A stretch of DNA of 38,845 nt from a virus (taxonomy: Duplodnaviria > Heunggongvirae > Uroviricota > Caudoviricetes). The translations under genes were made by a program, and so were the position numbers. The notes below the pieces were generated by a model, which worked only from the letters and a program-made list of their open reading frames with translations, searched no databases and was not told where the DNA came from. The stretch's first letter is position 1. Every line of letters begins with the position of its first letter. Shown here in pieces: positions 1 to 38,845 of this stretch. The DNA is taken from the IMG/VR virus record IMGVR_UViG_3300031712_000052, positions 94,666 to 133,510 of that record; one strand, written 5' to 3'.

Positions 1-13
1 GCTGGGGCACAAG

Positions 14-217
14 ATGAAAAAATATGTGATCTATGAAAATCCAAATTCAACAGAACGTGGGATTTCACCCAAAGATAGGTGGATAGGTTGTTTGAAGGTA
101 GATACAGCAGGGCAACCAATGCAGGTTGTACTAGAGTTCGAAGCGGAGACATGGAATGAGGCCATGCAGAAGTACAATGATCATTATGGGTATGGCAAGT
201 ACGTACCCATGGAGTAA
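14..217 (+). CDS. hypothetical protein
   Basis: 67 aa ORF, ATG start. Confidence 0.45.
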   Translation: MKKYVIYENPNSTERGISPKDRWIGCLKVDTAGQPMQVVLEFEAETWNEAMQKYNDHYGYGKYVPME

Positions 218-415
218 AGACTCTTAGATGACTGCCCGTTATCTTTTCTCCGTCTGGCTATGCGGGTAGTTCGACGGAGAGAAGGTATCGACCATCTATT
301 CCTGGGTATGCAAGAGTGGGCTAGTTACGTTCCCCAGGCGGAATGGATCTCTGTAGGCGACCCAAAGCAGGGGACTGTGATCCAAGCTTGACACCCCGGA
401 GAGACGGGGGACTAT

Positions 416-488
416 TGGGGGTTAACACAATTGGCTAGTGTGACGGTCTCTGACACCGTTTATCAGAGTTCAACTCTCTGGCCCCCAG
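416..488 (+). tRNA. tRNA-Gln(CTG)
   Basis: Acceptor TGGGGGT/GCCCCCA, anticodon arm ACGGT-CTCTGAC-ACCGT, T-loop TTCAACT. Confidence 0.9.
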
Positions 489-492
489 CTAT

Positions 493-566
493 TCCGGTGT
501 CGCTCAATGGTAGGGCGTCCGGCTTTGACCCGGAATACGGGAGTTCAATCCTCTCCACCGGAACCA
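493..566 (+). tRNA. tRNA-Gln(TTG)
   Basis: TCCGGTG/CACCGGA, loop CTTTGAC, encoded CCA. Confidence 0.9.
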
Positions 567-567
567 A

Positions 568-641
568 CAGTGTGTAGCCTAGATGGTTCAGGCACTCCGT
601 TCGGGGCGGAGACGACATCAGTTCGATTCTGATCACACTGA
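568..641 (+). tRNA. tRNA-Pro(CGG)
   Basis: CAGTGTG/CACACTG, loop TTCGGGG. Confidence 0.9.
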
Positions 642-724
642 CTGACGGCATCTCCGAAAGAGATGCTAATGAACCGTAGGATTGGTTTCCTCCTCCCATT
701 ACGGTGTCGAAAAGATGGGGGAAT

Positions 725-798
725 GCAAGTGTAGCTCAGATGGCAAGAGCAGCCGCTCGATAAGCGGCAGGTCACAAGTTCGAAGCTTGTCACTTGCA
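725..798 (+). tRNA. tRNA-Ile(GAT)
   Basis: GCAAGTG/CACTTGC, loop TCGATAA (C33). Confidence 0.88.
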
Positions 799-800
799 CT

Positions 801-872
801 GTGGCCGTAGCCAAGTGGAAAGGCGGGAGGTTGTGGCCCTCCTATACGTGAGTTCGATCCTCACCGGTCACC
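801..872 (+). tRNA. tRNA-His(GTG)
   Basis: GTGGCCG/CGGTCAC, C73, loop TTGTGGC; base at -1 is T. Confidence 0.9.
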
Positions 873-874
873 CT

Positions 875-1039
875 AGATGTTACGCCAGTACCAGAACGAC
901 TTGCCAAAAACATGCAGACCAACTCGCATTGCGGTTGTCATCAATGGTCTCCCCTCTCACACGTCGGGGCACCTCCTTTCTAAGTCGTCAGCCCTAAGCT
1001 GTCTGCAGGTCTTTGGGGGCTGGTGGGACCGTAACATCT
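875..1039 (+). ncRNA. candidate pseudoknotted RNA, family unknown
   Basis: 10-bp closing stem 875-884/1030-1039; crossing helices 896-903/981-988 and 913-919/1001-1007. Confidence 0.55.
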
Positions 1040-1042
1040 TTC

Positions 1043-1116
1043 CGGGGTGTAGCTCAGTTGGTAGAGCGCGTGCTTTGGGAGCATGAGGTTCGCAGGTTCG
1101 AGACCTGTCACCCCGA
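1043..1116 (+). tRNA. tRNA-Pro(TGG)
   Basis: CGGGGTG/CACCCCG, loop TTTGGGA. Confidence 0.92.
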
Positions 1117-1118
1117 CT

Positions 1119-1198
1119 GGTGAATACAAGCAGTGATCTGAACGGTTACTTCATGTTGGAATGTAAAAAGCCGTTCTAATTAGTCTCTTGTGTTCGCC
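1119..1198 (+). ncRNA. Y RNA-like unit 1 (short)
   Basis: Terminal stem 1119-1130/1187-1198; GCAGTGA-TCT-GAACGG-TTACTTC ... CCGTTC-TAAT-TAGTCTC. Confidence 0.75.
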
Positions 1199-1205
1199 GC
1201 GTTTT

Positions 1206-1347
1206 TGTGCCAGAAGTAGTGAATTGATCGGATACTTCCATTGCAAAAGGAGGAGATGGAGGTTCAAGTCCTCTCGGTCACTTCGGTGGACGTCGTCTAA
1301 TGGTAGGATGCCTAAAATACCCGATCTAAATAGTCTCTTCTAGCACA
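1206..1347 (+). ncRNA. Y RNA-like unit 2 with permuted tRNA domain (YrlA-like)
   Basis: Shared motif; inner order T-arm (GGAGG-TTCAAGT-CCTCT), loop-closed acceptor CGGTCAC-TTCG-GTGGACG, D-arm TCGTCTAATGGTAGGA. Confidence 0.8.
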
Positions 1348-1355
1348 TTTGATTT

Positions 1356-1446
1356 TGCTTCTCAGTGGCAGTGAATTGATCAGTTACTTCTCAGACCTAT
1401 ACTCTGAACCAAATGGACTGGTCTAAACAATCTCCGCTGAGTGGCA
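1356..1446 (+). ncRNA. Y RNA-like unit 3 (short)
   Basis: Terminal stem 1356-1368/1434-1446; GCAGTGA-ATT-GATCAG-TTACTTC ... CTGGTC-TAAA-CAATCTC. Confidence 0.75.
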
Positions 1447-1453
1447 TTTGATT

Positions 1454-1602
1454 TGCCAAGTGAAAGCAGTGAACTGATCGGATACTTCAATTGGAACCCG
1501 CGAAGGTGGTCCGAATCCATCCGGCCCGACTAGTCGGGCTGTAGCTCAAAGGTAGAGCACGGGTCGTAAGACACCGGTCGAATTAGTCTCTTTCATGTGG
1601 CA
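1454..1602 (+). ncRNA. Y RNA-like unit 4 with permuted tRNA domain (YrlA-like)
   Basis: Shared motif; T-arm GGTGG-TCCGAAT-CCATC, acceptor CGGCCCG/CGGGCTG closed by a loop, D-arm GCTC-AAAGGTA-GAGC. Confidence 0.8.
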
Positions 1603-1609
1603 TTAAGTT

Positions 1610-1714
1610 TCCTCTTTCCCGGTAGTGAGCGTAACGGTTACTTCCACTCAATAGGACATGGACCCCGAAAGGGTCCTGAAAACAGCCGTTGCAAATGGTC
1701 TCCGGGTCTGAGGA
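1610..1714 (+). ncRNA. Y RNA-like unit 5 (short)
   Basis: Terminal stem 1610-1622/1702-1714; GTAGTGA-GCG-TAACGG-TTACTTC ... CCGTTG-CAAA-TGGTCTC. Confidence 0.72.
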
Positions 1715-1748
1715 TTTGATTCTCCTTCGAGCCGAAAGGAAGTGAAAC

Positions 1749-3362
1749 ATGGGTACGATCAACAAGAAGAGAGAGCCAAGGGTGCAGGCTGATAAGCACC
1801 TCAACTTCATGGGTGGTGCAGGATACTTCCTGGATGACCCTGTTCGCCAACTGGAGATGGCAGCCTCCAGTTGCTTCTTCGGAGAACCGCAGTACTACCA
1901 CAGGGACAAGGATGACAAGAGGCCGGTGAGGGAATCTGACCCCCGCTCTCTTTCAGCCTCAGATGTGACTAAATTACGGGAACAGCTGAACGCCATTGAC
2001 CCACAGGAATGGCGTGGACTGACCCCAAAGGCAATGATGGTCAGAGCTATCGATGCTGCTTTGGACTGTGATCCTCTGAGGACCTTAGCCCTTGCTTGCA
2101 AGTTACGGACTCGAGATCATATTAGGACTACTCCACAAGTCATTCTGGTACGAGCAGCTCACCACAAGGCGGTGAAGGGAACGAACTTGATCAGACTGTG
2201 TGGTCAAGATATTCTTCAGCGCCCAGATGAGGTTGCAGTTCAGTTGGCCTACCACTTGGAAACCTATGGAGAGAAGGCTCCTATACCCAACAGCCTGAAG
2301 AGGTTGTGGAGGAAGAAGCTCACTTCTCTTACTGAGTATGAGTTGGCCAAGTACAGACTCGAGGACAAGGAAGTCAAGCTGGTGGACGTAGTGAACCTGG
2401 TGCACCCAAAGAGTGAGGCAGTAGGCAAGTTGGTTCGCGGGGAGCTGAAGAACACAGAGACTTGGGAAGCCATCATCTCTGGCAAAGGTTCTACCAAGGA
2501 GAACTGGGAAGAGGCGTTGGAGCACATGGGACACATGGCCTTGCTCAGGAACATCAGGAACCTTCATGAGAAGGGTGTTCCGTACAAGGCATACATCCAG
2601 AAGCTGGTGGACGGGGCAAAGGGTGGGAAGCAGTTGCCATTCAGGTACTATTCGGCCTTCAAGGCTTTGGGTGAGACTCCTGGTCCAATCCAGGATGCTA
2701 TCGAGACCTGCATGGAGGTAGCACTAGGTGACTTGCCACGGTTCGAGGGGAAGGCGATGTTCTTGTGTGACAACTCAGGTTCTGCTTGGGGCGCAACAAC
2801 CTCTTCTATGGGCACCATGCACATAGCTGAGATTGCAAACCTGACAGCAGTACTTGGGGCCCACCTGGCTGATGAGGGCTACGTAGGTGTTTTCGGTGAT
2901 GACCTTTCTACCATGCCCATTCGAAAGAAGGGTTCCATCTTTGAGCAGCTCAAGCATGTCACTGATGAGGGTAAGAATGTTGGTGGAGGAACAGAGAATG
3001 GCATTTGGTTGTTCTGGGACAAAGCCATTAGGAACAAGGAACACTGGGACAACGTCTTCGTGTTCTCGGACATGCAGGCAGGTCATGGTGGGTTGTATGG
3101 TTCAGATCCTAGGGCATATCTTCCGTACCTGTGGCACTCGGGTCGTCCGAACATAGATGTTGGTAAGTTGATCAATACCTACAGGGCAAGGGTCAATCCC
3201 AACGTCAACGTATACTTGGTCCAGGTAGCTGGATACCAAGACATCATCCTGCCGGAGTTCTACAAGAGGACATACATCTTGAGCGGGTGGAGTGAGGGGT
3301 TGTTCAAGTTCGCTCATCAGATGTCCAACCTGATGGAACAAGTGCAGACACAGAAGAAGTAA
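1749..3362 (+). CDS. rsr: Ro60-related RNA-binding protein (TROVE + vWA)
   Basis: 537 aa; TROVE-like motifs (AKY, LVDVVNLVHPK, MALLRNIRN, QLPFRYYSA), MIDAS DNSGS, C-terminal SGWSE; SD AAGGAAG. Confidence 0.9.
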   Translation: MGTINKKREPRVQADKHLNFMGGAGYFLDDPVRQLEMAASSCFFGEPQYYHRDKDDKRPVRESDPRSLSASDVTKLREQLNAIDPQEWRGLTPKAMMVRAIDAALDCDPLRTLALACKLRTRDHIRTTPQVILVRAAHHKAVKGTNLIRLCGQDILQRPDEVAVQLAYHLETYGEKAPIPNSLKRLWRKKLTSLTEYELAKYRLEDKEVKLVDVVNLVHPKSEAVGKLVRGELKNTETWEAIISGKGSTKENWEEALEHMGHMALLRNIRNLHEKGVPYKAYIQKLVDGAKGGKQLPFRYYSAFKALGETPGPIQDAIETCMEVALGDLPRFEGKAMFLCDNSGSAWGATTSSMGTMHIAEIANLTAVLGAHLADEGYVGVFGDDLSTMPIRKKGSIFEQLKHVTDEGKNVGGGTENGIWLFWDKAIRNKEHWDNVFVFSDMQAGHGGLYGSDPRAYLPYLWHSGRPNIDVGKLINTYRARVNPNVNVYLVQVAGYQDIILPEFYKRTYILSGWSEGLFKFAHQMSNLMEQVQTQKK

Positions 3363-3392
3363 CAACTAAACCGCAGGGAGACCTGCGGTCAC

Positions 3393-3465
3393 GGGCCCGT
3401 AGCTCATTCAGGAGAGCATCCGGTTTGCATCCGGAAGGCGGTCGGGGCAGAGCCGACCGGGTCCA
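3393..3465 (+). tRNA. tRNA-Ala(TGC), atypical T-loop
   Basis: GGGCCCG/CGGGTCC with G3-U70, loop TTTGCAT, T-loop GGCAGAG. Confidence 0.85.
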
Positions 3466-3478
3466 CAAAAGGAGTTAG

Positions 3479-3838
3479 ATGTCATACAAAGATCCAGAAG
3501 TACAAAGAAAATATGTGCGCGAGTGGATAGCTAAGAGACGCGCAGATTGGTTGTCGGATAAGTGCTGTGTTGTTTGTGGTAGCACCAGAGCACTTGAAGT
3601 GGATCACATAGACAGCAGTACAAAGGTGTCTCATAACGTGTGGTCTTGGTCTAAAGAGCGTAGAGAAGCAGAACTGGCTAAGTGCCAGGTCTTTTGTCAC
3701 AAGCACCATGTGCAAAAGACATGGGAGAAAGATAGAGCTAGGGCAGTACATGGTTCGCAAAGCATGTACTGTAAACACGGTTGTAGGTGCCAATTGTGCC
3801 GAGAAGGGCATAGAAAGATCAATGCAAAGTACAGGTAG
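3479..3838 (+). CDS. HNH endonuclease
   Basis: CxxC, EVDHID, CQVFCHKHH. Confidence 0.75.
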   Translation: MSYKDPEVQRKYVREWIAKRRADWLSDKCCVVCGSTRALEVDHIDSSTKVSHNVWSWSKERREAELAKCQVFCHKHHVQKTWEKDRARAVHGSQSMYCKHGCRCQLCREGHRKINAKYR

Positions 3839-3840
3839 CT

Positions 3841-3913
3841 GGGGCTTTAGTTCATTCAGGAGAACGTCTGGTCCGCAACCAGAAGGTGCCGGGGGCAGAG
3901 CCCGGAAGCTCCA
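3841..3913 (+). tRNA. tRNA-Ala(CGC), atypical T-loop
   Basis: GGGGCTT/AAGCTCC with G3-U70, loop TCCGCAA (C33), T-loop GGCAGAG. Confidence 0.85.
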
Positions 3914-3914
3914 C

Positions 3915-4024
3915 AGAACCACTTGTGAGTAACTACCTGGGAGGAAATCTAACTCCTCGTTCGGCCGGGTGGATACAGCCAGCCAGAAAACAAAGTTAGA
4001 TCTTAGGCTGGTACTAGTGGTTCT
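3915..4024 (+). ncRNA. candidate kissing-loop RNA, family unknown
   Basis: 9-bp closing stem; two internal hairpins whose loops are complementary (ATCTAAC/GTTAGAT). Confidence 0.55.
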
Positions 4025-4027
4025 TCT

Positions 4028-4101
4028 GGGGATGTAGCTCAATTTGGGAGAGCGTCTGCATGGCATGCAGAAGGTAGCCGGTTCGATCCCGGTCATCTCC
4101 A
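4028..4101 (+). tRNA. tRNA-Ala(GGC)
   Basis: GGGGATG/CATCTCC with G3-U70, loop ATGGCAT. Confidence 0.93.
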
Positions 4102-4129
4102 CTCGGTAAAAAGAAAGGAAAGGAAACCA

Positions 4130-4612
4130 ATGAAACTGCTGAAAATACACTCCATGACAGATCTGATCACAAACTCGTCCACGACAATCTACACGTATAG
4201 TGACAACAGTATTGGGGCCCTACAGAGGATGATTGATGAGTTCTTCCGTGTGCTGGGCATAGACAAGAAGTGCGCTGATGTGTTCACAGTAACTCTGGTG
4301 CTAGATGCTAACTACAGATACATTGATGAGCTTGATGAGATGGATGAGGAAGACGTTCCATCTGAGCTACGCGGGAATTTGAGCTACAATGATCGCGAAA
4401 AGCTCATCAAGGAGTACGTAGAGCGTGTTGTAAGTGGTGAGATGGAGAAGCCAGAGTGGATGAAGAAGGTAGAGAGCAATGAGAATGGCGATGGCTTAAA
4501 GCCTAGCAATATAATCAGCATCGTTCCAAAGTCGCCGGAGTATGCAGACCTGGCGAAACTGATCGTGAGCTTCCTATATTCCACCCAGCAGGAGTCTTCT
4601 TACAACGGTTAG
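4130..4612 (+). CDS. hypothetical protein adjacent to radical SAM gene
   Basis: 160 aa, strong SD AAGGAAAGG, N-terminal DLITNSS segment. Confidence 0.7.
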   Translation: MKLLKIHSMTDLITNSSTTIYTYSDNSIGALQRMIDEFFRVLGIDKKCADVFTVTLVLDANYRYIDELDEMDEEDVPSELRGNLSYNDREKLIKEYVERVVSGEMEKPEWMKKVESNENGDGLKPSNIISIVPKSPEYADLAKLIVSFLYSTQQESSYNG

Positions 4613-5500
4613 ATGATGAAGATTCGCATCTTTCCAGAACATAACTACAAGGCTATCCATTTCGAGGGTAAGACATTGCGGATAGCCTTAGATCCAACAA
4701 AGCCTATAAGCACTCTGGACTACCCAGAGTTCTATGATGTCAAAGTGACTTCTAAGTGTGGTGGGAACTGCCCCTACTGCTACCAATCGAGTAAAGCAGA
4801 TGCACTCAATTGTGCGGACATAGTGGATAGGTTCGTAGGGTTCTTCTCCAGGTTCAACCAGAACCAGATGCCTTTCCAGATTGCATTTGGCGGAGGAGAG
4901 CCCACTGCTCACCCAGACTTCCTACGCCTACTAGAGGTGTGCTCCGGCATGGGCATCACACCAAACTACACAACGAATGGCATGTGGGTGTTTGAATGGA
5001 ACAAGACGTCTCGGGATGTGCTTGATACTACAGTTAAGCACTGTGGTGGTGTTGCAGTATCTACACATCCCCACCTGTACAAGTATTGGCGTGCAGCTGT
5101 GTGCGTATACCTTCAGGCTGGTGTGCACACCAACTTACACGTGATCATAGGAGACAGAGAATCCATAGATAGTTTTGCTGCCATCTACCGAGAGTACACT
5201 GGCAGGATTCGCTACTTCGTTTTGCTCCCGCTTGCTGCACAAGGTAGGTCTGATTCGTCTTTCTTAGACTGGGAGTACCTCAAGTCTAAGATAGATGGCT
5301 CACCTCGAGATGTGGCCTTCGGGGCTAACTTTCACCCGTATCTGAGTAAAGAGAGTGACCGGTTCAAGGTCAGTATCTATGATCCAGAATCGATGTCAGC
5401 ATATTTGGACTTGGAGACTATGAAGGTGTTCAAGTCCTCGTTCTCAAGTGAGGAGCGTATAATTCCAGGCCCTACAGGGCCTGAGGGCTGTGTAGCCTAG
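4613..5500 (+). CDS. radical SAM protein
   Basis: CxxxCxxC (CGGNCPYC), GGGEPT, NYTTNG. Confidence 0.88.
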   Translation: MMKIRIFPEHNYKAIHFEGKTLRIALDPTKPISTLDYPEFYDVKVTSKCGGNCPYCYQSSKADALNCADIVDRFVGFFSRFNQNQMPFQIAFGGGEPTAHPDFLRLLEVCSGMGITPNYTTNGMWVFEWNKTSRDVLDTTVKHCGGVAVSTHPHLYKYWRAAVCVYLQAGVHTNLHVIIGDRESIDSFAAIYREYTGRIRYFVLLPLAAQGRSDSSFLDWEYLKSKIDGSPRDVAFGANFHPYLSKESDRFKVSIYDPESMSAYLDLETMKVFKSSFSSEERIIPGPTGPEGCVA

Positions 5501-5642
5501 GCACTTGTTGCCTGAACAACACCACATAGAGGCCCGGTTTAGGGTCACACCACCTCTTGCAGGAAGTCAGTTGTGCAAGTAATCCAGATAAAGATCTGAG
5601 GGTCTCCGGCTACCTGGGCTCTAGTCCAAAGTGCCGGATAAT

Positions 5643-5714
5643 AGGTCGTTCATCTAGCGGCTAGGATGTCAGTCTCCAAAACTGATCACGTCGGTTCGAG
5701 TCCGACACGACCTG
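5643..5714 (+). tRNA. tRNA-Trp(CCA)
   Basis: AGGTCGT/ACGACCT, loop CTCCAAA. Confidence 0.92.
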
Positions 5715-5812
5715 CAACGCCTCATCAACCTGCAGCTGCCCTGTTCAGGTCTTCCACCCAAACGGGATGCGTATACTAGTTCGCGGAAGATATGCAAATG
5801 ATGAGGTTCTAT

Positions 5813-5902
5813 GGAATCGTTGGACATGTGGCAAGTCCACCTGCCTTGAAAGCAGGCAAGTCCTAGAAATAGGCTTTGAGCGTTCGACTCGCTCCGATTC
5901 CT
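5813..5902 (+). tRNA. tRNA-Ser(TGA)
   Basis: GGAATCG/CGATTCC, loop CTTGAAA, long variable arm. Confidence 0.88.
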
Positions 5903-6032
5903 CGAAGTAGGGAGTACAGTTGCTGCTTGCTGCCCTCCTATTCATAAGGACCACCACTGGGGTATCGGTGGTGGACTGGTGAAGACCTATTCCAGTCAAC
6001 ACCTAGTCCATATGCGTAGAACAAGCAGCCCC

Positions 6033-6118
6033 GGAGAGTGAACTGACCAGGGAGTCAGGACAGCCTGGAAAGCTGATCGCACCCGTAAGGGTATGGTTTT
6101 CGAGTAACCCGCTCTCCT
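6033..6118 (+). tRNA. tRNA-Ser(GGA)
   Basis: GGAGAGT/GCTCTCC, loop CTGGAAA, long variable arm. Confidence 0.85.
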
Positions 6119-6145
6119 CTAGATCAATATAACATGGCTAAAGTA

Positions 6146-6169
6146 AAATCCCCACCTAGGTGGGGATTT
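6146..6169. terminator. palindromic hairpin, probable bidirectional terminator
   Basis: AAATCCCCACCTAGGTGGGGATTT between convergent tRNA block and minus-strand gene. Confidence 0.6.
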
Positions 6170-6192
6170 CACCTAAGCGGGGACTTTACCTA

Positions 6193-7158
6193 CTACGACC
6201 TCATGAATGGTGGGCTTGGAAGTGACACACGCATGTTGTGCACAGCGAATAATCGTTTGACGATGATAGACTTGATTCTTGTGTAGCACGGACTTCTGTC
6301 TAGATCTCGCAGCAAGCGGCCAGGAAGCCAACTCACGTAGGTTGCATCTGCGGTTAGACCTGCGATTGCATCTCTAAATAGATCTGATGTAAGCCTGGTC
6401 ACTTTGCCAGACGTTGGAGAGTCGACTAGTGCTCTCCACAGCCACAGTACTAGTGTTACGTTTAGCTTCAGCCACATGGTTTTGTACTGCTTATCGTTAC
6501 CCCAGACGGAGTACAGAAGTTTGTATACAGCACACATTGCTTTGGCTTCGTCTGGAGTCATTTTCTCTATGATTTTGTTCGCCTGCATACTCCCTCTGTT
6601 GCTTGGGGAATCATTCTTACTGATCTCCCAGCATTGTAGAGCCGGCGACATTGATATGACTGTAGCGTCTGACTTTCCACCGTATCCTATGAAGGGGCAC
6701 TCCCTTCTGATCAATTTCAGTACAGGGTAGGCGGGTTCCATAGCCTTTAGATTGTCGTCTGGGCTTCTTCGGGATAGAGAAGAGTTAGCTATCATGGCTG
6801 CAAGGCCGAGTTCAGCCATATCTTTGTATTCTCCTACTTGTACCATTGCATAGAAGGAGTCTCGATCAGTCTGCAGAGCTGCCCACATTCTATGCTGCCC
6901 ATCATACAGGTATAGCTTTCCGGCCACTAACCCTACCAAAAGTGTGCCCGGTATGATGCCAGTGTTTTCTATTTCCTTCACTTGGGCCTTCACATGCCGG
7001 GTGATCTTGAGTTCGCGTTGAAAATCGGGAGTCAATATACTTTCCAACTTCGGTCTTGTTATTAGGACCAGTGCAGATACAGTCTTGATTGGGTTTTGTA
7101 GCGAGTGCTCTTGTGGGATCATTCCTGAGGTACTGAATACATTTTCCAATGTGAACAT
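6193..7158 (-). CDS. DGQHR-domain (ParB-like/DndB-like) protein
   Basis: LYLYDGQHR motif; SD AGGAGG upstream on minus strand. Confidence 0.7.
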   Translation of the reverse strand: MFTLENVFSTSGMIPQEHSLQNPIKTVSALVLITRPKLESILTPDFQRELKITRHVKAQVKEIENTGIIPGTLLVGLVAGKLYLYDGQHRMWAALQTDRDSFYAMVQVGEYKDMAELGLAAMIANSSLSRRSPDDNLKAMEPAYPVLKLIRRECPFIGYGGKSDATVISMSPALQCWEISKNDSPSNRGSMQANKIIEKMTPDEAKAMCAVYKLLYSVWGNDKQYKTMWLKLNVTLVLWLWRALVDSPTSGKVTRLTSDLFRDAIAGLTADATYVSWLPGRLLRDLDRSPCYTRIKSIIVKRLFAVHNMRVSLPSPPFMRS

Positions 7159-7228
7159 GTGTGTCCTCCTGAGGCGTTAATGAAGCCTGAATAATTTGCT
7201 TATACCCTATTAGATCGAATATTTTCAT

Positions 7229-7313
7229 GGAAGGTATACGAATCAGGGATTCGCCCAGTCTCGAAAACTGTGGATACCGGAAACGGTATGGAGATCAAGA
7301 CTTCTACCTTCCT
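7229..7313 (+). tRNA. tRNA-Ser(CGA)
   Basis: GGAAGGT/ACCTTCC, loop CTCGAAA, long variable arm, T-loop ATCAAGA. Confidence 0.82.
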
Positions 7314-7411
7314 CAAACCCTACCACTGCTTCCGCTCGGAACAGCAGACTCCCATCCCGTGGGGGAATGAGTGCGCATAATATGGCACTCGGGAAATAAA
7401 TGGTGGGGCAT

Positions 7412-7500
7412 GGAAGATTGCCAGATCGGAAATGGGTCGGTTTGCTAAGCCGAAGCCTGTGGTGATGAACCCAGAGTAGGTTCGACTCCTACATCTTCCT
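7412..7500 (+). tRNA. tRNA-Ser(GCT)
   Basis: GGAAGAT/ATCTTCC, loop TTGCTAA, long variable arm. Confidence 0.88.
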
Positions 7501-7600
7501 CAATCGTCGATTCCGTGGGCTGAAAACCGCCACGTTAGTGGTGAGAAATATCGGAGTAAGGTCCAGGGAGAACTCAGCGCTCCTGGCGTCAGACGAGGTT

Positions 7601-7671
7601 GGTTCCGTCAGCAAGTGGCAAGCCTGCAGTCTGCAAAACTGTAATCGTTGGTTCGAATCCAACCGGAACCT
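7601..7671 (+). tRNA. tRNA-Cys(GCA)
   Basis: GGTTCCG/CGGAACC, U73, loop CTGCAAA. Confidence 0.92.
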
Positions 7672-7684
7672 CAAGGAGGATCAA

Positions 7685-7813
7685 ATGAATAAGCTACCAG
7701 AGAAGGCACTAGATGAGTTGTCCGACATGTTCCATAAGTTGGTACACGGGCCTTCGATTAGCAGACAGCTACTACGTCCTAGGCCAGTCAAGAAAGGACG
7801 GAAGAAGTCATGA
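7685..7813 (+). CDS. small basic hypothetical protein
   Basis: SD AAGGAGG right after tRNA-Cys, ATG 7685. Confidence 0.4.
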   Translation: MNKLPEKALDELSDMFHKLVHGPSISRQLLRPRPVKKGRKKS

Positions 7814-7874
7814 ATACTGGTGTTGCCTTCCCTAGTCAGCCCTGAAGAAGGGCTAGCCGGGGAAAGGCTCAAAC

Positions 7875-8060
7875 ATGGACCGTGTAGAAAGAAGAAGACA
7901 GTACATCAAGCACAAGGGCAGGATATGGCGGTGTAGTCACTGCAGTAAGAAACGCCCAGGTCAACCTAAGTTACCGAGAGGGGCATGTTATGTTGATTTG
8001 GGCAGGTCACCAAAGCGCGGAAGAAATCGGTGGAGGCTTGATCTAGATTTGTTTGAATGA
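7875..8060 (+). CDS. small basic hypothetical protein
   Basis: 61 aa ORF with CxxC. Confidence 0.4.
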   Translation: MDRVERRRQYIKHKGRIWRCSHCSKKRPGQPKLPRGACYVDLGRSPKRGRNRWRLDLDLFE

Positions 8061-8174
8061 AAACTGTCAGCAAACCCTCCTGGCCGCCCTTGGGTGGTTC
8101 CAAGTAATCACCGGGAGCTGTTACTGAACAGGTCTGAGCAGTAGTGTTTCCTGACCAGTCCCGCTGCTCAGTTT

Positions 8175-8247
8175 GCGGGTGTAGCTCAGTTGGTAGAGCG
8201 TCTGCTTGCCAAGCAGAAGATCGTGAGTTCGATTCTCATCACTCGCT
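8175..8247 (+). tRNA. tRNA-Gly(GCC)
   Basis: GCGGGTG/CACTCGC, loop TTGCCAA. Confidence 0.93.
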
Positions 8248-8264
8248 CAAGGAGAATACATGTA

Positions 8265-8450
8265 ATGAGGCCGATAGTGTGCTATTGCCATGAATGTAGA
8301 CCGCAACCAGAGTGGTGCAACTGCCACATATGTAGACCCAGGACAGATTGTCACAAATGCAAGAGTGGGCTAAAGAAGCCCACTACGGGCCCCCTTCCCT
8401 CTAACACCAGAGGGTCTGTCAGAGAGATTTGCGGAAGTCTATCAGACTGA
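8265..8450 (+). CDS. small Cys-rich hypothetical protein
   Basis: SD AAGGAG, three CxxC-like pairs. Confidence 0.4.
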   Translation: MRPIVCYCHECRPQPEWCNCHICRPRTDCHKCKSGLKKPTTGPLPSNTRGSVREICGSLSD

Positions 8451-8709
8451 TGTTTCTTGGTTTTCCGTGTGAGAACCAGCTCTTCATCAAGTCGAGGAGT
8501 TTGGGTTCGATCATATGCTGTGGTATTGTGCTGTGATCATCGTATTGCAGGGCCATATACACTTGCCGTAGTTTGAGCGGGCTGAAAGCGCCTCTAAGGT
8601 ATCTGGTAGCGAAGGGTTCTGGATATTTTGCTACCTCTTCTAGTGTTAGTACTAGGTGCTCTAGATATTCTGCTGATGGGGCGCTGAACTTAGTACCTGA
8701 TTCTGGCAT
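8419..8709 (-). CDS. hypothetical protein
   Basis: 96 aa ORF with purine-rich SD, fills inter-tRNA gap. Confidence 0.5.
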   Translation of the reverse strand: MPESGTKFSAPSAEYLEHLVLTLEEVAKYPEPFATRYLRGAFSPLKLRQVYMALQYDDHSTIPQHMIEPKLLDLMKSWFSHGKPRNISLIDFRKSL

Positions 8710-8770
8710 GTAGTTTCCCTTTCTATTTTCCTTATACCAGCATTCTAGAAAATAGCTTACAGATCAAAAT

Positions 8771-8844
8771 GCGCTCGTAGTCTAAGTGGATTAGGCACTG
8801 GCCTCCTAAGCCGGTTTATGTCGGTTCAAATCCGACCGAGCGCT
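8771..8844 (+). tRNA. tRNA-Arg(CCT)
   Basis: GCGCTCG/CGAGCGC, loop CTCCTAA. Confidence 0.92.
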
Positions 8845-8965
8845 CAATACTCTTATTGATGTCCGGGAAGAGCCGCAAGGAAGTAGGCATACTATCCTTG
8901 TCGCACATCCTGACTACATATAGGGGTTCCTAGGGTAGTACGCTGCAGCTACAGGCCCTAGGTTT

Positions 8966-9036
8966 GCAGGTGTAGTTCAATGGCAGAACGTCAGTTTTCC
9001 AAGCTGATTACGAGAGTTCGATTCTCTTCACCTGCT
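8966..9036 (+). tRNA. tRNA-Gly(TCC)
   Basis: GCAGGTG/CACCTGC, loop TTTCCAA. Confidence 0.92.
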
Positions 9037-9144
9037 CAACTCCTGGTGGCTCCTGTTCTACTGATCCCTCCAGCTGTCTACATCAACACCAATCTAGAGC
9101 CCGGTGTAGATGGCTGCTTCAGTACGGGCAGGAGCCAGTAGCGT

Positions 9145-9217
9145 GCCGATGTAGTTCAGTTGGTAGAGCACCCCGTTGGTATCGGGGAGGTCGGGAGTTC
9201 GATCCTCCCCGTCGGCT
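9145..9217 (+). tRNA. tRNA-Thr(GGT)
   Basis: GCCGATG/CGTCGGC, loop TTGGTAT. Confidence 0.92.
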
Positions 9218-9237
9218 CAAAAGAAAGGATTTCAAAA

Positions 9238-9363
9238 ATGCTTCAGTACACTGGAAAGTTCGCTACCTGCCAGGTAATGATCGATGAGATAGAGGAGGCT
9301 ATAGCGGACACTGTAGAAATCGTGCATGTGGTAAAGCCTGTATACAACTTCAAGGCAGAGTGA
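9238..9363 (+). pseudogene. rtcB: internally deleted RtcB RNA ligase remnant (41 aa)
   Basis: MLQYTGKFATCQVMIDEIEE resembles an RtcB N-terminus; DTVEIVHVVKPVYNFKAE resembles an RtcB C-terminus; SD intact. Confidence 0.6.
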
Positions 9364-9425
9364 TTCCCTGGTCCAGCCACCTGCACGGTGGTGAGGGTAA
9401 GTTGCTGCGGAGCAGTCGCCAGGAG

Positions 9426-9983
9426 TTACGTCTTCTTGAAGACCAGTCCAGATCTAAGGTAGTGGTTGTACGGGTTCTCATTTTTCCGCGCCACTTCTCG
9501 AGTGATCATGGTCTTGGGATTGTCTAGCACGAACCCGGCAGCAGCAAAGAACCCTAACCAGTAGTCTTCGTTCCGGCAGTTCACATGATGGTACCCCTGC
9601 TGCCCAGGGAAGGCATGTGTGACCAGTACAAGTGGGGCGGATTGAAAGGCGGGAACAAGATTGGAGATGTATTGCTCCTCCACATGTTCCAGGAACTCAC
9701 AGGCCCACACTAGATCAAACTTCTGCTCAGGTGTCCACTTACCTTTGGTGAAGTCCCATTGAACGATGTCAGGGTCTTTCTGTGGCACACCTTCTAGACC
9801 CGCGACTTTGCATCCAAGTAAATCGCGGAAGTATTGAAGGGCTTGACCTTCTCCACACCCTACATCCAGCACAGACTTGACGCCTAGTTCTTCTACCAAC
9901 CATTTCCAGAGGTCAGGGTAGAAGGTAGCTTCATCACCACCAACTAGATAGCCACCAAGGTGGCCGGCTGCAACATAGTTCAT
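9426..9983 (-). CDS. class I SAM-dependent methyltransferase
   Basis: VLDVGCGEG, FDLVWACEFLEH. Confidence 0.82.
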   Translation of the reverse strand: MNYVAAGHLGGYLVGGDEATFYPDLWKWLVEELGVKSVLDVGCGEGQALQYFRDLLGCKVAGLEGVPQKDPDIVQWDFTKGKWTPEQKFDLVWACEFLEHVEEQYISNLVPAFQSAPLVLVTHAFPGQQGYHHVNCRNEDYWLGFFAAAGFVLDNPKTMITREVARKNENPYNHYLRSGLVFKKT

Positions 9984-10009
9984 GACTCGACCTTACCACA
10001 ACTTGACGT

Positions 10010-10080
10010 GCCAGGTGTTGACTTCTGGGAAGTCACTTCATTCGTAATGAAGCAAGGCGGTTCGATTCCGACTCCTGGCT
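10010..10080 (+). tRNA. tRNA-Thr(CGT), slightly degenerate
   Basis: GCCAGGT/TCCTGGC, loop TTCGTAA; mismatches at 7:66 and in T-stem. Confidence 0.75.
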
Positions 10081-10113
10081 CTATCTGGTACACTCTTCAT
10101 ATAGATTACGTGA

Positions 10114-10188
10114 TGCGGGATCGCCTAGTTCGGTCTAAGGCACATGGCTCATACCCATGCATCGGTGGTTCAAATCCATCTCCCGCTA
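10114..10188 (+). tRNA. tRNA-Met(CAT), initiator-like
   Basis: 1:72 mismatch (T-T), loop CTCATAC, T-loop TTCAAAT; only two terminal G-C pairs in anticodon stem. Confidence 0.8.
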
Positions 10189-10190
10189 CT

Positions 10191-10263
10191 GCCCACATAG
10201 CTCAGCTGGAAGAGCGCCTGATTTGTAATCAGGAGGCCACGTGTTCGATTCACGTTGTGGGCT
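10191..10263 (+). tRNA. tRNA-Thr(TGT)
   Basis: GCCCACA/TGTGGGC, loop TTTGTAA. Confidence 0.92.
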
Positions 10264-10267
10264 CAAA

Positions 10268-10849
10268 ATGATTTCATTTGAAGAGGTATTCAAGAAGCAC
10301 ACTGCCAAGATCAGGTACTTGGCTTTCCGCGTGTCGCGTGGTTTTGGTGGAGAACAGCAGCTTGATGAGCTGGCGGCAGCAGGTAACTTGGCGCTATGGA
10401 AGTGCTATCAAAGATTTGATTCAAAGCGTATGTCAGAATCCGACTTTTGGCAGTACGCACGCAGGCGTGTTACAGGATCTATGATCGATACTTTGCGAAG
10501 TCAGGGGTTCGTCAAAAGGCAGCAACAAAATCTGGATAAAAGCAACGCTCTAAATAGAGCACCATGGGCTGCCACACAACCGGTGTCCATTGACTCCATA
10601 AAGACGCTGCCATCTTTGTCGAATCCTCTCGAAGAGCTGATGTTCAAGTGTGATTGTAACTTTGCCAGGGAGTTGGTTTCTGAACTTCCGCCCAGACTTC
10701 AGTACGTAATCCGCATGTTCTATGTAGAGAACATGCCATTGGCGGAGATAGGAGATAATCTAGGAGTTTCTGATGCACGGATATGCCAGCTCAAGCTAGA
10801 GGCATTGGCTCTCATGCAGGAGTGGGCTAAGGAGAGACTATGGAGGTAG
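10268..10849 (+). CDS. RNA polymerase sigma-70 family factor (FliA/WhiG-like)
   Basis: Region 2 (YARRRVTGSMIDTLR) and region 4 HTH (LAEIGDNLGVSDARICQL); ATG 10268. Confidence 0.85.
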   Translation: MISFEEVFKKHTAKIRYLAFRVSRGFGGEQQLDELAAAGNLALWKCYQRFDSKRMSESDFWQYARRRVTGSMIDTLRSQGFVKRQQQNLDKSNALNRAPWAATQPVSIDSIKTLPSLSNPLEELMFKCDCNFARELVSELPPRLQYVIRMFYVENMPLAEIGDNLGVSDARICQLKLEALALMQEWAKERLWR

Positions 10850-10985
10850 CTGAGATCGTATGTCTGATGTGGGGCACCCTCAATGTAGGATTGCTGGTTC
10901 TCTTTGTTTGGGGAGAGATCAAAGCAGAAAGGTACTGGAACAAGATGGATAGAAGATTGTATGGCCTAGACTAAGTAGTATTCAT

Positions 10986-11058
10986 TGCTGGATGGGCTAA
11001 TTGGCAAGTCCGCCGCCTGTTACGCGGTACGATGTAAGTTCGAATCTTACTCCAGCAG
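10986..11058 (+). tRNA. tRNA-Asn(GTT)
   Basis: TGCTGGA/TCCAGCA, G73, loop CTGTTAC. Confidence 0.9.
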
Positions 11059-11176
11059 CTTGTGGATGCGTGTGGCATGATGCCACCAAGAGGTAACCGA
11101 CAAAGGTTAGATACCTGGGTTTGATCACCCTAGAGCTCCTCAATGATACGGTAAGAGTCCGTACGCCTCCAGTTAT

Positions 11177-11250
11177 GCGCCTGTACGTCAATTGGATAGA
11201 CTACTAGCCTTCTAAGCTGGTGGCTGGGGGTTCGAATCCCTCCAGGCGCG
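11177..11250 (+). tRNA. tRNA-Arg(TCT)
   Basis: GCGCCTG/CAGGCGC, loop CTTCTAA. Confidence 0.92.
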
Positions 11251-11256
11251 CATAAT

Positions 11257-11332
11257 GCCCACATAGCTCAATTGGATCAGAGCATACCCCTCCGAAGGGT
11301 AAGGCTTCCCAGTTCAAATCTGGGTGTGGGTA
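11257..11332 (+). tRNA. tRNA-Arg(CCG)
   Basis: GCCCACA/TGTGGGT, loop CTCCGAA. Confidence 0.9.
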
Positions 11333-11340
11333 CAGTAAAT

Positions 11341-11419
11341 GGCCTCGTCGTCTAATCCGGCTTAGGACACTGCCCTCTCACGGCAGGAATGCAGGGTTCA
11401 AATCCCTCCGAGGTCACCA
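11341..11419 (+). tRNA. tRNA-Glu(CTC)
   Basis: GGCCTCG/CGAGGTC, loop CTCTCAC, encoded CCA. Confidence 0.92.
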
Positions 11420-11420
11420 T

Positions 11421-11499
11421 GGCTCCATCGTCTAACTTGGTTTAGGACAACGGCCCTTCAAGCCGTGAATGTGGGGTTCAAATCCCCCTGGAGTCACCA
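11421..11499 (+). tRNA. tRNA-Glu(TTC)
   Basis: GGCTCCA/TGGAGTC, loop CCTTCAA (C33), encoded CCA. Confidence 0.9.
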
Positions 11500-11500
11500 C

Positions 11501-11574
11501 GCCCCTGTAAGTCTAATTGGAAAGGAACAGACGCTACGAACGTCTGGGTGGGGATTCGAATTCCTCCAGGGGCA
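11501..11574 (+). tRNA. tRNA-Arg(ACG)
   Basis: GCCCCTG/CAGGGGC, loop CTACGAA. Confidence 0.9.
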
Positions 11575-11578
11575 CTAA

Positions 11579-11649
11579 GCCAGCAATCCAAGTGGTTGGG
11601 ACGGACGCCTCATAAGCGTTTGGAGTGGGATCATACCCCGCTGCTGGCA
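11579..11649 (+). tRNA. tRNA-Met or Ile2 (CAT), atypical T-loop
   Basis: GCCAGCA/TGCTGGC, loop CTCATAA, T-loop ATCATAC. Confidence 0.75.
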
Positions 11650-11658
11650 CAATTTTAC

Positions 11659-11731
11659 GGGAGCGTCGTCTAGTGGCCAGGACGGTTGCCCTACAAGCAA
11701 CTCATCGAGAGTTCGAGTCTCTCCGCTCCCA
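11659..11731 (+). tRNA. tRNA-Val(TAC)
   Basis: GGGAGCG/CGCTCCC, loop CCTACAA (C33). Confidence 0.9.
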
Positions 11732-11766
11732 CTGTCTTTTCTGTACCGCCGAAATAAGGAGAGTGC

Positions 11767-12054
11767 ATGTACGAAACCATTCAAGATCGATTCAACGCAT
11801 TTCATGCTAGCAATCCTATTGTGTACAAGGAGTTGGTACGACTAGCAACAGATATGAAGAACAAGGGGCACAACAAAATAGGTATTAGGATGTTGTGGGA
11901 GGTTATGCGCTGGAACATTCTGATGAAGGTGGTAACTATTTCAGATGACTATAAGTTGAACGATCACTTCACCAGCAGATATGTTCGTTTGATTACAGCA
12001 AACGAACCACTCCTAAAGGATGTGTTTGAACTGCGTGAACTAAGGGCGCAGTAG
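11767..12054 (+). CDS. hypothetical protein
   Basis: 95 aa, SD AAGGAG. Confidence 0.65.
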   Translation: MYETIQDRFNAFHASNPIVYKELVRLATDMKNKGHNKIGIRMLWEVMRWNILMKVVTISDDYKLNDHFTSRYVRLITANEPLLKDVFELRELRAQ

Positions 12055-12093
12055 TTAGATTGGCTAAAGTCAGTCCAAAGGGCTGACCACAAT

Positions 12094-12166
12094 GGTCTCA
12101 TCGTTCAGCCAGGTAGGACATCTGATTGTCGATCAGAATACGCGGGTTCAAATCCCGCTGAGACCG
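12094..12166 (+). tRNA. tRNA-Asp(GTC)
   Basis: GGTCTCA/TGAGACC, G73, loop TTGTCGA. Confidence 0.92.
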
Positions 12167-12200
12167 CTTTGACTAGAGGTCACAAATACAACTGGAGGAA

Positions 12201-12581
12201 ATGATGGCTGTGAAAGACGCCTACTTTGGATTCGGAATTAGCCCGACAAGAGTAAAGCCAGTCCCGTGGGATAGAAACGATGTTGTTGGCGCACTACCAG
12301 GGTATGTCATGGAGACTGGTGGTCCTTGTGTGGCTAAATTATCTGTGGCTTGTGGGCCTGAAACTGGTAACTCTGCGGACACGGTATTGGAAATAGAGGA
12401 CTTAGGCAGTTTCCAGATGTTTGCTCATGTCACTGATAATGGGCATTCAGTAGGTCATGAAAAAGTACAGATCCGATTCAAAGGGGAGTGGGAACGTGCC
12501 ATGTTGAAGGCATTCTGCCAGCTAATCATTGATTTCATAGAAGAAGATGCTGAAGACGAGAAGAGGATAAGATCGTTATAG
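12201..12581 (+). CDS. hypothetical protein
   Basis: 126 aa, SD GGAGG. Confidence 0.65.
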   Translation: MMAVKDAYFGFGISPTRVKPVPWDRNDVVGALPGYVMETGGPCVAKLSVACGPETGNSADTVLEIEDLGSFQMFAHVTDNGHSVGHEKVQIRFKGEWERAMLKAFCQLIIDFIEEDAEDEKRIRSL

Positions 12582-12624
12582 GTTCGATCCCGCTGTAGCT
12601 TAATTGGATCAAAGCCTGCAGAGC

Positions 12625-12653
12625 TTGACGTGCTCTAACATGTGTTGTATGGT
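12625..12653 (+). promoter_or_regulatory. sigma70-type promoter, leaderless HNH transcript
   Basis: TTGACG-17 nt-TATGGT, ATG 6 nt downstream. Confidence 0.6.
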
Positions 12654-12659
12654 TGGTTC

Positions 12660-13133
12660 ATGCCGACTTGTGCAAAATGTGGTCGTAGGTTTGACAAGGT
12701 ACACAGACTTGGTAGGCCCGTACGAACAGGCAAACCTAGGAAGTACTGTGCATCTTGCAAACCTGTGGGTTTAACCATGCATAAAGAGACGCACGGGGAG
12801 TGTACCTGCACAGTGTGTGGTAGGCGATATACATACAACAGGAAGAAAGGACACACTAGATCGAAGTGCGGTACATGTTCATGCAATCAGAGACGCTTTG
12901 ATGTCAAGAAGCGGGCAGTGGCATATAAGGGTGGAAAGTGCAAGTTTTGTGGCTACAAGAGATGTATGAGGGCTCTGAAGTTCCACCACAAGGACCCAGC
13001 AAAGAAAGACTTCAGTATAGCAGGCAATCATTGCAGGGCATGGAGTGTTGTGGTTAAGGAGCTGGATAAGTGCGTTTTGGTATGCTCCAACTGCCATGAT
13101 GAGATACATGAAGGATTGATCAGCCTGGCATAG
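12660..13133 (+). CDS. HNH endonuclease with N-terminal Zn fingers
   Basis: CxxC pairs, LKFHHKDP, CVLVCSNCHDEIH; start chosen from promoter spacing. Confidence 0.8.
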   Translation: MPTCAKCGRRFDKVHRLGRPVRTGKPRKYCASCKPVGLTMHKETHGECTCTVCGRRYTYNRKKGHTRSKCGTCSCNQRRFDVKKRAVAYKGGKCKFCGYKRCMRALKFHHKDPAKKDFSIAGNHCRAWSVVVKELDKCVLVCSNCHDEIHEGLISLA

Positions 13134-13197
13134 CACAATTTGGTGGTGCAATGGCTCTATAAGCCGGAGGTTGAGTGTTCGAATCACTCTGCCAGGA
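13124..13197 (+). tRNA. tRNA-Ile(TAT)
   Basis: CCTGGCA/TGCCAGG, A73, loop TCTATAA (C33); overlaps HNH stop by 10 nt. Confidence 0.8.
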
Positions 13198-13261
13198 CTA
13201 TAAGCGGGAGACCCTGACAAGGCTTCGTGTCGGTTCGACTCCGACCGGCGGGACAACTTAT

Positions 13262-13344
13262 GGGGGAGTAGCAGAACTGGAACATGCTCTGGACTTAAAA
13301 TCCGGCGTCGAAAGGCACTGTGGGTTCGAATCCCATCTCCCCTA
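13262..13344 (+). tRNA. tRNA-Leu(TAA)
   Basis: GGGGGAG/CTCCCCT, loop CTTAAAA, long variable arm. Confidence 0.88.
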
Positions 13345-13349
13345 CTAAC

Positions 13350-13434
13350 GTGATCGTGGTGGAATTGGCATACACACTGGCTTGAGGTGCCAGGCCGAAA
13401 GGCATTGAGGGTTCGAGTCCCTTCGATCACACCA
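13350..13434 (+). tRNA. tRNA-Leu(GAG)
   Basis: GTGATCG/CGATCAC, loop TTGAGGT, long variable arm, CCA. Confidence 0.92.
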
Positions 13435-13435
13435 T

Positions 13436-13510
13436 GCGAGGGTAGTCCAATTGGCAGGAGACACATGCCTTAGGAGCATGCCAGTGTGGGTTCGAATCCC
13501 ATCCCTCGTA
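13436..13510 (+). tRNA. tRNA-Leu(TAG), short variable loop
   Basis: GCGAGGG/CCCTCGT, loop CTTAGGA. Confidence 0.88.
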
Positions 13511-13515
13511 CAAAT

Positions 13516-13592
13516 GCCCAGGTAGCCCAACGGAAGAGGCACAGCGTTCAGAACGCTGAAAGGTGTGAGTTCAAATCTCATTCTGGGTACCA
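13516..13592 (+). tRNA. tRNA-Leu(CAG), short variable loop
   Basis: GCCCAGG/TCTGGGT, loop TTCAGAA, CCA. Confidence 0.88.
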
Positions 13593-13605
13593 CGAAAGGA
13601 AGTTC

Positions 13606-14166
13606 ATGAAGGCATGTTCTCTATGCGGAAAGCGTAAAGAATACTCCGATTTTCCGATCAACAAGACTAGATCTGATGGATTTGGATACATATGTAAGGA
13701 GTGTCAGAGATCATATGCAAGGAAACACTACTATGCTAATAGACAGTACTACAGGGATAAGGCCAGTAAGTTGAATGGTGATCCTAGAGCGGTAGCAATG
13801 GCAAACGCACGTAGTCGTGCACATAGAAGTCGCCTAAGTGTGGCCCAGTTAATAGTACTGGACAGCAAGAAGAGTGATAGAAAACGCGGGAGGGAGAATA
13901 CACTAGAGTTAGAGCATGTGGAAGACTTGATCGCGCAAGGTTGTTCCTACTGTGGTGAAAGAAACATGAGGATGACTTTAGATCGTATTGACAACAATCT
14001 AGGGCATGTGCATGACAATGTCATAGCGGCATGTATCCGATGCAATTATTTACGAAGAGACATACCCTACTCCGCGTGGTTGATTTTGGTGCCGGCCATA
14101 CGGGAAGTAGTAAGACGTGGCTTGTTTGGTACATGGACTGGGAGGTGTGATAACACACGCAAGTAG
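13606..14166 (+). CDS. HNH-like endonuclease
   Basis: SD GAAAGGA; CxxC, YICKEC, CSYCG, TLDRIDNNLGH, CIRCN. Confidence 0.72.
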   Translation: MKACSLCGKRKEYSDFPINKTRSDGFGYICKECQRSYARKHYYANRQYYRDKASKLNGDPRAVAMANARSRAHRSRLSVAQLIVLDSKKSDRKRGRENTLELEHVEDLIAQGCSYCGERNMRMTLDRIDNNLGHVHDNVIAACIRCNYLRRDIPYSAWLILVPAIREVVRRGLFGTWTGRCDNTRK

Positions 14167-14171
14167 CTTAT

Positions 14172-14245
14172 GCCGGCATACCCCAATTGGAAGAGGGAAT
14201 AGGCCCAAACCCTATTAGTTGAGGATTCGAATTCCTCTGCCGGTA
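14172..14245 (+). tRNA. tRNA-Leu(CAA), short variable loop
   Basis: GCCGGCA/TGCCGGT, loop CCCAAAC (C33). Confidence 0.85.
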
Positions 14246-14259
14246 CAAATGGAGACATC

Positions 14260-14457
14260 ATGAACAACTGCAGAAGTGTTTTAGAGCTACTGAGATACGC
14301 TGAAGAGATGGTGATCCAAATATGTGAATTGCCACCCACCTTAGATGTGCAAGATGTGTCTGTGCAGATAGGCGGGGATGGGGTGACTGTATCGTACACA
14401 TGGAAGCCACCTACTCCAGTTGTCCGCCTGACGTTCGATATCTCGAGAGGCACTTGA
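14260..14457 (+). CDS. hypothetical protein
   Basis: 65 aa, SD GGAG. Confidence 0.45.
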   Translation: MNNCRSVLELLRYAEEMVIQICELPPTLDVQDVSVQIGGDGVTVSYTWKPPTPVVRLTFDISRGT

Positions 14458-14481
14458 CTTTACTAAACCTGTGCGTATCCT
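14454..14481 (+). promoter_or_regulatory. probable sigma70-type promoter
   Basis: TTGACT-16 nt-TATCCT, ATG 6 nt downstream at 14488. Confidence 0.45.
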
Positions 14482-14491
14482 AGACTCATGA

Positions 14492-14818
14492 TTTCGCGTC
14501 ATTAACACCGGCCCAATTACTCAGTACATCATTACTCGAGAAGACCTGCCGAGAGGCATACAAGCCGCCCAGGTCGCTCATGCAGCCGGTAGCGTTGGTA
14601 AACATCCTGCAGAGACACATGTTGTTGTCTTAGCTGCGAAGGATGAGTTCGATCTACTAGATTTGTCTACTGGACTAGTAGAGGCTGGTATAGAGCACAC
14701 AGTTGTGCGGGAGCCAGATCTGCCGTGGAATGGTCAGGCTATGGCGATAGGGTGTGGTTTGTTGAGAGACAGACGATCTATAAGAAAGGTGGTGTCGAAC
14801 CTGCCCCTACTCAAGTAG
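14492..14818 (+). CDS. peptidyl-tRNA hydrolase type 2-like protein, no in-frame ATG
   Basis: Manual translation: QYIITREDLPRGIQAAQVAHAAG...VVVLAAKDE...VVREPDLPWNGQAMAIG...SNLPLLK*; absent from ORF track. Confidence 0.72.
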   Translation, partial: FRVINTGPITQYIITREDLPRGIQAAQVAHAAGSVGKHPAETHVVVLAAKDEFDLLDLSTGLVEAGIEHTVVREPDLPWNGQAMAIGCGLLRDRRSIRKVVSNLPLLK

Positions 14819-14822
14819 TTAT

Positions 14823-14890
14823 GCGGCGGTCGTCTAAGATAGGTAGCCCTCGAAAGGGGTTGATGGTGGTATCAAATCCATCCTGCCGCA
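14823..14890 (+). tRNA. tRNA-Phe(GAA), atypical
   Basis: GCGGCGG/CTGCCGC, loop TCGAAAG (C33), shortened D-arm, irregular T-loop. Confidence 0.6.
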
Positions 14891-14895
14891 CTAAT

Positions 14896-14969
14896 GGGTC
14901 CGTGGCGCAATGATGGCGCACCAAGAGTAATGACCTTGGAGGTTGTTGGTTTGAGTCCAACCGGACCCA
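14896..14969 (+). tRNA. tRNA of undetermined identity, 9-nt anticodon loop
   Basis: GGGTCCG/CGGACCC, D-stem GCGC/GCGC, CCAAG-AGTAATGAC-CTTGG. Confidence 0.65.
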
Positions 14970-15008
14970 CAGATTTCCGATGGAGGTTAAACTAGCAAGG
15001 AGAGAATC

Positions 15009-15536
15009 ATGTCAGCTGCAACAATGGTCCTAGTACTGGATGCGGAATTCATGCCGTTGAGGATAGACCCTCTGCGGAGAGCATGGAAGAAGATCGTTCT
15101 AGGTAAGGTAGAGGTTATCCGTCACTCGCATGATCAAACTATTACAGTTTCAGGACGTGCGACACCTCTGCCTTCAGTAGTTAGGCTACTGAAGCACTTC
15201 AATCGGAACAGGATAAAGATCAAGTTCTCGAGATTGAATATATATGCCCGCGATGATTTCAGGTGTCAGTACTGTGGCGAGCAATTCATGACAGAGGACC
15301 TGACTTTCGACCACGTCTTTCCACAGAGTCGTGGCGGAAAGACAGAGTGGACGAACATTGTTTCGTGCTGTGTTCCGTGCAACCATGCCAAGGCCAACAG
15401 GACTCCTGAAGAGGCAGGCGTGCATCTGATAACGAAGCCGAGAAGGCCATACTTTGTACCAGTGACAGATGTACGTATGGACCTGAGGCACAGGCCGAAG
15501 GAATGGGACGACTACTGGTACGTCAGTTTGAAGTAG
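15009..15536 (+). CDS. HNH endonuclease
   Basis: RDDFRCQYCG, LTFDHVFPQSRGG, NIVSCCVPCNHAK. Confidence 0.88.
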   Translation: MSAATMVLVLDAEFMPLRIDPLRRAWKKIVLGKVEVIRHSHDQTITVSGRATPLPSVVRLLKHFNRNRIKIKFSRLNIYARDDFRCQYCGEQFMTEDLTFDHVFPQSRGGKTEWTNIVSCCVPCNHAKANRTPEEAGVHLITKPRRPYFVPVTDVRMDLRHRPKEWDDYWYVSLK

Positions 15537-15540
15537 GGCT

Positions 15541-15576
15541 AAAAAAGAGACTCCACGGGCTTTGGGCCCGTGGAGT
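15541..15576 (-). terminator. intrinsic terminator between convergent genes
   Basis: 11-bp stem 15550-15560/15566-15576 with A6 tract 5' (U-tract on minus strand). Confidence 0.65.
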
Positions 15577-15604
15577 ACTCTGCTTGTGCTTCTTTAGCCT
15601 ACCT

Positions 15605-15904
15605 CTACAGATGCCCGTCGTCTGGATGATCGAGTGGAATCAAGCTGCTAGAATCAAGTGGGGCCAAGATGTTGGAATCATCGGAGCCATCCGCTTCTTC
15701 AAGCTGCGTGTCATCTACTGGCTCTAGACATTCCTTCAAGGTTGCCGGAATCACCTTTCCATTCTGATCAACCCTTTCTGGTCTTGTGAAATTCCACAAC
15801 TCACCAGCTGGAGTTGTAACTGTCCAGATGCCCACAACTTCTCGTATGTGACATCCCTTACTCTCCAACTCGTCTCTAAGCACTTTTTTGATGTCCATGT
15901 TCAT
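15605..15904 (-). CDS. hypothetical protein
   Basis: 99 aa, coupled to upstream minus ORF. Confidence 0.55.
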   Translation of the reverse strand: MNMDIKKVLRDELESKGCHIREVVGIWTVTTPAGELWNFTRPERVDQNGKVIPATLKECLEPVDDTQLEEADGSDDSNILAPLDSSSLIPLDHPDDGHL

Positions 15905-16155
15905 GCCCTCGCTGCAGTCCTATCCACACGGTACAGGTGGGGCAGGAGTGCTTCTAGACTCCGAATGTTGTTGAGTGCTTTGGTCAGACTCTCCCTTCGT
16001 TTACCCTCACTTCCTGTGGCGGCCTCATTCAGGTGTTTCCTGGTGATAGGCACCAGCTTGTGATCAGGGGTTCTAATGGTTTCGAACAGCCTGAACTTGT
16101 CCTCCGCGTCTGATAGATCTATGGCAAGCTTTCTGATCAAATCTGGTTCTGGCAT
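15901..16155 (-). CDS. hypothetical protein
   Basis: 84 aa, SD GGAGG on minus strand. Confidence 0.55.
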   Translation of the reverse strand: MPEPDLIRKLAIDLSDAEDKFRLFETIRTPDHKLVPITRKHLNEAATGSEGKRRESLTKALNNIRSLEALLPHLYRVDRTAARA

Positions 16156-16262
16156 AGAGTTCCTCCACTGTTCTTATCCCAGAATATGTGTAAGTTTGAC
16201 ACAGTGCAATTAGACGCAGTCTAATTGCAGCGCGTTAGACTTTGTTGTGATATGCTGGCGGC

Positions 16263-16643
16263 ATGGCACAAACCACTCGTCCCAAGGTACTGGCAGTTGA
16301 TCTAGACGGTACTCTCCTCGAAGATGATCACCCAGACTTGGGAAAACCCATACCTGGTGTTGTAGCAGTTCTACGTGCTGTAAGAGCGGCTGGCTGGAAG
16401 ATTACAGTTTGGACTGTCCGAGATGAGGATGCGGAGGTAAGGAAGCATCTCAAAGCTGCTGATGTACCTTTCGACTACATCAACGAGAATCCTTTTGGTC
16501 CGACGAACGGAAGCAGGAAGATCTATGCGGATGTCTACCTAGACAACCATGCTATCCAGTTCAACGGGGAGACTAGAGGACTGGCGGAAGAGATCATAAA
16601 CTTCAAGTCTTGGGAGAAGAGAAACCCTGTGTCAGGAGAGTAG
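16263..16643 (+). CDS. HAD-superfamily phosphatase-like protein
   Basis: DLDGT motif I, WT motif II, K..ADVYLD; TGnTATGCT 6 nt before ATG. Confidence 0.78.
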   Translation: MAQTTRPKVLAVDLDGTLLEDDHPDLGKPIPGVVAVLRAVRAAGWKITVWTVRDEDAEVRKHLKAADVPFDYINENPFGPTNGSRKIYADVYLDNHAIQFNGETRGLAEEIINFKSWEKRNPVSGE

Positions 16644-16720
16644 TTTCTGATGTTGACCTGGGTGGGCGCGTAGAGGGATACTAATGTCGTACGTTTTCGA
16701 CTGTTGAGAAGGAGCGAAAC

Positions 16721-17089
16721 ATGAACTCAAGACTGCAGCACATCCTGACCTTGCTAGGCGTCATTGCTATTCCAGTACTCACCATTTGGCAAAGTGGCTC
16801 TGATCTGGCTGCAAAAATAGCCATGTCGGTTGCCACCGCACTGGCTCTGTGGTTTGACCCAGCACAACGCAAACAGATTTATCAGATCGCTCTTGGTGCA
16901 CTAGCAATTCTAGGTCCTGTGGGTGTCATACTACTCACACATGTGACCCCAGGTTCTGCAGTGTGGGGCTACATAAGCATTGCACTGGCTGTCTTCACGA
17001 ACTTGACGAAGGCATTTACCGGGCAGGACTCCGCTAGTAAGCCTTTGGCAGCTGTTGGAGTATCGTCTACAGAACAACCGGGCAGATAG
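16721..17089 (+). CDS. small membrane protein (holin-like)
   Basis: About four hydrophobic segments in 122 aa; SD AAGGAG. Confidence 0.6.
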   Translation: MNSRLQHILTLLGVIAIPVLTIWQSGSDLAAKIAMSVATALALWFDPAQRKQIYQIALGALAILGPVGVILLTHVTPGSAVWGYISIALAVFTNLTKAFTGQDSASKPLAAVGVSSTEQPGR

Positions 17090-17091
17090 CC

Positions 17092-17586
17092 ATGAAAACA
17101 CTACGAATCACATTGATGGTCTCATCTCTGGTGGGGTTGTTCATATGCATTCTAGGAATGACTGGCTGTCCTCAGCCGCCAGTTCCTACACCAGTTCCAG
17201 GACCCACACCAGCCTACGATGCTGCTCCTGCACCAGTGGCAGACGCGGCTTCTGACGTGTCAGAAGCCGATGTAGTACCGCCTTTACTGGATGCTTTTAT
17301 TCTTGCAACGGCAGATTGTGGTATGGCAAGTGTGAAGAATTCTCTATCTACATCCAGGCCGCCAGTAGAGACATGTCTCATACTGCCCGCTCTTGATGTT
17401 GCTAGACAGTGTTTACTGAAGATGATGCCTACCTGGTCTCTAGATGCGATAGTGTGCTCCGTAAGATCTGTAGGCATGTCAGCATTCAAAGCCCAGGCAG
17501 CTGGATTAGCTACAACATCTCTGCTGTTGGAAGCCTCCATGTCCAGAATGTTCATCGTGGCAGAGAAGTTCTCCATCAGAAACTGA
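17092..17586 (+). CDS. predicted lipoprotein
   Basis: Signal peptide ending MTGC, Pro/Ala-rich linker. Confidence 0.62.
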   Translation: MKTLRITLMVSSLVGLFICILGMTGCPQPPVPTPVPGPTPAYDAAPAPVADAASDVSEADVVPPLLDAFILATADCGMASVKNSLSTSRPPVETCLILPALDVARQCLLKMMPTWSLDAIVCSVRSVGMSAFKAQAAGLATTSLLLEASMSRMFIVAEKFSIRN

Positions 17587-17593
17587 GGAATTT

Positions 17594-18400
17594 ATGGAAA
17601 CTCCTATGATCTCCAGATGTCTTGGTAAGAAGCCGTATGTCAAGGACTCAAAGGATAGAGCACTAAAGGATTACCTAGACAAACGCATTCTGGCAAATCA
17701 GGTACCGGCTGCCTTGAATATGGCTACCTGCTTCGCAGCTCCTGATGGTAGCCAGCCTGCCTGGGACTCAGATCCTTTGGGCAATGATAGGGCTGGAGAT
17801 TGTGTATTCGCAGGCCCTGGCCATATGACGACCCTAGTAGGAGCCCTTACTGGTAAACAGTCAGTGGTAACGGCTAACATGGTTCTGTCTATCTATTCGA
17901 AGCTCACTGGGTATGATCCAGTGAGCGGAAACAATGATGATGGGTATGTCCTCAGAGATATGTTGAACTATTGGAAGGGCACTGGACTGTACGGCCACAA
18001 GATACTGTGCTTTGCGTCCGTGAACTACAAAGATCCTGACGAAGTGGCTATTGCCCAGTGGCTGGGGTGTGGAGTACTAGGAGGTTTTCGACTACCACTT
18101 GCTTCACAGAACCAGACGGATGCCCAGGGTAAGCAACTGTGGCATGTACCCAAGGGTGGGTGGCCATCGGGACAGGGTCCCGGTTCTTGGGGTGGGCACT
18201 GCATTTTTATCCCAGGAACATCTCCTGGTATGGATGAGGGGAACTCCTGGGGTGATTCTACTCACTGGACGGCTGATTGGAGAAATCAGTGCTGTGATGA
18301 GATGTGGCTGGTGATTATGGATGATTGGGCAGTGCTAAACGGCAGGTCTCCAGTAGGATTCTCGCTACAAGATCTGCTCAATGATGTGGCCTCTAGATAA
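17594..18400 (+). CDS. papain-like cysteine peptidase-fold protein, copy 1
   Basis: GDCVFAG, GGHC, NSWG in Cys-His-Asn order. Confidence 0.6.
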   Translation: METPMISRCLGKKPYVKDSKDRALKDYLDKRILANQVPAALNMATCFAAPDGSQPAWDSDPLGNDRAGDCVFAGPGHMTTLVGALTGKQSVVTANMVLSIYSKLTGYDPVSGNNDDGYVLRDMLNYWKGTGLYGHKILCFASVNYKDPDEVAIAQWLGCGVLGGFRLPLASQNQTDAQGKQLWHVPKGGWPSGQGPGSWGGHCIFIPGTSPGMDEGNSWGDSTHWTADWRNQCCDEMWLVIMDDWAVLNGRSPVGFSLQDLLNDVASR

Positions 18401-18402
18401 GG

Positions 18403-19356
18403 ATGGATCAAATGAAAATTCTGAAACAAGTCTACGCACCTAGCCTGAAGAAAAACGTCGTATTCGGTCGTAAGCGTCCTGTCGCCATTGGACCACACTT
18501 GAGAGCCTCCAAATACCTGGCAGCCAATCTACCCGCTCCTCCAGCTACTTGTAGCTACACCTCGGCAGCTGCACAAGCACTAGCCCAGATGTACGGAAAT
18601 GACAGCCTCGGGGATTGTGTCATAGCTGGTGGCTACCACATCGTGGGCGTAGAAACAGGCAATGCAGGCAAGGCTTTCATTGCTACACAAAAGCAGATCA
18701 TAACAGACTATAGTGCTATAGGTGGATATGTTCCAAGTGATCCAAGTACGGATCAAGGTTGTGATGAGCCCACAGCCCTCAATTACTGGCAGAACCACGG
18801 TTTCGCGAATGGTACCAAGATACTGGGGTGGTTGTCAGTAGATCCCTCTAATCTCACCCAGGTACAGCAGGTATTGTGGCTGTTCGAGAACGTCATGTTT
18901 GGTGTTGAGATGCCGGATGCATGGGTTAACCCATTCCCCAGTGCATCCGGATTCACCTGGGGTGTGTCTGGAGCTCCAGACCCAGAGAACGGTCACTGTT
19001 TTGTGGGTGCCGGTTACAACAGTGCGGGTGTTCAGATTGATACCTGGGCCATGATGGGTACTGTTACCTGGGCAGCTCTACAGAAGTACTGTGCTGCTTC
19101 TGCTTATGGTGAGTTGTATGTCATGATCACGCCAGACCAACTGGCAAAGGGGCAGACTAAGGCTCCTAATGGTTTCGCTTGGGCAGACCTGATCAACGAC
19201 TTTAACACTCTGGGTGGACACGTACCAGTACCACCAGCTCCCACACCTCCAGCACCCACTCCAACTCCGCCAGCTCCTACACCTCCTGTGCAAGCTACAA
19301 GAACCATTGTGATCACAGGTGCGACCAAGGTGACTATTGACGGAAAAGTAGTCTGA
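18403..19356 (+). CDS. papain-like cysteine peptidase-fold protein, copy 2
   Basis: GDCVIAG, NGHC, DTWA; PAPTP linker and short C-terminal tail. Confidence 0.6.
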   Translation: MDQMKILKQVYAPSLKKNVVFGRKRPVAIGPHLRASKYLAANLPAPPATCSYTSAAAQALAQMYGNDSLGDCVIAGGYHIVGVETGNAGKAFIATQKQIITDYSAIGGYVPSDPSTDQGCDEPTALNYWQNHGFANGTKILGWLSVDPSNLTQVQQVLWLFENVMFGVEMPDAWVNPFPSASGFTWGVSGAPDPENGHCFVGAGYNSAGVQIDTWAMMGTVTWAALQKYCAASAYGELYVMITPDQLAKGQTKAPNGFAWADLINDFNTLGGHVPVPPAPTPPAPTPTPPAPTPPVQATRTIVITGATKVTIDGKVV

Positions 19357-19925
19357 TGAGGCACTACTTCTGGCTGTTGGTTGTCCTAGTATCGGCCTGC
19401 TCTACCACCAAGTACACACATGGCATTCCAAACCTGGTTCAGGTCCGCTCTGATGTGTGGAGGTCTGGGCAACCAACAACACTGGAGCAGTGGAAGTATC
19501 TGCACGATGAGCTAGGTATCAGGAACTCAGTAAAACTGGACTTTGACAGTGAGGGCACAGACGATTCTGCCAGACTGTTCGGAGTAGAGGTTTACCCGAT
19601 CAGCATTGAGCCTAGAACCGATGCTGACGCTCTAATACCCGCAGTGGTGGATGTTATAGAGAGGCCAGAACAAGATCGAATAGCAGAGCTCAAGAGGGTC
19701 GTAGGTAAGATAAAGAGTGCAAATGGATCTAGTGGTGCGTGGTTAGTACACTGCAAGAATGGCCACGATAGAACGGGCATGGCCATTGGTTTCATACGAG
19801 TGCTAGTGGATGGGTGGACTAAAAAAATGGCGTATGATGAGATGTTGGCAAGGGGTTTTCACCCAGAGTTAATAGGGCTTGTGCGGGAATGGCATGCTTT
19901 TGAGGTCACTGAAGATGGAAAGTGA
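19356..19925 (+). CDS. PTP/dual-specificity phosphatase-fold lipoprotein
   Basis: HCKNGHDRTG (HCx5R) P-loop, N-terminal VSAC lipobox. Confidence 0.8.
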   Translation: MRHYFWLLVVLVSACSTTKYTHGIPNLVQVRSDVWRSGQPTTLEQWKYLHDELGIRNSVKLDFDSEGTDDSARLFGVEVYPISIEPRTDADALIPAVVDVIERPEQDRIAELKRVVGKIKSANGSSGAWLVHCKNGHDRTGMAIGFIRVLVDGWTKKMAYDEMLARGFHPELIGLVREWHAFEVTEDGK

Positions 19926-20229
19926 ACTAAGAAACGTGTCCATAGAAGGACCCGACCTTTGGAGGGTCGGGTTCTCCTACGGAGCATTGTTTGCTATCAG
20001 GTATCTCAGTGGCCTAGTAGAGATTTGTGACACCTATTGTGATCATACGGGTGTCTACTTCACCTTGAGGAATCTAGACAAGACAAACACACTGTTTCAC
20101 ACAGGTGTTCTCAGGGGCACCAAGATAGACAGTGCGAAGTTGACCCAGCAGCCAATCCTTGTGGAGTTACCGAGTTCCACGAGCCCCACGAGTCTGCCAG
20201 TCTGTGACGGACACTATATCTTCCAGTAG
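19915..20229 (+). CDS. hypothetical protein
   Basis: ATG 19915 overlapping previous stop. Confidence 0.4.
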   Translation: MESELRNVSIEGPDLWRVGFSYGALFAIRYLSGLVEICDTYCDHTGVYFTLRNLDKTNTLFHTGVLRGTKIDSAKLTQQPILVELPSSTSPTSLPVCDGHYIFQ

Positions 20230-21066
20230 CCTAGCCAGATTGGTCTGACAGGTATTGATGGCGTTGCCATCTAAGTCACGTAGTGCCAGCACTACCTCAT
20301 CAGTCAGATTCTTTCGCAGGTCGTCTGACAGTGTGGCCAGTTCATGAGATCTAACTACCACCATGTCAAACATGCGTACGGCAGCTTTAGTGTGTTTGGG
20401 GTCACCATCTTCACTAGGGGCAGCATCTTCTGTTAGTTTGCGCCTACTGGTTTGTCTTTCTGTCTCTGCGATCATCTTTGGCAGTTCTTTGCTCTGCTCT
20501 TCTTTGTCCATAGCTGACAGGACAGTTGCCTGCCTCTTAGTGATGTCTCCATCTTCGTAAGCTGCGCGAGCCTCCTTGATCAGGTTCTTTACAGCCAAGG
20601 CACGATCTACCGTAGACCGACTGACCTTGGCGTCCTTGGCCACCTCTGCTACGACCTCACTAGTGTGTACTGGCTTGTCCTTTGGTCCTTCTAGCTCCAT
20701 CTTCTTTTTCTTCAGCTCTACAAGCCTTCTGAGGGCCGCATCTTGTTCGGCAGAAGTCATGTCCTCTCTTTGCATATTTTCGTAGATGGACACTTCAGCT
20801 GCCTCGATATCCCCCAGATCTTTCACGAGGCATGGTACTGTCTTCAGCTTGAACTTCCTGGCGGCTAAGAATCTACGTTCACCAGCGATATACTCGAAGC
20901 CCTTTCCTTTGGGGCTTTTGACTACTGTGATCGGATGAATCATCCCCACCTCTTGGATGCTTCTTCCTAGATCTTCTATGCGCTCTTGATCTATCTCCCT
21001 CTTCCAGTGGTGCTTGCTCTCTCGAATTTCACCTGTCGGTATCTCCTTGAGCTTCATCTTCGGCAT
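20167..21066 (-). CDS. ParB/Spo0J-like protein
   Basis: LGRSIQEVGMIHPITV, IAGERRFLAA, ENMQREDM, HTH. Confidence 0.88.
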   Translation of the reverse strand: MPKMKLKEIPTGEIRESKHHWKREIDQERIEDLGRSIQEVGMIHPITVVKSPKGKGFEYIAGERRFLAARKFKLKTVPCLVKDLGDIEAAEVSIYENMQREDMTSAEQDAALRRLVELKKKKMELEGPKDKPVHTSEVVAEVAKDAKVSRSTVDRALAVKNLIKEARAAYEDGDITKRQATVLSAMDKEEQSKELPKMIAETERQTSRRKLTEDAAPSEDGDPKHTKAAVRMFDMVVVRSHELATLSDDLRKNLTDEVVLALRDLDGNAINTCQTNLARLLEDIVSVTDWQTRGARGTR

Positions 21067-21167
21067 TTCGGGCTCCTTGTATCGGTTTGGGGTTTGTTGT
21101 ATCTTACACGTGTTGGCAGAACATCCTAGGGTTGTCCTAGGGCGAAGTCCAACCGGAGGAACAAATC

Positions 21168-21923
21168 ATGTACAGAAATCAGATTGAGCTAGAGGTACGT
21201 GTTCATGGTAACCCAGCTCGAGAGTACGTAGATCGTGAGGGTACGACGTGGGTGGAGGGACGGGAGGGTAGTGAGTACATCCTACGTGTGGTCAATCAGA
21301 CCTACGGTAGGGTTCTGGTAGTTACTAGTGTGGATGGGTTGTCTGTGATGGATGGGAAGGCAGCTAGCCTGAGCTCAGATCAAGGCTACATCCTTGGGGC
21401 TAGGGATAGCATGGCTATCCCTGGCTGGAGACTAGATAACGATAGCGTGGCAAAGTTCAAATTCGGAAAAGCTGGTAGTAGCTACGCTTCTGTTTCTGGA
21501 CACCCTATGGACATCGGCGTGATCGGATGTGCTGTGTTCCTGGAGCAGTATGTGCCACCTCGTAACTACGAACCCTTCACCAAGAAGTACATGCATGACC
21601 CAGGTCAAGTGATATGTCGCATGGGTCCCACATTTGGTGCAGCTTGCTTCAACATGTCAGCAGAGTCCGTTTCTATGGCTGCGGATTGTGCAGCACCCTC
21701 GCTAGGAACAGCGTTTGGTGAGAAAACCGGGCATAGGGTCACCGAGACCACCTTCACGCGCCAGGAGCCAGCTCACGAGGTTCTGAGCGTACGCTATGGC
21801 ACCAGGGAGGAGCTGATACGGCATGGGATAGACCTGAATCAAAGGCCAGTGGTAGGCAGGGCACCCAATCCATTCCCGGCTGATAGGGGGTGTGTACCAC
21901 CTTCAGGCTGGTCAGGGCGCTAA
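21168..21923 (+). CDS. hypothetical protein
   Basis: 251 aa, SD GGAGG. Confidence 0.7.
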   Translation: MYRNQIELEVRVHGNPAREYVDREGTTWVEGREGSEYILRVVNQTYGRVLVVTSVDGLSVMDGKAASLSSDQGYILGARDSMAIPGWRLDNDSVAKFKFGKAGSSYASVSGHPMDIGVIGCAVFLEQYVPPRNYEPFTKKYMHDPGQVICRMGPTFGAACFNMSAESVSMAADCAAPSLGTAFGEKTGHRVTETTFTRQEPAHEVLSVRYGTREELIRHGIDLNQRPVVGRAPNPFPADRGCVPPSGWSGR

Positions 21924-21926
21924 TCC

Positions 21927-22139
21927 CTAGTGCGACGCTTCAGGGGCCTCTGCAGGTATGGGAGTCCTGTAGGGGCCCATGAGTGTCTCTCCATGATCTA
22001 GTCTGTAGGCCAACTCTTCAGCAGATACCTCTTTAACTCCTAGAGATTGCATGTCTGGGTGATACTTACACGCTGGGCATCTTCCAGTGTTATCCAGGAA
22101 TGCTTTGCAGCTGTCATCGTGGTACATCAGTTTTGGCAT
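21927..22139 (-). CDS. hypothetical protein with CxxC
   Basis: 70 aa. Confidence 0.5.
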   Translation of the reverse strand: MPKLMYHDDSCKAFLDNTGRCPACKYHPDMQSLGVKEVSAEELAYRLDHGETLMGPYRTPIPAEAPEASH

Positions 22140-22665
22140 TTGGTTTCCTTTTGATCGAGTTTGAGGCTCTGAATACTGGGCAACCTAGTGGCATATTGGC
22201 TGTAATCTCCACAGACATTGCCATGATCTGTCTGAAGTAGCCATCCATCCATGCGTTCTCATCTTCCCCTTCTTCCAGGGGTTTTACCAGTATGTCAGCA
22301 GCGGAGCTGGAGCAGCTGAACCCATAGGGATCACAGTTCCAGCGCAGGCTATTTACTATCCATCCCTTTTTCTTTGCTAGCTCTTGCCAGTTGTCTCGAA
22401 CATTGGAGTAATCTACCAGTTCCGTCATGGTAATGATCGAGGCCATAGTGCACCATAGCGCTACGCAGTATTCATAGCCTTCGAACTCTAGAATTCCGAC
22501 CTTGTTTGGTAGTGGGCCATGGCATGGGTGTAGCCAGTCTAGAATTTCTCGGCCGGTCCATTGGCCAGGTTCTCGCATTAACAGATCGCGTAAGTAGGCA
22601 GCAGGCATTCGCACTCCTTCGTTAAGATCTAGAACTACTGGATACTTATCACACTCTCTCTGCAA
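22114..22665 (-). CDS. hypothetical protein
   Basis: 183 aa. Confidence 0.55.
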   Translation of the reverse strand: MQRECDKYPVVLDLNEGVRMPAAYLRDLLMREPGQWTGREILDWLHPCHGPLPNKVGILEFEGYEYCVALWCTMASIITMTELVDYSNVRDNWQELAKKKGWIVNSLRWNCDPYGFSCSSSAADILVKPLEEGEDENAWMDGYFRQIMAMSVEITANMPLGCPVFRASNSIKRKPNAKTDVPR

Positions 22666-22847
22666 TAATTGTAGTTGTGACGCAGCGTGATCAGATCAGA
22701 AAATATAGTGAAATCATTGGGATAAGTCCTACAGTCCTTCCGACTGTAATCTATTTTGAACAAATGCCCTTGACAAGATCGAACGGGGGTATATGTTCAC
22801 GGTTGGCTGAAGTACATGTTCGATCAACACAGACAATGGAGGCACGT

Positions 22848-23519
22848 ATGTTGTACCGTCAGGATCATGTTAGACTGCTCAAGGTTTTTGCTAAGGAGTT
22901 GCCGAAGCGGCCGAGTTTGAAGGTAGCCGATTTGACTAAGGCGTTCTCTGATATTCAGAAGCGCAAGCCAGATTGTGCTAGTTTGAGCCCTGATAGGGCC
23001 TGCAGGAATGCTCTTCGTAAGCCACGTGCTGAGGGGCACATTGAGATTGCGGAGCGTGGGGAGTACAGGCTTACGCAGAAGGGTGTTGCATTCTGCAAGA
23101 CTTTGGACAAGTTCGAGGCTGCTCCAGATCGAAAGGACGGAGAGCCACGCACCAAGAAGTCCAAGGGTAAGAAGGCTGCGAAGAAGGTGGCCAAGAAGGC
23201 AACTGCAAAAAAGGCAGTTGCGGAAAAGACAGTTGCAGAAAAGTCTGCATCAGTGACAAAGGCAGTCAAGAAGGCTGTGGCGCCCAAGAAGGAATCCAAG
23301 TCATCTGCCGAGAAGAAGGTAGAGGCATCAGAGCCCAAGAAGACGAACGGAAAGAAGTCTTCGCCAATCTTGCCGCCATCCAGGAAGGCTTCAAAGCCCA
23401 CTGCTGCAGAGCAGGCTGATGCTGCGGCTATTGCTGCAGAGGCAGCTTCAGAGGACCCAGATGAGGTGGGCGGTGACCCAGAACCGACAGAAGATCTTGC
23501 AGATCAACTGAGCCTCTAG
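22848..23519 (+). CDS. DNA-binding protein with histone H1-like Lys/Ala-rich tail
   Basis: SD GGAGG before ATG 22848; helical N-terminal domain, AKKVAKKATAKKAV repeats, acidic end. Confidence 0.72.
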   Translation: MLYRQDHVRLLKVFAKELPKRPSLKVADLTKAFSDIQKRKPDCASLSPDRACRNALRKPRAEGHIEIAERGEYRLTQKGVAFCKTLDKFEAAPDRKDGEPRTKKSKGKKAAKKVAKKATAKKAVAEKTVAEKSASVTKAVKKAVAPKKESKSSAEKKVEASEPKKTNGKKSSPILPPSRKASKPTAAEQADAAAIAAEAASEDPDEVGGDPEPTEDLADQLSL

Positions 23520-23541
23520 TTAGCAGAGTACGAGTTCACAG

Positions 23542-23570
23542 GAAGAGCCCCCTAGTTAGGGGGCTCTTTC
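23542..23570 (+). terminator. intrinsic terminator
   Basis: GAAGAGCCCCCT/AGGGGGCTCTTT stem. Confidence 0.6.
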
Positions 23571-23586
23571 CATTTATGGAGGTTTC

Positions 23587-24108
23587 ATGTCTGATCATCC
23601 AGAAAAGCAAGACGTACTGGGAGAGTACAAAGCTGTACTTGCTCAGTGTTACGAACTACAAAAAGTGCTGGAGGATAAACTGATCGCATGTAACAATGCG
23701 GATATTTTTCCATCACCGCCACCATTGACCAGATTCAGACTGCCCGAGACTAGGGACAGCATCACACACAACGTAAACTTCAGGGTGGATGGTGAAGACT
23801 TAGCTGTGTACATACAGCCCAGTTTCTACAGTGATGGTGTGATGGGAGAGGTGTTTCTAAAGGCAGACAGGCAGGGATCTTTTGTGTCCGGCCTGACGGA
23901 TGCTATATCAATCATTCTCTCTGTAGCACTTCAGTATGGCGTCCCACTTACGCACATAGTGGAAAAGCTGAAGGGGTCTAGATCTGGAGAAGGCGTGTGT
24001 GCGTTGGGAACTCCTCCGATCAAACGCTGTAAGAGTGTAGTAGACTACTTGGCACAGTGGCTTGAACGTGCAGTTTCGCTAAAATCGTGTGATAAGAAAC
24101 AAGCATAG
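23587..24108 (+). CDS. stand-alone TSCPD-like domain (class II ribonucleotide reductase C-terminal related)
   Basis: GEVFL, ISIILSVALQYGVPL, CKSVVDYLAQWL. Confidence 0.72.
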   Translation: MSDHPEKQDVLGEYKAVLAQCYELQKVLEDKLIACNNADIFPSPPPLTRFRLPETRDSITHNVNFRVDGEDLAVYIQPSFYSDGVMGEVFLKADRQGSFVSGLTDAISIILSVALQYGVPLTHIVEKLKGSRSGEGVCALGTPPIKRCKSVVDYLAQWLERAVSLKSCDKKQA

Positions 24109-24171
24109 AGGTGTTGACCTAGACTAGGTTCTTGGTCAATGTATACTAACAGTCAGTTCTAGGAGATATTC

Positions 24172-24873
24172 ATGCAAGAAGAGTCGACCACTGTACTGGA
24201 CCAGGATCAGATGGAGCAGGTTAAGGCAAGGACTCTGTGGGAGTACACAACAAAAGAGGAGCGAGAAAAGATCAAGAACAGGATCATTGCTATTGCTCCT
24301 GTGGCGCGTTCTCCAAAGGCAAAGGATATCCTTCATAAGATCAGTCAGGAAGAAAAGGTTGAGGACCGTGAGGCTGCCTTACTGTGTACGCTGATAAAGA
24401 GAGTAGATGCTTGGGGCAGAAATAAGTTAGCTTTTGTAGCACGGAATGCTTCAGATGAGGCGGGTAGGTTGATAGCGAGTAAAGTAAAGCTGCTCAAGGA
24501 GGCAGAGACGGCGCACAATCGACTGGTAGAATCTGCCAAGGCTAGGGTCAAGAAGGCCATGTCCCAGCTGCAAGAACAACTCGATGAAGAGTTGGATAAG
24601 TTGTCTACTGATAGAGATGCTGCTGGAGACAAGATACGTATTGAGTTCCAACCCAAACTTGATCAACAAGAGGCCAGGTTGAAGGCGATCCGTATCTATG
24701 TGACTGATGCAGCAGGCAAGTTCACTTCGCGTATTCAAGGCATGCCTCTCTACGATCTAGAGAGGATTGCAGAGGGCAAGGTTGTGCGAGTCTTAGAAGA
24801 TTGTGATGGTGTGGAGCAAACTGTTGAGGTCATGTGCCCGGACATGATCCGTGAAACTGTAGAAGGGCCCTAG
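24172..24873 (+). CDS. hypothetical coiled-coil protein
   Basis: 233 aa, SD AGGAG. Confidence 0.7.
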   Translation: MQEESTTVLDQDQMEQVKARTLWEYTTKEEREKIKNRIIAIAPVARSPKAKDILHKISQEEKVEDREAALLCTLIKRVDAWGRNKLAFVARNASDEAGRLIASKVKLLKEAETAHNRLVESAKARVKKAMSQLQEQLDEELDKLSTDRDAAGDKIRIEFQPKLDQQEARLKAIRIYVTDAAGKFTSRIQGMPLYDLERIAEGKVVRVLEDCDGVEQTVEVMCPDMIRETVEGP

Positions 24874-24876
24874 ATA

Positions 24877-25617
24877 ATGATGGCTGGCGTAATAACCGCC
24901 GCCATCATGGCACTTGCTCCTATTAAAGTAGCAAGTGTGGTGGATCTATATACCAGTGCCATAGTCCGGTCTACGGAGGCACGGGATATAGATCCACTGC
25001 TAGTCGTCTCCATAATTCATGTGGAAACTGGTGGTAGGTGGGAAAGTGATCTAATTAGCCCATCACATGATTACGGGCTGATGCAGCCCCATGTTAGCAA
25101 GACCACCAATGTGAATTATATAGGTAGAGAAGAGGAGCTACTTGATCCGGACACCAACATAGAGATTGGTGTGATTATGCTGATCTCTTGGAGGAAGTAC
25201 CACTCGAAGCACTGTAAGGGTAACCATCACAAATGGTGGGCACACTACAAATGGGGCGTTGAAGTCAAAGACAATATCTACAGCAGGAAAGTGTATAGAG
25301 TCTACACTCGCGTGAAAAGGCGTGTACACCTACTGTGCGACCTAGGAGGAAAACATGATCATAGTTGTGGAGGGGTTGGATGCCAGTGGCAAGAACACAC
25401 AAACCAGAATTCTAGAGAGGTTGCTGCATCCATCCCAGAGAATTTCATTCCCACGATACGAAGGTCCATTTGGACAGGTGCTCAAGAAGCACCTGACAGA
25501 GAGAGTAGCTCTGTTCGAGAGAGACTCCTCCGCGATACCACAGTGGGAGCGGTCTCCAGACGACGCCGCCGCTTTCCAAGCCCTGATGACTATGGACAAA
25601 TACGATGCCGCGTCTGA
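24877..25617 (+). CDS. lytic transglycosylase (SLT domain)
   Basis: IIHVETGG catalytic Glu, YGLMQ, DPDTNIEIG; tail runs over tmk. Confidence 0.75.
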   Translation: MMAGVITAAIMALAPIKVASVVDLYTSAIVRSTEARDIDPLLVVSIIHVETGGRWESDLISPSHDYGLMQPHVSKTTNVNYIGREEELLDPDTNIEIGVIMLISWRKYHSKHCKGNHHKWWAHYKWGVEVKDNIYSRKVYRVYTRVKRRVHLLCDLGGKHDHSCGGVGCQWQEHTNQNSREVAASIPENFIPTIRRSIWTGAQEAPDRESSSVRERLLRDTTVGAVSRRRRRFPSPDDYGQIRCRV

Positions 25618-26020
25618 GATCAAAGCTCTTGATCGAAAAGGCATCCACGTCATTCTAGACCGTTACTGGCCAAGTTCCTGCTGTTATGGAGCTGATGATG
25701 GCCTAGACTTCAGTAGCATGATCCGAATTAATTCCTGTCTGCCACAAGCAGATTTGAACATCCTCTTGGATATTTCTGTAGAGGAGGCCACCAGAAGAAG
25801 GCCGGAGGCCAGGGACAGGTACGAGCGAGACAAGGAGAAGCTGAGGAACATAAGAGATCGGTACCTCCACATGTGGAATGTAATGGGTGTGGGGATAGAG
25901 AAGAAAGCTTGGGTGGTACTGAATGGAGAGAAGGATGAGACGGAGATCACACGTCAGATTCTGGCAGTAGGAGTAGACGCTGGCTACAATCTCCACATCA
26001 AGGAGAACCCAGATGTCTGA
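25355..26020 (+). CDS. tmk: thymidylate kinase
   Basis: IVVEGLDASGKNTQ P-loop, ILDRY, PQADLNILLD. Confidence 0.9.
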   Translation: MIIVVEGLDASGKNTQTRILERLLHPSQRISFPRYEGPFGQVLKKHLTERVALFERDSSAIPQWERSPDDAAAFQALMTMDKYDAASEIKALDRKGIHVILDRYWPSSCCYGADDGLDFSSMIRINSCLPQADLNILLDISVEEATRRRPEARDRYERDKEKLRNIRDRYLHMWNVMGVGIEKKAWVVLNGEKDETEITRQILAVGVDAGYNLHIKENPDV

Positions 26021-26420
26021 AGCTGCTCTGCAACTGGTAGTACAGTACGACAACATAGACTGCTGCAACTGTGGGATGACCTTTGCCGTTCCCGTAGCAT
26101 GGGAAAGGGAGAGACGCTCGAATCATACTGGTTTCTTTTGTCCTAATGGACATCCCCTAATCTTCAACGGGCCATCAGTACTAGAAAAGCAGGTAAAAGA
26201 AAAAGAGGAAGAAATAGCGAGACTGAAGTCTAGGTTAGACTGGAAAGAGAAGTCTCTGTTGTCAGCTAACCGTAGCAACATTGCTCTACGGGGACAGAGG
26301 ACGAAGCTGAAGAACCGGATAAGCAATGGGGTGTGTCCGTGTTGTCATAGAAGCTTCTGCCAACTTCAGCGACATATGAAGACCAAGCATCCAGATTGGG
26401 TAGGTAAAGAAGCGCAGTGA
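26013..26420 (+). CDS. Zn-finger hypothetical protein
   Basis: CxxC, CPNGH, CPCC..HMKTKH. Confidence 0.68.
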   Translation: MSEAALQLVVQYDNIDCCNCGMTFAVPVAWERERRSNHTGFFCPNGHPLIFNGPSVLEKQVKEKEEEIARLKSRLDWKEKSLLSANRSNIALRGQRTKLKNRISNGVCPCCHRSFCQLQRHMKTKHPDWVGKEAQ

Positions 26421-26427
26421 GATCGAG

Positions 26428-26458
26428 CATCCCAGCCCCCTAAAGGGGGCTGGGGATG
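26428..26458. terminator. GC-rich hairpin between convergent genes
   Basis: AGCCCCC-TAAA-GGGGGCT with flanking CATCCC/GGGATG. Confidence 0.55.
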
Positions 26459-26465
26459 TGGGGCT

Positions 26466-27065
26466 CTAGGCTTTGGCTTCTTCTTGTACAGCCAAAGCTG
26501 CAGCAGCTTTGCGTGCTTTCTTTCCTCCAGGTCTGATCTTGCTTTCTGAAGAGGCAATAGTCTCTTCAGTGTTTTCTGGAGAGGTGGTGTGTACCACCTC
26601 ACTCAGACTGAACCTCAGGGGGCCTTGGTCTGGGGCGATTTCGTAGTATATGTGTTTCCACTTCTTGATCTTCTTGCTGGCCGTGTCCTCCTCTTCGAAG
26701 TGAGTTACTGTCTTGCACACATCCAGCTCACCTAGAAGTGGGTAGGACGTCATCAACTCCCCCATCAACTCCTGTACATCTTGGACAGACGGCTCTTCAT
26801 CTTGCCCGAACTGCAGCACCCTCACACCCCGTATATTTCGAAACGTCTGGAGCTTGTCGACGTATTCGATCTTTAGGGTCAGCAGTCCCACCAATGTGCC
26901 ATTGTCCCACTTATGTCCTGTGTCTGTAACGGTAAAGACACCCTGCGTGTACTCGCAGTCATAACCCCGCACCTTGGCTCTTACAGTCTCTACAGGTTCT
27001 CGTGTAGTTCGCATATTTTTGAGTCCTTTCTGGGTTGCAAACTTGGTCATAGTTCTTATACCCAC
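26466..27065 (-). CDS. hypothetical protein
   Basis: About 199 aa, start uncertain. Confidence 0.6.
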   Translation of the reverse strand: MGIRTMTKFATQKGLKNMRTTREPVETVRAKVRGYDCEYTQGVFTVTDTGHKWDNGTLVGLLTLKIEYVDKLQTFRNIRGVRVLQFGQDEEPSVQDVQELMGELMTSYPLLGELDVCKTVTHFEEEDTASKKIKKWKHIYYEIAPDQGPLRFSLSEVVHTTSPENTEETIASSESKIRPGGKKARKAAAALAVQEEAKA

Positions 27066-27084
27066 CTATTTAAGGAGTTTGCAC

Positions 27085-27678
27085 ATGACTGAAGTTCAAA
27101 TAGGCATAGATGAGGCTGGCGTAGGACCACTTGCCGGCCCACTAGTTGCAGCTGTAGTAGCATTACCCTACCACCTCAGACTACGCGGAGTTAAAGACTC
27201 CAAGAAGATGACAGAGAATTCCAGAGAGTGCGTAATTGATCTGATTCACAGGAGCGCACTGTTTTACGAGGTGCGGTTTGCTCAGCCAGATCAGATAGAC
27301 AGAGAGGGTATATGGGGCGCCTGGAAGACCATCTGTACTGAGTTAGTGACTCGTGTACGAGAGAGGTTCCCCGAACACGAGGTACTAGTGGATGGCAACA
27401 GACTCATAGGCACACTCAGGCACATAACACCCATAGTTGGTGGGGATACGATACATCAGTGCATATCTGCCGCCTCCATACTGGCTAAGCAGGCACAGTG
27501 TGGGGCTATGCTAGACTTGCACAAGAAGTATCCCATGTACCACTTTGATCGTCATCACGGATACCCAGTTCCAGATCACTACAAAGCATTAGAGGAGAAT
27601 GGACCATGCCCAGCGCACAGACAGAGTTACCGGCCAGTACAGCAAGCCTCTCGACATGCTGGTTCGAGACGAGGCTAG
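27085..27678 (+). CDS. rnhB: ribonuclease HII
   Basis: GIDEAGVGPLAGP, DSKK, VLVDG, ISAASILAK, HHGYP; SD AAGGAG. Confidence 0.92.
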   Translation: MTEVQIGIDEAGVGPLAGPLVAAVVALPYHLRLRGVKDSKKMTENSRECVIDLIHRSALFYEVRFAQPDQIDREGIWGAWKTICTELVTRVRERFPEHEVLVDGNRLIGTLRHITPIVGGDTIHQCISAASILAKQAQCGAMLDLHKKYPMYHFDRHHGYPVPDHYKALEENGPCPAHRQSYRPVQQASRHAGSRRG

Positions 27679-27856
27679 GCGTACGGTATGAGTTTCCAGA
27701 CATGCAGAGTGATAGTGTAGACATGGTTGTCAGGCAGCTCCATGATGCGGTATTTACCAGTATCTCATGCTGCAATATCAGCAGAGCGGTGCTAATCTTA
27801 CCAAAACAGATCTTACAGAAAGCTGGAGTTAACAGTCGTTGTTTTTGGGAGGCAGA

Positions 27857-28150
27857 ATGGAGTCAACTAAACCCACCAGGTCAGTATCAAGAGGATTGAA
27901 CAAGGTACCCTCATGTGTGAACTGTGGGGATACGCCTTGTAGAAGTGTGTTCGAGAGCTTGCTGCTGTGCGATAGATGCTACTACCATGTTCACTTCCTG
28001 TTGAAGAAGTGCAAGAGAGAGTTTGCAATGGCGTTTGATGTGTACAAGAAGATCTTACGTGCAGCAGCTCTCGAGAAGAAACTACTAATACAGAAGGGAA
28101 TGCAGGATGTCCAAAAAAGTAAAGCCACCACAGTGCGTGGCAAGATGTAA
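27857..28150 (+). CDS. hypothetical protein with CxxC pairs
   Basis: SD GGAGG, ATG 27857. Confidence 0.55.
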   Translation: MESTKPTRSVSRGLNKVPSCVNCGDTPCRSVFESLLLCDRCYYHVHFLLKKCKREFAMAFDVYKKILRAAALEKKLLIQKGMQDVQKSKATTVRGKM

Positions 28151-28328
28151 ACACTGTGGATCGGTTAAAGAGTTAGACATGCAGCAGTACTCTGTGGGGG
28201 ATGAGTTGATTCCATATCCAGGGGGCGGGGACTATGGATATTGCTGGAAGTGTAAGAAGAAGGGCATGATCATAATCGAGGTTCCCAGATATCCACCGAA
28301 AGGACCAGTAGGATGGGTGAAGACGTAG
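28107..28328 (+). CDS. small Zn-ribbon protein
   Basis: CKHC and CWKC. Confidence 0.55.
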   Translation: MSKKVKPPQCVARCKHCGSVKELDMQQYSVGDELIPYPGGGDYGYCWKCKKKGMIIIEVPRYPPKGPVGWVKT

Positions 28329-28750
28329 TTACCGGAATAGAGATACACAAAAATGGAGTATTGGTGGCCCTGGCATTGCCACCTAGCACAGCTGAGATAC
28401 CACCCTTCTTTGCTGGGGTAGATTCGATTAAACTGTACTACTTCAAGAGGGTGTCCCTGGTTCCAACTGTGGTGTTTGAACACCTGGCTGGAGACTCACT
28501 ATCAAAGTGGTTGAACGATTGCCAGATAGTGGGGGTCCCGCTTGGAGGTCCTCTAAGATCAGAAGCAGAAACCTTGAAGTATGTGCACGGCAGAAGTGAG
28601 GTCATGCGTGGAAAAACTACTATCGCATCTGTCCTGCTGGCAGACCTGCACTTTACCAAGCACATGGAGCCATATCAGTGGTCTATCTATCTACCTGAAA
28701 TCTATAGGAAGTTCCTGGCTTTGGGCCCAGCAGAACGTATTTCCTCTTGA
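28313..28750 (+). CDS. hypothetical protein
   Basis: 145 aa. Confidence 0.55.
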   Translation: MGEDVVTGIEIHKNGVLVALALPPSTAEIPPFFAGVDSIKLYYFKRVSLVPTVVFEHLAGDSLSKWLNDCQIVGVPLGGPLRSEAETLKYVHGRSEVMRGKTTIASVLLADLHFTKHMEPYQWSIYLPEIYRKFLALGPAERISS

Positions 28751-28774
28751 CGGATACAGACAGCGTGTGTACAC

Positions 28775-28806
28775 CTAAAGAAAAGCCCCTTCGGGCTTTT
28801 CTTTAG
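28775..28806 (+). terminator. intrinsic terminator-like hairpin
   Basis: Perfect 14-bp stem CTAAAGAAAAGCCC/GGGCTTTTCTTTAG. Confidence 0.65.
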
Positions 28807-28811
28807 CCCAC

Positions 28812-29096
28812 ATGCGAAAAGCAATAGAACCCACCAACGTAGATCAGGTAAGGCCGCCCATAAAGCCCTGCCTAACACTCGACCAGTTGGACGAGTACTG
28901 GGAAGAGCGGGGTATGAAGTATCGGGTAGACACGCTTCATAAGGCGTGTCTCAGTTACGGAATGAACGTAGCTATAGATCGGCCAAAGTTCAGAGCCATG
29001 TTGTACGGCATACTGAAGAACTTCTTGGTGGATGGGGAATCACTACTCGATCCAAAGAAGGCGCCTTTGCCCTCTTGGCCGAAGGTTGGACCATGA
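28812..29096 (+). CDS. hypothetical protein
   Basis: 94 aa, ATGA-coupled to next gene. Confidence 0.55.
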   Translation: MRKAIEPTNVDQVRPPIKPCLTLDQLDEYWEERGMKYRVDTLHKACLSYGMNVAIDRPKFRAMLYGILKNFLVDGESLLDPKKAPLPSWPKVGP

Positions 29097-30163
29097 CATT
29101 GAGAATCAACAAGGGCGTAGTTCAGTTCAACAAACCAGTGACCGAGGTCAGGAGAACAATGCAAAAGCCTCTATCTCCGGAACAGCAAGCAGCTCAAGAT
29201 CGAATGGCCGGCATAAAGGCTGGAGCTAGGCCAGTGGGTGGGATACCGAGAGTACGAATTCCCCCACTGGATGCAGACCCACTACCTGGTGGAGGGTCTA
29301 TGTCTGCACAAGCAGAGGCTCTCAGAGACCCTACAAATCCACTAAGCCCGGCATACAGCCCTGAGCTAGCTGCAATGGCTGCTCGGGAGCGTTCTACTGG
29401 TCAAGGTCCTTTCGATCTATTGCCAGATTCCGCAGTAGAAGACCCTGGGTTCATTCCCGGCATTGGCTCCAGAGTGGCAGCTAACCAGCCTAACGTACAG
29501 CAAGGTCCGCCGAAAGGACCATTAGGGCAGCTACGACCGGAGACTCTACAAGATCTGGAGAAGTTGAACACGCTTCAGAAAACTGCAGAGCAGGTCCAAC
29601 AGTCGGAGGCACAGAAGGAGGAGGCTAAAGCTGCGGAAGTAGAGAGGCAGATAGTGGACAGTGCTGCACAGCAGGTCGCTGAGTTGGGTTCCTTGATGAG
29701 TGGGAGTGATTGGGATCAGCTCAATAACCCTACTCGTAGAAAAGAGATCGAATCACGCTTGAGCCCGATGAAGCTTGAGGATATTTTGATCTATGGGGAG
29801 GTACGTCAGGAGGTTCCAGTCGTTCCTGACAAGTGCGTGTTCTTCTTCAGGTCCTCTAGTGGGGCAGAAGACTTGGCAGTCAAGAGAATGATGTTCGGGG
29901 AGCAGGGTGGAGACAGGTACATGCTAGACAAGTTCTCCTTGATGAACCTTGCCCTAGGAGTTATCTCCATAAATGGTATGCAGTTGCCATCTCACCTCGA
30001 TAGCAAGAAGAAGTTCGATGAGAAGCTGTTCCAGAAGAAGTTCGACATGTTGATGCGCTTTCCAATCCAGCTACTGGCGGATATGGGGGTGCAATACATG
30101 TGGTTTGATTACAGGGTAAGGCAGTTATTCACCAAGTCCACGGAGGTCCTAAAAAACTCCTAG
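29093..30163 (+). CDS. probable tail/baseplate assembly chaperone (G-like)
   Basis: Disordered N-half, globular C-half; ends 3 codons after A-AAA-AAC heptamer; family assignment is inference. Confidence 0.55.
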   Translation: MTLRINKGVVQFNKPVTEVRRTMQKPLSPEQQAAQDRMAGIKAGARPVGGIPRVRIPPLDADPLPGGGSMSAQAEALRDPTNPLSPAYSPELAAMAARERSTGQGPFDLLPDSAVEDPGFIPGIGSRVAANQPNVQQGPPKGPLGQLRPETLQDLEKLNTLQKTAEQVQQSEAQKEEAKAAEVERQIVDSAAQQVAELGSLMSGSDWDQLNNPTRRKEIESRLSPMKLEDILIYGEVRQEVPVVPDKCVFFFRSSSGAEDLAVKRMMFGEQGGDRYMLDKFSLMNLALGVISINGMQLPSHLDSKKKFDEKLFQKKFDMLMRFPIQLLADMGVQYMWFDYRVRQLFTKSTEVLKNS

Positions 30164-30549
30164 CGACTCCTCTGGGATGGGCGCGGGCCAATCTTCTCTA
30201 CGATAGATTGGTTGAGCCGCCTGAGCCAGGCACCCCGATGGAGTCGATGATGCTGATGGTCTGGCGATCTAGACAAGATATTAGGCTGTACGAAACAAAA
30301 ACTGTAGCAAACGCAATCATGATAGCTGGACAGGCACCAAGTGCGGAACTGAATAGAGAGCTACAGAAGACCTGGACTGATTATCGAGAAGCACTGTTTC
30401 CATTCTCCAAAGGAATCGAGAAGACGCAAGATAGTAAGGCTCTGGATTATCTCAGAAGCCAGATCAAACAAGGCCCACTCAAGATCATACCGCTTGAACC
30501 GCTTACAAAGGGAGGAAAACGCCGCATGAGAAACAGGAGGCAAGCATGA
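30151..30549 (+). CDS. -1 frame extension (GT-like)
   Basis: Frame open from 30109, no SD/ATG of its own near the start; slippery heptamer 30151-30157. Confidence 0.6.
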   Translation, partial: KKLLATPLGWARANLLYDRLVEPPEPGTPMESMMLMVWRSRQDIRLYETKTVANAIMIAGQAPSAELNRELQKTWTDYREALFPFSKGIEKTQDSKALDYLRSQIKQGPLKIIPLEPLTKGGKRRMRNRRQA

Positions 30550-30917
30550 GTACCTTTCGGCTTTGCCCAGCTTGTGGCTCGTCCAAAGTCACAATGGAAG
30601 GATTGCTAGACAGCAGCCCATCTAAGTGTAAATCTTGTACATGGACTGGCACATGCAATGATCTAGTATTGCATGAGATTGATCCCGATAGGCTACATAT
30701 GATAGCCACTGCTGTGGCTCAGGACTACTTACGTGCACTGGCAAAGCTAGCTGCTGTACCCATTGGTCAGGCTATGACTGCATCAGGTTTGGTGGATGGT
30801 TCTGATCCGAATATGCTTGCAAGACTGATACGCGCTGCAGTTGGTGGCGCACATAAGGCAACACTAGAAGAGATCGTACAGATTCAAGGAGAACTGCAGA
30901 ATGCCAAACCATCTTGA
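30546..30917 (+). CDS. Zn-ribbon hypothetical protein
   Basis: CPAC, CKSC; ATGA coupling. Confidence 0.6.
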   Translation: MSTFRLCPACGSSKVTMEGLLDSSPSKCKSCTWTGTCNDLVLHEIDPDRLHMIATAVAQDYLRALAKLAAVPIGQAMTASGLVDGSDPNMLARLIRAAVGGAHKATLEEIVQIQGELQNAKPS

Positions 30918-31179
30918 TAGCACCTTGTTACATCGCCCTGATGAACACGAGGCAGGTGGTGCAAGTGAGCTCTATTGCTGGATGCCTGGCACGGAAGACA
31001 GGGAGTGTAATGGGTCTTGTGTGGCCTTTGATCCCAGGTTCAATGAAGACCAGCGCTTTACCTCCTGCATGGTTCTAAACACCTTCAGATCTATAGGTCT
31101 GACGGTAGGCATCCAAGCCAACAATCGCAAAGCTGAGGTAGCTAGAGCATCGGAACCAAAACCGCCGGAGGTAAGATGA
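30901..31179 (+). CDS. hypothetical protein
   Basis: 92 aa, SD AAGGAG. Confidence 0.58.
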   Translation: MPNHLDSTLLHRPDEHEAGGASELYCWMPGTEDRECNGSCVAFDPRFNEDQRFTSCMVLNTFRSIGLTVGIQANNRKAEVARASEPKPPEVR

Positions 31180-31625
31180 GAATCATAGGCTTCGCACAGA
31201 CTGTGCGACTAGATCAAACACCAGCAGAGGGCTACGAAATTAGAGTCCTCCTAGATGGTGGAGAAGAGGCCAGTATCCCCACAAATGAGGAAACTGTACA
31301 GGCACTCATACAGCTGTCTCAGGGTATCCACAAGAGCCAGAATCCAGGTGGCTACTCTATTAGTACGCGAGTGGTGCCGGAGGAGAGACTGCCCAGCATG
31401 CCAGAATCGCAGTTTCCACAAGACTATGTAGCGTCTACTGGGGATGAGGACACATCTGAGTTTGGCGGAGATGTGGCTGAGCCGACACCAGCCCCAGTTC
31501 GAAGGGTTTCGACACCTGCCATGGATGAGATGGGTTACCCCATAGTCCCACAGTCTACGCAGTCTGAGAGTATGCCCAGGCCAGCATTTCTGGGCAATGA
31601 CGATGAGGATGGACAGCAGATATGA
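31176..31625 (+). CDS. hypothetical acidic protein
   Basis: 149 aa, ATGA coupling. Confidence 0.62.
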   Translation: MRIIGFAQTVRLDQTPAEGYEIRVLLDGGEEASIPTNEETVQALIQLSQGIHKSQNPGGYSISTRVVPEERLPSMPESQFPQDYVASTGDEDTSEFGGDVAEPTPAPVRRVSTPAMDEMGYPIVPQSTQSESMPRPAFLGNDDEDGQQI

Positions 31626-32311
31626 TCCAGTTCGTTTGCCCCAATTGCCCTACTGGCTATCAGATATCAGGCAACTGGTTTAAGATCCAGGAGTTACTAG
31701 TAGCCCACCCCAGGTGGAAGGATCATGATAAGGAGTGCCCATTATGTGGCGGGGTATTGCTACTGCAATCTCCGAAGATAGCTGCAGATCGTGAGTGGAG
31801 GCGTCTCAATGTAGATGAGTTCTTCAGGGCTCTGTGTGGCTTTGGTCTGCCAGATGAGCTTGGCTGTGCTCCTGAAGTTGTGTCTGCTTTGATACGGGCT
31901 AATCCTATTATCGGTATAGACATGGCCGAAGCTGGCGGAGATCGAACTGCAGTCTACTCGATCATTCTTAGTAACGACCTGAAGTTGCATTTGGTGTCTT
32001 CTCCAGAAGGCCCATGCATTTACAAGATTACGAGGTCTCAGCATGGAAACAGTGATAGCAGTCATCTACCGAAGGAAACCACAGACGTCGTTATTCAACG
32101 CCCACATCAGGGAGTACCAGCTACAAGAGAAGAAATTGGTCCTAGTGCGGGAGCTGGTAATGCTAGTTCAGACATCAATGCAGAAGGTGTTGGAGGAGCT
32201 ACACCACCAGGTAAAACCCTACAAGCATGCCCAGATATGGATGCAAGCAGTACCATGGGAGCCACAGCCGGAGGGGGCTCGAACTCCACCAGTACACAGA
32301 CTACCCCCTGA
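31622..32311 (+). CDS. Zn-ribbon hypothetical protein
   Basis: CPNC, CPLC; low-complexity tail overlaps next gene. Confidence 0.6.
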   Translation: MIQFVCPNCPTGYQISGNWFKIQELLVAHPRWKDHDKECPLCGGVLLLQSPKIAADREWRRLNVDEFFRALCGFGLPDELGCAPEVVSALIRANPIIGIDMAEAGGDRTAVYSIILSNDLKLHLVSSPEGPCIYKITRSQHGNSDSSHLPKETTDVVIQRPHQGVPATREEIGPSAGAGNASSDINAEGVGGATPPGKTLQACPDMDASSTMGATAGGGSNSTSTQTTP

Positions 32312-32408
32312 CATGTGTGGCTTGATAAGAAGTAATCTGCCTGCGGCAATTGAGGCTTTCGCACCGATCCAGTTCCCAGTACCACAACCAAAACAACAGG
32401 AGAGTTAG
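32043..32408 (+). CDS. hypothetical protein
   Basis: 121 aa, SD GAGGT. Confidence 0.5.
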   Translation: METVIAVIYRRKPQTSLFNAHIREYQLQEKKLVLVRELVMLVQTSMQKVLEELHHQVKPYKHAQIWMQAVPWEPQPEGARTPPVHRLPPDMCGLIRSNLPAAIEAFAPIQFPVPQPKQQES

Positions 32409-32412
32409 AATC

Positions 32413-32730
32413 ATGGCCAATACACGCAATCGTCTACCCCCAGAACCGGAACCACAGGATTACAAGAGCATCGGCAAGGTGGCACAACTCGAGCTATTCC
32501 TTGTGGGCAATGTCACTGATGGAGAGGGAAAGACTGCACCCTCCAGAATTGTTCTCCGTATTCGTGGGGACAAGAAATTCTATTTTCCATTCCCACCAGG
32601 AACAGAGCAGTCCATGAAGACCGCTAGTCCTTGGCTTCAGAAGGCACTCGAGGATGCCATTGATGGTAGGTCAGGGGATGCAGGTCCTGATGACCTTGGT
32701 AGTGCAGTGCCAACCGGGAGCCCGACATAA
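32413..32730 (+). CDS. hypothetical protein
   Basis: SD AGGAG, ATG 32413. Confidence 0.58.
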   Translation: MANTRNRLPPEPEPQDYKSIGKVAQLELFLVGNVTDGEGKTAPSRIVLRIRGDKKFYFPFPPGTEQSMKTASPWLQKALEDAIDGRSGDAGPDDLGSAVPTGSPT

Positions 32731-32732
32731 TC

Positions 32733-33071
32733 ATGAGATTACTTCACGACAACATTCTGATCAAATTGGACCCTGAGAAGGACACCATAGGGTCTGGCCT
32801 GCTCATCAAGCCACAGAATGTCCACGAGCATGTGCTCCGGACAGCTGAGGTTGTGCAAGTAGGACCAGGTCAGTGGGCCAAGAGGGCTGCTGTACGTATC
32901 CCTGTGGGTGTGGAGGTCGGAGATGGGGTGGTGTTCGTCAAGTTTGTAGCTACCCATACAGAAACTGCCAAGTCTATCCAGAAGGCGGTTGGGCTAGATC
33001 ACGCCATCATCAAACCTGAAGACGTGCTTTTGATCTACGACAGAGCAGAGCCTCCGGAGATCAATCAGTGA
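32733..33071 (+). CDS. groES: co-chaperonin GroES-like protein
   Basis: LLHDNILIK, SGLLI mobile loop, AEVVQVGPG, VEVGDGVVF, IKPEDVL. Confidence 0.82.
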   Translation: MRLLHDNILIKLDPEKDTIGSGLLIKPQNVHEHVLRTAEVVQVGPGQWAKRAAVRIPVGVEVGDGVVFVKFVATHTETAKSIQKAVGLDHAIIKPEDVLLIYDRAEPPEINQ

Positions 33072-33376
33072 GGGTAGTGTACTTAGAAGAGGCAACTGGA
33101 ACGGTTGTCTTGAACTTCATGTTTCTTCCTACATTCATAGGGCAGAACCCTATTGTCCAGAAGGAGCTGAAGAGGGAGATGAATGCCCTATTTGTGGGAA
33201 GACCTGCAACACCAGCACTTATGGATGAGATTCACCACTGGATCATACAGTGGCTGCATGGCAAGTTCCAGATAACCGGCCTAGACAAATATCTACAGGC
33301 AATAGAAGAGGTGCAAGATGCTGATACTACAGCTGGCCGACGTGACGAGTTGGCCAATCAAAGGCCCAATAGGTAA
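33068..33376 (+). CDS. hypothetical protein
   Basis: 102 aa, GTG start coupled to groES stop. Confidence 0.55.
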   Translation: MRVVYLEEATGTVVLNFMFLPTFIGQNPIVQKELKREMNALFVGRPATPALMDEIHHWIIQWLHGKFQITGLDKYLQAIEEVQDADTTAGRRDELANQRPNR

Positions 33377-34007
33377 TGTGTACAACGGTGTGTTGCCCGC
33401 ACGTATGAAGTATGTTCACCCGTCCGTTGTGAATGGACTACGGGCCATTACTACAGACAACAAGTACAACATCGCAATGTCGGACATGTTTAGATCTCCA
33501 GCATCCAGCCTGGCGGCTAGACAACTGAAGAAAGGTGTGCAACGTCCAGGATTCAGTGGGCACAACTACGGCATATCCATAGATATTGACATAGATCAGT
33601 CAGTCAAGTTGATGGGTATGTCCTACCCAGACCTGGTGAGGTGGATGGCTGTGAAGGGGTGGACTTGCTATCGGTCGGACTATCAGTTGGGTCCAGAAGC
33701 TTGGCACTTCAACTACCTAAATATGGGTCCTGTTCCTCCACCACGGTCGGATGGGCCTATTCAGTGGATTACAACTACGTACGGCGCACAAATGACTGGG
33801 GATGAGCGGTGGGTGCAGACCTGTCTGCAGCAGCTGAAGTTGTATGATGGCGACATAGATGGGCAGTTTGGTCCGCACTCTCAGGCCGCTCTGAAGCAGT
33901 TTGAGTTGATGTATCAGCTGCCACCTACTGGTGTAATAGACCAGATCAATTGTTGGTCTTTGGCTATAGCCACTTGTACCAAGAATACCACTCCCGTAGC
34001 TCCCTAG
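33318..34007 (+). CDS. endolysin: M15-type peptidase + peptidoglycan-binding domain
   Basis: FRS, SGHNYGISID, EAWHF Zn-peptidase motifs; DIDGQFGPHSQAALKQFE. Confidence 0.82.
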   Translation: MLILQLADVTSWPIKGPIGNVYNGVLPARMKYVHPSVVNGLRAITTDNKYNIAMSDMFRSPASSLAARQLKKGVQRPGFSGHNYGISIDIDIDQSVKLMGMSYPDLVRWMAVKGWTCYRSDYQLGPEAWHFNYLNMGPVPPPRSDGPIQWITTTYGAQMTGDERWVQTCLQQLKLYDGDIDGQFGPHSQAALKQFELMYQLPPTGVIDQINCWSLAIATCTKNTTPVAP

Positions 34008-34013
34008 TGCTCA

Positions 34014-34190
34014 ATGGCTAATGTAAACGTACGTACCCGCCTAGACCTAAAGATCGAACAAGATCTGAAGAACTGGGTAGTGGCCTATGCCAAAAGAAAG
34101 CAAACTACAGTCACCAGTTTGGTGTGTAGGTACTTCACAGAGTTGAAGGCTGAAGAAGAGAGATTGTCGGAGATTGTGGAGCAGATATGA
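34014..34190 (+). CDS. ribbon-helix-helix-like small DNA-binding protein
   Basis: Manual translation MANVNVRTRLDLKIEQDLKNWVVAYAKRKQTTVTSLVCRYF...; 58 aa, ATGA-coupled. Confidence 0.58.
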   Translation: MANVNVRTRLDLKIEQDLKNWVVAYAKRKQTTVTSLVCRYFTELKAEEERLSEIVEQI

Positions 34191-34816
34191 CCGGCTTAGG
34201 CCAAACTCAGACCATTCAGACTGTCTCGTTGCAGGCAGAACTACCGTCGTCTGTCGATGGGATAGTTGAGAAGGTTCGTGAGATATTGAGCCGTGGGAAT
34301 GTGCAAGAGATAGTAATTAGGGACGGACAGCCCATCACCTACCAGAAGTTGGTGGTACCTGGAGAAGAAGTCACACCGCTGGAGGAGTTGACAACAGGGG
34401 TTAGCCTGAATGACATGGCTAGAAACATAGACATGGAGGAGTTCAATCTGACGGAGCAGGGCCTTGAGAAGGCTACCCCTCAAACGATCTTCTTTTGGAT
34501 GTACTTCTTCTTGGAGTACGAAGGATGGGTCCCTACCCACCTGCTGGTTAGTAAAGATAGTCAGTTCTGGCCCTGGGCGGGTCTTCCACGTAGACATGGC
34601 CGAAAGTGTGGTGTGTTCTTGAATCTGGAGGTTCATAGGGATGAGGTGGTGCCATCTAACGTGGCCATCTTGTTCGGGTCTACACATAAGCATGCAGCAG
34701 TAGAAGAGGTAAAGTACGCCTTGAAGGTCACAACGGAGGCATTGATCAATGAAAGAACTCACAAAGAAGCTACTGGAAGCGGGAGTAATCCCAGCACAGT
34801 CGGTAGCTCTACTTAG
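34187..34816 (+). CDS. hypothetical protein
   Basis: 209 aa. Confidence 0.65.
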   Translation: MTGLGQTQTIQTVSLQAELPSSVDGIVEKVREILSRGNVQEIVIRDGQPITYQKLVVPGEEVTPLEELTTGVSLNDMARNIDMEEFNLTEQGLEKATPQTIFFWMYFFLEYEGWVPTHLLVSKDSQFWPWAGLPRRHGRKCGVFLNLEVHRDEVVPSNVAILFGSTHKHAAVEEVKYALKVTTEALINERTHKEATGSGSNPSTVGSST

Positions 34817-35234
34817 GAAGTGGCAAGCTCTTCCGGACGATATGCCGGATGATATGAAGCTGGCACAGACTCAAGAGGAGCTTCTGAAGATTGTGGATGA
34901 GTTGGCTGGTACGCTAGAAAGAGAAGATGAGATGCCAGAGCTACGGGAGATAGATCTAGACATAGGCTACGCTTTGAAAAACACAGCCGATGCTAGTATT
35001 ACCGTCAACGCTGGCTTACACCAGAACTTGAACTGTAGGTGTAGATTAGGGGAGACTAGAGATCATAAGCTCGTGTATGTGATTTCTAACCCACTCAGGG
35101 ATGCAGTCTTTGCCCGGCGGGGGAACACAATCACCTTACCTTGGGGGCAGTGTGTGATCACAAGTGTGGAGCCCAGATATCAGGACAAGGAACTCAAGTA
35201 CTACGTTATGGAAGTGGAGGCATCAGATGCCTAA
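34749..35234 (+). CDS. hypothetical protein
   Basis: 161 aa, SD GGAGG. Confidence 0.62.
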   Translation: MKELTKKLLEAGVIPAQSVALLRKWQALPDDMPDDMKLAQTQEELLKIVDELAGTLEREDEMPELREIDLDIGYALKNTADASITVNAGLHQNLNCRCRLGETRDHKLVYVISNPLRDAVFARRGNTITLPWGQCVITSVEPRYQDKELKYYVMEVEASDA

Positions 35235-35565
35235 GTGTATGAACTGTGGTGAAAATTACCCAGCAGTGTATCTGCGTCAGGTACAAGAGAAGATTGTGTG
35301 TGGTGAGTGTGAACAGGTAGTCCGCCTTCGAAAACTGGCAATAGTAAAGGAGAGTCCAATGGCCGAATCAAAGAGACATCTGGTAGCGTCTATCAATGTA
35401 TTTGAGATCGAAACTGCAGATGGTGGTAGAGACCATCTGGCTGAGGTGCAGGTTGGTGTAGGTGGCCTCAATGTGAAGTTTGATGCTACGTTTGATCAAA
35501 TTCGTGACTTCTTTACCAAGCGCCGAGAGCAGCATACGACGGCAAAGGCTAAGCTGGTATCATGA
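35227..35565 (+). CDS. hypothetical protein with CxxC pairs
   Basis: SD GGAGG, ATG 35227. Confidence 0.55.
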   Translation: MPKCMNCGENYPAVYLRQVQEKIVCGECEQVVRLRKLAIVKESPMAESKRHLVASINVFEIETADGGRDHLAEVQVGVGGLNVKFDATFDQIRDFFTKRREQHTTAKAKLVS

Positions 35566-36299
35566 GTAGTGATTCCTGGGTAGATCTCTTGGAGGGATTC
35601 CCCTCGGCTGGGCAGAGCTCTATCCAGGGAGAACACATACCAAGCATAGATCTAATCAAGAAGAGGCTGGCGAAGTGTCTGGTTTTATCAAATGAGCAAC
35701 ATCCTAGAGAGGGTGCAGTACAGGCAGTAGCCATGCTCGTTAGAAGGACAGCACTGCAATACGGTAAAGAAGCTGCAGCTGCAGTACTGGATGAACTCTT
35801 CAACAGTCATCCAGTGCTATTACTACATGAAGGAGAAGAAGTGCATGGTAATTACAAAGATGGAAGCAATCCAACTCCACACAATGACGACTGTGGAGGT
35901 GATAAACACCTATACGACAACTCTGAAGGGTCTGGTGGATTCGGGTCTCCTGGTCCTGGAGAAGGATTTGCTCAAAGACCTACAGAGGGAGCTCAAGTTC
36001 TTGCGCTTCCTACGAGAAAATCAAGAGACGGCATTTCGCGTAGACACGTAGAGCTGGAGCTGGAAGAGCATGAGCTGGACTTGAGAGCCTTCTCTGCAGC
36101 CTACAGTAAGATCCATCAGAGGGTGATGGATGTGAAGGATGGAGGTCGCTTGATGACCCTAGTCAACTGGTCTGGTACTTCAGCCGTTATGGGTTCACTA
36201 GAACTTGCTACGCACGCTATGGAGAGAACTATAGAAGAGCTTCGAGACATCCTGAAGCGTATGGATGCTGGAGCAATCGTGAACAGTGATGAGGAGTAG
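35562..36299 (+). CDS. hypothetical protein
   Basis: 245 aa; central part G/P/S-rich and dual-coding. Confidence 0.5.
   Translation: MSSDSWVDLLEGFPSAGQSSIQGEHIPSIDLIKKRLAKCLVLSNEQHPREGAVQAVAMLVRRTALQYGKEAAAAVLDELFNSHPVLLLHEGEEVHGNYKDGSNPTPHNDDCGGDKHLYDNSEGSGGFGSPGPGEGFAQRPTEGAQVLALPTRKSRDGISRRHVELELEEHELDLRAFSAAYSKIHQRVMDVKDGGRLMTLVNWSGTSAVMGSLELATHAMERTIEELRDILKRMDAGAIVNSDEE
35845..36051 (+). CDS. nested +1 frame ORF
   Basis: SD AGGAG 9 nt before ATG, amphipathic helical sequence. Confidence 0.4.
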   Translation: MVITKMEAIQLHTMTTVEVINTYTTTLKGLVDSGLLVLEKDLLKDLQRELKFLRFLRENQETAFRVDT

Positions 36300-36301
36300 T
36301 T

Positions 36302-36778
36302 ATGGCTACCAATGCTGAGAGACTTGCTATGGCTGTAGAAGCTAGTGGCTTTGCAACAGTGATCAAAAAGACAGAGCCATCAGGCTCTGTTCGATTGCTG
36401 TGTAGGGTGTCTGACAAGAGGGTTTGGTGTGCGCTATTGGAGTATGTACTGGGCCGGAAGAAGGATTGGACCGAGCATGTGTGTCAGCAGTACTTCATGA
36501 ACGATGGCAAGCTTGTTTACGGCTGGAATTTCATTCTGAATGCAGAGGATGTAGATGCTGCTGTGGCTAATGCTTGCAAGCTATTTGATGCTGCCACAGT
36601 TTTCACTACTACCACCAAACCAAGGAAGAGGACTCGAGGTCCTGTAGACGAAGTACCGCTAGTAGGGGCCAGCCCAAACAGAAATGCGAAGGGATCATTT
36701 GATCCAAGACTTCCTGGTCCCTCTAGGGGTGGTCCAAGCCACAAAGGTGCATACACTGTAACGGAGGGTGGCCGATGA
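36302..36778 (+). CDS. hypothetical protein
   Basis: 158 aa, SD GAGGAG. Confidence 0.65.
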   Translation: MATNAERLAMAVEASGFATVIKKTEPSGSVRLLCRVSDKRVWCALLEYVLGRKKDWTEHVCQQYFMNDGKLVYGWNFILNAEDVDAAVANACKLFDAATVFTTTTKPRKRTRGPVDEVPLVGASPNRNAKGSFDPRLPGPSRGGPSHKGAYTVTEGGR

Positions 36779-37482
36779 CTGATTTCTTTGGGCCGAAAGA
36801 GAGTCAAGCGCTCAGGGAGCGCTTGGGGGAACAAGACCTAGGGAAGCTGAATGAGAAAGAGGAGCATGCCATCAAGGAGAGGATGGCTGCTACAGACAAG
36901 TTCTTCAATGATCAAGTTAGGGCCAAGTACAAACTAGAGGTACAGTTCTACGAAAAGCGCTCTACCATAGAGCCATTTGCGGGCGTCATGTCCTTTCTAC
37001 TCAACGGCAACCGTCTACACGGTGGCGGTGATAGCAAGGTCTATCTTTGCCCAGTAGATAGCTGCTATGGGGTAATAGACCCAACAGACTGTCAGCTGGT
37101 TGATCTAGATGCTAATGCACTCACCCCAGACCTATCCAAGATACCGCTCAAAGTGGTATGCCCCAAGTGCAGGAACATTTCACTCTCTTCGAATCTGTGG
37201 GGAGAGCGGCTATTGAGGTTGAACACGCAGGGGTGGGCTAGGGCTCTGTGCAACAACTTTCGATATCTGGGCAGCAGTGCCGATATACGTCTGGTATTCC
37301 ATCATGCTGATCTACACGCCCACACCCAGTCTGAAATGAACCGTGGGGCGAATGGTTCTATCATCATAGAGGCACGGCGAAGAAGGCAGAAGGCAGTGTA
37401 CCCCCTAAAAAACATACTCAAAGACACAGCGCATGGGGCAGATCTATATGGTAGATTCCTATCGTTCGTAAGAGAGGGCTAA
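36775..37482 (+). CDS. hypothetical protein with Zn-binding Cys pairs
   Basis: CPVDSC, CPKC; ATGA coupling. Confidence 0.68.
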   Translation: MTDFFGPKESQALRERLGEQDLGKLNEKEEHAIKERMAATDKFFNDQVRAKYKLEVQFYEKRSTIEPFAGVMSFLLNGNRLHGGGDSKVYLCPVDSCYGVIDPTDCQLVDLDANALTPDLSKIPLKVVCPKCRNISLSSNLWGERLLRLNTQGWARALCNNFRYLGSSADIRLVFHHADLHAHTQSEMNRGANGSIIIEARRRRQKAVYPLKNILKDTAHGADLYGRFLSFVREG

Positions 37483-37635
37483 AAAATGCAACCGTGCTGT
37501 CGAATACTGCCTCCAGCCCTCGCTGCATACCTCGACTTGCTGGATTTCAACCTGCATCTCTCTGACGGAGATTCTCTTGGCCTGGCGGTCTGAGCGACTT
37601 CGTTAGTCTACAATCGAGATCAAAGGACTTATACC

Positions 37636-38025
37636 ATGGACTTGCCAACATTTGCAACCTTCCACGATAAGATGAAGGAACGAGATCTATTGCTCCAGAA
37701 GATGGCTGTGTGGCAAGAGCTACATGAGCATCTGCTGAAGTTCCTAGATACGGATGCTACTCCTACCAAGCTTGGGATACGGTCCAAGGGAGAGTCCTTG
37801 ACAGTTTCCCAGTCGATTATTACTGTAGTCAGGTCTCATATAGAGATTGAGATAGGCCGATTGGACACCGAGATCGAGAACATCAACAAAGCAAAGGTGG
37901 CTGAGAATGAAACCAAACGCGAGAATCCGACAGCTCCGAAAGCAGAAGGCACTCCAGAGGCGGGGAATCCGAAAGGAAAAGGAGGGGGAAGAAAGCCCTC
38001 AAAACCCGTTCCAGCAGCTAGTTGA
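37636..38025 (+). CDS. hypothetical protein
   Basis: 129 aa, SD AAAGGA. Confidence 0.6.
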   Translation: MDLPTFATFHDKMKERDLLLQKMAVWQELHEHLLKFLDTDATPTKLGIRSKGESLTVSQSIITVVRSHIEIEIGRLDTEIENINKAKVAENETKRENPTAPKAEGTPEAGNPKGKGGGRKPSKPVPAAS

Positions 38026-38707
38026 TTTCGTCAACAAGATGCATGCAGAGTTGGCGAAGCTTAGCCAGGATGTACAAAATGCAATAGGGCAACTGTACCA
38101 GAACGATCAGAATGTCAAAGCCGGTCTGGATGCTGCCGAGTTCAATCTTCGAGCACACCAAAAGGTAATCAATGCTGTCGCTGTGGATATGCTGGACTAC
38201 GTAATCAACAAAGATCCTGTATTCCAGTTGCCCACTAGGATCAACACAGTCACGGTGGAAGTGCCTATGACAGAGTCTGAACCGGCCCATAAGAGTGTCA
38301 GTGTGGACTGGCCAAAGTACCACGGTTATGTGGAAGCCGAAATGAAGGCGATGGCGGAAGAGGCACGAAAAGTAGACCTAGCAAAGCGCACAGAGCAAGT
38401 GAGAGATCTGGAAGACAGTGGCAAGTTGCAGAAGTTCAAGGACCACATCTTCGAGACAATCGAACAAACTGAGGAAGATAAAGAAGCACGCAAAGCTAGA
38501 GCTAACGCCTTCTTCAATGATGTCTACGGACAGATTGCTCTGGTCAAAGCGGGTAAAGAGTACAGCGGGCCAAAACTGGATGTACTACTGCACATGATCG
38601 AAGCAGAGGAAAAGCGTACTGCAGGTACACCAACTCCACAGGAGGAGATTGGCACACTGACAGAACCACCTGAGACGGATGAAGACACCCACGAGTTCGG
38701 AGGTTGA
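37907..38707 (+). CDS. hypothetical coiled-coil protein
   Basis: 266 aa. Confidence 0.65.
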   Translation: MKPNARIRQLRKQKALQRRGIRKEKEGEESPQNPFQQLVDFVNKMHAELAKLSQDVQNAIGQLYQNDQNVKAGLDAAEFNLRAHQKVINAVAVDMLDYVINKDPVFQLPTRINTVTVEVPMTESEPAHKSVSVDWPKYHGYVEAEMKAMAEEARKVDLAKRTEQVRDLEDSGKLQKFKDHIFETIEQTEEDKEARKARANAFFNDVYGQIALVKAGKEYSGPKLDVLLHMIEAEEKRTAGTPTPQEEIGTLTEPPETDEDTHEFGG

Positions 38708-38710
38708 TCA

Positions 38711-38845
38711 ATGCAAAAAGCCATTACAGGACAAAAGAAAAAAACGGTGATCAGTCACGCGGACCATCCAGCTGCTCATCGTAAGGTCCGTTGTCCACAC
38801 TGTAGTGGCTATGCAGTGGGTACGGCCCACAACGATAAGCAGTTT
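38711..38845 (+). CDS. partial ORF running off the window
   Basis: SD GGAGG, ATG 38711, CPHC. Confidence 0.45.
   Translation, partial: MQKAITGQKKKTVISHADHPAAHRKVRCPHCSGYAVGTAHNDKQF

What the first reader, a model, noticed from the sequence alone, without database searches (positions are those of the whole stretch)
1119..3362. Phage Ro60 (Rsr) gene preceded by a tandem array of five Y RNA-like genes
Seen: five consecutive units (1119-1198, 1206-1347, 1356-1446, 1454-1602, 1610-1714). Each is closed by a different 10-13 bp terminal stem and carries GYAGTGA-N3-[6 nt]-WTACTTC near its 5' end and [6 nt]-NAAW-YRRTCTC near its 3' end. The 6-nt segments covary: GAACGG/CCGTTC, GATCGG/CCGATC, GATCAG/CTGGTC, GATCGG/CCGGTC, TAACGG/CCGTTG. 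Inserts range from about 18 to 85 nt. The TROVE+vWA gene starts 35 nt after unit 5. Established: bacterial Rsr binds Y RNAs encoded next to it (e.g. Salmonella rsr-yrlBA-rtcBA), and Y RNAs have a Ro-binding stem plus a variable effector domain. Inference: a modular system in which one Ro60 loads five RNAs with a constant handle and exchangeable payloads, inside a phage tRNA operon, possibly as decoys for anti-tRNA defences or adaptors for RNA decay/repair. I do not recognise this motif as the described Yrl Ro-binding consensus, so it may be a new class.
Basis: partly seen in the sequence, partly recalled or inferred. Interest (0 to 1): 0.9.

Follow-up and report, generated by a model that had tools for sequence, protein, structure and literature searches.

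The report
Phage Ro60 gene with Y-RNA array
An uncultured phage carries five small folded RNA genes with one shared "handle" just upstream of a Ro60-like RNA-binding protein gene; this is a lineage-specific form of the known bacterial and phage Ro60/Y-RNA particle, not a new kind of system.

Summary
Five tandem units (1119-1714) each carry AGUGA-N9-WUACUUC, a covarying 6-bp inner stem, a YRRUCUC 3' motif and a unique 10-12 bp closing stem. The 5' motif occurs nowhere else in the 133-kb contig. The ORF at 1749-3362 is a Ro60/Rsr protein: TROVE hit, intact vWA MIDAS, and a model matching all solved Ro60 rings.

A covariance model of the handle hits 161 sites in 159 loci encoding this Ro60 clade. 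All lie on the gene's strand and nearly all next to it, with strong covariation.

Units 2 and 4 carry permuted tRNA-like domains of the YrlA type. Units 1, 3 and 5 are short.

The "new class" idea is only partly supported. Bacillus phage G and Gordonia phage Neville have the same architecture and the same UUACUUC. In AGUGA's place they have GAWGCGG or GAUGCGAAG, the latter containing the CGAA that marks published Y RNAs. Arrays of 4-6 units recur (phage G, a Nitrospiraceae MAG, a 66%-identical relative).

An 88%-identical relative keeps unit 2's handle but has a short payload instead of the tRNA-like one, so payloads are exchangeable.

This scan has noted similar arrays in over 200 other genomes. 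Rsr binding and function remain inferred.

The parts
1043..1117 (+). tRNA-Pro(UGG). Its 3' end lies 1-2 nt from the first base of unit 1, so tRNA 3' processing would create the 5' end of the array.
   Evidence: ARAGORN; Rfam tRNA 62.5 bits
1119..1198 (+). Y-RNA-like unit 1, short type. 12-bp closing stem, GCAGUGA-UCU-GAACGG-UUACUUC, 18-nt A-rich payload, CCGUUC-UAAU-UAGUCUC.
   Evidence: Fold -31.1 kcal/mol, z -7.1; model R1 60 bits, E 2.5e-13 (member of the seed)
1206..1347 (+). Y-RNA-like unit 2, long type. Same handle. Payload in order: T-arm (GGAGG-UUCAAGU-CCUCU), acceptor-like hairpin (CGGUCAC-UUCG-GUGGACG), D-arm (CGUC-UAAUGGUAG-GAUG).
   Evidence: Sequence; R1 25.9 bits, E 3e-6 with filters off. 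No Rfam YrlA match at E<=10. The relative L176 keeps this handle with a short payload.
1356..1446 (+). Y-RNA-like unit 3, short type. Payload is a small hairpin CAGA-CCUAUAC-UCUG plus an A-rich tail. Absent from the 88%-identical relative.
   Evidence: Fold z -4.0; R1 50.6 bits (seed member); alignment A4
1454..1602 (+). Y-RNA-like unit 4, long YrlA type. T-arm, 8-bp acceptor-like hairpin (CGGCCCGA-CUAG-UCGGGCUG), D-arm (UAGCUCAAAGGUAGAGCA).
   Evidence: Rfam YrlA RF02553, full-length alignment, 34 bits, E 1.4e-5, below the cut-off of 69. R1 22.4 bits with filters off. Compensatory changes in L176.
1610..1714 (+). Y-RNA-like unit 5, short/intermediate type. Payload hairpin GGACCC-CGAAA-GGGUCC.
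   Evidence: R1 38.2 bits, E 1e-7, not in the seed; fold z -3.3. The hairpin shows compensatory changes in L176: GUACCU/AGGUAC.
1749..3362 (+). Ro60/Rsr orthologue, 537 aa. TROVE HEAT-repeat ring plus vWA domain with MIDAS residues D341-x-S343-x-S345, T415 and D441.
   Evidence: Pfam TROVE E 5.8e-12; phrog_850 'RNA-binding protein' E 3.8e-39; phmmer to phiLo Ro60 9KOP E 6.7e-22. AF2 model pLDDT 78.7 matches 9KOP, 1YVP, 2NVO and human Ro60. MIDAS residues are invariant in alignment A1.

Best explanation
The five units are genes for Y RNAs (Yrl-type), the dedicated RNA partners of the Ro60/Rsr protein encoded just downstream.

Inferred mechanism:
1. The units are transcribed with the phage tRNA operon and rsr.
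2. They are released by the cuts that mature the neighbouring tRNAs and by cleavage in the U/A-rich spacers.
3. They are trimmed back to their closing stems.
4. Rsr recognises the constant handle: closing stem, internal loop Y-AGUGA opposite R-UCUC, 6-bp inner stem, and single-stranded WUACUUC.
5. The variable payload projects from the ring. Two payloads are anticodon-less, circularly permuted tRNA mimics; three are short hairpins with A-rich tails.
6. By analogy with D. radiodurans, Salmonella and Thermus phage phiLo, each payload would gate the Rsr cavity or tether Rsr to a host partner, most likely PNPase or tRNA-binding enzymes. One protein would thus form five different particles during infection.

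Shown here: the RNA structures, their conservation and covariation, their linkage to this Ro60 clade, and the Ro60 fold of the protein.

Inferred only: expression, processing, Rsr binding and the downstream function.
For: - The motif is exact in all five units and absent from the rest of the 133-kb contig.
- Model R1 gives 92 hits in 80 bacterial loci and 69 hits in 79 viral loci that encode this Ro60 clade. All 161 are on the gene's strand, and nearly all lie within about 700 nt upstream or just downstream.
- On 96 hits, 89.5% of cells pair against 43-50% when partners are slid. The covariation score is 0.805 against 0.09-0.14, and 13 of 14 pairs change on both sides.
- Unit 5 was not in the seed and scores 38 bits.
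- Unit 4 aligns over the full length of Rfam YrlA.
- The protein has the Ro60 ring and vWA fold with an intact MIDAS.
- Close relatives show compensatory changes: GAUCGG/CCGGUC becomes GAUUGG/CCAAUC, and payload hairpins also compensate. They also show payload replacement.
- A 66%-identical relative keeps the order short-long-short-long-short.
- The loop motif tracks the protein clade: AGUGA with 45-90% identity relatives, GAWGCGG with 37-42% identity relatives. This fits direct recognition.
- Literature: Rsr binds adjacent Y RNAs in Salmonella, M. smegmatis and D. radiodurans (PMC4201824). Thermus phage phiLo Ro60 binds two upstream Yrl RNAs and host PNPase (PMC12135203).
Against:
- No binding data exist for this clade.
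- The canonical GNCGAAN0-1G/CGAA motif is absent.
- The Rfam YrlA cut-off is not reached, and unit 2 has no Rfam match at all.
- No PNPase, RtcB or CCA-adding enzyme gene was found in the contig, which is 71% complete. Any partner must be host-encoded and is unidentified.
- No promoter or terminator delimits the array.
Confidence: 0.72

Rival explanations
1. The units are processing or insulator structures of the phage tRNA operon. They would act as spacer hairpins that guide RNase E, RNase III or RNase P cleavage or protect tRNA precursors, and would have no specific relation to Rsr.
For: The units sit flush between tRNA-Pro and the next genes inside a 33-tRNA cluster. Their spacers are U/A-rich. 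In 35 of 60 related viral loci, same-strand tRNAs lie within 2.5 kb.
Against: The handle follows the Ro60 gene, not tRNAs. It is found next to the gene in 25 of 60 viral loci with no tRNA nearby. It is also found beside the gene in the Sorangium, Polyangium and Deinococcus xinjiangensis loci. It occurs nowhere else in this phage's tRNA region.
Confidence: 0.07
2. The array is mainly a cis-acting leader of the rsr mRNA. Rsr would bind its own upstream handles to autoregulate translation or mRNA stability, and the units would not work as free RNAs.
For: Unit 5 ends 34 nt before the start codon, with no terminator or promoter in between. Most related units lie directly upstream on the same strand.
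Against: In several loci the units lie downstream of the gene: L015, L042, L094, L130 and L136. Payloads include complete tRNA-like domains, which a leader does not need. L176 has a 150-nt insertion between unit 5 and the ribosome-binding site without loss of the array. The two roles are not mutually exclusive.
Confidence: 0.1
3. The units are decayed tRNA genes or repeat debris (tRNA pseudogenes or MITE-like palindromes) with no function of their own.
For: Units 2 and 4 contain T- and D-arm sequences. ARAGORN sometimes calls odd 'tRNAs' at such units in relatives, such as tRNA-Stop in L095 and tRNA-Phe(aaa) in L098.
Against: Conservation with covariation across phyla. Compensatory substitutions between close relatives. 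Invariant loop motifs. Every closing stem differs, so these are not copies of one repeat.
Confidence: 0.03

Closest known systems
Bacterial Rsr with YrlA/YrlB Y RNAs (Salmonella rsr-yrlBA-rtcBA; M. smegmatis YrlA/YrlB; mycobacteriophages). Chen et al. 2014, PMC4201824; Rfam RF02553.
   Same: - Y RNA genes lie beside rsr on the same strand.
- The 5' and 3' ends form a long stem whose internal loop holds a conserved motif.
- At least one RNA has a permuted tRNA-like domain (T-arm, acceptor-like hairpin, D-arm), accompanied by shorter hairpin RNAs.
- Unit 4 aligns over the full length of the Rfam model.
- The M. smegmatis YrlA 5' probe implies UUACCACUUC, close to UUACUUC.
   Different: - The loop motif is Y-AGUGA instead of the published GNCGAAN0-1G.
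- The Rfam score is 34 bits against a cut-off of 69.
- There are five RNAs rather than two.
- No RtcB/RtcA genes are present.
- The array is embedded in a phage tRNA operon.
Thermus phage phiLo Ro60 with Yrl1/Yrl2 (PDB 9KOP, 9L5Y; PMC12135203)
   Same: It is the closest solved protein by sequence (E 6.7e-22) and by fold (TM 0.73 by target). It is a phage Ro60 with Y-RNA-like genes directly upstream and no phage PNPase. In the paper it forms a complex with host PNPase.
   Different: Only about 23% identity over the structural alignment. Two RNAs, recognised in the paper by a CGAA motif in a large bulge. No tRNA-like payloads or tRNA-operon context are described in the passages read.
Bacillus phage G gp540 (TROVE) and its unannotated upstream RNA array (JN638751, locus L173)
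   Same: 39% identical Ro60. Six units with closing stem, loop motif, inner stem, UUACUUC and AUCUC. Four of them are full-length R1 hits, E 7e-7 to 2e-3. A tRNA cluster lies just downstream.
   Different: The loop motif is GAWGCGG rather than GCAGUGA, and the sequence is AT-rich. The units are not annotated in the record. Only one weak, partial Rfam YrlA hit (36 bits) lies about 2 kb upstream.
D. radiodurans Rsr / Yrn1 / PNPase (RYPER) and metazoan Ro60 / Y RNA
   Same: Same protein fold (2NVO and 1YVP hit at E about 1e-10). Same logic of a conserved Ro-binding stem plus a variable effector module. These systems are the source of the tether/gate model.
   Different: No sequence-level match by phmmer. 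The Ro-binding helix sequences differ. PNPase recruitment is untested here.

Membership tests
Ro60/Rsr protein | TROVE (HEAT-repeat ring) domain | tested here: met
   Pfam PF05731 E 5.8e-12, partial match. The AF2 model aligns over its full length with 9KOP, 1YVP, 2NVO and human Ro60.
Ro60/Rsr protein | C-terminal vWA domain with MIDAS (DxSxS...T...D) | tested here: met
   D341-N-S343-G-S345, T415 and D441 are invariant in 25 homologues. A vWA fold is present in the model.
Bacterial Y RNA (Yrl) | Encoded next to rsr on the same strand | tested here: met
   Units at 1119-1714 and gene at 1749-3362, both on +. All 161 of 161 homologous hits in related loci are on the gene's strand.
Bacterial Y RNA (Yrl) | 5' and 3' ends pair in a long stem interrupted by a conserved internal loop | tested here: met
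   Folds. Both helices covary in 96 sequences.
Bacterial Y RNA (Yrl) | Published Rsr-site motif GNCGAAN0-1G / CGAA | tested here: not met
   The loop reads Y-AGUGA-N3. CGAA occupies this position in Gordonia phage Neville (GAUGCGAAG) and GCGG in phage G. It is read here as a lineage variant.
Bacterial Y RNA (Yrl) | At least one RNA with a tRNA-like module (T-arm and D-arm, YrlA type) | tested here: met
   Unit 4 gives a full-length YrlA alignment that includes the T- and D-arms. Unit 2 is judged by sequence inspection only.
Bacterial Y RNA (Yrl) | Reaches the Rfam RF02553 gathering score (69 bits) | tested here: not met
   34 bits for unit 4 and nothing for the others. Neville's actinophage YrlA-like RNA also fails at 44 bits.
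Bacterial Y RNA (Yrl) | Bound and stabilised by Rsr in vivo | not testable with these tools
   No RNA-protein complex prediction is available, and read data were not available for this window.
RYPER-type particle (Ro60-Y RNA-PNPase) | Y RNA tethers Rsr to PNPase | not tested
   No RNase PH/PNPase gene in the contig. A host enzyme would be needed.

The most novel reading that the evidence does not exclude
The array is a fast-evolving, plug-in RNP platform. One Rsr ring loads five RNAs whose payloads are swapped between close phage relatives, for example tRNA-like against short in unit 2, or presence against absence of unit 3. The payloads would redirect host RNA-decay or tRNA-handling enzymes, or soak up host factors that sense phage tRNAs. 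That would make it a counter-defence or takeover device rather than RNA quality control. The stem-plus-UUAC motif shared across Ro60 clades may also tie these RNAs to other orphan 'stem + motif + variable loop' RNAs, such as the dictyostelid Class I RNAs. With those, UUACUUC shares 3 of the 5 near-invariant positions in register (PMC7919456).
Probability: 0.15. Interest if true: 0.75.

Novelty: new variant of a known kind. Interest (0 to 1): 0.45.

Why it matters
Ro60/Y-RNA particles are conserved from bacteria to humans, yet the roles of their RNA partners are still poorly understood.

- This locus and its roughly 160 relatives define the handle of a large, mostly unannotated Ro60 clade: closing stem, Y-AGUGA loop, inner stem, UUACUUC, R-UCUC.
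- The short units are invisible to the Rfam YrlA model.
- The handle is a sequence variant of the canonical one. The loop motif changes with the protein clade, which gives a natural specificity-swap experiment for how Ro60 reads its RNAs.
- Payloads are exchanged between near-identical phages, so the payload rather than the handle is probably where selection acts.
- Cultured systems with the same architecture exist for testing: Bacillus phage G and Gordonia phage Neville.

Tried and rejected
- Rfam at gathering threshold finds only tRNAs in the window and no YrlA in 20 related loci.
- Megablast of the region against GenBank phages matched only tRNA fragments.
- NCBIfam has no model for the protein.
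- The supplements of Chen 2014 are not held. I could not check whether this clade (Sorangium, phage G) was in their tables.
- The Rfam YrlA family search on the contig found nothing at E<=0.01.
- RtcB, RNase PH/PNPase and CCA-adding enzyme Pfam searches of the contig were all empty.
- The promoter/terminator scan found nothing above the shuffle expectation.
- I first equated the published GNCGAA motif with the inner-stem end plus WUAC, because cmscan aligned CGGAUACUU to CgaAUGCuu. After seeing Neville and phage G, the positional equivalent of the bulge CGAA looks more likely to be AGUGA. The register cannot be settled without the published figures.
- I considered and rejected C/D-box or kink-turn readings of AGUGA...UGA, because unit 5 and many relatives lack the second element.
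- The anticodon-nuclease decoy idea is rejected as the main reading because the tRNA-like domains have no anticodon loop.
Full report
**Context.** The window is the last 38.8 kb of a 133.5-kb IMG/VR phage contig, estimated 71% complete. It holds 33 tRNA genes, all on the + strand. Interspersed are HNH endonucleases, a sigma factor and a radical-SAM gene.

**Observation.** Reading 900-1800 confirms five consecutive units at 1119-1198, 1206-1347, 1356-1446, 1454-1602 and 1610-1714.
- AGTGA-N9-WTACTTC occurs exactly five times, only here, in the window and in the whole contig.
- All five 6-nt segment pairs are complementary, three of them with one G-U.
- All five 3' motifs fit NAAW-YRRTCTC.
- Each unit folds with its own closing stem of 10-12 pairs. 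Four of the five fold well below their shuffles.
- Unit 1 begins 1-2 nt after tRNA-Pro(UGG).
- The spacers are 7-8 nt and U/A-rich.
- The ORF starts 35 nt after unit 5, behind an AGGAAG Shine-Dalgarno sequence.

**The protein.**
- P0001 (537 aa) has a partial Pfam TROVE match and matches phrog_850 'RNA-binding protein'.
- Its closest solved relative is the Ro60 of Thermus phage phiLo (9KOP/9L5Y, E 6.7e-22).
- An AlphaFold2 model built on 25 homologues (pLDDT 78.7) aligns over its full length with every solved Ro60: phiLo, Xenopus 1YVP, D. radiodurans Rsr 2NVO and human.
- The vWA MIDAS residues DxSxS, T and D are invariant. It is a Ro60/Rsr orthologue.
- It belongs to a very large clade, with more than 3,900 homologues at E<=1e-10. 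These include Sorangium/Polyangia, Chloroflexota, Nitrospiraceae, Deinococcus xinjiangensis and many phages.

**The RNAs are a conserved family tied to this protein.**
- I fetched 80 bacterial and 79 viral loci encoding the clade, each with 2.5-kb flanks.
- A simple motif search already found AGTGA...TACTT directly upstream of the gene in most loci with 45-90% protein identity. A stem-aware script showed different, complementary inner and outer stems in each.
- I aligned 31 short units (A2) and built covariance model R1 with only the two helices specified.
- R1 finds units 1 and 3 (seed members) and unit 5 (not in the seed; 38 bits, E 1e-7). With filters off it also finds the long units 2 and 4.
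- Across the loci it gives 92 and 69 hits at E<=0.01. Every hit is on the strand of the Ro60 gene, and nearly all lie within about 700 nt upstream or just downstream.
- On 96 aligned hits, 89.5% of cells pair against 43-50% with slid partners. The covariation score is 0.805 against 0.09-0.14, and 13 of 14 pairs change on both sides.
- That alignment is fitted to the model. The slid controls and the independent script agree with it.

**Two payload types.**
- Unit 4 aligns end to end with Rfam YrlA, including the T-arm, an 8-bp acceptor-like hairpin and the D-arm. It scores 34 bits, E 1.4e-5, against a cut-off of 69.
- Unit 2 has the same order by inspection: GGAGG-UUCAAGU-CCUCU, then CGGUCAC-UUCG-GUGGACG, then CGUC-UAAUGGUAG-GAUG. 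It has no Rfam match.
- This is the permuted tRNA mimic described for YrlA (PMC4201824). The handle occupies the place of the anticodon arm, so there is no anticodon loop.
- Units 1, 3 and 5 are short, comparable to the short hairpin Y RNAs (YrlB, Yrn2) of that paper.

**Is the handle a new class?** Only in a weak sense.
- Gordonia phage Neville has a Ro-like protein 24% identical to P0001. Upstream it has at least four tandem units reading GAUGCG(A/U)AG-N-stem-GUUACUUC.
- One of these carries a tRNA-like domain that Rfam YrlA matches at only 44 bits. An actinophage YrlA-like RNA therefore also misses the cut-off.
- Bacillus phage G gp540 is 39% identical. Upstream it has six units reading GA(A/U)GCGG-N-AACAG-UUACUUC...CUGUU-N-AUCUC. 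Four are full-length R1 hits.
- The 37-42% identity viral clade uses GAWGCGG throughout, and three loci mix AGUGA and AGCGG units.
- So the architecture and UUACUUC are shared. The 5' loop motif is a clade-dependent variant: GCAGUGA, GAWGCGG or GAUGCGAAG.
- The last contains CGAA, the motif used to recognise Y RNAs in the literature (PMC4201824, PMC12135203).
- The M. smegmatis YrlA 5' probe printed in Chen 2014 implies UUACCACUUC in a verified Rsr-bound RNA.
- The change of loop motif with protein clade fits direct recognition, but that is an inference.

**Array size and modularity.**
- Multi-unit arrays are common: a Nitrospiraceae MAG has six (L016), phage L100 has four, and several phages have three.
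- A relative with 66% identical Rsr (L178) has five units in the same short-long-short-long-short order.
- A relative with 88% identical Rsr (L176/L177) has four units. Unit 1 is conserved. Unit 2 keeps a near-identical handle but has a 17-nt payload in place of the tRNA-like domain. Unit 3 is absent.
- Units 4 and 5 in that relative carry compensatory changes: GAUCGG/CCGGUC becomes GAUUGG/CCAAUC, and GGACCC/GGGUCC becomes GUACCU/AGGUAC. A 150-nt insertion lies before the ribosome-binding site.
- This directly supports 'constant handle, exchangeable payload'.

**Function.**
- Nothing here shows expression or binding.
- The contig has no RtcB, PNPase/RNase PH or CCA-adding enzyme. Partners would be host proteins, as proposed for phiLo Ro60, which binds its Yrl RNAs and host PNPase in vitro (PMC12135203).
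- In 35 of 60 related viral loci, same-strand tRNAs lie within 2.5 kb. Co-transcription with tRNA operons and use of the tRNA maturation machinery is therefore a recurrent feature, though not an obligatory one.
- I consider the tether/gate model the most likely mechanism and the cis-leader model a compatible minor role. An anticodon-nuclease decoy role is unlikely.

**Verdict.** This is a real and well-supported phage Ro60/Y-RNA module. It is a lineage-specific variant of a known kind of system. The handle consensus and the short units are not covered by Rfam, and I found no description of them in the papers I could read. Earlier notes of this scan report similar arrays in more than 200 other genomes, so this window is one instance of a widespread pattern.

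Noticed in passing
L055:2176-2313 (Sorangium cellulosum So ce56); also about 20 other Sorangium loci, L014, L052, L061, L065, L069-L072 and phage L106:1580-1700: The same handle occurs as a closed hairpin in the anticodon-arm position of an otherwise complete tRNA-like RNA (7-bp acceptor stem, D-arm, T-arm, encoded ACCA). The order is GUUCUC, then a stem-loop, then GCAGUGA...UUACUUC. This is a circular permutation of the YrlA layout, with the RNA ends in the acceptor stem. Rfam calls it a 135-nt 'tRNA' at 48 bits.
   Followed up: partly
L176:560-1290 and L177 (88% identical Rsr): The array has four units instead of five. Unit 2's tRNA-like payload is replaced by 17 nt and unit 3 is missing. 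A 150-nt G+C-rich insertion lies between unit 5 and the rsr ribosome-binding site, overlapped by a called 86-aa ORF.
   Followed up: partly
L173:1690-2400 and about 223 (Bacillus phage G, JN638751, about 405.2 and 406.6-407.4 kb): Six unannotated Y-RNA-like units (GAWGCGG...UUACUUC...AUCUC) lie upstream of gp540 (TROVE) in a cultured phage. This would be a usable experimental system.
   Followed up: partly
L175:1479-2340 (Gordonia phage Neville genes 86-90): Five tiny 'hypothetical protein' CDSs (34-66 aa) overlie at least four tandem Y-RNA-like units upstream of the Ro-like protein. They are probably mis-annotated RNA genes.
   Followed up: no
window 3393-3465 and 11579-11649: Rfam calls tRNAs here (45.5 and 30.3 bits) that ARAGORN does not list. 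Conversely, ARAGORN lists 5813-5903, 10010-10081, 14172-14246 and 14896-14970, which Rfam's gathering list lacks. The tRNA count of the cluster is therefore uncertain by a few genes.
   Followed up: no
A Pfam RtcB search of the whole contig found no match at E<=0.01. So short a fragment could escape that search, so this is not decisive.
   Followed up: partly
window 1199-1205, 1348-1355, 1447-1453, 1603-1609, 1715-1721: The spacers between units are near-identical (TTTGATT(T); TTAAGTT once). Many closing stems start UGCC and end GGCA, as in the Nitrospiraceae array L016. This may be a shared processing signal.
   Followed up: no

Follow-up and report, generated by a model that had tools for sequence, protein, structure and literature searches.

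A Putative HNH Homing Endonuclease Gene and a Passenger tRNA-Ile Lie Inside a Split Phage tRNA Gene

Introduction

Group I introns with homing endonuclease ORFs occupy the anticodon loops of bacterial tRNA-Leu, tRNA-fMet, tRNA-Arg, and tRNA-Ile genes, and in fungal mitochondria the mobile endonuclease ORFs known as mORFs insert into a gene and bring with them a replacement for the part that they displace. In phages, the tRNA region of T5 holds genes for the HNH nickases F-TflI/II/IV. The GIY-YIG homing endonuclease SegB of T4 and T6 is encoded by a free-standing gene in a tRNA gene cluster, cuts within tRNA genes, and is co-inherited with the neighboring tRNA genes, and genes of the SegB type are statistically associated with tRNAs across phages (PMC2330249, PMC13096335). 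In the Lak megaphages, "enigmatic" tRNA introns have been described, with a tRNA possibly encoded in one of them (Devoto et al. 2019, PMC6784885); these inserts are short, and they were read as introns from the existence of alleles with and without the insert (PMC6784885).

Here we analyze a locus in the final part of a 133.5-kb phage record from IMG/VR, a stretch of 38.8 kb that we refer to as a whole as the window, in which a promoter-like site, a predicted HNH endonuclease gene, and a complete tRNA gene are enclosed by the two parts of another tRNA gene. Free-standing homing endonuclease genes are already known from phage tRNA arrays; here such a gene is fused to a passenger tRNA and nested in a tRNA gene that most likely had the same anticodon. 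Unless a locus number is given, coordinates are positions of the window, and all features described for the split gene and its insert lie on the plus strand.

Results

The Locus and Its Split tRNA Gene

The phage genome contains 37 tRNA genes, of which 33 fall inside the window. The array extends upstream of the window, where genes for tRNA-Tyr(GTA), tRNA-Lys(UUU), tRNA-Lys(CUU), and tRNA-Phe(GAA) occupy C1:94293-94675, starting 373 nt before the window does, and the last of these genes reaches into the window as far as base 10. Because the array continues in this way, the seeming gaps in the tRNA types of the window are edge effects. Elsewhere in the same array, an EndoVII/HNH-like gene (13606-14166; phrog_1035, E 2e-24) lies with tRNA-Leu(CAG) and tRNA-Leu(CAA) on either side, and a Pfam HNH gene (15009-15536) follows tRNA-Ile(AAT). 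The protein of the 126-aa ORF upstream of the split gene matched no homolog but itself among 5.8 billion proteins, nor any in IMG/VR, and the homologs of a neighboring 95-aa protein sit in non-syntenic phages. A 5-bp hairpin directly 5' of the split gene (12570-12588) overlaps the 126-aa ORF at its stop codon, and the 3' side of the hairpin resembles a T-loop motif.

The two outer segments of the locus, 12589-12620 and 13198-13253, are parts of one tRNA gene, which we call X, and are separated by ~577 nt. The 5' part consists of a 7-nt acceptor strand (12589-12595), U8 and A9 (12596-12597), a D-arm with a 4-bp stem and G18 G19 (12598-12615), the 5' strand of an anticodon stem, CCTGC (12615-12619), and the first base of the loop (12620). 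The 3' part continues with further loop bases (13198-13203), the 3' stem strand GCGGG (13204-13208), to which the strand at 12615-12619 is complementary, a variable region of 20 nt (13209-13228), a T-arm with a perfect 5-bp stem and a canonical T-loop (13229-13245), the second 7-nt acceptor strand (13246-13252), and A73 (13253). The acceptor strands pair at all seven positions, through six Watson-Crick pairs and one G-U pair. When the 133.5-kb genome was scanned for orphan T-arms in the tRNA array, only that of X and one in the Y-RNA region (window position 1258) were found, and a scan of positions 9001-16000 located the complement of the T-arm-side acceptor strand of X, together with a true D-arm, at 12589. 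It is because the acceptor complement and D-arm belonging to this lone orphan T-arm sit at 12589 that we assign the two parts to a single gene. Both parts retain every invariant tRNA base, which either a recent insertion or continued selection on a part would lead one to expect; exact copies of the halves were not found elsewhere in IMG/VR. The original prediction, made from the letters of the window, had described a 5' half and a 3' half with a 20-nt variable region, a perfect T-arm, and matching acceptor strands, and we find all of these at the same positions. The 3' half that it began at 13204 is real, and only its start is better moved to 13198 or 13199, so as to take in the loop.

Components of the Insert

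The segment between the two parts (12622-13198) is a cassette composed of a promoter, a leaderless HNH gene, and a tRNA-Ile(UAU) gene, with limits set where homology to the related locus L015, described below, begins and ends. The sigma-70-like promoter, TTGACG-17 nt-TATGGT (12625-12653), is the sole promoter-like site within 12000-13700. It ends 6 nt upstream of the ATG of the HNH gene (12660-13133; 157 aa), so that the HNH mRNA would be leaderless. In the two other loci that carry the same block, L015 and L107, the -35 box and the 17-nt spacing are conserved and a Shine-Dalgarno sequence is absent, and the ATG lies 5-6 nt past the -10 box in all three copies. The product of the gene is predicted to be an HNH endonuclease, since a profile search matched it to phrog_2255 at E 1e-28 and to five further PHROGs annotated as HNH endonuclease (the comparison with Pfam HNH was below threshold), and an alignment of ten homologs contains the invariant residues H109, H110, N144, H146, and H150 together with zinc-binding Cys columns.

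The stop codon of the HNH gene, TAG at 13131-13133, forms bases 8-10 of the tRNA gene that follows, named Y (13124-13197). This tRNA is complete, is called Ile(tat) by ARAGORN, and scores 55.6 bits against the Rfam tRNA model, for which the gathering threshold is 29 bits. Its anticodon loop is unusual in having a C at position 33, and the register of the loop is fixed by a compensatory anticodon-stem change between the window and L015 copies. The promoter, the leaderless HNH gene, and the complete inner tRNA-Ile(TAT) had each been named in the original prediction and are confirmed by these data. Two additional structures were considered and discarded: an anticodon arm at 12621-12637, with a perfect 5-bp stem and the -35 box in its loop, loses its stem in L015 and L107, and the left junction read as a stranded copy of the 5' end of Y, with 8-11 matching bases and a gap, was too weak to use.

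Recurrence of the Cassette

The closest homolog of the HNH protein, at 63% identity, is encoded on a soil contig (L015), on which the whole unit reappears with an identical -35 box, the 17-nt spacer, a leaderless ATG, and an overlapping tRNA-Ile(UAU) with C33 in its loop. The flanks of this copy differ from those in the window, as it follows a tRNA-Arg gene and precedes an RNA ligase gene, and in a pairwise alignment the homology between the two loci runs from 12622 to 13198, with none beyond. The promoter block, HNH gene, and tRNA-Ile(UAU) occur a third time in an IMG/VR phage locus (L107), where they are also nested in a split tRNA; ARAGORN calls the two parts of this tRNA Ile(gat) when they are joined. 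The split point there is directly after the D-arm, so that the whole anticodon arm is in the 3' part. The L107 contig was the single true match among the 21 returned by a search of IMG/VR with the promoter block, the other 20 being chance matches in coding DNA. Homologs of the HNH protein with 42-57% identity, in L019/L020, L021, L026, and L110, have a tRNA-Ile(UAU) immediately downstream as well, and in L015, L019, L021, and L026 the cassette is found without any flanking tRNA halves.

The cassette is thus present in three distinct flanks, those of the window, L015, and L107, and because the promoter, HNH gene, and tRNA-Ile(UAU) are conserved as a block in unrelated flanks, we regard them as a conserved and, to judge from these alignments, mobile unit. 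Together with the recurrence of nested arrangements in L107 and in L023 (below), this supports the original proposal that a mobile HNH cassette has disrupted one tRNA gene while bringing another. This phage is represented by ten other contigs, all identical, and no polymorphism for the presence or absence of the cassette was found within the phage. The original prediction had looked to related phages for the uninterrupted allele; the viral and metagenome contigs searched with the predicted sequence yielded no allele of X without the cassette, and INPHARED contained no close relatives of the phage. Because the cassette-free allele was not found and the other contigs of the phage are identical, the insertion event is inferred rather than observed.

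The HNH Family and Other Nested Loci

A survey of the family in metagenome and viral contigs added 160 loci, and the family tree comprises 118 sequences. About half of the family members have a tRNA that begins no more than 60 nt from the HNH stop codon, and the type of this downstream tRNA (Gln, Glu, Asn, Ile, or Lys) tracks the HNH clade. All six distinct HNHs that have a tRNA-Ile(UAU) directly downstream (those of the window, L015, L020, L026, L107, and L110) belong to one subgroup of 12 members in the 118-sequence tree, within which the window, L015, and L016 proteins cluster with 99% support. The overlap seen in the window, with the HNH stop codon serving as tRNA bases 8-10, recurs in nine distinct family members; the loci of this -9 overlap class, in which the gene ends at U8-A9-G10 of the next tRNA, are L003, L021, L023, L048, L055, L060, L085, L101, and L102.

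Locus L023 contains two tandem nests, each with the order 5' half, HNH gene, complete tRNA, 3' half (516-1259 and 1463-1985). In the first, an HNH gene of a different family and a tRNA-Gln(CUG) lie inside a Gln-like tRNA, the anticodon loop of which has been lost, so split-tRNA shells can be dead. The second is an independent nest, and a stem straddling the insert is present there also. Three other members of the HNH family are encoded inside Rfam group I introns that split tRNA-Asn(GUU) genes (L074:1323-2012, L081:202-829, and L087:1431-2076). These introns are inserted between anticodon bases 35 and 36, and an ORF-less intron occupies the same site in L102 (762-1043); the four loci score 76-89 bits in Rfam. 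A tRNA-Asn(GUU) intron pattern that looks alike by eye is present at L096:67-641.

Several other arrangements were noted among the surveyed loci. Gaps of 255-257 nt separate matching tRNA halves in L036, L045, L115, L118, L122, L143, L145, L153, L157, L158, and L170. At L103:1958-2528, an HNH gene (46% identity) lies between an acceptor strand with a D-arm and a T-arm with the matching acceptor strand; the anticodon arm and an inner tRNA are absent, and the whole resembles a tRNA-shaped shell enclosing an mRNA. A tRNA-like gene at L002:3545-3650, downstream of an HNH homolog, has good acceptor, D, and T arms, but ~35 nt replace its 7-nt anticodon loop, and ARAGORN gave no call for it.

Identity of X and Possible Routes to Its Restoration

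Exact removal of the cassette (12620|13198 or 12621|13199) allows 12615-12619 to pair with 13204-13208 in a 5-bp stem closing a 7-nt loop with the anticodon UAU, and ARAGORN reports the product as a tRNA-Ile(tat) of 89 nt; a stem straddling the insert in this manner is expected by chance at ~2% of random junctions. The original prediction had also noticed a motif shared by the inner tRNA and the orphan half, and this is a 13-nt motif, found at 13157 in the loop region of Y and at 13198-13210 in X, with 12 of the 13 bases matching and one mismatch. The loop and 3' stem strand of X also resemble those of the phage's tRNA-Ile(GAU). Given the restored stem and UAU loop, the ~2% chance expectation, and the resemblance to the loop of Y, we favor a UAU-type X: a resident tRNA that was most likely of the Ile type, with the anticodon UAU and an unusually long variable region. 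The rebuilt molecule has its oddities, in that it lacks a base 26 (or else has a 3-bp D-stem) and that its 20-nt variable region is like a second anticodon arm, containing at 13209-13225 a hairpin with GAC in its loop. The possibility that 13209-13228 is a repeat from elsewhere was dropped, since the genome holds no other copy of this segment. The same hairpin, with a 5-bp stem and a canonical 7-nt loop, would be the true anticodon arm if the insertion had instead split a class I tRNA-Val(GAC) between its D-arm and anticodon arm (~12616|13209), in which case the 6-9 nt to the left and 10-11 nt to the right of the cassette would be filler or carried-over flank. The genome has only a Val(UAC), making Val(GAC) the expected missing isoacceptor, and in L107 a like cassette interrupts its tRNA just past the D-arm and leaves the whole anticodon arm to the 3' part. 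ARAGORN gives Ile(tat) for exact excision and tRNA-Val(gac), of 73-74 nt, for many of the other joins, and it is too permissive in this setting to choose between the two, calling something for 1510 of 4275 joins. A Val(GAC) gene would, however, have a variable loop of 3 nt and a stem with an A-C mismatch, and it offers no reason why 12615-12619 should be complementary to 13204-13208 or why 13198-13210 should match the loop region of Y at 12 of 13 bases; we consider this identity unlikely, if still a serious competitor. A Tyr-type X, raised in the original prediction along with the apparent lack of tRNA-Tyr in the window, does not survive the analysis. Rebuilding X gives the anticodon UAU, or GAC in the other register, and no paired register has a Tyr anticodon, the lone register with AUA leaving the stem unpaired; the missing tRNA-Tyr is an edge artifact, the (GTA) gene lying just upstream of the window start.

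Whichever tRNA X was, its two parts might in principle be rejoined in RNA, and the original prediction had proposed as one option an intron-like unit that restores a class II tRNA upon excision. This was a reasonable lead, as distant members of the HNH family sit in phage tRNA-Asn group I introns, Rfam-confirmed at 76-89 bits in L074, L081, and L087. A self-splicing group I or group II intron with an HNH ORF is nonetheless scarcely credible here. The suggested scan with intron models of Rfam gave no group I or group II match at E<=10 across 12100-13700, and RF00028 (group I), which finds nothing in this region at that threshold, scores 76-89 bits in L074, L081, L087, and L102. The non-coding content of the insert amounts to 38 nt of promoter and the 55.6-bit tRNA, which leaves no room for a ribozyme; the space after the ORF is 65 nt of true tRNA, whereas the intron-borne relatives have a ribozyme of 230-290 nt in that place. 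With no intron match at E<=10, a stand-alone ORF, and its own promoter-like site, the HNH gene appears to be free-standing and outside any self-splicing intron. A protein-based route would have RNase Z cut at the 3' end of Y, a second cut made, and an RNA ligase of phage or host rejoin a working X. Such a route would account for the resumption of X directly (0-1 nt) past the discriminator base of Y and for the undecayed state of both parts, and the Lak phage tRNA intron that is itself tRNA-like (PMC6784885) and the RNA ligase gene adjoining the L015 cassette speak for it as well. Viewed as a tRNA-shaped intron, the insert fits at its 3' end, at A73 of Y, and fails at its 5' end, where no register with the 3' strand of Y yields a tRNA. 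The 5' junction (12620/12621) carries no mark for RNase P; the sole long-range pairing, of 12615-12623 with the 3' end of Y, would direct a cut at 12614/12615, the product of which is not a tRNA; and if RNase P acted on Y, 500 nt of HNH mRNA would stay joined to the 5' part of X. In addition, L015, L019, L021, and L026 have the cassette without flanking halves, and the nested tRNA of L023:516-1259 cannot be rebuilt. Hence, lacking an intron signal, space for a ribozyme, and a processing determinant at the 5' junction, the intron-like option lacks support, and rejoining of the X parts at the RNA level is unsupported; we judge the enzymatic form of it to be quite improbable. Were it true, a bacterial-virus tRNA would have in this cassette an intron that depends on proteins and has no ribozyme, which would be a new splicing route in bacteria.

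Discussion

The reading that we prefer, to which we assign a probability of about 0.68, is that a mobile HNH cassette broke a resident UAU-type tRNA gene, X, and supplies a spare, Y, with X now dead and no intron involved. The ~577-bp cassette would have interrupted X at the 5' edge of its anticodon loop. By analogy with SegB, the HNH endonuclease may cut tRNA genes of the type with which it travels, and repair of the resulting break may have copied the cassette into X. The gene would by now be inactive, with two parts that have not yet decayed, and Y would take over the decoding of AUA in its place. Judged from the sequence comparisons, the cassette most likely works by breaking a gene and bringing a spare, and not as an intron. 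Some observations stand against this reading, the oddities of the rebuilt X among them. In both the window and L023, X or its counterpart resumes 0-1 nt past the discriminator base of the inner tRNA, which in a purely DNA-level model must be a coincidence and which is how a 3' splice site defined by RNase Z would look, and the L107 tRNA is split after its D-arm, not in the loop.

The way in which the HNH gene ends within Y has a possible consequence for its expression, as processing of the tRNA 5' end by RNase P would strip the stop codon from the nuclease mRNA, and this could act as a built-in brake on a toxic enzyme. More broadly, one HNH family appears in three forms, residing in group I introns of tRNA genes, standing free with a passenger tRNA, or nested in a broken tRNA, and these forms connect intron-borne with free-standing homing elements. 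Loci of this kind suggest how selfish endonuclease genes may reshape phage tRNA arrays, and nested cassettes would explain orphan tRNA halves that annotation pipelines miss or mis-call.

Of the described systems, SegB resembles the window gene in that both are free-standing endonuclease genes within a phage tRNA array. Unlike SegB, the window nuclease is predicted to be an HNH enzyme with zinc ribbons, its gene is fused to one passenger tRNA that supplies the stop codon, and it has its own promoter and a leaderless start; it also sits inside a tRNA gene and not between genes. With the tRNA group I introns, as represented by L074, L081, and L087, the cassette shares the HNH family, a phage tRNA target, and insertion in or beside the anticodon loop, but it has no ribozyme, its host gene would not be restored by splicing, and it carries a spare tRNA. 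As in the Lak introns, a complete tRNA is nested in another phage tRNA gene, whereas the insert described here adds a promoter and an endonuclease gene, and an insert-free allele was not found. The logic of breaking a gene and carrying a substitute is that of the fungal mitochondrial mORFs, with the difference that this cassette carries a whole tRNA gene, not a gene end, and that its hosts are phages. The element is, in this company, a variant of a known phage habit and no new kind of intron.
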